Shown here piece by piece: positions 1 through 39,997 of a stretch of 39,997 nucleotides of DNA. The position numbers and the translations under genes are program-made. Under the pieces are notes generated by a model that saw only the letters and a program-made list of their open reading frames with translations, did not search any database and was not told the DNA's origin. The DNA is from Ignisphaera sp. (GTDB lineage: Archaea; Thermoproteota; Thermoprotei_A; Sulfolobales; Ignisphaeraceae). The stretch's first letter is position 1; every line of letters begins with the position of its first letter. The stretch spans positions 20,036 to 60,032 of the forward strand of contig JAWAHS010000004.1 of NCBI GenBank assembly GCA_038889075.1, in the 5' to 3' direction.

Positions 1-1125
1 TATAGAGATGACATCTGCATCGTCCTCTGTTCCTACTAAACCATCGGGTCCCTTGACAGACTCTACTATACCTCTAGCTATATCGCTAGCATAGCCCTTA
101 CCTGATGCATCGAGGACTCTAATCGCATATAGAACAGACTTGGGAGCAACACCTGCGATACCCCAGTTATTTAGCCTAGCTGCGACAATTCCAGCAACAT
201 GCGTTCCGTGTCCATGTGGATCGGCACAGTTAGCCAGATCAAAACCTCTGTAGAACACCCTGGTGGCGTTTAGTGAGACCACACACCACACTACAGCACC
301 AGAGAGGTCTCTGTGGGTATAGTCGATCCCTGTATCCACTATAGCCACCTGAACAACAGTATGGTAGCCATAGGCTGCATCGCCATGGCTGGCACTCGTG
401 GACCAGACTTGGGTCGCATTGATCATCTTCACGTTCCAACCTACTGTATCTGTGTACGTCGGATCTGGACTAGAAGATGGTTGTGTGGAAGACGATGATA
501 CATTTACTGTAACGGTACCAGATGCATATACGGTGGTTCTATCGATGGCATCTACTACTACAAGACTCCAGGTATAGGTACCTGGTGTAGTTGGTGCAGT
601 AAAGGTTAAGTTATCGGTTACACTGGCACCTGCTGGAACCACTAGATTTTTACCAGCAATAGCTATACTGTTTTCGTTGCGGAGCTCTACGATAATAGTG
701 GCATCAGCTGTGCCACTGTTTCTCAGGGTAAAGGATACTTCGCCAATCCCTCCAGGCTCTACTGTTACGCTACTTGTGTAGCTGACTAGACTAATCTTTG
801 GCCTACTCTTACCTGGAGGCGCGGATGTCTTTCCGATCATCTCGATTACATAGTCTTCCTCAACATATTTCACAAAGGGTAGCCCCCTAATTCTGATGAC
901 TGCACTAATCGGTATTTCGAGGACAACTGCACCAAGCTCTGGAATTTCACCAACTATCGCTCCAATCTCTGCAAGCTTGCCTCTGTGGAGTGCTATCTCC
1001 CTAGAATTGACACCTACTATAACCCTCACCTTTTGCTGCAATGCACCTACTGTCTGTAGTGGAGCTACCAGTGCTATGGTGGAGATTAGCAACACTGCGA
1101 ATACTTTAATACATCTGCTAGATAT
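1..1125 (-). CDS. Secreted subtilisin-like serine protease (S8), 3' end runs off the window; signal peptide + propeptide + Ig-like insert + catalytic domain
   Basis: Not in the ORF track; translated by hand: ISSRCIKVFAVLLISTIALVAPLQTVGA (signal), ...GLPFVKYVEEDY (propeptide end), VAIVDTGIDYTHRDL (catalytic Asp, ~335), DPHGHGTHVAGIVAA (catalytic His, ~205), GPDGLVGTEDDADVIS. Frame is open from 1125 to 1. Start is uncertain (ATA 1125 after GAGGGTG, or GTG 1095). Confidence 0.93.
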   Translation of the reverse strand, partial: MSSRCIKVFAVLLISTIALVAPLQTVGALQQKVRVIVGVNSREIALHRGKLAEIGAIVGEIPELGAVVLEIPISAVIRIRGLPFVKYVEEDYVIEMIGKTSAPPGKSRPKISLVSYTSSVTVEPGGIGEVSFTLRNSGTADATIIVELRNENSIAIAGKNLVVPAGASVTDNLTFTAPTTPGTYTWSLVVVDAIDRTTVYASGTVTVNVSSSSTQPSSSPDPTYTDTVGWNVKMINATQVWSTSASHGDAAYGYHTVVQVAIVDTGIDYTHRDLSGAVVWCVVSLNATRVFYRGFDLANCADPHGHGTHVAGIVAARLNNWGIAGVAPKSVLYAIRVLDASGKGYASDIARGIVESVKGPDGLVGTEDDADVISI

Positions 1126-1514
1126 AGTCCCACCCTCAGAAATAGGTGAGATTAAAAGGAGCTATACACTTTAATACGAATAGAATGGTAATTAATGCAA
1201 TAAAAAAGTTTAAAAACCCTCTATCAATAGACCTTCAGCCAACACCGTGATCGAAGCAGCCCCGACTACACAAATTGACCAGCTAATCCCTCTAACCACA
1301 CTAAGAGGAACTATTCTAAACTGCTGTATTTAGATAGGAATGATTTGGAAGCCGTTTCCTTGCAATTTTCTAGGGAAAGATTTACATACTTTATGAATTT
1401 TGTTGTCTTTAGAGTTGTTGTTAAGAGTTCCTAACACTATTCTCGTCCTCTAAGATGGTCAGAATCTCTCCTTAAATACTGGGAAGGCGATTATCTAGCT
1501 CTAGGTTATGGTTT

Positions 1515-2969
1515 ATGGCTAGAGATTTAGATAGTGGAGAGAAAGGTTACGGAGGATATTCGGAGGAGTTTTGGAGCTCTCTATCTGTTATACATTCACC
1601 ACTTGCAGATCCTATTGATCAACTAATAGAATTGATGAAATTTGAGATTATTCAGAGGGAGGAGGAGGGCTATGATATGGATAGCGCTAGAGAGGTCTTC
1701 AGAAACCTTATAAAGGAAAAGAACTACAGCAAAATTCTGGAGTTTTACAGCTCTCTCAATGGATACCCAATGAGAATGGGGTTTCAATACAGCGAGCCTG
1801 TAGATTATAGTAGTATCGTCTCTGAGAGTATAGGCGGTTCTACGGTTTTCGATATAGAGCAATCCGATGATATGCTATATGATAGGATATATGGTGGTTG
1901 GCTTGGGAGGTGTATTGGCTGCATGCTGGGTAAACCTGTCGAGGGTCTTACACATGAGATGATCAGTAGATGGCTCGAACTAGCGGGTGAATATTCCCTC
2001 AGAGACTACTTCCCTGATGTTGAGCTAGAATCTTCTGAAATTCCCCAGTGGCTATCGGTAAGGTTGGAGAATCTCCGTAGACACTATCGTGAAAAAGGCT
2101 ATGGTGTTCTCCGAGGACAGGTGGATCGGGTTGTTCGCGATGATGATATAGACTACACTATATTGAATCTACATATAGCCAAGATCTACGGATACAGCTT
2201 TACAACAATGGATATCGCCGAAAAATGGCTAAGCACGCTACCCTACTGCCAGGTCTATACAGCTGAGAGAATAGCTTATAGAAATCTGGTGAATGGTGTA
2301 CTACCTCCGAAAACCGCTACCTATATGAACCCCTTTAGGGAATGGATAGGTGCACAGATAAGAGCTGATCTATGGGGATATATAGCACCGGGGCTACCTA
2401 CAGTTGCAGCTGAATTTGCATATAGAGACGCCTCTCTATCGCATGTAAAGAACGGTGTCTATGGAGAGATGTTCGTCAGCGCTATGATAAGCGCAGCCTT
2501 TGCTACGGATGATGTATATGATGTAGTTAGAGTAGGGCTTTCTGTAATACCTCAGAGATCTAGATTAGCTGAAGCTATTAGGGATGTGGTTAGCTGGAGT
2601 AGGGAATCTAGAGACTACTGGGAAACATTTAGAAAAATAGTTGGGAAATACGGTTGCTACAACCCTATACACACCATAGTAAATGCCGCTATAGTTGTAG
2701 CCTCGCTTCTACATGGAAATGGAGATTTTGAGAGAACGATAATACTGGCTGTTTTAAGTGGCTTTGATACAGATTGCAATGGTGCCACAGCAGGCTCTAT
2801 AGTAGGTGTAATGATGGGATCTAATAAGCTGCCCAGGGGATGGTCAATCCAACTAAACGATAGAGTTGAAAGCTATATAGCTGGCTACAACGATGCAAGA
2901 ATCTCAGAGCTGGCCAAGCAGACGCTGGAGATAGCTAAAAGGATCCGCAGTACATACAGTAAAGGATAG
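1515..2969 (+). CDS. ADP-ribosylglycohydrolase (ARH/DraG superfamily) family protein
   Basis: Motifs YGGWLGRCIGCMLGKPVEG, RDDDIDYT, EWIGAQIRAD, GFDTDCNGATAGS. Confidence 0.88.
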   Translation: MARDLDSGEKGYGGYSEEFWSSLSVIHSPLADPIDQLIELMKFEIIQREEEGYDMDSAREVFRNLIKEKNYSKILEFYSSLNGYPMRMGFQYSEPVDYSSIVSESIGGSTVFDIEQSDDMLYDRIYGGWLGRCIGCMLGKPVEGLTHEMISRWLELAGEYSLRDYFPDVELESSEIPQWLSVRLENLRRHYREKGYGVLRGQVDRVVRDDDIDYTILNLHIAKIYGYSFTTMDIAEKWLSTLPYCQVYTAERIAYRNLVNGVLPPKTATYMNPFREWIGAQIRADLWGYIAPGLPTVAAEFAYRDASLSHVKNGVYGEMFVSAMISAAFATDDVYDVVRVGLSVIPQRSRLAEAIRDVVSWSRESRDYWETFRKIVGKYGCYNPIHTIVNAAIVVASLLHGNGDFERTIILAVLSGFDTDCNGATAGSIVGVMMGSNKLPRGWSIQLNDRVESYIAGYNDARISELAKQTLEIAKRIRSTYSKG

Positions 2970-3049
2970 ACCTACTCACTGCAACACACCTACAATCGGT
3001 TGAAAAGCTTAAATATAGATAAAATTGCAGAGAGCTCAGGTGATGTGAA

Positions 3050-3961
3050 ATTTCATCCAGTCAGAAAATAGCTATACTTTTCCTCGATACAGATAAGCAT
3101 GTAAGCCCCTTTGAACCCCTAATGGCTATAGATCTCTTTCCAGATGCAACAATAATGCTATACAGCAATGTGGAGCCGGAGGATGCTAAGAGAATTGTAC
3201 AGGATGCAATGTTTCCAAGGGGTCCCAAGGGCATTAGATATACAAAGATGTTTATAGGTGGTTATGATTTTGAGAAGGTTGAGAAGATTGTTGAAGTAGT
3301 TAAACAGACGATGTTCCCACCATTCGAATTCGCTGTTATTGTTGATCCAAGGGGTGCCAATACCACGGCAGCAGCTGCTGTTGCTAAGATGCTTCAGCTC
3401 TCTGTAAAACATGGTATGGATGGTTTTAGGGGTAAGAGAGTAGCAGTGTTAGCTGGCACGGGCCCCGTAGGTATTGTTGCATCAATTCTATTTGGACTTG
3501 AAGGTGCTGAAATTATCATAACATCTCGAAACCTTGAAAGAGCGCAGCTCACTGCCCAAAGGGTGAATATGGAGATAGGTTCTGAAAAAGCTGTTGGTGT
3601 CAAGGCATCTACACCTGATGAAATTGGTAGAGTGGTTGAGGAAGCAGATTTCGTGCTGGCTACTGGAGCAGCTGGGGTTAGACTTCTCCAGCTAGAGTTG
3701 CTTAGAAGCTGTAGCAGAGGTGGTGTAAAGATTGTAGCAGACGTAAATGCCGTACCGCCAACAGGTATAGAAGGGCTCAATCCAAACGATGAGGATAGGG
3801 AGATTGTAGCGGGGGTGCATGGCGTAGGTGCGCTGAGAATAGGTCTATTAAAGAATCGAGTATTGGCAGAGCTATTCAAACGTGCCATCGAATCCCCCAA
3901 GGGAATATTCGACTATAGAGCATCATATGAAATAGCAAAGCAGCTAGCAATTGAAAAATAG
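3050..3961 (+). CDS. NAD(P)-dependent methylene-tetrahydromethanopterin/tetrahydrofolate dehydrogenase (MtdA/B/C family)
   Basis: Motifs AMFPRGPKG, FIGG, DPRGANTTAAAAV, LAGTGPVG, ADVNAVPPTGIEG, GALRIG. The family's N-terminal motif (FLDTDKHVSPFE) is in frame upstream of the ATG at 3122, so the start is extended to ATT 3050. Confidence 0.88.
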   Translation: MSSSQKIAILFLDTDKHVSPFEPLMAIDLFPDATIMLYSNVEPEDAKRIVQDAMFPRGPKGIRYTKMFIGGYDFEKVEKIVEVVKQTMFPPFEFAVIVDPRGANTTAAAAVAKMLQLSVKHGMDGFRGKRVAVLAGTGPVGIVASILFGLEGAEIIITSRNLERAQLTAQRVNMEIGSEKAVGVKASTPDEIGRVVEEADFVLATGAAGVRLLQLELLRSCSRGGVKIVADVNAVPPTGIEGLNPNDEDREIVAGVHGVGALRIGLLKNRVLAELFKRAIESPKGIFDYRASYEIAKQLAIEK

Positions 3962-4076
3962 CACGATGAAACCGTAGCGGGATGGCGAAAAATCCTCTCC
4001 AAGGGCTATCAGTAAATGCATATAAGCTCCCTCTGGCAACAGTGTATCTACCAACAAGTACCTGTGTTGTGATATC

Positions 4077-4991
4077 ATGGTATGCCGTGAAAGATTTAGG
4101 GATAGAGTGTGCGTGGTTACAGGAGGTGCTAGGGGAATAGGTGCAGCTATAGCCTATAGACTTGGTTTAGAGGGTTGCAGAGTTGCTGTAATCGATATAG
4201 ATGAAGAGGCTGCTAGATATAGAATTGAGAATTTTGAGAGGAATGGTATCGAGGCTATGTATGTTCGAGCTGATGTGTCTGTGGAAGAGGAGGTTGCGAA
4301 GGCTATGGATGCTATATACCGTAGGTACAGCTCTATAAATGTTCTGGTGAATAATGCTGGTATAGGTTTTAGTGGAAGAGAGTTAGAGGAGCAAAGCTAT
4401 GATGAGTGGAGGAGGGTTATAGACGTTAATCTCACTGGCGTCTGGATATGCTCTAAACACGCCGTAAGATATATGAAGGCATCAGGTGGTGCTATAGTTA
4501 ACATTGCATCAACAAGAGCCGTACAGTCAGAGCCGAATACAGAACCCTACACAGCATCTAAAGGAGGTATAGTAGCACTAACACATGCACTAGCTGTTAG
4601 CTTAGCAAAATACAGAATTAGAGTTGTTGCTGTTTCCCCTGGATGGATTGATACAAGCGAATGGCAGATACCACCAAGAGAATCCAGTCTTTCACCTCTC
4701 GACCACCAGTGGCATCTAGCTGGAAGAGTTGGCAGGCCAGAGGATATAGCAGCTATAGTTGCATTTCTAGCCTCTGATGAAGCTGCATGGATAACAGGTG
4801 TAAATATAGTTGTCGATGGTGGGGTAACATCAAAGATGGTGTACATGGATGAGAATACCATATTCACCTCTCTCGAGATACTACTTCAGGATAGAGAAAT
4901 TGTAGAGCTAATTAAAACAGTTGTAGAGAAATCGAAACGTGGTGAAACATCTATAAAGGATAGGATTAGAGGTATTATTGATAGCAATTGA
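4077..4991 (+). CDS. Short-chain dehydrogenase/reductase (SDR) with ~50-aa C-terminal extension
   Basis: TGGARGIG, NNAG, catalytic YTASK, SPGWIDT. Confidence 0.93.
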   Translation: MVCRERFRDRVCVVTGGARGIGAAIAYRLGLEGCRVAVIDIDEEAARYRIENFERNGIEAMYVRADVSVEEEVAKAMDAIYRRYSSINVLVNNAGIGFSGRELEEQSYDEWRRVIDVNLTGVWICSKHAVRYMKASGGAIVNIASTRAVQSEPNTEPYTASKGGIVALTHALAVSLAKYRIRVVAVSPGWIDTSEWQIPPRESSLSPLDHQWHLAGRVGRPEDIAAIVAFLASDEAAWITGVNIVVDGGVTSKMVYMDENTIFTSLEILLQDREIVELIKTVVEKSKRGETSIKDRIRGIIDSN

Positions 4992-5035
4992 TTGAAGATA
5001 GAACCGATGTAGAGCTCTTTTCACCCAACTCTCTT

Positions 5036-6409
5036 TTATTTCACTTTTTCTAAAAGTGCATAGAAGAATCCAAGGGTACTGTGTTTGTGTGGCCATGCCC
5101 TCATAGTCCCGGATGTGAATCCCTGGTCAAAGGGACCGTTAAGGGGGATCAGCCTTACGCTACCACTGAATTCTTTGAGGATCCTTTCAACAATATCTTC
5201 ATTCTCTTCTCTAAATATAGAACATGTTGTGTATAGTATCCTTCCACCAGGCTTCACCAGCCTCAATGCTGTTTTAAGCAATTCGTACTGTAAAGTACAC
5301 GCTTCTCTAATGCTATCCTCTGTAATTCTCCATCTAAGTTCCTGATTCTTCATCAGCGTACCGCTCGATGAACACGGTGCATCAACCAGAACTCTATCTG
5401 CTATACCCTCCCCCAGAATCTCGGCTGCATTTCTAGCATCCTCTCTATATATCTTTACAATAGTTATCCCAGTTCTATTAAGCAACTCCTTCATTCTCCT
5501 TATTCTAGCCCTATCGACATCGAAAGCATGGATCCTTCCCTGGTTCCTCATGAGCTCACCGATATGCTCGGTCTTGCCACCCGGTGCTGCACACATATCA
5601 ACAACGGTTTCACCTGGCTTGGGATCGAGGAGAATCGAGGCTAGAGCGGCAGCCTCATCCTGAATAACTATCTTTCCCTCTAGAAAGATCTTCGATTTAT
5701 CGAAGTTGTAAGGTCCTTTGAACTTTATAACAGTATTCACATATGTGCTTATAACAGGTTCTACCCCCTCATCCCGAAGTGTCTTGAGAACCTCTTCAAC
5801 AGATGACTTAAGTGTATTTACCCTTACACAGATCGGATACACCTTGTTGAATTCCTTAAGAAGCCTTTTAGCTTCATCAGAGCCTATAAGATCCACCACC
5901 TTTTTTATAACCGTTCTAGATATCATGTATTTGTACTCCCAATCTTCATATACATCCCTCGGCTCCCATCTATACTGTGCGACAGAATCTACAATGTTCC
6001 AGAAGTACGCTCCGACATAGGGGTGGGTTTTGCCAGAGAGAAACTTAGCAATCCTACCCTTGAGATATCCGATTAGAATCTCTCGAAAATCTCTATATCT
6101 AGAATCCCTTACAAACTTTTCAAAGATTAGAAGCTCGATGGCAACCCTTACAGCAGCTCTAAGCCACGGATCGAGAATAGCGATATCCTTAATCCCTACT
6201 ATTTCAGAGGCGATTCTATCTATAATACCCATCCTTCTCCATATATCATAGTATATCGCGGTTAGTATTCTATCCCTTTCACTGCCTAGAATACCATATT
6301 CTCTAAAAACATCTCTCTTAGCCTGCTGGCTAGGCTTAACCTCTTCACCAAGTCTAACAGCCTTCACAAGAGCCTCAACATCTCTAGCAGATATTGGTAG
6401 GTAACCCAA
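5036..6409 (-). CDS. RsmB/NOL1/NOP2/Sun family RNA m5C methyltransferase with N-terminal NusB-like region
   Basis: DMCAAPGGKT, LVDAPCSSSG, YTTCS motifs. Confidence 0.94.
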   Translation of the reverse strand: MGYLPISARDVEALVKAVRLGEEVKPSQQAKRDVFREYGILGSERDRILTAIYYDIWRRMGIIDRIASEIVGIKDIAILDPWLRAAVRVAIELLIFEKFVRDSRYRDFREILIGYLKGRIAKFLSGKTHPYVGAYFWNIVDSVAQYRWEPRDVYEDWEYKYMISRTVIKKVVDLIGSDEAKRLLKEFNKVYPICVRVNTLKSSVEEVLKTLRDEGVEPVISTYVNTVIKFKGPYNFDKSKIFLEGKIVIQDEAAALASILLDPKPGETVVDMCAAPGGKTEHIGELMRNQGRIHAFDVDRARIRRMKELLNRTGITIVKIYREDARNAAEILGEGIADRVLVDAPCSSSGTLMKNQELRWRITEDSIREACTLQYELLKTALRLVKPGGRILYTTCSIFREENEDIVERILKEFSGSVRLIPLNGPFDQGFTSGTMRAWPHKHSTLGFFYALLEKVK

Positions 6410-6587
6410 TAGCTAGCCACCAGCATAGATAGGTAGTTGCTGTAGAGATTGGGAACAAATCCACTAAATAAAGCTTAGTATTAACCTGAAATCTGCTATA
6501 GAGTTATAGTCTACTGATACACTAGTGTATAGAAAAAGGTTTAATACCATCCATCCCACTATATGGAGCAGTGTAAATGTGAGAGCT

Positions 6588-7316
6588 ATGGTTGGTGCAG
6601 AGACTTCTAGAAGATTCTATACAAATATTGGTGTAATTATGTATACGCTATCACATAGGGGGTTTTCTAGAGTTAGAAGCATCTATAGAGTGATCTATAG
6701 ATACTTTGATGTTGGTGGAAGCTATACCATATTCTATGGATATCCGAGACCGAGAATATCGTCACCTATACCAACATACTTTATGGATCCTCCATATAAC
6801 AGAGGAAAGGTATTTAGAGTAGGTGCGAGACTGGTTCAGAATCCTGTTGTACTCTACATAAACCTAGATTCCGATTGTCTGAAAGAGGATTTGATTACGG
6901 AATCGGTAGAGAATGTTATGAATGGAGACTCCCTTCTCTATTTCACAGTACCACTTACAGCCACGGAGTTTCTAGATGCTTATAGGGTATCGGTCTACAG
7001 AATTTTTGAAGAACTTAAACTCCTACAGAATCTTCAATATCCATCGTATACAATCGTTGTTGGCGTTCGTAAACTCTTTCTCTCAACTGACTATACACCA
7101 TGGAGTATCGAGCCCTTGGTGGCTATCGATACCTCTGCTGATGCGGTAAGGGTGAGAAACGATACGTGTATAGATACCATACCTAGAGAAATTACAGGCT
7201 TTGGAAAGGTGCTCATGGACATATTAGCTAAAAAGCTCACCTACAAACTGGTGTCAAAAGGAGTGCTAAAACAAGGGCAAGGTGTACAGATACTGTACGA
7301 GGGAGATCGTGGTTAA
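6588..7316 (+). CDS. Hypothetical protein (first gene of the TrkA-MscS-MFS cluster)
   Basis: Long ORF with host-like codon usage. ATG 6588 is preferred over GTG 6525 because a TATA-like sequence lies near 6540. No motif recognised. Confidence 0.65.
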   Translation: MVGAETSRRFYTNIGVIMYTLSHRGFSRVRSIYRVIYRYFDVGGSYTIFYGYPRPRISSPIPTYFMDPPYNRGKVFRVGARLVQNPVVLYINLDSDCLKEDLITESVENVMNGDSLLYFTVPLTATEFLDAYRVSVYRIFEELKLLQNLQYPSYTIVVGVRKLFLSTDYTPWSIEPLVAIDTSADAVRVRNDTCIDTIPREITGFGKVLMDILAKKLTYKLVSKGVLKQGQGVQILYEGDRG

Positions 7317-7328
7317 GGTGACGGTATT

Positions 7329-8060
7329 GTGAAGATTCTTCTAGCTGTTAGTAAGAGGTATGCCAGGCTTTTAATTGATGCTATAGTTGATGCTAGGCCA
7401 AAGCCTAAGGTAACAATTTTAAGCCCCGATGAGGAGGTTGCAATTCTTGCAAAGACTCTCGGTATGGAATACAGGTCTGATTTAACGATAGAGAGGCTCT
7501 ATGCGAGTGAGGAGCTAGAGGAGTACGATTTAGCGCTAATAGCCATGGATGATGATCAGGATAATATAGCTCTGGCGAGAGCTGCAAAGTCTATGAATAT
7601 ACCTGTAGTTGTATCTATACTTAATGATAGTGGGAACAGGGATCTCCTGATTAGAGAGGGTGTAAACTACATAGTTGATATCAACGAATTCGCTGCAAAT
7701 ATCGTGAAGACAGTGGTTCTGCTTGATACCTGGGTAACCATTAGACTCTCAACCATTGCAAACATTGCGGTAGCGTTTCACCGTATTGTAAAGAGAGGTG
7801 TGCTAGGCGTTACATTGATGGAGCTGGAGGAGGCTGTTGGAAAAGAAGATGCTAAATTCATGTTGCTGGAGAGAGGAAACAAAGTGATAATGGATTCATC
7901 TAAGATGATTGAAACAGGTGATGTGATTGTGGTTACCGGCACTGAAGAAGGTGTAAGGAAGGTTATAGATAAAATTGAAAGAATCTTTAGAAAACATGAA
8001 GAAATTTATGCTAGAAGGTATGCAGAAACTCTTAGAACAACTACAAGAGGCTATGGATGA
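7329..8060 (+). CDS. TrkA/RCK-domain protein (RCK_N + degenerate RCK_C)
   Basis: DLALIAMDDDQDNIALARAAK, GVNYIV, IETGDVIVVTG; GGTGA SD 7 nt before GTG. Confidence 0.8.
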   Translation: MKILLAVSKRYARLLIDAIVDARPKPKVTILSPDEEVAILAKTLGMEYRSDLTIERLYASEELEEYDLALIAMDDDQDNIALARAAKSMNIPVVVSILNDSGNRDLLIREGVNYIVDINEFAANIVKTVVLLDTWVTIRLSTIANIAVAFHRIVKRGVLGVTLMELEEAVGKEDAKFMLLERGNKVIMDSSKMIETGDVIVVTGTEEGVRKVIDKIERIFRKHEEIYARRYAETLRTTTRGYG

Positions 8061-8827
8061 TAGAGATGGAGAACATATGGGAGATACTATCAGCAGCTTC
8101 ACCCCTCCTGTATAGGATAGTAGCTGCTGCAATAATAGTTACAGTTACATACTTTATCGTAAGAGGACTCGAGCGGATCATACTCATCATATTTAGAGGG
8201 CTTGAAAGAGAATATATCACCAGGGTTGTTGAGGGACTTAGAATAGGTATATACATAATTGTTGCAATGGTGGTGGCTACAGTTATCGCACCAGAGATTC
8301 AAGTACTGTCAATTCTAATACTCTTGATAGGTCTCTCGCTCATTGCCATGTTCTTTGATACACTGAGGAATATCGGATCAGAGTTCTATATTAGAACAAA
8401 GAATATTGTAAAGAGAGGCGACTGGATAGAAGTCGACGGAATTAGTGTAAGAGTTGTCGATTTGGATGCCTTTGGCATAGTTGGCGAAACACACAAACTC
8501 GAAAAAGTCTTCATTCCCTATTCAAAGGTAGTTAACAGCCTCATCATTAATAGAGCCACCCCACTCGGTCTAGTTACGAGGATACTCATAACAATACCGC
8601 AGAGCTACTCCCTAGATAATGCAAGAAACTCGATAATAGAGGCTGTTAGAGCTGTAGAGCAGGATCTTGCTTCAGAACCCGATGTAACATATATTGGGAC
8701 AAAGGGTGGTGTAATGGAGTTCAGTTTGGAATTCCACATTATTAACTATAGAAAGCTGGGTAAAATAATTTCAGTAATAGAGAAGGAGATTAGGGAGAGA
8801 ATCCCCGAAGCCACCATTAAGACGTAG
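8057..8827 (+). CDS. Small-conductance mechanosensitive channel (MscS family)
   Basis: Three N-terminal TM segments, then VKRGDWIEVDGISVRVVD...VFIPYS; ATGA overlap with the upstream gene. Confidence 0.85.
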   Translation: MIEMENIWEILSAASPLLYRIVAAAIIVTVTYFIVRGLERIILIIFRGLEREYITRVVEGLRIGIYIIVAMVVATVIAPEIQVLSILILLIGLSLIAMFFDTLRNIGSEFYIRTKNIVKRGDWIEVDGISVRVVDLDAFGIVGETHKLEKVFIPYSKVVNSLIINRATPLGLVTRILITIPQSYSLDNARNSIIEAVRAVEQDLASEPDVTYIGTKGGVMEFSLEFHIINYRKLGKIISVIEKEIRERIPEATIKT

Positions 8828-8857
8828 AGTACGTTCTTCAATTGGTGTTTCAATTCA

Positions 8858-10063
8858 ATGAGTTTGCAACAGTGGAGCAAATACTATAGGATATGGATTA
8901 ACCACTCGATATTCTACAGCTTTTCTGCAAACATATCGATGGTATTCCACCAGGCGTACGCAATCAGAATACTGAATTACGGTGTCGATGAGCTCGGCAC
9001 ACTCACATTTATTAACCTAGCCTTTCTAGCCCTAGGAAATCTGCTTTCGCCAATTCTCCTACAAAGATACAGAGATAAACGAGTCGCACTATGGAAGATA
9101 TTCACATCTACTAACATCATCTCATGGAGCTTGATAGGGTTCTCAGATATCATACCAGGTAGATACACCCTATACATACTAGTTGCATTAGCGCAGTTTT
9201 CCGGAGCTGCTGGGAATCTAGCATATTCAGATACCATAGCTGATATGATTCCAAAGGAGGAATCTGTAAGAATATTCAGTAGAGCTAACACACTATTTAC
9301 ATCATCGGCTCTAGCTGCTCTGGTGCTATCCGTATCGCTATTCGGTATCATGGGCCCCAATCTACTGAGTTATAGAATATGCTATTCGGTATCCTTTGGA
9401 GCTGCTCTAATTTCCGTAGCATTTCTACTTATGATGAGGGATCCCTCAAGGAGAAATCCAAGTATGCTGAGTTTTGGTGATGTGCTTAACGGATACCAAG
9501 GTGTATTAAATAATGTAAAAATTAAAAGCTACATAGTATTCATGTCAGTATTTACCTTTTTTGTAAACGTACCGGGAGCTCTATGGAACTACTATATAAT
9601 AAATATATTCAGGGGATCTGAAACATGGATATCGCTAAATAACATAACCTCTATCCTAGGACTATCAATAGGTAGCTACACCATAAGTAAATTCTATCAT
9701 AGAGTGAATCCAAAGAACGTATTTGTGATCTCGGTTATACCAATTTCACTAGTACCGCTCTTCTTCCTTATATCGTATACAATGGAGTACCAAGCAGTGC
9801 TGAATCTTTTTTCTGGATTTAGCTGGTCGGCATTTAACCTTGTTGCAGGTATATACAACCTCTATATAGCTGGTGAACATGAAAGAATATACATGTTATC
9901 AATGCTTGGAATAGTATCCAATTTAGCAGCGGCAACCGCATCAAAACTCGGATCCTTCATAGCATCTGTCAACCTTATAGCAATGCAGAGCACTTTTATA
10001 GTCTCTTTTATCGGGAGGCTTCTAATGTATATATACGGTAGGAGGAAGCTACCAAGCATATAG
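8858..10063 (+). CDS. MFS transporter
   Basis: 401 aa, ~12 hydrophobic segments in two halves. Confidence 0.8.
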   Translation: MSLQQWSKYYRIWINHSIFYSFSANISMVFHQAYAIRILNYGVDELGTLTFINLAFLALGNLLSPILLQRYRDKRVALWKIFTSTNIISWSLIGFSDIIPGRYTLYILVALAQFSGAAGNLAYSDTIADMIPKEESVRIFSRANTLFTSSALAALVLSVSLFGIMGPNLLSYRICYSVSFGAALISVAFLLMMRDPSRRNPSMLSFGDVLNGYQGVLNNVKIKSYIVFMSVFTFFVNVPGALWNYYIINIFRGSETWISLNNITSILGLSIGSYTISKFYHRVNPKNVFVISVIPISLVPLFFLISYTMEYQAVLNLFSGFSWSAFNLVAGIYNLYIAGEHERIYMLSMLGIVSNLAAATASKLGSFIASVNLIAMQSTFIVSFIGRLLMYIYGRRKLPSI

Positions 10064-10132
10064 TTTTCACTCTAGTATGTATATAACATCTTATTAGTTC
10101 TAGGCATATCTACAGGAATCTGATGAGAGACC

Positions 10133-11293
10133 TTGATATGGCTGATAGTAGTCTCCTTAGTATACGGAATACTTGTATCTCTCGATCCAATACTCTTTGT
10201 ATTTATAGGATATACCTTGAACGTCTCTGGAATCTATCTAGGGATGCTCGGTGCTATATGGAGTATTGTATACATTACAGCAAGCAAGCTACTGAATAGA
10301 GTTGCTGATGAAGGAAATAACAGGCTTCTTATACTACTATCGCTGCTATGTCTACCACTTTCATATATAGGTATAGTTTTGGTGAACAATCTAACAGCTA
10401 TTCTATCATATACTCTACATGCCATCGCTACAGCATCGATGAATATTGCAATTTCAGTGACAATGCTTGAGAATACTGATAGTGAACTATGGTCTAATGC
10501 TTCAGTTCTACAGAAGTCTATAAGCAATTTTTCACGAGGTTTTACACTACTTCTACTATCTAGAAATATTCTATCTATCCATAGCATATTCTGGCTCTCA
10601 TTTCTATCAACGGTAGCTTCACTCCTATTACTTCCATCCATTTCACTACCCTTTGAAAGAAGATTCTATAAATTAAGTAGAGATATCAATGAGATCGGTA
10701 TGTACATCAAAGCATCGTCATCTGTTCTATTTCTAGATAAACCAGCTGTAGCCCGCTATGTATTCTCTACATCCTGGAATACTAGGAGCACGGTTTCACT
10801 ATACAGAGTTCTTATAGCGATTGCAACAGCTACTGCTCTAGGCGACTACATCTTTACAGTACTGCCACTTATTCTAAAGAGCTATGTAACACTAACCAGC
10901 ATGTGGATGGCGTATGGGATAGCAGCTCTCTTTTCAAGTTTTATAGTGTTGTTGTTCCGAAACCTTTCAATAGGTAGACGAAGCCTTGCTATATTCATAG
11001 CTGTAGCGAGGACGTGCCTACTTGTATTCGGACTTGCTATGGTGAGGGATTTGGTAACACTAGCTACCTACATAATATTTTCATCTCTACTGTATATGTT
11101 AGTGGATGTGGTACTCTATAATATATTTATAGAGGGTTCAGCAGGTTTCTCAACAGCAAACTACTTTACATGTAGAGAAATCGGATCCATTATAGGATCC
11201 ATAGTAGGTGGAGTTATGATAGGATTGAGAGGAGACGCCTTTCTAATAGTAGCAGGAGCTATAGGATTTGCAACAGTTCTTGTTTTAATTTAG
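10133..11293 (+). CDS. MFS-like membrane protein
   Basis: 386 aa, multiple TM segments, NRVADEGNNR resembling MFS motif A. Confidence 0.7.
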   Translation: MIWLIVVSLVYGILVSLDPILFVFIGYTLNVSGIYLGMLGAIWSIVYITASKLLNRVADEGNNRLLILLSLLCLPLSYIGIVLVNNLTAILSYTLHAIATASMNIAISVTMLENTDSELWSNASVLQKSISNFSRGFTLLLLSRNILSIHSIFWLSFLSTVASLLLLPSISLPFERRFYKLSRDINEIGMYIKASSSVLFLDKPAVARYVFSTSWNTRSTVSLYRVLIAIATATALGDYIFTVLPLILKSYVTLTSMWMAYGIAALFSSFIVLLFRNLSIGRRSLAIFIAVARTCLLVFGLAMVRDLVTLATYIIFSSLLYMLVDVVLYNIFIEGSAGFSTANYFTCREIGSIIGSIVGGVMIGLRGDAFLIVAGAIGFATVLVLI

Positions 11294-11302
11294 CAAGTGT
11301 AT

Positions 11303-12163
11303 CTATGGAGGCTCTACACCATAGATCTTTACAACATTTTCTATGTTTATCTTAGTAATATACTCCGAATCAGTAAGATTTCCGCTAAGTAGCTTTTTCT
11401 GATTCTCTACAGCATCCCATGGATAAGATGAGACACCGGGTCTTCTAGGATCATCTATAAAATCGCTCTCAACAATATACGATGGTGGTAGTCTTCTAAT
11501 TGCCTCTCTTAGGATAGGGTATTTTCCTGGAATGGTATAGTGCAGACCGTAGTTCTCAGCTTCGAGAGCTGTTCTGATATCAAGGTGGTGGAGGATAACC
11601 CTTCTACTATCTATATTTAGCATCCTTAGAACTTCATATACATCCCTAACAGTTGCATATCCTCCCTGCTCTAGATGTAGATGTATGTAGGCATTAAGGT
11701 CTCTTGCAAGTGTAAGTGCATACCTCATGATGATATTGTTTACAGAAAATGCTTCTGGCAAAGCTTTATAGTGCGGTCTACCAACCTCACCAAATCCATC
11801 TATTGTGCCATTCTTTACTAGTTGTGAAATATAGTCTAGAACCCTTATAGCTAGCTCAATAATACTCTTTGCACTCCTTGCGTCTCTATTAATCATCTCC
11901 TCAATATCTGCAGGATGTATACCCGCTAGACAAAGAGTTTCAATTCCGTAGCTACGTAGAGTACTACACTCACTAATAAGGATCTCTATCGATTTTACAT
12001 ATCCATCGAAATCGCTGGTGAGATTGTAGTGATGTGGAGGTAGGGATACCAGAACCATGAACCAGCCATCGCTAGCTTTAAATCTCTGTGCTATGTTTTT
12101 TGCACCCAATCCCTTCACAGGATTCGAGTGGAGGTGTCCATCAGCATACAGTATACTGGTCAT
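11303..12163 (-). CDS. TatD-family metal-dependent hydrolase (archaeal type)
   Basis: DGHLH, GIHPA, GEVGRPHY, HLHLE, VESDFIDDPRRPG. Confidence 0.9.
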   Translation of the reverse strand: MTSILYADGHLHSNPVKGLGAKNIAQRFKASDGWFMVLVSLPPHHYNLTSDFDGYVKSIEILISECSTLRSYGIETLCLAGIHPADIEEMINRDARSAKSIIELAIRVLDYISQLVKNGTIDGFGEVGRPHYKALPEAFSVNNIIMRYALTLARDLNAYIHLHLEQGGYATVRDVYEVLRMLNIDSRRVILHHLDIRTALEAENYGLHYTIPGKYPILREAIRRLPPSYIVESDFIDDPRRPGVSSYPWDAVENQKKLLSGNLTDSEYITKINIENVVKIYGVEPP

Positions 12164-12287
12164 GGCTAAATCATCCGGTAGACTCTAGATTGGAGCAGAG
12201 CTTTCTACTGCTTCCTAATATTATTGGAGGTTAAGCTTTAAATTTTTGGCCTCTACATCTACTGTAAAATACTATAGTGATGGATGC

Positions 12288-13493
12288 ATGTATAGGGTCT
12301 CGCTACTCTGTCTAGGGTTTACAACGATATCATTTATACAGTTTGGTCTATTTGGAACAGCTCTCCCTCTTATTGTAGCAGAGCTTGGTATAGGCTATGA
12401 TCTGGTCGGTATTCTGATGGCGTTATGGATTCTAGCATCTGTTATAGTAGCTCCAACTATTGGAAGGTATATGGATAGAGTAGATCCCCTTCGTATTGTA
12501 GTAGCTATTCTAGCGGTCATATCATTATCCTCACTACTAACAGCATTCTCTACAGATCTCATCATGTTAACAGTTGCTAGAATACTGCTGAGCTTTTCAA
12601 TGCCATTTACATGGCCAATCTGCGCAAAAATTGTATCGGTATACTCAAGTAGTAGTAGATACGGCTATACAACAGCCCTCTATGACATTGGTTCTATAAT
12701 CGGACTGGCATTCACATACATAGTAATGGCATTGATAGGTAGTAGCTGGAGGAACTCAATGGTTACAGTCAGCATTATAGGTTTCATCTATATATTCATC
12801 ATAGTTACTGTATGGAATCGTTGTGCCATGGGCACTACTGGTGTAGGGAGTAGTGGTGGTAGCCAGGCTAGAGAGGGTTACAGTTCTAGAACTGGTAGCC
12901 TAGATGGATCTAGGGGTAGGCTTATTAGAATAGGTCTACTACTATTCCTAGCCTTTTTCTGCGCACTATATACATGGAGCTTCATAGTCAACTGGCTATC
13001 AACATTTCTGGTAAAGGAGCTGGGATACAGCTACAGCTATATCGCAACCTATATGGTATTTATAGCTATTGTATCCAGCATCCTAGAGGTAGCAGCGGGA
13101 TACTACTCAGATAGCATAGGAGGTCTAAGAGGAAAGATAACAATCCTATATACGGGATTGATATCCTCAGCCATCCTACTACTATCATCAGCCCTCTTTA
13201 ACATACCTTCAACTAGGACGGCATTTCTATCACTATCTGTAGTAATGTATAGGATTGCCACACCATCATTCTGGTCCATAGTTAATGAGGTTATACCCAT
13301 AGGCTATGTTGGTAGATTTGGAACAATATATACACTAGCAGGACCGCTTTCAGGTATAGTTTCATCTATTGTAAATGGCTATATAGTTGCAACTACAAAT
13401 TCAATAAAATATGGCGTAGTCCTATCTTCGGCATTTCTATTCATATCAATACTGCTATACTCCATACTTAATAAGTTGTATAGAAAGATATAG
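12288..13493 (+). CDS. MFS transporter
   Basis: GRYMDRVD and GYYSDSIG motif-A copies, ~12 TM segments. ATG 12288 after GTGA is preferred to TTG 12246. Confidence 0.88.
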   Translation: MYRVSLLCLGFTTISFIQFGLFGTALPLIVAELGIGYDLVGILMALWILASVIVAPTIGRYMDRVDPLRIVVAILAVISLSSLLTAFSTDLIMLTVARILLSFSMPFTWPICAKIVSVYSSSSRYGYTTALYDIGSIIGLAFTYIVMALIGSSWRNSMVTVSIIGFIYIFIIVTVWNRCAMGTTGVGSSGGSQAREGYSSRTGSLDGSRGRLIRIGLLLFLAFFCALYTWSFIVNWLSTFLVKELGYSYSYIATYMVFIAIVSSILEVAAGYYSDSIGGLRGKITILYTGLISSAILLLSSALFNIPSTRTAFLSLSVVMYRIATPSFWSIVNEVIPIGYVGRFGTIYTLAGPLSGIVSSIVNGYIVATTNSIKYGVVLSSAFLFISILLYSILNKLYRKI

Positions 13494-13701
13494 ATCTGAA
13501 CAACAATACAACTATCAAATAAAATCAATTCTTCCTTTCCATTACACAATACATTGTACTCTACAACGTTGGGTTTTGCGCTCTAGATGTCCGTAAATAA
13601 GCTTTGCACTGTTTATAGCAGTATGCCGGTAAGGATATGTTAATGGGATATACTACTGTATTATGCTTGGGTTTGTGGCTCTACAACACAGCCTTACGCA
13701 A

Positions 13702-13990
13702 CTGTTTCGGGTTTCATATAGGTTTATAAGGGTTGATGGTGGTTGCTTTACTGTTTGAGCCCATCCACGATGCGGGTGTATGGTAAAGACCCGAGTGGAT
13801 GGGTATTCAAAGCCGGGATGTGGGGGTTTCCCCACAGCTGTGAACCCGAGCTAGATGAGGGTGAGCTGTGGGTAGGGGTTTCCCCGAAGGGGTGGAGACC
13901 GATGATGTGGGCACCGGTGAAAGGTGCCCCAAGGTCGATGAAGCCAAGGGTTGACAATAAACCACATCAACCAACATGAAACCCAAACCC
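13702..13990 (+). mobile_element. Non-autonomous miniature element (MITE-like) probably derived from a TnpB-encoding IS607 or IS200/IS605 element
   Basis: GC-rich island in an AT-rich spacer. Inverted end motifs GGGTTTCAT (13709-13717)/ATGAAACCC (13976-13984) and GGTTGATGGTGGTT/AACCACATCAACC. The tail reads MWGFPHSCEPELDEGELWVGVSPKGWRPM..., which resembles crenarchaeal TnpB C-terminal tails (recalled, not searched). No transposase. Confidence 0.62.
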
Positions 13991-14010
13991 CGTTCACTGT
14001 ATTCATATAC
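13750..14010 (+). ncRNA. Putative omega-RNA/reRNA-like structured RNA with kink-turn
   Basis: TATA (TTTATAAG, 13723-13730) upstream. Hairpins at 13760-13803, 13831-13872, 13877-13900 and 13909-13929. The k-turn pattern is CCCACAGC-TGT-GA-ACCC...GGGT-GA-GCTGTGGG. Confidence 0.55.
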
Positions 14011-14068
14011 TATTCATAGCGGAGGTATCGATTACTGTATTCATTTTCAGAAACAAATGGTTGTAGCA

Positions 14069-15265
14069 TTAGTATGGTGCTCTTGGATATTGTTGACCAA
14101 ATTTCCTTCCTATTTCATTAGCTATCTTCAGTAGATCTACAATCTGGTGCTCTGTTACTTCATAGGGTAGCCTCTGATACTCTGAGGTTGCCTTAACCTT
14201 TTCAGCAACTCTATAAAGATCCTCTTCCGTTACCTCCATCAATCCAAGTTCCTCAAATGATACAGGTAGTCCTACTGAATGTGCCCATCTGATATACTCT
14301 ACTGCCTGCTCTAAACTACCCTCGACAAGTATCTCAACTAGTGTACCGAATGCCACCATCTCTCCATGGTACTGTAAGAGCTTCATCTTCTTTTCTAGCA
14401 CACTAAGGGAATTCCCTATGGCATGAGCTAGAGCTGTACCACCATTCTCAAACGCCAACCCACTTAATAGAGTATTTGCATAGACAACCATCTCTAGACT
14501 AGGTGTAGCAATCCTAGCTTTTACAGCCTCCATAGCCGCTACACCGTGCTGTTGTAGAATCTCCCATGTTCGCTTCGCTAAAATATGTGCCAGCTCAAAT
14601 GGTTTAAGAGGTTCAACACCCTTCTTTCCATCGTAGTCCATAAATACATACCCTGGTTTATTGCCTGCAAAGATAGCCCTTGTTTCCCAGTAGTGCGATG
14701 CTGCATCTCCCATACCAGCTGCTAGAAATCTCGGTGGTGCCTTTGCAATAACCTCTGTATCAACTATAACCATATCAGGATTCTTGGGGTAGTTCAAGAC
14801 CTCTACAAATTCACCTGGATAAGGCTCGGTGTATATAACCGATATTGCTGAGGTCGGTGCATCTGTAGATGCTATTGTTGGAACCATTACTGCGGCTAAA
14901 CCATTTGGTATCGCTACAGCCTTAGCTGTATCTAGAGCCTTACCACCACCAACACCTACAACCATATCCACACCATTTTCTAGAGCTATCTTGGTTACCC
15001 TTCTAATCTCCTCCCAGCTGCACTCCCTATTAAAAATAACATATACATAGTCTACACTATATCTTCTAAGACTTTCCTCTATAGTACCTCCAACAATGTG
15101 TTTAACATCGGAATCAGATAGTATGAGTGCCCGGTTGCCAAATCGCTTAATGAGCCTACCTAAGTAGTTTAGTACTCCACCTCCCTGGATATAATTACTT
15201 GGAGCTCTAAAACCACGAATATAAAAAGTTGTCAGAGTATCTATGGCTTCAAATGTATGCTTCAA
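14069..15265 (-). CDS. gldA: Glycerol dehydrogenase-like (family III metal-dependent alcohol dehydrogenase)
   Basis: GGGKALDTAK, PTIASTDAPTS, AGMGDA, LAHAIGN, HGEMVAFG; GGTGA SD 6 nt before TTG. Confidence 0.85.
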   Translation of the reverse strand: MKHTFEAIDTLTTFYIRGFRAPSNYIQGGGVLNYLGRLIKRFGNRALILSDSDVKHIVGGTIEESLRRYSVDYVYVIFNRECSWEEIRRVTKIALENGVDMVVGVGGGKALDTAKAVAIPNGLAAVMVPTIASTDAPTSAISVIYTEPYPGEFVEVLNYPKNPDMVIVDTEVIAKAPPRFLAAGMGDAASHYWETRAIFAGNKPGYVFMDYDGKKGVEPLKPFELAHILAKRTWEILQQHGVAAMEAVKARIATPSLEMVVYANTLLSGLAFENGGTALAHAIGNSLSVLEKKMKLLQYHGEMVAFGTLVEILVEGSLEQAVEYIRWAHSVGLPVSFEELGLMEVTEEDLYRVAEKVKATSEYQRLPYEVTEHQIVDLLKIANEIGRKFGQQYPRAPY

Positions 15266-15547
15266 AATTCTTCACCATAGAATTAGTTACCAAAACATCT
15301 TAAAAATTCGATACTTCAATACTGACTATTCTATTGGATTACCCCTTCTTTCATTTCCTTAACTGGAAATTTTACACCTTCTCGTGGAAACAGTAGATGA
15401 ATTGCATCCCCTACCCTATTTGTTAATTGTATACTTTTACAGCTATATGTAGTTAATATCATTCTGAAGATCTGCGCAAATTAGCTGAACTGTGACTGCT
15501 ACTCGGTAATGGGAAACACCTTTTATCTCCCCATACAATACTGGTTA

Positions 15548-15604
15548 ATTTCAGTTGAGGATAATCTGATCATTGGATCACATCGGCTCTTCTTCATCAT
15601 CTCG
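15548..15604 (-). ncRNA. C/D-box sRNA (2'-O-methylation guide)
   Basis: Minus strand: ATGATGA (C) AGAAGAGCCGAT (12 nt) GTGA (D') TCCA ATGATCA (C') GATTATCCTCAA (12 nt) CTGA (D); TATA-like TTTTAAT about 25 nt upstream. Confidence 0.88.
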
Positions 15605-15681
15605 TATTACTGCATTGTACCTAGATTAAAATAGTTTACCTAATTTGGTTGGAAAAAGGATTTTAAAAAGCAATTCTTGTT

Positions 15682-17196
15682 TTAGAATTGCTTTGTCTTC
15701 TGACTTTTCAAAGCCCATGCGAATATTGCTATGCTAAATATTGTAATGATGGCTATATCTATTGGTGTAGTAAGTATGTTTTGAGGGGATATGGGTAGAA
15801 AGTTGTTGTATTCAAACATTGCATCACCTAGAAGCGAGATTAGTGTTAGTCCAACCAAGTACGCTATATACCACACGTTTTTCTTTAGTTCTCCTAGGAA
15901 TAGAAGGGTATTCTTTACTATAATTGGATACAATATGAGGCTCAGTATGGCCAGCACGGTACCTGTTAGTGTCCATGGCCAGCAGGCCCAGTATATATAG
16001 AGGGATGCTAGAATGAAACCTATCATTCCCAACATCATCGTACTTGAATTGCGTTTCACTAGCGAGAGGCTTAGTGCTGATATTCCATATGGTATAAACT
16101 CTGTTATCATTGCCATCAGTATTACGTTGGGGAAGCTCGGAACCAGTATCATGATAATCGCAGTTAGTATTGATGAGAATACCAGTGCCTTTGATGGTGT
16201 TCCAAAGCGTGGATTCACATGTGCTAGCGGTTTCCAGAATCTCTCCTCGCGTGCAAGGGCGTAGGCTACGCGTCCCTGAATCAACACCCAGTCGCTAAAG
16301 CATCCAGCTGATGCTATAACGGCTCCCACAACCATTAGTTCAGCTAATCCAGTTATCCCCAGGGCTCTCGAAACATCTGCTAGTGGCGATGATAACCCTC
16401 CTACAGCTTCCCAGTCCTTTTCAGCTATCCCTAGACCTCCCCAGTCTATAGATCCGATAAATACTGTCATGAGAAGTATATAGGCTATCGTAATCACCAA
16501 TACCGTAGCTATAGCAGATTTCATTATAGTCTTTTCAGGTTCTCGAACCTCTTCACTAACTAGAACAACGCTTTCAAAACCTACAAACATCCAAAAGCCG
16601 AAGGCTATCGCAAGCCCTATACTCCCAAGACCATACGGTGCAAAGGGCTCGAAATTACCTGGATTTACCCTTGCAAATCCTATGGCTATAAATGCTAGTA
16701 GTGGTGCTATTCTTGCTATTGTTAATATAAAGTTTAGTCCAGCACCATACTTAACACCAACAATATTAATCACGGTTACTATAGCCAGTATAGCTATGGC
16801 TATAGCGATACCTAGAGGTGTCAGAGTTAGACCTACAGCTATGTTTGGCACGTAGTATGAGAGATACAAAAGGAATGAATAGATTATAGCAGCAGTGCCG
16901 ATAAAGCAGCAGAAGTAGTAGCTAAGACCGGTTATGAAGCCTGCAAGATCTCCTAGAGCCTCTTTAGCAAAGTAGTATATGCCTCCAGCCTTAGGATACA
17001 TTACACCAAGCTTTGCAAGTATATACATTAGTATAAGGGTTATGACACTCATTAACACAATGGCTACAATTGAGAGAGGTCCGGAGACGGAAGCAACGAG
17101 TCCCGGAAGAGTATATATACCGGAGCCTATGACAGCACCAATACCTACAGCCGTAAGTAGTACTACACCAAGCTCTCTTCTTAGGGAGATCGCCAT
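15682..17196 (-). CDS. APC-family amino acid permease
   Basis: LRRELG, GAVIGSGIYTLPG, YPKAGGIY, FVGFES, RFGTP; ~14 TM segments; ATG 17196 follows an SD overlapping the mttB stop. Confidence 0.92.
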   Translation of the reverse strand: MAISLRRELGVVLLTAVGIGAVIGSGIYTLPGLVASVSGPLSIVAIVLMSVITLILMYILAKLGVMYPKAGGIYYFAKEALGDLAGFITGLSYYFCCFIGTAAIIYSFLLYLSYYVPNIAVGLTLTPLGIAIAIAILAIVTVINIVGVKYGAGLNFILTIARIAPLLAFIAIGFARVNPGNFEPFAPYGLGSIGLAIAFGFWMFVGFESVVLVSEEVREPEKTIMKSAIATVLVITIAYILLMTVFIGSIDWGGLGIAEKDWEAVGGLSSPLADVSRALGITGLAELMVVGAVIASAGCFSDWVLIQGRVAYALAREERFWKPLAHVNPRFGTPSKALVFSSILTAIIMILVPSFPNVILMAMITEFIPYGISALSLSLVKRNSSTMMLGMIGFILASLYIYWACWPWTLTGTVLAILSLILYPIIVKNTLLFLGELKKNVWYIAYLVGLTLISLLGDAMFEYNNFLPISPQNILTTPIDIAIITIFSIAIFAWALKSQKTKQF

Positions 17197-17205
17197 AATA
17201 TCCAC

Positions 17206-18657
17206 CTACACCTCAGGCAGCTTTTCCATTCCATATCTCCTCGCTATCCCTAGCATAACCTCGCTTAAGCTCTTCTCAACATCTGGTGGTAGTGGCTCTG
17301 GTGTATGTTCCTTCAATATCTTTTCAACATATTCTCTAGCAACGGTGCTCAGATCCTTGGAGCCACTTTTTCTCCACATATCGGTGGTTCTCTTATCCAA
17401 TAGCTTTGGTATGAAATGCTCCTTTCTCCACCACTCACGTGTATGTCTATGCTTTAGAAATAGTCCACCCGGCCCCACCTCTTCAATCACCCTTTCCGCA
17501 ATGGTCTCTGCATCCACATCTATTCCCCTGGCAAATCTTAGAGCGGAGCCGGCTATATCGTCATCTATAGCAAGCTTGACTAGGCTTATACAGTTCTCCT
17601 CCAGCAACATGCCCGATCCTATAGCCATATTTATACCAGCCAACACGGATACTAGTGCACCAAATGAAGCTTCTAGAGATGATTGTGCATCGACAACCTT
17701 AGCATCGCTTACAACTGTATACGATCCACTTGGAATTCCATAGAATTTTGCAAGCTGTGAAGTAGCAGCAGATATGAGGCCTACCTCTATATAGCCTGTA
17801 CATGATGTTGCAAACCTCTGGTCGAATACCGTTGGAGATCCACTGTAGACTATAGGTGCTCCAGGCTTTGTGAACTGGGCTATTACAAGCCCAGCTAGAA
17901 ACTCTGCATTTGCCTGTAAAATAGCGCCCGCCAATGTCGCCGGAGCAGTTCCGCTAGTCTGTGGCATTGGTATGATGTGTGCTGGAATACCGTATCTTGC
18001 ACAGTCCATAAGATTCTGTACGGTTAGCGCACTCCATTTAAGTGGTGGTGAAGAACATGCAGCGAATATCATAAAGGGCTTCCTGCCAATGTTCTCTTCA
18101 CCTATTACAGCAGCCATGAGCTTTGCAGCATCTGGAACCCCCTCCATAGTAAAAGCACCTGTATCTATAGGCTTAGAGCAGCTCTTTGCAACGACATACA
18201 TTCTCCATCTATCAGCAAGAATTTCAGGTATGTCTGCCGGAACCACGGCAGTCGACATTATGTGTGTATTTGGTAGATAGTCTGTAACCTTTGCAACATC
18301 AGCTAAATCCTTTGATAGTGGTCTTCTAACCTCACCTGTCCTAAGATCCATGTAGTAGTAGGCTGCAGAACCTACTACAAAATAGGTATTCCATCCACAC
18401 AGTTCGATATACTGCTTGCCATCTCTGTGATACAGCCTTACACAGTTAGGTGCTCTCTTTAGAGCCTCTCTAACAATATACTCTGGTATTCTGGCAATAC
18501 CTTTAGTGAAATCAACATCAGCACCAATGTTATGCAGCATTTTGAGGGCCTCTCCATGGTCAACCTTAACACCCACTCTACTGAGTATGTTGAGGCTTCT
18601 TACGTGTATCTCCATAACCTCCTCGCTATCGAGAACCTCAATTCTAGGTCTAGCCAT
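17206..18657 (-). CDS. MttB-superfamily (trimethylamine methyltransferase-like, non-pyrrolysine) methyltransferase
   Basis: IHxxSLxILxxVG, SSPPLKW, GTAPATLAGAILQANAEFLAG, IEEVGPGGLFLKHRHT. The Pyl position in FYGIPSGSYTV-V-SDAK is Val, and there is no in-frame TAG. Confidence 0.93.
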   Translation of the reverse strand: MARPRIEVLDSEEVMEIHVRSLNILSRVGVKVDHGEALKMLHNIGADVDFTKGIARIPEYIVREALKRAPNCVRLYHRDGKQYIELCGWNTYFVVGSAAYYYMDLRTGEVRRPLSKDLADVAKVTDYLPNTHIMSTAVVPADIPEILADRWRMYVVAKSCSKPIDTGAFTMEGVPDAAKLMAAVIGEENIGRKPFMIFAACSSPPLKWSALTVQNLMDCARYGIPAHIIPMPQTSGTAPATLAGAILQANAEFLAGLVIAQFTKPGAPIVYSGSPTVFDQRFATSCTGYIEVGLISAATSQLAKFYGIPSGSYTVVSDAKVVDAQSSLEASFGALVSVLAGINMAIGSGMLLEENCISLVKLAIDDDIAGSALRFARGIDVDAETIAERVIEEVGPGGLFLKHRHTREWWRKEHFIPKLLDKRTTDMWRKSGSKDLSTVAREYVEKILKEHTPEPLPPDVEKSLSEVMLGIARRYGMEKLPEV

Positions 18658-18668
18658 CGAAACACACC

Positions 18669-19328
18669 TCATCTAATATTCAGTAGCTTCTTAACGAGCT
18701 CAACAGCACTGATTGCATCGGGAGCCCATCCATCAGCTCCTATCTCCCTAGCCCACTCCTCTGTTGTTGGAGCACCTCCAACAACGATCTTCACCCTATC
18801 CCTTAGACCAGCCTGCTTAATCGCCTCTATGGTTTCCCGTTGCTTAAGCATTGTTGTAGTCATTAGCGCACTCATACCAACTATATCGGGGCTGTACTGC
18901 TTTATAGCCTCTACAAATTTTGAGGGAGGTACATCGATACCCAGATCTATAACCTCAAAACCCGAAGCTTCCCATAGTGATGCAACAATACTCTTACCAA
19001 TATCGTGTATGTCTCCTTCAACGGTACCAATAACTATCCTCCCACGGTAGCTTATACTGCCGCCCCTCTTAGCAATCTCACCTTTGAGAATGGATAGTCC
19101 CAGCTTCATAGCATCCGCAGCTGCAATAATGTCAGATATAAAGGCCTCACCATTAATCCATCTATCACCAAGCTCAAGAACCCCTGCAACCAAAGCCTTT
19201 TCAACAGCTTCGAGAGGATCGATACCAGCTTCAATAATCTTCTTAGCCAGCTTCACAACCTCATCAGAGTCGCCATTGATCGTTGCCTCCCTTAATTCTT
19301 TAAGAAGAACCTCTTTTGTAGACACCAT
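18669..19328 (-). CDS. Corrinoid (B12)-binding methyl-carrier protein (MttC/MtgC-like)
   Basis: GTVEGDIHDIGK (DxHxxG), SALMTTT, VGGAP, N-terminal cap domain. Confidence 0.95.
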   Translation of the reverse strand: MVSTKEVLLKELREATINGDSDEVVKLAKKIIEAGIDPLEAVEKALVAGVLELGDRWINGEAFISDIIAAADAMKLGLSILKGEIAKRGGSISYRGRIVIGTVEGDIHDIGKSIVASLWEASGFEVIDLGIDVPPSKFVEAIKQYSPDIVGMSALMTTTMLKQRETIEAIKQAGLRDRVKIVVGGAPTTEEWAREIGADGWAPDAISAVELVKKLLNIR

Positions 19329-19362
19329 TTCTTATACCACCTAGACCTTTCTAAGGTGATAT

Positions 19363-19431
19363 GCTTAATAAATCTTTCTGTTGACATATGGCTAGGCTAG
19401 CCAGAGCATTGGCTATATATCTAGTCACTAG
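19363..19431 (-). promoter_or_regulatory. BRE-TATA promoter of the methyltransferase operon with upstream palindrome
   Basis: Minus strand GAAAGATTTATTAAG about 40 nt before the ATG; perfect palindrome TGGCTAG-G-CTAGCCA at 19389-19403. Confidence 0.5.
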
Positions 19432-19698
19432 CTTTACTAAGAATAGATTATTGTAAGCTTAAGGTCTGCTTCTATGGAGGAGGCAATGATTATTAATGTT
19501 TTACGTTAGAGGTACGGCTTCAAGTTATTGATAGCTTTTCTTTAATACTGGCTATTCTATTTCAATGGTTATAGAATGTGTAGACAATGCTGTTCAATAT
19601 CCTATAGATATCATAGAATGTTGGTGATCTATCATGTGAGCTAGGTATAAGGTGCCGCTACTTCACGCCCATTATATTCTATTATTATAGAAAATGCA

Positions 19699-20661
19699 TC
19701 AGGGAACTCGGTATAGATGACATCTAACCTTATGATCTTTTCCAACCTCTATGAGTTCCGGTACCTGCCTAGTGCATATCTCTCTTTTTAGTGGACACCT
19801 ATCGACATACCTACAACCACCACCATGAAATCGTATGGCCGGTATTTCTTCGGGTATTTCTGGTCTCCAATCTATAGTTGGATCTGGCGAGGGATACGCC
19901 GAAATTAGGCACCTGGTATATGGATGTAGTGGTTCTGAGAATACGTTCTTCTTACTACCAATCTCTACTATATGCCCAGCATACATGACGGCTATGGTAT
20001 CGGATATATACCGTGCTAGTGCCAGATTATGTGTTATGAATAGATATGTAAGTTTCTTCTTTATTTTTATATCTTTTAATAGTTGTAGTATCTGTGCCTG
20101 TGTAGATACATCGAGCATTGATGTAGGCTCATCTAAAATCATAAACTCCGGCTCCGATATCAATGCTCTAGCTATTACTACCCTCTGCCTCTGTCCACCA
20201 CTTAACATATGGGGATACACCTTAAGATGCTGTTCATTTAGCCCAACAAGCTTTAGAGACTCTATGCTTTTTTCTATAGCTTCTCTCCTGCTATAGCCCT
20301 GGACTATCAGAGGCTCTACGATAGAGTCCTCTATTCTTAGCCTTGGATTCAGGGCCGAGTAGGGGTCTTGGAAGACGATCCTTATCTTGCCACGTAGACT
20401 CTGTGGAAACCTCCTTGTAATGTCTATTCCTTTAAATAGGTACCTTCCATCTGTGGGTTGCAATAGCTTAGCCAAAACCAACCCCAATGTTGATTTACCT
20501 GAACCACTTTCACCAACTATACCTACGGTTTCACCTCTACCCACCTCTAGATCAACACCATCTACCGCCTTAATATAGCCTACTACTCTTTTAAGAAATT
20601 TACTTCTAACCTCATAGTACTTCTTCAGCGAAACTGTCTTAACAAGCACCTCGTTATTCAT
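19699..20661 (-). CDS. dppF: Peptide ABC transporter ATPase
   Basis: GESGSGKS, LSGGQRQR, ILDEPT, C-terminal Cys cluster; ATG 20661 overlaps the dppD stop. Confidence 0.92.
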   Translation of the reverse strand: MNNEVLVKTVSLKKYYEVRSKFLKRVVGYIKAVDGVDLEVGRGETVGIVGESGSGKSTLGLVLAKLLQPTDGRYLFKGIDITRRFPQSLRGKIRIVFQDPYSALNPRLRIEDSIVEPLIVQGYSRREAIEKSIESLKLVGLNEQHLKVYPHMLSGGQRQRVVIARALISEPEFMILDEPTSMLDVSTQAQILQLLKDIKIKKKLTYLFITHNLALARYISDTIAVMYAGHIVEIGSKKNVFSEPLHPYTRCLISAYPSPDPTIDWRPEIPEEIPAIRFHGGGCRYVDRCPLKREICTRQVPELIEVGKDHKVRCHLYRVP

Positions 20662-21580
20662 AAAGATGACACCTGATATAGCTTTTGGCAATGCTCTTTA
20701 GGGTAGGTTCCTCATTGAAGCACCTCTCGAAAGCTATAGGACATCTGGGACTGAACCTACAGCCTTTAGGAAAGCTACCTGGTAGAGGAGGTTCACCATT
20801 TATTATATAGAGCTCATCGATATCGGTATCAATCCTCGGCACAGAGCTTAATAGGGCCCGAGTATAGGGATGCTTAGGTTCCCTAAATATTGAGTATCTA
20901 TCAGAACTCTCTACAACTTGGCCTGCATACATAATGGCCACTCTATCAGCTATGTGAGATGCTAGAGCTAGATCATGTGTTATGTACAACATGGGGATAC
21001 CACGTTTTTTAACGATGTCCTTCAGTAGGAGTAGCACCTTGGCTTGAATAGTAACATCGAGAGCTGTTGTAGGTTCGTCAGCTACGATAAGCTCAGGCTC
21101 CATAGCAATTGTCATTGCTATCAATACTCTCTGCCTCTGACCCCCGCTAAGCTCATGGGGATACCTATCCACAAATGAATCAGGTAGTCCAACATCTTTA
21201 AGCCTCTTTCTAGTCTCTTCAAAGGCTTCTTTTCTAGTCATTTTAAAGTGGTGTAGATATATTTCAGCTATCTGCTCCCCTATAGTTAGAAGTGGATTTA
21301 GACTTGCTAGGGCATCTTGAAATACTACAGCTACCTTGACCGGGTTGGTAGCAGCATCTTTACCGAAGATCCTTATGTATCCACCTGCTATTCTAGCATT
21401 GGGTGGTAGTAATCCAGCTATGGCTAGCCCTAGTGTTGATTTTCCACACCCTGATTCACCAACTATAGCTAGAATCTCCCCCCTTTCATCGATATCTATA
21501 TCGATATCATCGACTACCCTAATCCATCCACGAGTTGTTAAGTACTCTACTGATAGACGTCTTACCTCTAGAGGCTTCAT
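20654..21580 (-). CDS. dppD: Peptide ABC transporter ATPase
   Basis: GESGCGKS, YPHELSGGQRQR, ADEPTTALDVT, GCRFSPRC. Confidence 0.93.
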   Translation of the reverse strand: MKPLEVRRLSVEYLTTRGWIRVVDDIDIDIDERGEILAIVGESGCGKSTLGLAIAGLLPPNARIAGGYIRIFGKDAATNPVKVAVVFQDALASLNPLLTIGEQIAEIYLHHFKMTRKEAFEETRKRLKDVGLPDSFVDRYPHELSGGQRQRVLIAMTIAMEPELIVADEPTTALDVTIQAKVLLLLKDIVKKRGIPMLYITHDLALASHIADRVAIMYAGQVVESSDRYSIFREPKHPYTRALLSSVPRIDTDIDELYIINGEPPLPGSFPKGCRFSPRCPIAFERCFNEEPTLKSIAKSYIRCHLYE

Positions 21581-21589
21581 ATCTCTCTC

Positions 21590-22450
21590 CTAGCTACTCA
21601 ATCTCTTCTTCGGATCCAGATAGTCTCTCAAACCATCGCCAATCAAGTTGAATGAAAGTACTGTGAGAAACATGGCTATTCCTGGAAATACTGCAGGCCA
21701 CCATGCTTCTCTTATATATCTTCGGCCAACGCTCATCATTAAGCCCCATTCGGGTGTAGGTTCCTGAGCACCTAAGCCTATAAAGCTAAGGGTTGCGATA
21801 TAGAGTATTGCATTGCTTAACTCCATCGTTGCCTGGGTAATGAATATAGGCATAACGTGGGGTAGTATGTGCTTGGTTACTATCTTTATATCGCCTAATC
21901 CTGCTTCTCTTGCTGCTAGGACAAAGAGACTTTCTTTTGTCGATAAAACTACTCCTCTTACGAGCCGTGCATAGATAGGCATAGTTACGATAGCTACAGC
22001 TATTATAGCATTGAATAGATTGCTTCCAAATACTGATGCTATCGCTATAGCGAGCATGAATCCGGGTATGCTGATTAGTATATCCATGAGTCTCATCAGT
22101 ATGCCATCTACTACTCCACCTAGGTATCCTGATACCAGTCCTATAACCAGGCCTACGGCACCCGACAATGCAATTACAGCCAAGCCGCAACTGACATCCA
22201 ATATATATGCATAGGAGATTCTCGTAAAAACATCTCTTCCCAGGCTATCTGTACCCAGTATGTGAGGCCAGTGAAAGGTGCTTGGGGCTAGAGGAGGTAG
22301 ATGTACATTGTATGAAATCTGGTCGTATTTAAATGGAGAGAGTAGGATTACAAGGGTAGCTACGGCAGTTAATGCAATTAGGATGCTGAGACCATATCTT
22401 ATCCTCTTAATAGATAGCAGTATTTTGATGTTCTCAAAATTACGGTTCAT
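21590..22450 (-). CDS. dppC: Peptide ABC transporter permease
   Basis: LGTDSLGRD, EAA-like loop FVLAAREAG, PTPEWG, GDGLRDYLDP. Confidence 0.93.
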   Translation of the reverse strand: MNRNFENIKILLSIKRIRYGLSILIALTAVATLVILLSPFKYDQISYNVHLPPLAPSTFHWPHILGTDSLGRDVFTRISYAYILDVSCGLAVIALSGAVGLVIGLVSGYLGGVVDGILMRLMDILISIPGFMLAIAIASVFGSNLFNAIIAVAIVTMPIYARLVRGVVLSTKESLFVLAAREAGLGDIKIVTKHILPHVMPIFITQATMELSNAILYIATLSFIGLGAQEPTPEWGLMMSVGRRYIREAWWPAVFPGIAMFLTVLSFNLIGDGLRDYLDPKKRLSS

Positions 22451-22454
22451 TATG

Positions 22455-23465
22455 CTACTCCCTGATTCTAGGGTCTATGTAGATATAGAGGGTATCTACA
22501 ATAGCGTTTACAGCTATGTATATTATGGATACGACCAGGATCGATCCTTGAATAACCATGTAATCTCTTAAGGTAATAGCCTCCCAAATAAGTCTTCCGA
22601 GACCTGGCCAAGCAAAAATTGTTTCAACAATAATATCACCTGTAACGATAACAGCGAAATAGAGCCCCATAACAGTTACTATTGGTATTAATGCGTTTCT
22701 AAGAATGTGTCTATTCATAATTACAGATTCGGGTAACCTTTTCATTTTAGCTGTTCTTACAAATTCCTGCATCATTACCTCTAGCATGCTATTCCTACCT
22801 AATCTAATTAGAAGGCAGGTCAGTGGGATAGCTAGTGTTAGAGCTGGTGGAAGAATTCTTAAAAGTGAGTCTATGAATGCACTAATATTTCCATTCAGAA
22901 GTGTATCTATTAGCATAAAGCCGGTGTAGATCTTTATATGGTATCTAGGATCTATTCTACCACCTACTGGAAGACCTAGGTTGAGTCCGAAGAAGAGCAG
23001 TAGGGCTATACCCAGCAACATTGTGGGGAATGAGAATCCGAGGACTGAAAATGTTGATAATGCTAAATCGAGTCTCGTATCGTGTTTTCTGGCTGCGAGA
23101 ATCCCTAGAAATATTCCTAGAGCAGATGAGATAACGAAGGCGGTTATCACGAGCTCAAAAGATGCTGGTATTCTCTCTCTTATGAGCACGTTAACGCTGT
23201 GTCCCATTACATATGAATCGCCCAGATCTCCTTGTAGTAGCCGTGAGAAATATATTGCGAACTGTTCCAAGTAGCTTTTATCCAGTCCCCACTCCCTAGT
23301 TACCCTCTCGATGTTTTCAGGTGTTGCCTTAGGTCCTAGAATTGCTATAGCTGGATTGCCTGGAAGTACCCTCGAAAGAATGAAGATAATTACTATGGCT
23401 CCCAAAATGGAGAGTAGGGATTGGAATAGACGGGAAAAAATATATGAAATCATGCTTCTGCTCAT
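22455..23465 (-). CDS. dppB: Peptide ABC transporter permease
   Basis: GDLGDS, FVRTAKMK, HILRNALIP, ETIFAWPGLG, DPRIR. Confidence 0.93.
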   Translation of the reverse strand: MSRSMISYIFSRLFQSLLSILGAIVIIFILSRVLPGNPAIAILGPKATPENIERVTREWGLDKSYLEQFAIYFSRLLQGDLGDSYVMGHSVNVLIRERIPASFELVITAFVISSALGIFLGILAARKHDTRLDLALSTFSVLGFSFPTMLLGIALLLFFGLNLGLPVGGRIDPRYHIKIYTGFMLIDTLLNGNISAFIDSLLRILPPALTLAIPLTCLLIRLGRNSMLEVMMQEFVRTAKMKRLPESVIMNRHILRNALIPIVTVMGLYFAVIVTGDIIVETIFAWPGLGRLIWEAITLRDYMVIQGSILVVSIIYIAVNAIVDTLYIYIDPRIRE

Positions 23466-23477
23466 TACGTATCACAG

Positions 23478-25010
23478 CTATCGTGTTTTGTACACTGGGT
23501 AGAAGTCTATATAGTAAGCGGGATACAGTATGAATCCTTCGATGTTCTTACCCATAAAGGCATACAGTTTAGGTACGTAGAGAAATGCCCATGGTGCATC
23601 GTCGATGATTATCCTCTGTAGCTGTTTATATATTTCAGCTCTTTCCTGTGGATTTAATTTCTGTCTAGCTTTCATACTGAGCTCATTTACTACTGTATTG
23701 TTGTAGCCGTCTAGATTAAGTCCATGTGTGGTGAATAGCGGTACTATCCAATCGTCAGGATCTACATAGTCTGGGAACCAGTCAACCATATACATATCAA
23801 AATCGTAGTTGAATAGCCTGTCTAGGAAGCTGGGCCAATCTAGATCGACAATTCTTACATTTATACCTATAGCCTTGAGGCTACTCTGTATTACTGTTGC
23901 TACTTCTCCTCTTTCAGCTCTTTCAGCTGTACTGATTATAAGCTCTATTTCTCTCAATCCTTTTCCATCTGGATATCCAGCCTGGGCAAGCAACTGTCTA
24001 GCTAGCTCCGGGTTGTATCTATAGCCATAGTTTTCAACCTCAGGATCGTATCCGAAGACTGCTGGTGGAAGAGGTCCATAGAGTCTGGTAGCCGTGCCTC
24101 TAAGAACAACATTCAGTATATAATCGTAATTGATTGCATAGTTTACGGCTTTTCTGAACAGTAGATTGTTGAAGGGTTCTCTTCGATGATTCATACCCAG
24201 CCATTCAATAACAAGACCGTCTATCGAGACCATCTTTATATCTGGATTCTTTGATAGTGGTTCTACATCTTGCGGCTGGATGCCCAGTGCGATATCTATT
24301 TCACCTTTTTCAAGCGCTATTCTTAATGTTGCTGGATCTGGGTAGATCCTTATTATGATCCTATCTGCCTTTGGAGGCCCTCTCCAGTAATCTTTGTTGG
24401 CTACGAGAATTATCTGCTCTCCCTTTTTCCATGACTCGAGTTTGAAAGGTCCTGTGCCTATAGGTTTCTCCTCTAGGTTTGCTGCATTAGGAGGAACGGG
24501 AGCGAATATTGTGAATGTAGCTAGTGATGCAAATGGTGCAAATGGATATTTAAGTGTAAATCTAATGGTATACTTATCAACGACTTCTATATTCTCTATA
24601 ACATCGAGTAGAAATGAGGGAGGACCTTGCAACTGTTTTGCTCTCTCTATACTCTGCTTAACTATATCAGCCGACACCTCCGTTCCATCGTGGAACTTAA
24701 CATTTCTCCTCAAATAGAAAGTCCATACAGTGCTATCTTCATTGGATTCCCATCTTTCAGCAAGCTTAGGCATAAGCTCTGTAGTTCCCGGCTTGAATCC
24801 TATCAGCGAATCGTATATGTTCTGTATAACTATTGCTGAAGCTATATCATAGGATAGTGCTGGATCGAGAGTTTTAGGATCGTAGGTCGTTCCTACAACT
24901 ATTACAGTTTCAACTTGCTGAGGGGCTCGCATAAAAAATAGCGTAAGAACTGCAACCAAGATGACGACCACTGCCACGATACCTATGACGATGCTTCTCG
25001 ATATTCCCAT
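23478..25010 (-). CDS. dppA: Peptide ABC transporter substrate-binding protein (SBP family 5)
   Basis: N-terminal membrane anchor, TLDPA, LAERW, FHDG, GTGPF. Confidence 0.92.
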   Translation of the reverse strand: MGISRSIVIGIVAVVVILVAVLTLFFMRAPQQVETVIVVGTTYDPKTLDPALSYDIASAIVIQNIYDSLIGFKPGTTELMPKLAERWESNEDSTVWTFYLRRNVKFHDGTEVSADIVKQSIERAKQLQGPPSFLLDVIENIEVVDKYTIRFTLKYPFAPFASLATFTIFAPVPPNAANLEEKPIGTGPFKLESWKKGEQIILVANKDYWRGPPKADRIIIRIYPDPATLRIALEKGEIDIALGIQPQDVEPLSKNPDIKMVSIDGLVIEWLGMNHRREPFNNLLFRKAVNYAINYDYILNVVLRGTATRLYGPLPPAVFGYDPEVENYGYRYNPELARQLLAQAGYPDGKGLREIELIISTAERAERGEVATVIQSSLKAIGINVRIVDLDWPSFLDRLFNYDFDMYMVDWFPDYVDPDDWIVPLFTTHGLNLDGYNNTVVNELSMKARQKLNPQERAEIYKQLQRIIIDDAPWAFLYVPKLYAFMGKNIEGFILYPAYYIDFYPVYKTR

Positions 25011-25365
25011 ACGCTATCGCCACCCACTATTTTAATTCCGTAAAAATATTATTGAGGAGGTTAAAATCTTTTATGTATTTTATAGAGTTTTAGGCCCATT
25101 TAAAAACTTGATACTTGCAAGGCTCACAATGCAGTGTTTCTAGTAAATAGGAAATATGGATAGATGGGTTTCAGTAATCTATTCTGATTCTGAATCTAAT
25201 TACGATACGGTGATCTAGATGCCATAGCTAACCCGGTGGGGAGACTTCAAATACTGTACAGTGTTTCTGAGTGTTACCGCTAGACCTGCTACAGCTTAGT
25301 TCAACTCTATATAAACATAATATTATTCTGGCGATTTAGATGATGACTTTTGTAGGTGAGTGGAT

Positions 25366-25974
25366 ATGCTTGAACACCATATAGATTCACTAATTAAGGA
25401 GGAGATTCTTACAGTCATGAAGAATCTGTATAGAAGGGGGCTTGTATCCGCTCTGACTGGCAATGTTAGTGCACGCATACCCGGTACGGATACCTTCTGG
25501 ATAACACCTACAGGGGTATTCAAAGGTGGGCTTAAGGCTGATGATCTGATTAAGATGAATGTACGCGGCGATGTTATTGATGGGAGGAATAGACCATCTA
25601 GTGAGTGGAGATTTCATGCAGCCATATACAGTGTTAGATCTGATGTAAATGCTGTTATACATGCCCACAACCCTATTACACTTGCCTTAAATATTGCAGG
25701 TATGAGGCTCGATCTATCCCTACTATCAGAGGTTATGCTCTTTGTTAGAGGTATCGAGTATATACCATATGTTGAGCCAGGGAGTGAGGAGCTTGCAAGA
25801 CATGTTTTTGAAAAGGCCTCGCTTGGTGTGAATGTAATTGTGTTAGAAAGACACGGTATTATTGCTATGGGCAGGAATCTGTATGAAGCTGAAACAATAG
25901 CTGAATCCATTGAGGATTTAGCTATGGTTCAGCTAATGTCAAAGCTTATAAGATTTCTATACTCCCAATACTGA
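25366..25974 (+). CDS. Class II aldolase/adducin family protein (FucA/MtnB-like)
   Basis: GNVSAR, ITPTG, PSSEWRFH, HAH, LERHG; GGTGA SD 6 nt before ATG 25366. Confidence 0.9.
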   Translation: MLEHHIDSLIKEEILTVMKNLYRRGLVSALTGNVSARIPGTDTFWITPTGVFKGGLKADDLIKMNVRGDVIDGRNRPSSEWRFHAAIYSVRSDVNAVIHAHNPITLALNIAGMRLDLSLLSEVMLFVRGIEYIPYVEPGSEELARHVFEKASLGVNVIVLERHGIIAMGRNLYEAETIAESIEDLAMVQLMSKLIRFLYSQY

Positions 25975-26020
25975 CACTTAGTTATGGTATCTCGGTAGGC
26001 TGCTATGGAGGGTGTAGTAG

Positions 26021-26902
26021 CTATCGATTTGAAAGTACATACTTGGCTAACTGCTCTATAGATTCGTCACGTACATCTATACCCGTCCGTGGTCTGATAT
26101 ACTGGGTAGTACTAGGTTTCACTCTAGATAGGAGATGTATGGCTTCAAAACCTCTTTCACCATATCTACCAACAAGTTCATCAACGGTTTTCACAACATC
26201 TTCAATATCTCTATAGATAGCTATAGCACCTGGGGCTACCACTATTAGAATGTCTATACCATCTAGCATCTTTCTAAATGGTGCTATAGCGTTGTTGAAT
26301 GATTCAACTATCGTCACCTCCCTCCCTATCTCTATCCTCTCGAGACATCTCATCAATTCATCCTCTATATAACTGTTCCTCAACCTCTGAATAAAATCTC
26401 CGAGATTACCTTCGATAGCACGGAGCTTTGCTGATAGCATCTCCAGCTCCTCTCTTAGTGGCTGTGCTACTCCTTCAATATTATCCCTAAAGATGAAGTG
26501 CTGTGTTGATCTATTTAAGCAGGAGCTTACTCTAGCTAGAACAATCTGTTTAAACTGATTCTCTAAATCATCTAGATATCTGTATATGCTGGTACTAAGA
26601 TAATTTAGAGGATCTGGAGGTGCTAGTAGCATATCGATGGGATTCACCAGCTCTACATCGATATCACTCACGATGCTGATGTACTTAACCACATCTTCGC
26701 CAACCAGAACACCTCTTCTCAAACTCTCTACAACTGTTGGATACTGACTCCATGCATTATGTCCAGCAACGGGTTTGTAAACCCCTACCCTAACACCGTA
26801 GGATAGGAGTAGCCTCACAAGTGAGGCTCCCAGCCATGTTTTGCCAGAGTCATATGGAAGGAGACCGGACACCATTACTCTAACAACCATGGTGTGCACC
26901 AC
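26021..26902 (-). CDS. Predicted P-loop ATPase (archaeal, dethiobiotin synthetase/CobQ-like fold)
   Basis: SGLLPYDSGKT, YKPVAGHNAW, VNPID, IVESFN. Confidence 0.75.
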   Translation of the reverse strand: MVHTMVVRVMVSGLLPYDSGKTWLGASLVRLLLSYGVRVGVYKPVAGHNAWSQYPTVVESLRRGVLVGEDVVKYISIVSDIDVELVNPIDMLLAPPDPLNYLSTSIYRYLDDLENQFKQIVLARVSSCLNRSTQHFIFRDNIEGVAQPLREELEMLSAKLRAIEGNLGDFIQRLRNSYIEDELMRCLERIEIGREVTIVESFNNAIAPFRKMLDGIDILIVVAPGAIAIYRDIEDVVKTVDELVGRYGERGFEAIHLLSRVKPSTTQYIRPRTGIDVRDESIEQLAKYVLSNR

Positions 26903-27016
26903 TCAGTAGAGCTCTACATTTAGATAGCTATATATGTGTTGGAAACGGTTGTAGTTTTCATAAAACTTTATAACACTTGTTCTAATTAGAGTAAATTAGG
27001 TGAGGTAGAGGTAGCT

Positions 27017-27307
27017 ATGCCCATAACTGTCATCAAGAGGGATGGTTCTAGAGAGGAATTCATACCGGAGAAAATAGTTGTTAGTTGCCTCAAGTCGGGG
27101 GCAACACCTGAGGTTGCAAGAAAGATAGTTAAAATAATTGAAGGAAGACTACTCGAGCAAAACATCAACGAGATTTCAGCTAGAGATCTCACACGTATGA
27201 TTCTCGAACTACTTAGAAAGGAGAATGAAGAATGGTATAGAAATTGGATTGTATTCGATAGAGCTATAAAGAGAAGAAAAACCGAGGAAGAACTCATGCA
27301 GAAGTAA
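27017..27307 (+). CDS. Stand-alone ATP-cone domain protein
   Basis: VIKRDGSREEFIPEKI ATP-cone signature; strong SD. Confidence 0.9.
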   Translation: MPITVIKRDGSREEFIPEKIVVSCLKSGATPEVARKIVKIIEGRLLEQNINEISARDLTRMILELLRKENEEWYRNWIVFDRAIKRRKTEEELMQK

Positions 27308-27637
27308 TATCCAGGACAAACTCTATACCAAACCATTTTTCCAAATTCCTCAAAAATCTTCCACTCCATTGCCAATAGCCTTTAGCTCTAGAAAAAATCT
27401 CAGTATACCAGCCTAATTTAGATAGAGTACATAAGATGGTGAACTGTAATAGCAACATAGAACTTCGAAAGCCCTTCATAGACATATCCACTCCATGGAT
27501 GCCAGCCGTCAGACTTATCTTGAAATCTAGTGTCCTCTCTATGGATCGCCTATTCTATAAATAGGCGAATGTACGCTTCGCATTGATATGGTTATTATAT
27601 AGGCTATTCTCCAACAGCTGGCGTCCGTCAATGGCAT

Positions 27638-28549
27638 CTATTCTAATTTAGAAACTCTATCCAGATTCTTTTTCCAGATTAGCTGGTCTCTATATGTTGA
27701 ATGGGGTTTAAACACGGTTTTTATACTCTCTATGTTATCACCAACAATATTTATCCTACTAACATCTATTTCTCCATAGCCCCACCTTGAGAGGAAGTAG
27801 AGGTAGCCTATGTCACTAGGGTTGAAGCCCATCGCATAGGATGCTACAGCATCAAGATTTACTGGATTTACAGATGCGAATACAGCACCCCACCTCTTGA
27901 CAGTGCCAGATACAGGGCCGTTCCCCTCCATCGCCTCAACACCATCGACGACACCTATATCCGGCATTAGGTATGTGGCTAGCTTTGCAATATTGTAGTT
28001 TATTGCTAGATACCCTCTATGCATCCTATGCTTCCAGCCCCGCTTTATAGCCCCCATAACAATATTCTTAATTGAGAGCGTAACCACCACCGTATCGTGG
28101 GTCTTCGCTCTACATGGAGATATCCTTACAAAGCTCTTATCGAGAAGAAGCTTAGATACATAGACTTCGTACACACCTCCATGCTCATCCTTTAATTCAA
28201 ATCTCTTCTGCTCATAGTCATCAAGATCGATGAATTCTATACTATACCTTTCTCTAAGTCTATGGTAGCCGAAATTCCTAATCGCCTCCCTAAACGAGCC
28301 TATAGTTGGCGATTCTGCTACAACTACTTCAGAAACACTAAATCTACTATATATGAAGTCGAGTATAGCTTCAACAGTTTCTAGAGGTGTTGCAGCAAGG
28401 TATGTTGTAGCTGAAACAAAATTTGGTTTTATTAAGAACTTCTGACGATCTCTAACAGTAGCTGTAATTTCATCTGCTATAAGCTCTAACACCCTTCTAA
28501 CACCATCTACATGGCTAGAGCTTCTAATAACAGCAACAGACATCATCAA
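27638..28549 (-). CDS. DUF362 family protein
   Basis: LIKPNFV, KTH...TLSIKN, VVDGVEAMEGNGP, PVNLD. Confidence 0.88.
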   Translation of the reverse strand: MMMSVAVIRSSSHVDGVRRVLELIADEITATVRDRQKFLIKPNFVSATTYLAATPLETVEAILDFIYSRFSVSEVVVAESPTIGSFREAIRNFGYHRLRERYSIEFIDLDDYEQKRFELKDEHGGVYEVYVSKLLLDKSFVRISPCRAKTHDTVVVTLSIKNIVMGAIKRGWKHRMHRGYLAINYNIAKLATYLMPDIGVVDGVEAMEGNGPVSGTVKRWGAVFASVNPVNLDAVASYAMGFNPSDIGYLYFLSRWGYGEIDVSRINIVGDNIESIKTVFKPHSTYRDQLIWKKNLDRVSKLE

Positions 28550-29256
28550 CAGCCAAAGTCGTCTATCTAAGAATATCTATATACCTCTACACCTTTTATA
28601 TATTACCACCATAACGCTCTAGTAGAACTATAGAGATGTTTCAATAAGCCTTTCGGAGTTTTCAAAATTACGGAAACTATAGAGATTATTATACATCTAT
28701 CTAATTAAGATTAGAGAATCGCCTAGGAGAATAACCTTGTTCTCCTTCTCATAGTTTCTATCCCCTACATATCTTTGTACAGAGTTTGTTTGTATATATC
28801 CGGGGTTGATACTCCTAATGCTATATCCTATTGCTGCCGGGGATGCCGATTCCGTTCAGCATAGCTTTTTTGCTGATATAGGCATTTCTTCATCATATCG
28901 AGCATAGGTAGAGAACACTTCCCAGAGGGCTTCATAGAGCTTAGAATAACCATCCTAATTAAAGAGATTGTTGCAGCTTCCATGGCTGCGAATATGAAGA
29001 ATGCATTAATGATTAACATTGGAGCAGCTCTCCTGGTTACTGCTTTTTGGATCGCTAGAAAGAAAATACATGTACCATAGGATGGAGGAGTGCGGTAGAA
29101 ATACGGATTCAACCAGTAAGGTTATTCTACAGCCAGAATTCTTCAAATATCCGTTTTTGGGTAGCTCTAGACACTTGCTTTGCTAGTTGGATATAGCCTG
29201 TATCCCTTCACAATATTTTAAATACTGTGATAGCTATATAGTCTAGGGGATTGTAC

Positions 29257-30315
29257 ATGATGTCTAAACATCCCCTAGATCTACCTCCTGGTAGAAGGCT
29301 TTCACGTGAGGAGGTGGCTGAGGCTCTTAGGCTATCGATTATAGCTGAACTTGATGCGATTAATCTATATCTTCAGCTCGCTAGAGCTGTTGAAGATGAG
29401 AAGATTAGAAGGGTTTTTGAAGAGATAGCTAGGGAGGAGAAGACACATGTTGGTGAGTTTCTAGCTGTATTGAAGAGTCTGGATTCCGAACAGGTTGAGG
29501 AGCTGAGGAAAGGGGCTGAGGAGGTTAAGGAACTAACCGGTGTAACCGCTCCAGATCCTTCTCAAAATGTAGGAAATTCTGGAGGGGTAGAGGGTTTGAG
29601 TAGCGAAGAGAGAAAGTATCTATTAGAACAGGTTGTAAGAGTGGCGGATTCCATAAGGGTATTTAGACAGAGGCTACCTATTGTAAGAGTTGGACGTGGT
29701 GTTGATGCTGTACCTCTGGAGAGAGCCGGTACAAGGACTATTGTCACTCTTGATGAGGTATCGAAGAACTTTGTAATCACGCAAAAGGCTATAGACTACT
29801 CGAGAGCGATGAAACAACCTCTAGATGTAGGCGATGCTATTAGAGCGGCATCCGAGCTCGCCATTGATGAGGATAGAAAGGTGCTTGAAAAGCTTCTCGC
29901 TATAGAGGATGCTGTAAAGCTTACGGCAACTGGTTGGGATGAACCGGGCTCTGCTGTAGCAGAAGTATCTAGAGCAGTACAAGAGCTTGTAAGAAATGGT
30001 GCTACAGGACCATACATACTATTTGTAAGCCCAACTAGATACGCTAAGCTTGTAGCAGTCTATGAAAGGACTGGCGTTATGGAGATTACGAGACTTAAGG
30101 CACTTGTAAAGGATGTTGTAGCAACACCTGTACTGCCAGACGATACTGTGCTTATAGTTACATCAATCCCTACGGTGCTAGATATGGTAGTTGGAGGAGA
30201 TACAGAGGTTGAGTACATAGGTCCTGAGGATGGTATCCACAGGTTTAGAGTATGGGAAACTATAGCTATAAGGGTAAGAAATCCGAAGGGCATTGCCATA
30301 CTAAAGCAGACATAG
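29257..30315 (+). CDS. Ferritin-like protein fused to family 1 encapsulin shell (Pyrococcus-type Flp-encapsulin)
   Basis: N-terminal ALRLSIIAELDAINLY...IAREEKTHVGE (di-iron ExxH), linker, then shell with ELAIDEDRKV, GPYILFVSP and FRVWETIAIRVRNPKGI. Confidence 0.9.
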   Translation: MMSKHPLDLPPGRRLSREEVAEALRLSIIAELDAINLYLQLARAVEDEKIRRVFEEIAREEKTHVGEFLAVLKSLDSEQVEELRKGAEEVKELTGVTAPDPSQNVGNSGGVEGLSSEERKYLLEQVVRVADSIRVFRQRLPIVRVGRGVDAVPLERAGTRTIVTLDEVSKNFVITQKAIDYSRAMKQPLDVGDAIRAASELAIDEDRKVLEKLLAIEDAVKLTATGWDEPGSAVAEVSRAVQELVRNGATGPYILFVSPTRYAKLVAVYERTGVMEITRLKALVKDVVATPVLPDDTVLIVTSIPTVLDMVVGGDTEVEYIGPEDGIHRFRVWETIAIRVRNPKGIAILKQT

Positions 30316-30411
30316 TTTAAAACAAAAGATTATTTTTAACTACCTTTCTACGCCATATCCATGGTTAGAGATGCAGCACCTCTGGAACAACACAATCAAT
30401 TCTAAATATAT

Positions 30412-31164
30412 CTAGAGCATATCGAATAGTAGAGCTATTAGTAAACCTAGAAACAGTCCCCCCGTTGAATACTCGTCATGTTCGTGTCCAAAGATTTCAG
30501 GTGCTATTTCATGCACTACTACATAGATCATGGCGCTTGCCGAAAGGGATAAGAGAAGTGGTAGCGTTAAATTAATGTCTACAAATCCAACTATGGCTAC
30601 AAAGGATGATATGTATTCTATAGCTGCACTTAGAACACCTATGGCAAAGCTCTTTACACGACTACCCGTCGTCATGTATATGGGAAGTGCTACCGCCAGC
30701 CCCTCTGGAATATCCTGGATAGCTATGGATAGCGCAACTCTAAATCCACTATCGAGGCTATACATTGTTGAGGAACCTACAGCAATACCCTCAGGTATGT
30801 TGTGGATAGCTATAGCAAGAGCAATAAGTATAGTTTTACCAAGACTTCTACTGGATGATTGGACGGTACTGCGGATGATATTTATGTGGGGGATTAGAAG
30901 ATCTAGAGACTTAATTAGTACGAGACCAGCTATGAAACCTGCTAGCGATAGAACGGTACCGAATCCGAGAGAGGGTATAAGCAGATCAACAAACGAAACG
31001 TAGATCATAAGCCCTGCAGCAAAACCCATACCAACATCAACGAGCTTCTCCCCAATCCTTGTATGGAGAAATATGAGTGCAGAGCCAAGGATTGTAGCAA
31101 CAGCTGGGATTAGAGCATACGACGCAATATCCACAACACTACCGATGTACACCACTATTCCCAC
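30412..31164 (-). CDS. ZIP-family divalent metal transporter (ZupT/GufA-like)
   Basis: GFAAGLM, AIAIHNIPEGIAVG, IQDIPEGLAV; start may be GTG 31155. Confidence 0.92.
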   Translation of the reverse strand: MGIVVYIGSVVDIASYALIPAVATILGSALIFLHTRIGEKLVDVGMGFAAGLMIYVSFVDLLIPSLGFGTVLSLAGFIAGLVLIKSLDLLIPHINIIRSTVQSSSRSLGKTILIALAIAIHNIPEGIAVGSSTMYSLDSGFRVALSIAIQDIPEGLAVALPIYMTTGSRVKSFAIGVLSAAIEYISSFVAIVGFVDINLTLPLLLSLSASAMIYVVVHEIAPEIFGHEHDEYSTGGLFLGLLIALLFDML

Positions 31165-31167
31165 CCA

Positions 31168-31230
31168 AAATCAGAGGGTAACCACATACTCATCGGTATC
31201 CTCAAACCCCCCGAAAACTCATCATCACAG
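31168..31230 (-). ncRNA. C/D-box sRNA
   Basis: Minus strand: ATGATGA (C) GTTTTCGGGGGGT TTGA (D') GGATA CCGATGA (C') GTATGTGGTTACCCT CTGA (D); TTTTTAAA about 25 nt upstream. Confidence 0.8.
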
Positions 31231-31494
31231 CTATAGTTAATGCTTTTATCCATTTAAAAACCTACACATATTTTACTGCAAAATTCATTTAAGTTGGCAA
31301 ACAGATTATAAAGCTTAATTCTATTAGCATACTCTACTTCGCAACTACCATTCTGGGACAGCCTGCTCTTTAACATAGAAGAGGCCATATGTATTTTGGA
31401 GCTGGGTATTGTGATCAAAGCTATGTAAAGTTTTGTATTGAATGTATATTGAGTTCTGAATGGTGAATATCTATAGTGAAGTTCTATCGATTCT

Positions 31495-32859
31495 CTAGAA
31501 GTCTGTTCTAGGTATATAGGATAGATCTATCTCCTTTGGCTCATAGTCTTTTAGCTTCCCCTCTAGATACTCTTGGTATCCTGCTAGATCTAGTAGTCCG
31601 TGGCCACTCATATTGAAGAGTATAGCAATTTTCTCGTTCTTTTTCTTTGCCTCCAATGCTAAATCTATAACCGCTTTAATTGCGTGTGCCGATTCTGGTG
31701 CAGGTACTACTCCTTCTATCTGTGCAAACAGCTGGGCTGCTTTAAATACATCTGTTTGATGGTATGCTACAGGGGTTGCTATTCTATTTTTAACTAGGAG
31801 GGCGAGTGTTGGTGCTAGTCCATGGTACCTTAATCCACCTGCATGGATTGGTGGTGGTACGTATCTATGTCCAATTGTATACATCTTAATTAGTGGAGTT
31901 AGTCTAGCTGTATCTCCATAATCATATGTGTAGACCCCTTTTGTCATTGATGGAACTGCCTTTGGCTCTACAGCTATGAATTTTGCATCCCTTTTCCTAC
32001 CTCTTACTATAGCTTCGTAGTAGAATGGATATGCCAGTCCTGCGAAATTGCTTCCACCACCTACACAACCAACAATGTAATCGGGGATTCCCTCTCCCAT
32101 CAATTCTAGCTGTTTCAGTGCCTCTAAGCCTATAACTGTTTGATGCATAAGTACGTGGTTTAGCACAGATCCCAAGCTATACTTAGTTTTTGGATTGGTT
32201 ACAGCATCCTCTATAGCTTCACTTATAGCTATCCCTAGAGAACCTGGATGGTTAGGATTCTGCTCAAGTATAGCTCTACCCGATTTTGTATATAGGCTTG
32301 GGCTAGGCACCACCTCTGCTCCATAGAGCTGCATAAGTATTCTTCTATATGGTTTCTGTTCATAGCTTGCACGAACCATGTAGACCCTTATCTTCAGCCC
32401 AAACACAGCTCCAGCTAGAGATAGTGCAGAACCCCACTGACCTGCTCCAGTCTCTGTTGCAAGCCGTTCAACACCTTCAAGCTTATTGAAGTACGCCTGG
32501 GCTAGAGCTGTATTAACTTTATGCGAACCTGTAGGCATAACACCCTCGTATTTGAAATATATCCTAGCCGGTGTATCTAGATACTTCTCAAGTCTAAATG
32601 CTCTAAGAATAGGCGTAGGTCTACCCATCTCCAGGTAGTAGCCTATGAGATCTTCAGGTATAGAGATAAATCTTTCCATAGAGATCTCTTGACGGATTAA
32701 CGATTTAGGGAATATGGCTTCAAGCTCCTCAGGCCTTAGGGGAGATCCATCAGGTTTAAGCATTGGTGGTAGAGGTTCAGGAAGATCTGGAACGATATTG
32801 TACCAGTGGCTTGGCACTATATCAGCCGATTGAATAGATCTAACGAGATCTAAATCCAT
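31495..32859 (-). CDS. trpB2: Tryptophan synthase beta-like protein TrpB2
   Basis: [20 protein letters not shown] (PLP Lys), [30 protein letters not shown]. Confidence 0.96.
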
Positions 32860-33181
32860 TGGAACATGATTCCACCTTACCCTAAGGTAAGGAGCAGGGG
32901 ATAAAAAGTCTTTCGCTTAATAAATCGAAAATACAGCTACCCTAAACCAATCGGATTACGCTACATAATTAGATCTGCGCTCCTCTACTATTTTTGCTCA
33001 ACCCTTAGAAATAAGCTCTGTATAGTAGGGAGGGTATTGTACAGACATCTATTGTCTATGAGATTGACGGCTACTGCTCACACCTACTTATATAGATCCA
33101 CGGTATAGCTGACGACCTTGGTCTACGGACTATATAGGAGATGGAGTGGGAAATGTAAAAGTATTGAATAGATTAGAATAT

Positions 33182-33871
33182 CTATGTATTGGAAAGCTGT
33201 ATTTCCTTGTTCAAAACCCATGCTATACCTCCTAAGATGTGCTTCTGAAACCATTCCTCTCTCCATCTCTTAGTCTGGTGGCCAAAGGCTGTATAGAATA
33301 CTCTACCATTTCTATAGCTATGGCACCATGCCATAGGATACTCTACAGCATCTTTTGGTGATTTGGATAGGTCTACGGATGATGTATCTAGACTTATTAA
33401 TACATTTGTTCTATTTCGCCCAATCCAGTTCTTGAATACGTAGATCTCTTCATAGACTTTGAAGCTCTTTGATAAGTGTTTTGTTGATGGGTGATGCGGA
33501 TCTTCTACAATAAATACTGCCTCTTGGGTCCAGGGGTGTGAATGGAAGTACCCTCCAAGTATTTCTCCATAGGGAGTATAGCTGTATAGTGTGTCAGCTG
33601 CGTTATGTACCCCTATGAATCCTCCTCCATTCTCGATAAACTCTGTAAATAGATTTCTCTGTCTCTCAGAGAAAGGTATCTCACCTGATGTTAGGAAAAT
33701 AACCACATCTAAACTATTCAATGTATTTTCATTGAATTCTTCTAAATCTTCCGTAGCATATACTTCAAAAATCCCTGTTCTCTCTCCCAGCTTAGTGAGA
33801 ATTTCTACGGCAGTTGTTATATAGCTGTGTCTATAACCAGCATTGTAAGTGAAGATGAGGATTCTATCCAT
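33182..33871 (-). CDS. ThuA-domain (class I glutamine amidotransferase-like) protein
   Basis: GYRH, GGGFIGVHNA, GGYFHSHP, EEIY, GRVFYTAFGH. Confidence 0.88.
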   Translation of the reverse strand: MDRILIFTYNAGYRHSYITTAVEILTKLGERTGIFEVYATEDLEEFNENTLNSLDVVIFLTSGEIPFSERQRNLFTEFIENGGGFIGVHNAADTLYSYTPYGEILGGYFHSHPWTQEAVFIVEDPHHPSTKHLSKSFKVYEEIYVFKNWIGRNRTNVLISLDTSSVDLSKSPKDAVEYPMAWCHSYRNGRVFYTAFGHQTKRWREEWFQKHILGGIAWVLNKEIQLSNT

Positions 33872-34086
33872 AGTGCTACCCATTAAATGAATTCTCTACA
33901 TCACCAGGTTTGCTCTTCCCGTTAATACTCCACTATAGTTGTAACATGTTCTTTCGACATATATAAGTTGTTATTACCGGTAGCTTTATCAGTAGATAGA
34001 ATATGTAGGGATTATTCCATATTTTTACTATCCAATAATTCGAATAGAGATGCACAGCCTTTGGAATACCCTTTGTACTAGCTATG

Positions 34087-34806
34087 TCACCTTGAAATGG
34101 TTAGACAGTTCGAATTCTTTTTCCCTAGCCAATATCTTTTAATCTTAACCATATGTTCGAATTCTGATACGGTCAGAATCTCTCCATCGATACATATCCT
34201 ACTTCTATAGTGTGGAGCATCTATAACTAGTGTCTCGGCTTCACCACCTTCGAAAGCTGCATTGAATCCGTATCTTCTGGATAGTGTTACAATAGCTTCA
34301 ACATCGCTTTTCGTTATTGGTTTTGCTAGAAGTTCTCTTGATAATCCCATTGTCGAAATCTTTGTTATAATGAATAGAAATCCCTCTTCTATGAGCTTCC
34401 TCATATACTGTTCCTGATCCAAGCCCCATAGCGGGGCGTAGAGTTCTACACCAAGCTCTCTAGCCACCTTTTCAAATCTAGTCAGCTGGTATCTGCTTGC
34501 AATAGCGCCGCAGACCATGCCATCAAAATCTATACTGTTCTTTAGCTTAGCTAGAAAATCTGCAAACTCTATGAGCTCCACATCTCTAATACCACTTACC
34601 TCAGCTAGGTAAACCCTATCTCGAAGACCCATAGCCTCAGCTTGGAGTATGGCAAGCTCTGGATAGATAGAGTGGAACAGCCAGCTATCATCCCGCATAG
34701 GTTTTACCACAACTAGACAGGCTATCCTATGACCTTCAGACATCATTTTGTAGAGGGCATAGTTGCTATCCTTACCCCCAGAGAGTAGAGCACATAGATT
34801 TGCCAC
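34087..34806 (-). CDS. dph6: Diphthine--ammonia ligase (Dph6/MJ0570 family ATP pyrophosphatase)
   Basis: LSGGKDS, GAIASRYQ, PLWG, FEGGEAETLVIDAP. Confidence 0.88.
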   Translation of the reverse strand: MANLCALLSGGKDSNYALYKMMSEGHRIACLVVVKPMRDDSWLFHSIYPELAILQAEAMGLRDRVYLAEVSGIRDVELIEFADFLAKLKNSIDFDGMVCGAIASRYQLTRFEKVARELGVELYAPLWGLDQEQYMRKLIEEGFLFIITKISTMGLSRELLAKPITKSDVEAIVTLSRRYGFNAAFEGGEAETLVIDAPHYRSRICIDGEILTVSEFEHMVKIKRYWLGKKNSNCLTISR

Positions 34807-34944
34807 CTCTCCACCACCTATACTAACTACGATTCTCTATAGCTGAATTCGAAGCTGCATCCATAGATTCTAGGTGGTGTTAGCCACTGGAAGTTCTGTC
34901 CATGGTGTAGATGGATTGGTTTGCTGCTGTGTGATTCGATTGCT

Positions 34945-36045
34945 CTACTCGTATTCTATTGTTGCTGGAGGCTTTGGTGTTATATCGAATGCTACTACTC
35001 TTACCTTTGGTAGAAGCGATACTATATTCTCTGCAACTAGTTTAAGCTCATCGATATCAACCCTCGGTACCTCCGCCACCATATAGTTCTCTGTTTTAAC
35101 AATTCTTATAGCAGCTACGTACTCTCCCCCACCACTGTCTACAAGTTCTGTAAGTACATGTGGATATTGCCTGCTGTCAAAGTACCTATATAGCTTCCAT
35201 GTATCTAATTCCGCTGGATACCTTCTAATGAGTAGTGGATGGCCATACACACGGACACCGTCTACAACACCTGTTGTTCTAACGCTAAAGACTAGGTACT
35301 CTATACTATCTATCCTCCCTTCCTCAGCTACCTGGTACTCCCATATAGCTGGAAAGTACTGGCTATATCCCCTATCACCCAGCTTCTCCTCAACAATTTC
35401 CGTAGCCTTTCTCACCAACTCTAGCTTCTCCCTATAAAACCTTCCAACGGTTCTGATAAGGAGTCCTGGTCCTGGAAATGGTTGTCTCTCAGCAATCCAT
35501 CTAGGCAAGCCTAGCTGTCTAGCTACCTCTCTAACCTCATGTTTATACAGATCTATCAAAGGCTCTATAACTCTCAGGTTAAAGCGTTTAAGAAGCTCTT
35601 CATTCAACACATTGTGTTGCGTCTTTATTCTACCAACTGTTTCAACGACATCAGCCTTTATTGTTCCCTGAACAACCCAGCTGCACCTCTTCTCCTCAGC
35701 AATATCCTTAACAGCTCTATAGAAACCCTCTCTAAAGGCAATCCTCTTCTCCTCAGCATCGAATAGACCCTCAATACCGGATACGATATCATCAGCAAAG
35801 TTATATACCTCTAAATCGAGTAGACCCCTCAAAGCATCTCTAACCCTTTCAGCTTCACCTAGCCTCATAAATCCTGTGTCTATAAAAACTGGATACACCC
35901 TATCGCCAAGGGCAATCCTTGCTATAATAGCAGAAACAGTACTATCAACACCACCACTAACACATGCAATAGCACAATCCACATCTCTATATAGAGACCT
36001 AACCTCTGCAACAAGCCTTTCAATAGATGGTGTATAGGTCAACAC
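34945..36045 (-). CDS. guaAB: GMP synthase ATP-pyrophosphatase subunit B
   Basis: SGGVDS, DTGFMRLGE, QGTIKAD, IKTQHNV, QPFPGPGL, DITPKPPATIEYE. Confidence 0.9.
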   Translation of the reverse strand: MLTYTPSIERLVAEVRSLYRDVDCAIACVSGGVDSTVSAIIARIALGDRVYPVFIDTGFMRLGEAERVRDALRGLLDLEVYNFADDIVSGIEGLFDAEEKRIAFREGFYRAVKDIAEEKRCSWVVQGTIKADVVETVGRIKTQHNVLNEELLKRFNLRVIEPLIDLYKHEVREVARQLGLPRWIAERQPFPGPGLLIRTVGRFYREKLELVRKATEIVEEKLGDRGYSQYFPAIWEYQVAEEGRIDSIEYLVFSVRTTGVVDGVRVYGHPLLIRRYPAELDTWKLYRYFDSRQYPHVLTELVDSGGGEYVAAIRIVKTENYMVAEVPRVDIDELKLVAENIVSLLPKVRVVAFDITPKPPATIEYE

Positions 36046-36286
36046 CGTTCACCATTTGTACAAGCTATATAATAGGGGTAAGGAATAAAAAGCTTTACAT
36101 ATCCATAGATTTCTACATAAATTATATAAAATGTGCAGCTAGATTATAACATAGCACTGCCTACCAGTGTACTCCAGAGGTAGATCCATGGATATAGTGG
36201 ATGCTGTACAGTTTTCCATCTAAGGATTTCATGTTACTATTAACTCTATATATATTTAAGATGGTGTTCCTCTACTAGGTAGCCAG

Positions 36287-37015
36287 GTGGATAATTTGGT
36301 GTACAATCTTATAGGAGGTATTGTAGATAGGTTTAGCCTAGGGGAATTTGCAAAACTTATAGATAGTACTCTGCTAAAGCCGGATGCAACGGTTGATGAT
36401 GTTTTGAAGAGTATAGAGGAGACGAGGAGGTATGGTTTTAAGTGTCTAGTTCTATCCCCTAGCTATGCAGTATACGTTCTATCTAAGGGTTTGGCTAAGG
36501 ATATTGATATATGTAGTGTTGTCGGTTTTCCAATGGGCTATGCAACAACGAGGGCTAAGGCTATGGAGGCAGAGGAGCTTCTATCCCACGGTGTTAAGGA
36601 GATCGATATTGTTATGAATATACAGCTCTTTAAGAGTGGAATGTTCGATGCTGTTCTAAGTGATGTAGCTACCGTGGTTGATATTGCTAAGAGGTATGGT
36701 GCTATTGCTAAGGTAATTATCGAGTCTCCACTGCTTAGCTATAGTGAGAAGGTGAGAGCGGTTGAGATAGCTATAGAGTCTGGAGCCCATTTTGTAAAGA
36801 CATCCACAGGTATTCTATCAAAGACTCCTCTACACGATGTCTATATACTTGTTGAGTTAGCTAGGGGAAGGATTAAGGTTAAGGCTGCTGGAGGCTTTAG
36901 CAATGCTATCGATACCCTTACTGCTATAGCTATAGGAGCGGAGAGGATAGGGACGTCATCAGCTGTACAGATAGTTAGAGAATTTCAGGAATTGAAGGGT
37001 CTTAGATGTAGATAA
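36287..37015 (+). CDS. deoC: Deoxyribose-phosphate aldolase
   Basis: IDSTLLKP, VVGFPMG, EIDIVMN, KVIIE, FVKTSTG, VKAAGG, RIGTS. Confidence 0.95.
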   Translation: MDNLVYNLIGGIVDRFSLGEFAKLIDSTLLKPDATVDDVLKSIEETRRYGFKCLVLSPSYAVYVLSKGLAKDIDICSVVGFPMGYATTRAKAMEAEELLSHGVKEIDIVMNIQLFKSGMFDAVLSDVATVVDIAKRYGAIAKVIIESPLLSYSEKVRAVEIAIESGAHFVKTSTGILSKTPLHDVYILVELARGRIKVKAAGGFSNAIDTLTAIAIGAERIGTSSAVQIVREFQELKGLRCR

Positions 37016-37072
37016 AATAGGTGGTATCGTTGGGCTGTTCCACAATTTTGACTTTCTGTAGATGGTGGGCCG

Positions 37073-37345
37073 ATGTCTAGCTATGAGATACCCGGTGTGG
37101 GTAAGATCTATAGTGAAAGGGTGGGGCAGAGGTCTGTAAGGGTATGTGCAGAAATAGCTGAATATGTCAGGATATGCCTAACTATGGATATGGAACCGCT
37201 TAAGCAGAATATCGAGAAGGAGATAGAAATGCTGTTCACCAAATACGAGGCTATACTAGTTGAGGGCTTCGTTAAAGGTCTATCGTATGTAGCATCAATG
37301 ATAGAGATGGAGAGGAAGGCCGGTACCTCAACAATATATATGTAG
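37073..37345 (+). CDS. Hypothetical protein (90 aa)
   Basis: SD GGTGG before ATG, co-directional in the cluster, host-like codons. Confidence 0.65.
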   Translation: MSSYEIPGVGKIYSERVGQRSVRVCAEIAEYVRICLTMDMEPLKQNIEKEIEMLFTKYEAILVEGFVKGLSYVASMIEMERKAGTSTIYM

Positions 37346-37411
37346 AGATATGGAGCCATATATAGTGTATCTGGAAAAGATGTTCATTCCATATATATAG
37401 AGGTCTCTACT

Positions 37412-38134
37412 ATGATATCTACAGTAGATCTACTCATCGAACTAGCTCGTGAAATTAGAGATGGTAATCTAAGGTCTCTAGTGTTGGACATAGTTAGCAA
37501 TCCAAGGCTTAGCTTTACATCTATAGAGCCTCTAATCAGTATAGCCGATTCGCCTGCTGCACCAAGGAAGCACCACATGTTTTCAGGAGGTCTTATAGTA
37601 CATACTGTTTGTGTTGTAAAAATTGCTCTCGCCATACAGAAGATATTTGAGGAGGTCTATGGAATTAGGACTAACCGTGATCTGGTGCTGGCAGCAGCAA
37701 TTCTACACGATGTATATAAGTACTATCAGTACAGTAGAGACAACCTCAACGGTGGATATAAGCCTAGAGATGACTGGTACCTTAGCCACGACTACGCAAT
37801 AGTTGCTGAGATAGCAAGAAGGGGCGGTGGAGATGATCTGATAAGGGTTGTCTCAGAGGTTCACGGAATTGCACCAATAACTACACTCGAGGGTTTGATA
37901 GTACATCTAGCCGACTCCATAGATGCGAGATTTGGTGAATACATACAGAATGAAGCCATCTCAGCTATAAAGAACTCTGGGTTAGAGAATCTAGGCTGTA
38001 AACCAGCTGTACTACTAGATTTAGCTGTAAAGAAGTTTGGAATACAAACAGTATTCCAGTACATCAATGATAGAACAAAACTCTACGAATTATTCCACAC
38101 ACTATGCAGTGAAGCAGCCTCCTCTCCACACTGA
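37412..38134 (+). CDS. HD-domain phosphohydrolase (YhaM-like HD domain, no OB fold)
   Basis: PAAPRKHHMFSGGLIVHT, AAILHDVYK, VHG, HLADSIDA. Confidence 0.85.
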   Translation: MISTVDLLIELAREIRDGNLRSLVLDIVSNPRLSFTSIEPLISIADSPAAPRKHHMFSGGLIVHTVCVVKIALAIQKIFEEVYGIRTNRDLVLAAAILHDVYKYYQYSRDNLNGGYKPRDDWYLSHDYAIVAEIARRGGGDDLIRVVSEVHGIAPITTLEGLIVHLADSIDARFGEYIQNEAISAIKNSGLENLGCKPAVLLDLAVKKFGIQTVFQYINDRTKLYELFHTLCSEAASSPH

Positions 38135-38336
38135 AAATAGCTACCACCTTTAGCAATAAACCGATGCAGAACTGTACCGAGGGTAAACACAAATCTAACA
38201 TAGCTACAATTTTACACCGATATTCTCAGACAGTACTCTAAATAGAGTTTTCTTTACCAACTTCAGGAAGACCATCTGAACTTATATACCGCTCTTTTTT
38301 CAAAAATAGTACTCGAGATATATCTGGAGATATATT

Positions 38337-38786
38337 ATGAGACCTATAGATAGAGGTTTGGCTAAAGCATTTGTTTTGAGGATCCTTGTGGAAGGTCCCA
38401 TGCACGGCTATGGAATTATGAAGAGGGTTAGAGAGATTACAGGTTTTGTTCCCAGTCCTGGACACATATATCTACTTCTTAGGAAGCTTGAAAGGGAAGG
38501 TCTAGTGGAGGTGAGTCTTTCCTATATCGGTGGGAGAAGAGTTAAGATATATAGGCTCTCAGATAGGGGTAGAGAGTTTCTTGAGGACAATAAAGATCTG
38601 TTAAAACAATTTGATGTATATGTTGAGCGTTTTAGGAAGGCTAGAGAGATAGAGCTTCACAAACTCTTCAAAACTATCCACAGCATATTTGAATCACTTG
38701 ATAGAATACCTAGCGATAAGATGGAGGCTATTAAGGAGGCTGTAAACGATTTTATTAAAAGGGTTAATAGAATTGTGGGTGAGTAG
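38337..38786 (+). CDS. PadR-family transcriptional regulator
   Basis: GPMHGYGIM, PSPGHIYLLLRKLEREGLV, KIYRLSDRG. Confidence 0.92.
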   Translation: MRPIDRGLAKAFVLRILVEGPMHGYGIMKRVREITGFVPSPGHIYLLLRKLEREGLVEVSLSYIGGRRVKIYRLSDRGREFLEDNKDLLKQFDVYVERFRKAREIELHKLFKTIHSIFESLDRIPSDKMEAIKEAVNDFIKRVNRIVGE

Positions 38787-38789
38787 ACC

Positions 38790-39767
38790 GTGGAGGTGGT
38801 AGTTGTTGAGAATCTTGTTAAAAAGTTTAAGGATGTTGTTGCTGTGAACGATGTAAGTTTCGAGATTAGGAGGGGAGAGATATATGCTCTTCTAGGACCT
38901 AATGGAGCTGGTAAGACAACCACTATACACATCATAGCTACAATACTTAGACCAACCAGTGGAAGGATTTTTGTTGCAGGGCATGATGTTGTTAAGGAGG
39001 CTGATAGGGCTAGGAAGTACATAGGTATAGTGTTCCAAGATCCTAGCCTAGACTTCGATCTAACGGCCTACGATAACATGTATATTCACGGAAGGCTATA
39101 TGGATTGAAGGGTCCAGAGCTCGAAAGGAAGATCATGAATCTTCTGGATTTTGTTGAGTTAAAGGAGTTTGCATTTAAACATGTGAGATACTTCAGTGGA
39201 GGTATGAGGAGGAGACTAGAGATAGCTAGAGGTCTTCTTCACGAACCAGAGGTGCTGATTTTAGACGAACCTACCATAGGTCTGGATCCCCAGTCCAGAG
39301 CAAGGATATGGGATTATATAAGGAGATTGAAGAAGGAGAAGGATATGACTATACTGATGACAACCCATTACATGGATGAGGCTGAGGAGCTTGCATACAG
39401 AATAGCGATAATGGACCATGGGAAGATTATAGCTGAAGGTACTGCTGAAGAACTTAAGTCTATACTTGGAAGCGATGTTATATACATACAGGTGGAGAAT
39501 GCAGGTGGTGCAGATATGTGTAGGGTTCTAGAATTTGTTAAGAGCTGTAGACGGATATCACAGGATAGAATAGAGGTAGTGGTAGACAATGCTTCAAAAG
39601 CTCTTCCAGAGATCTTCTCAATAGTAGATAGGCTTGGCATTAAAGTTAAGGAGGTTAGCTACCGTAGACCTACCCTCAATGAAGTATTTCTCCACCTCAC
39701 CGGTAGAGAGCTTAGAGATTCACTTGAAACCACACCCACTCCACCTAGATTTAGAAGATGGAGGTGA
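38790..39767 (+). CDS. ABC exporter ATPase (DrrA-like)
   Basis: GPNGAGKTT, FSGGMRRR, LDEPTIGLDP, TTHYMDEAE, PTLNEVFLHLTG. Confidence 0.94.
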   Translation: MEVVVVENLVKKFKDVVAVNDVSFEIRRGEIYALLGPNGAGKTTTIHIIATILRPTSGRIFVAGHDVVKEADRARKYIGIVFQDPSLDFDLTAYDNMYIHGRLYGLKGPELERKIMNLLDFVELKEFAFKHVRYFSGGMRRRLEIARGLLHEPEVLILDEPTIGLDPQSRARIWDYIRRLKKEKDMTILMTTHYMDEAEELAYRIAIMDHGKIIAEGTAEELKSILGSDVIYIQVENAGGADMCRVLEFVKSCRRISQDRIEVVVDNASKALPEIFSIVDRLGIKVKEVSYRRPTLNEVFLHLTGRELRDSLETTPTPPRFRRWR

Positions 39768-39773
39768 GGAGAT

Positions 39774-39997
39774 GTGATTCTAGATGCATCTCCCTTTGTA
39801 GCCATGGTCTACAGACAGGTAAAGCGTTGGTGGAGCGCTAAATCGAGAGTGGTATCCGTATTTCTAAACCCTCTACTGTGGATGGTGTTCATGGGCCTTG
39901 GAATGAGCACCGTATTCACATTTACACCTAAGGATGTAAACATACCAGATACCAATACCGTACCTAACATAGGTGGTGTTCTAGAGGCTGTGGCTAA
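39774..39997 (+). CDS. ABC-2 type permease (DrrB-like), partial
   Basis: Hand translation from GTG 39774: MILDASPFVAMVYRQVKRWWSAKSRVVSVFLNPLLWMVFMGLG...; runs off the window. Confidence 0.85.
   Translation, partial: MILDASPFVAMVYRQVKRWWSAKSRVVSVFLNPLLWMVFMGLGMSTVFTFTPKDVNIPDTNTVPNIGGVLEAVA

Follow-up and report, generated by a model that had tools for sequence, protein, structure and literature searches.

A corrinoid protein-MttB-permease gene cassette of Ignisphaera sp. that may harvest methyl groups from a cationic N-methyl compound

In a 39,997-bp stretch of DNA from the hot-spring archaeon Ignisphaera sp. (the window), three open reading frames on the minus strand, encoding a corrinoid protein, an MttB-family methyltransferase and an APC permease, exactly fill positions 15682-19328. 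These genes probably constitute a self-contained methyl-harvesting cassette, by which an imported cationic N-methyl compound is demethylated and its methyl group enters the Wood-Ljungdahl route via MtrH. In the proposed sequence of events, the APC permease would import a positively charged N-methylated compound, possibly in exchange for the demethylated product (antiport), and the MttB-family enzyme would move one methyl group to the neighbouring corrinoid protein in its Co(I) state. A stand-alone MtrH, whose gene lies elsewhere, would then unload the corrinoid protein and methylate tetrahydromethanopterin (H4MPT), and the methyl-H4MPT carbon would be converted either to acetyl-CoA by CODH/ACS or to CO2 by Mer, Mtd, Mch, Ftr and Fwd. 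Oxidized corrinoid would be re-reduced by a RACo/RamA-type activase. Within this scheme, the direction in which methyl groups flow, the acceptor role of MtrH, the class of substrate and the antiport are predictions. The locus comprises the following features, all on the minus strand:

19365..19378, minus strand: putative archaeal-type promoter element, a BRE-like purine-rich GAAAGA followed by the TATA box TTTATTAA, some 40 nt ahead of the start codon of the corrinoid gene, as read from the sequence
19337..19341, minus strand: Shine-Dalgarno-like GGTGG, 8 nt before ATG 19328, read from the sequence
18669..19328, minus strand: methyltransferase-cognate corrinoid protein, 219 aa, with Pfam domains B12-binding_2 and B12-binding and a DIHDIG motif
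17206..18672, minus strand: pyrrolysine-free MttB-superfamily methyltransferase (Pfam MTTB), 488 aa if translated from ATG 18672, but probably starting at ATG 18657 (483 aa)
15682..17205, minus strand: APC-superfamily permease (Pfam AA_permease_2), 507 aa if translated from GTG 17205, but probably starting at ATG 17196 (504 aa)
15653..15669, minus strand: two T5 tracts, a possible archaeal oligo-T terminator, 13-29 nt past the permease stop codon, read from the sequence

The tight coupling of the three genes described in the initial annotation was borne out. The ATG at 18672 overlaps the corrinoid stop codon TGA (18671-18669), and the MttB stop codon TAG (17208-17206), which sits within GAGGTGTAGGTG, is directly followed by GTG 17205 and ATG 17196. 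A further ATG at 18657, located 11 nt after the corrinoid stop codon and preceded by TGAGGTG, is probably the true MttB start, because most full-length homologues comprise 483 aa. A single TAG that had been flagged immediately precedes ATG 18672, outside the MttB gene. The three genes appear to be expressed from their own archaeal-type promoter. A AAAGATTTATA-like block aligned at an equal distance from the ATG in five of six Ignisphaera upstream regions, and the aligned relatives have GGTG or GTGT at the Shine-Dalgarno position.

RNA libraries were searched for the unit. Contigs of one metatranscriptome run (X1) cover positions 15458-19317 with a word depth of about 57, compared to 10-15 on gldA and dpp, and are absent over 14657-15457 and 19318-19779; such contigs are in themselves no proof of transcription, strand or transcript ends. 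The contig continues past the T5 tracts to 15458 and does not fix the 3' end of the operon. In a second study (X4), six raw reads, a small number, fell inside the operon, and the first mate was on the plus strand in all six, the orientation that a standard stranded library should give for minus-strand RNA. The dpp peptide importer (19699-25010) noted in the initial annotation indeed lies upstream on the same strand; a functional link to the cassette was not supported, as the 370 bp between them contain a separate promoter-like element, the RNA contigs are interrupted there, and no dpp homologue was found beside the 10 closest related loci.

The 219-aa corrinoid protein combines a helical cap (B12-binding_2, 60 bits) with a Rossmann B12 domain (B12-binding, 110 bits), and its translation contains the His-on motif DxHxxG as DIHDIG, the features of methyltransferase-cognate corrinoid proteins. 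Its best NCBIfam match was MtgC (223 bits, cut-off 310), and the score for pyl_corrinoid (TIGR02370) was 212.9 bits, just under the cut-off of 215.3. Family profiles and motif thus support the annotation of the unit as a corrinoid-dependent demethylation operon. CbiC was not found in the genome, which makes the cell dependent on imported corrinoids; CobS is present.

The methyltransferase belongs to the MttB superfamily (PF06253, COG5598), with 292.5 bits against a cut-off of 25 and coverage of profile positions 25-491 of 500. Its closest PDB match was MttB of Methanosarcina barkeri (7xcl, 248 bits), and MtgB scored 217 bits. Pairwise sequence alignments to 9yce and 7xcl, at about 35% identity, gave V99, V100, S102, M236, G316, V321, I351, G352, E358 and E359 as pocket residues, the mapping of 99-102 being less sure because of an indel near residues 94-98. 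The key residues of M. barkeri MttB are Pyl334, Tyr364, Gly110-Thr111 and Met249 (Li et al., 2023; PMC9842639). Pyl334, which appears as X in 7xcl, aligns with Val321, in agreement with the valine previously read at the pyrrolysine position; Tyr364 corresponds to Ile351 and Gly110-Thr111 to Val99-Val100, while Met249 is kept as M236. Identity as a pyrrolysine-dependent MttB was rejected on the basis of these three replacements, the lack of an in-frame UAG and a score of 409.9 bits for the MttB equivalog TIGR02369, below its cut-off of 525. A pyrrolysine-independent methyltransferase for trimethylamine or another simple methylamine would agree with the true MttB as closest solved structure, the retained methionine and two uninterrupted MtmB homologues encoded in the same genome. 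We nevertheless regard it as very unlikely in view of the same replacements and equivalog score, and since, by general reasoning, small amines hardly need an APC-type carrier.

The glycine-betaine ligands of MtgB are Y97, R312, H348 and F356 (Picking et al., 2026; PMC13080624). They align with S102, G316, G352 and E359, i.e., none of the four is kept, and identity as a plain glycine-betaine MtgB, the outcome that the initial annotation had set against its own proposal, was rejected. R312 is reported to be conserved in every characterized pyrrolysine-free member, all of them acting on acidic quaternary amines, and to pair with the acidic group (PMC13080624); the arginine, whose conservation in MtpB, MtcB, MtyB and MthB was taken from the text of that paper, is replaced by Gly316 here. 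An ordinary, MtgBC-like quaternary-amine methyltransferase with a swapped transporter, acting on a substrate of the glycine betaine, proline betaine, carnitine, butyrobetaine or phosphocholine type, would match the substrates of all characterized pyrrolysine-free members, the top rank of MtgC among the NCBIfam matches of the corrinoid protein and the strong PDB match to MtgB. Quaternary amines are also assumed for the clade in a study on Asgard archaea (Valentin-Alvarado et al., 2024; PMC11291895). This alternative is unlikely, given the loss of all four ligands, Gly or Ala in place of R312 in all seven subclade sequences, the MtgC score below its cut-off and the absence of BCCT transporters from the 378 neighbouring ORFs scanned at 80 related loci.

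Comparison with relatives revealed that the pocket is peculiar to a small Ignisphaera subclade (n = 7), in which V99, V100, G/A316, V321 and I351 are found in 7/7 sequences and E358 in 6/7. In the wider clade (n = 69), the same positions are occupied by N/D99 (62 sequences), P100 (68), H316 (62), L321 (53), S351 (66) and F358 (45). Columns 99, 100, 316, 321, 351 and 358 thus differ, whereas S102, Y318, D323, K325, G352 and E359 are shared, E359 being kept in all seven subclade and 61 of the 69 wider-clade sequences. The predicted remodelled and more acidic pocket, with His316 lost and a Glu358-Glu359 pair, is newly described here. As the basic residue of the relatives is lost and two glutamates are adjacent, we infer a strongly cationic substrate with no carboxylate at the betaine position. 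The likeliest substrate, judged from these residues, is a cationic amine or amino-acid derivative bearing an N-methyl group, with N-methylated diamines or polyamines, amino alcohols and basic amino-acid side chains as candidates; on the same reading it is neither glycine betaine or another acidic betaine nor trimethylamine demethylated through pyrrolysine. A more specific and doubtful idea is that the invariant Glu359 and the subclade-specific Glu358 hold a non-quaternary, strongly basic N-methyl substrate, such as methyl-lysine or another N-methylated basic amino acid, or a methylated di- or polyamine, and keep it protonated, which would permit pyrrolysine-independent demethylation of secondary or tertiary amines, with the permease swapping substrate for product. 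If this were true, three genes would suffice for methyl harvest to acetyl-CoA in a hyperthermophilic crenarchaeote.

The permease is a member of the APC superfamily (AA_permease_2, 146 bits) and not a BCCT carrier, as initially annotated. Its best NCBIfam match, TIGR00909, reached 201 bits (cut-off 557), none of the NCBIfam subfamily cut-offs was reached, and the nearest solved structures were the weak matches AdiC (89.7 bits) and GkApcT (84 bits), the latter a homologue of cationic-amino-acid carriers. Orthologues were found in 7 of 17 Ignisphaera genomes, always adjoining the MttB gene, and in none of seven genomes without it; this occurrence of the permease only beside the MttB-family enzyme within the genus is a new observation. 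The corrinoid-MttB pair is kept without a permease in one genome of the genus (G121, locus L026) and in Desulfurococcaceae and Sulfolobales genomes, and the permease is therefore not obligatory.

The initial annotation had suggested that methyl-lysines, or N-methylated amino acids in general, might be salvaged from digested protein for their methyl groups. The nearness of the permease to cationic amino-acid carriers points weakly in this direction, and the Glu358-Glu359 pocket would fit a basic side chain. Within 3.5 kb of wider-clade MttB genes, saccharopine-dehydrogenase-like (6/80 loci), dimethylargininase-like (2/80) and arginase/agmatinase genes (3/80) occur, these being raw counts, besides several aminotransferases and peptidases. 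However, these amino-acid genes neighbour Bathyarchaeia enzymes with a different pocket, the adjacency of dpp is not conserved, and the operon contains no lysine-catabolic gene. Moreover, crenarchaeal lysine methylation is mostly mono-methyl, yielding a secondary amine, and we know of no pyrrolysine-free MttB member that demethylates a non-quaternary amine. Altogether, salvage from digested protein appears quite improbable.

A profile scan of the 35 window ORFs that are 100 aa or longer gave no match to MtrH, Pterin_bind, URO-D or RACo, in accordance with the earlier statement that the window lacks a pterin/CoM transferase and an activator. A search of the genome (99.6% complete), as had been proposed, located both functions elsewhere. 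A single-copy MtrH (279 bits) is adjacent and oriented divergently to Mer (NCBIfam 450 bits, cut-off 276), Mch is located with Fwd subunits, and Ftr and F420-dependent Mtd are also encoded. CdhC, CdhD and CdhE of CODH/ACS are grouped with RACo and CooC, and a second RACo/AcsV-like activase of 622 aa is encoded at another locus (286 and 285 bits for the two RACo-family proteins). McrA was not found in the genome; the organism is not a methanogen. Thus, MT1, corrinoid protein, MT2 and reductive activase form a complete three-component set, and we infer that MtrH and the RACo-family proteins, although unlinked to the MttB operon, serve the 219-aa corrinoid protein. Three further corrinoid proteins are encoded beside UroD-fold methyltransferases, two of these clusters including MFS carriers, and five corrinoid systems could share MtrH and the activases. 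An MtaA-like protein is also encoded and could be an alternative methyl acceptor.

The methyl group might instead serve methionine synthesis, the pair loading the corrinoid protein as methyl donor for a core synthase of the MesB/MesC type. Core methionine synthases have been predicted to draw methyl groups from corrinoid proteins (Price et al.), core Meth_synt_2 genes lie beside the pair at 6 of 80 loci (L027, L046, L066, L067, L072, L076), and the search for core-MetE proposed in the initial annotation yielded one weak core-synthase-like gene. This gene lies on a different contig, and its scores (26 bits with Pfam, 66 bits with NCBIfam) fall far short of the cut-offs. The cassette is lacking in 7 of 15 genomes of the genus, which argues against an essential function in biosynthesis, the corrinoid protein of CODH/ACS can act as donor, and a dedicated importer suggests a nutrient. 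A role in methionine synthesis is accordingly rather improbable.

MttB orthologues are present in 8 of 15 Ignisphaera genomes, MtrH is present in 16 of 17, and the three-gene synteny is conserved in seven genomes. The patchy distribution, and one Ignisphaera locus (L030) at which only residues 180-488 of MttB and 45 aa of the corrinoid protein are encoded, could indicate a non-functional relic of ancestral methylotrophy. The frames of the cassette studied here are intact, and four pairwise comparisons gave dN/dS values of 0.07-0.10 for the corrinoid gene, 0.07-0.11 for the MttB-family gene and 0.10-0.14 for the permease gene. Because of this purifying selection, the RNA contigs, whose coverage of the unit exceeds that of the flanks, and the full acceptor pathway (MtrH, Mer, Mtd, Mch, Ftr, Fwd and CODH/ACS) with its two activases, whose absence the initial annotation had equated with a relic, we reject this explanation as extremely unlikely.

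A tree calculated with a quick method after dropping two truncated rows placed the Ignisphaera enzyme on a long stem (0.47) inside a clade with members from Bathyarchaeia, Asgard archaea, Thermoproteota and Chloroflexota; Freyarchaeota, Jordarchaeia, Baldrarchaeota, Bathyarchaeia and Thermoproteota sequences fall into the same cluster. At 39 of 80 related loci a corrinoid protein is encoded beside the MttB gene, and MtrH and RACo occur within 3.5 kb at eight and six loci, respectively. The initial suggestion that the route may be undescribed was not supported. The clade was already termed an uncharacterized MttB group in 2024, and its Asgard and TACK members were proposed to deliver methyl groups to the H4MPT branch (Valentin-Alvarado et al., 2024; PMC11291895), and the Wood-Ljungdahl pathway and orphan MtrH of Ignisphaera were published in 2019.

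MttB homologues without pyrrolysine occur widely among non-methanogenic archaea, and the non-methanogenic methylotrophy predicted from them rests, for the archaeal clade, on guessed substrates. The cassette offers a compact case for testing: it comprises three genes with a dedicated importer and a clearly divergent pocket, it gives an RNA signal in situ, and the small genome encodes a complete acceptor pathway. Cassette-free members of the genus are natural controls. Knowing the substrate would reveal what methylated compounds supply the Wood-Ljungdahl pathway of Thermoproteota in hot springs and whether the MttB superfamily extends past acidic quaternary amines.

In MtoABCD-type and other corrinoid O-demethylase systems of non-methanogenic or methoxydotrophic archaea, the methyl group is passed to H4MPT via an MtrH homologue. 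The cassette proposed here resembles the MtoABCD type in the combination of MT1, corrinoid protein, MtrH-type MT2 and RamA-type activase, but its MT1 has an MttB TIM barrel instead of a UroD fold, and the methyl donor is presumably an N-methyl rather than an O-methyl compound. MttB/MttC of M. barkeri (PDB 7xcl; PMC9842639) provides the best solved-structure match and shares Met249, whereas the Ignisphaera enzyme has Val321 and no UAG, Ile351 for Tyr364, no Gly110-Thr111 and a host that is not a methanogen. With MtgB/MtgC of Desulfitobacterium hafniense (PDB 2qne, 9yce; PMC13080624), it has in common the superfamily (217 bits over the full length) and the two-gene logic of a pyrrolysine-free MT1 and a His-on corrinoid protein; it differs by S, G, G and E in place of Y97, R312, H348 and F356, by the lack of a betaine transporter in the unit and by the acceptor, presumably H4MPT via MtrH as opposed to tetrahydrofolate via MtgA. 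The sets of MttB-like, MtbC-like and MtrH proteins of Asgard (Atabeyarchaeia, Freyarchaeia) and TACK archaea, as described in PMC11291895, appear to belong to the same protein clade and share with the Ignisphaera system the lack of pyrrolysine and of MCR, the cognate corrinoid protein, the stand-alone MtrH and the Wood-Ljungdahl pathway. Compared to these sets, the Ignisphaera system has an unlinked MtrH, an operon that includes an APC permease, substitutions at six pocket positions in every or almost every one of the seven subclade sequences, including the loss of His316 and the gain of Glu358, and a hyperthermophilic crenarchaeote as host.

The unit studied here comprises three minus-strand genes at positions 15682-19328 of the window:

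Within 15682-19328, minus strand: corrinoid protein of 219 aa with the Pfam domains B12-binding_2 and B12-binding and the His-on motif DIHDIG
Within 15682-19328, minus strand: MttB-family methyltransferase of 488 aa (Pfam MTTB, 292 bits)
Within 15682-19328, minus strand: APC permease of 507 aa (AA_permease_2, 146 bits)

Since most full-length homologues of the MttB-family protein have a length of 483 aa, its translation probably starts at the ATG at position 18657, which is located 11 nt past the stop codon of the corrinoid gene and behind the sequence TGAGGTG. The TAG directly 5′ of the ATG at 18672 lies outside the MttB-family gene. As read from the sequence, the permease gene probably starts with the ATG at 17196; this codon is preceded by GAGGTGTAGGTG, in which the MttB stop codon is included. 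In a pairwise alignment with MttB of M. barkeri (7xcl), the pyrrolysine position is occupied by Val321 (numbering of the 488-aa protein). The description of the operon in the initial annotation, including its gene content and the valine at the pyrrolysine position, was correct at every point that could be checked.

A comparison with four orthologous loci gave dN/dS values of 0.07-0.14 for all three genes, which are approximate because dS was near 1-1.9. Contigs from the metatranscriptome run X1 span positions 15458-19317 with a word depth of about 57, the depth of the neighboring gldA and dpp genes being 10-15, and no X1 contigs were found over 14657-15457 and 19318-19779. In run X4 from a second study, of which about 5% was read, six reads were obtained, which all fell inside the operon and had their first mates on the plus strand, the orientation that a standard stranded library would give for minus-strand RNA. 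No reads were placed in the 3% of runs X2 and X3 that was sampled, which says nothing for or against transcription. This coverage agrees with a single transcript unit for the three genes, although library contigs are no proof of it. Judging from the selection ratios and the RNA-library coverage, the module is not a relic. The X1 contig covering the corrinoid gene (loose ends at 18662 and 19317) continues past 19317 with 29 letters that match the junction of corrinoid stop and MttB start; the corrinoid gene may be duplicated in tandem in that strain, or the contig may be chimeric.

The initial annotation had linked the unit to the dpp operon, which ends at position 19699, 370 bp from the start of the corrinoid gene. 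From the sequence, GAAAGA-TTTATTAA was recognized about 40 nt 5′ of the corrinoid start, with GGTGG 8 nt ahead of the ATG, and the alignment places a corresponding AAAGATTTATA-like block in five of six Ignisphaera upstream regions. These features suggest that the operon has its own promoter-like element, separate from dpp. Just upstream of this BRE/TATA element, the palindrome GGCTAGCCTAGCC is present at 19385-19397 (minus strand), which may be a regulator site; at the corresponding position of locus L026 from another Ignisphaera genome (G121), the weaker TAGCTTAGC was found. Scans for bacterial-type promoters and terminators gave fewer sites than shuffled sequences (7 versus 10.8 and 1 versus 2.7, respectively) and are thus uninformative for an archaeon. 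Beside the 10 loci most closely related to the operon (L022-L031), no homologues of dppA-F, gldA or TatD of the window were found. The flanking genes vary between species, and as only the MFS gene of the window recurs beside these loci (in L022), the flanks do not belong to the unit. The proposed dpp link was not sustained, given the lack of adjoining dpp homologues in the 10 closest loci and the gap with its promoter-like element. The downstream glycerol dehydrogenase gene (14069-15265, NCBIfam 380 bits) was considered as an operon member and rejected, as it is not conserved beside the operon and the X1 contigs are interrupted between the two.

The closest named homologues of the MttB-family protein are encoded in Ignisphaera MAGs, at 85-87% identity; those of Desulfurococcaceae and Sulfolobales MAGs come next with 55-69%, and then, with 37-50%, those of Bathyarchaeia, Baldr-, Odin-, Jord-, Frey-, Thor- and Helarchaeota and Chloroflexota. 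In a quick maximum-likelihood tree of 82 sequences, from which two truncated rows had been dropped, the Ignisphaera sequences and one Desulfurococcaceae sequence formed a fully supported clade of seven with a long stem (0.47). This clade is sister to three sequences of the order Sulfolobales, and all of these together are sister to every other sequence. Since an orthologue was present in 8 of the 15 Ignisphaera genomes searched, MttB is an accessory gene in the genus. The permease orthologue was found in 7 of 17 Ignisphaera genomes, directly adjoining the MttB gene in every case, and in none of the seven Ignisphaera genomes without an MttB gene. In G121 (locus L026), the corrinoid-MttB pair is present without permease. 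In one Ignisphaera MAG (L030:5870-6930), only residues 180-488 of MttB and 45 aa of the corrinoid protein remain, ahead of an alpha-L-fucosidase gene; either the cassette has decayed here or the locus is misassembled.

According to the mutagenesis and ligand-bound structure reported by Picking et al. (2026; PMC13080624), glycine betaine is bound in MtgB by Y97, R312, H348, and F356; R312 is described there as conserved in all characterized members that lack pyrrolysine, enzymes that demethylate acidic quaternary amines. Phosphocholine is reported as the substrate of MthB. In the alignment with structure 9yce, whose numbering is that of Picking et al. minus 2, the four MtgB residues correspond to S102, G316, G352, and E359 of the Ignisphaera enzyme. 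None of the betaine ligands is thus retained, which bears out the expectation that the enzyme is not a plain glycine-betaine MtgB. The MttB residues named by Li et al. (2023; PMC9842639), Gly110-Thr111, Met249, Pyl334, and Tyr364, correspond to V99-V100, M236, V321, and I351, and the equivalog model of true MttB gave 410 bits at a cut-off of 525. Because of the changed ligand positions and this score, the Ignisphaera enzyme is, by its sequence, neither MtgB nor a pyrrolysine-type MttB.

We compared the pocket in an alignment of 84 sequences, consisting of the seven of the Ignisphaera subclade, 69 of the wider clade, and eight distant paralogues from the same loci.

Pocket residues of the MttB-family proteins in the Ignisphaera subclade and in the wider clade
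Position 99: subclade V 7/7; wider clade N or D 62/69
Position 100: subclade V 7/7; wider clade P 68/69
Position 316: subclade G or A 7/7; wider clade H 62/69
Position 321: subclade V 7/7; wider clade L 53/69
Position 351: subclade I 7/7; wider clade S 66/69
Position 358: subclade E 6/7; wider clade F 45/69
Position 359: subclade E 7/7; wider clade E 61/69

Position 316 aligns with the carboxylate-binding arginine of MtgB and position 359 with its cation-pi phenylalanine. In the subclade, the predicted pocket floor has lost its sole basic residue and gained a second glutamate. From this sequence alignment, we infer that the substrate is more cationic and lacks a carboxylate at the betaine position. 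His316 (62/69), Glu359 (61/69), and Cys361 (61/69) are conserved together in the wider clade, perhaps as parts of a metal site, unlike in the Ignisphaera subclade with G/A316 and with C361 in 4/7.

The nearest solved relatives of the permease are AdiC (89.7 bits) and GkApcT (84 bits), the latter a homologue of cationic-amino-acid carriers; no NCBIfam subfamily cut-off was reached. Neighbors were counted within 3.5-4.5 kb in 80 related loci (L022-L101), many of which are short contigs. For L032-L101, the scan covered the complete set of 335 ORFs that were 100 aa or longer and did not match the three query proteins; for L022-L031, 43 of 89 ORFs were included, the MttB and corrinoid genes and most of the distal or small ORFs being excluded.

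Genes neighboring MttB homologues in the 80 related loci
Corrinoid protein: 39/80
MtrH: 8/80
RACo-type activase: 6/80
High-scoring MtaA-like UroD protein: 4/80
Core methionine synthase: 6/80
APC permease: 6/80 (4 orthologous, 2 distant)
Saccharopine-dehydrogenase-like protein: 6/80
Arginase or agmatinase: 3/80
Dimethylargininase-like protein: 2/80
BCCT or OpuA-type betaine transporter: 0/80 (among the ORFs scanned)

The salvage of methyl-lysine or other N-methyl amino acids, as suggested in the initial annotation, receives some color from the amino-acid-related neighbors, which are raw counts, but these genes adjoin enzymes with the other pocket type. The saccharopine-dehydrogenase-family genes directly adjoin MttB homologues in six Bathyarchaeia loci (L059, L064, L068, L077, L079, L090) and cannot be named, since none of the six proteins had an NCBIfam match at 1e-10. 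Dimethylargininase (DDAH)-like genes adjoin MttB homologues in two Bathyarchaeia loci (L034:3742-4545 and L047:694-1767), with NCBIfam scores of 192 and 185 bits under a cut-off of 450; DDAH frees dimethylamine or monomethylamine from methylarginines. In four Jordarchaeia/Freyarchaeota loci, a convergent gene for a core methionine synthase of 301-303 aa is located right after the corrinoid-MttB pair (about 7434-8367 in L066, L072, and L076; 3811-4722 in L067), the L066 protein scoring 254 bits with NCBIfam PRK00957 versus a cut-off of 258. In Desulfurococcaceae locus L027, a divergent core methionine synthase gene lies on the upstream side of the pair. A Bathyarchaeia homologue of the dimethylamine methyltransferase MtbB (L074:3855-4910) adjoins genes for a corrinoid protein, an MttB homologue, RACo, and an APC permease; its ORF ends at profile position 353 of 463, possibly at a pyrrolysine UAG.

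In the proposed mechanism, the permease would import a cationic N-methyl compound, whose methyl group would be transferred to Co(I) of the corrinoid protein, unloaded by MtrH to H4MPT, and used for acetyl-CoA synthesis or oxidized to CO2; oxidized corrinoid would be restored by a RACo-type activase. The MtrH and RACo neighbors in related loci support this methyl route. Neither in the operon nor next to it is there a gene that would degrade the demethylated product further. The permease might swap the substrate for this product, in which case three genes would be sufficient. AdiC, PotE, and CaiT are such substrate/product exchangers.

In the source genome (1.95 Mb, 99.6% complete), a single MtrH gene is divergently oriented to that of Mer (NCBIfam 450 bits), and Mch is encoded together with FwdC-, FwdA- and FwdB/D-like genes, adjoined by Ftr and F420-dependent Mtd. 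CdhC, CdhD, and CdhE are accompanied by RACo and a CooC-like ATPase, and a second RACo/AcsV-like activase has 622 aa. With MtrH and two RACo-type activases, the genome has both a probable methyl acceptor and a probable activator, whose absence the initial annotation had named as evidence of a non-functional relic. McrA was not found in this genome, nor was an MtgA-type candidate, the Pterin_bind match being only DHPS-like, and the one core methionine-synthase-like gene gave a weak match. The genome additionally has genes for four further small corrinoid proteins and about eight methyltransferases with a UroD fold, as well as two uninterrupted MtmB homologues. Since CbiC was not found while CobS is present, the corrinoids for the five or more small corrinoid proteins and for CODH/ACS are probably salvaged or imported. 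The MtmB homologues (305 and 326 bits), which are pyrrolysine-free and had no NCBIfam matches, lie in a second methylamine-type cluster (G000:C1:249893-259413, equal to L108:3893-13413) with genes for a corrinoid protein, a Bmp/PnrA-type ABC transporter, and an MtaA-like UroD protein (209 bits). The classical F420-dependent Mtd scored 388 bits and occurs in just 4 of the 17 Ignisphaera genomes. In the window, a 279-aa protein (3122-3961, plus strand) has only the N-terminal domain of MtdA-type methylene-H4MPT dehydrogenase (Pfam Mpt_N, 67 bits), and a 354-aa ORF (29251-30315, plus strand) fuses a rubrerythrin-like domain to an encapsulin shell (Linocin_M18) domain.

In the literature searched, no paper on an MttB-permease operon of Ignisphaera was found, which is weak evidence of absence; Ignisphaera sequences may already appear in published supplementary phylogenies. 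For Ignisphaera MAGs, genes of the Wood-Ljungdahl pathway and an MtrH with unclear function were reported by Berghuis et al. (2019). MttB-like, MtbC-like, and MtrH genes of Atabeyarchaeia and Freyarchaeia were described by Valentin-Alvarado et al. (2024; PMC11291895) as a previously uncharacterized group common to other Asgard and TACK archaea including Thermoproteota, likely quaternary-amine dependent and passing the methyl group to the H4MPT or THF branch. This kind of system is therefore already known from genomics, and the route is not undescribed, contrary to the suggestion of the initial annotation. New in comparison are the operon-fused permease limited to MttB-positive genomes, the remodeled, apparently acidic pocket, and the evidence of expression.
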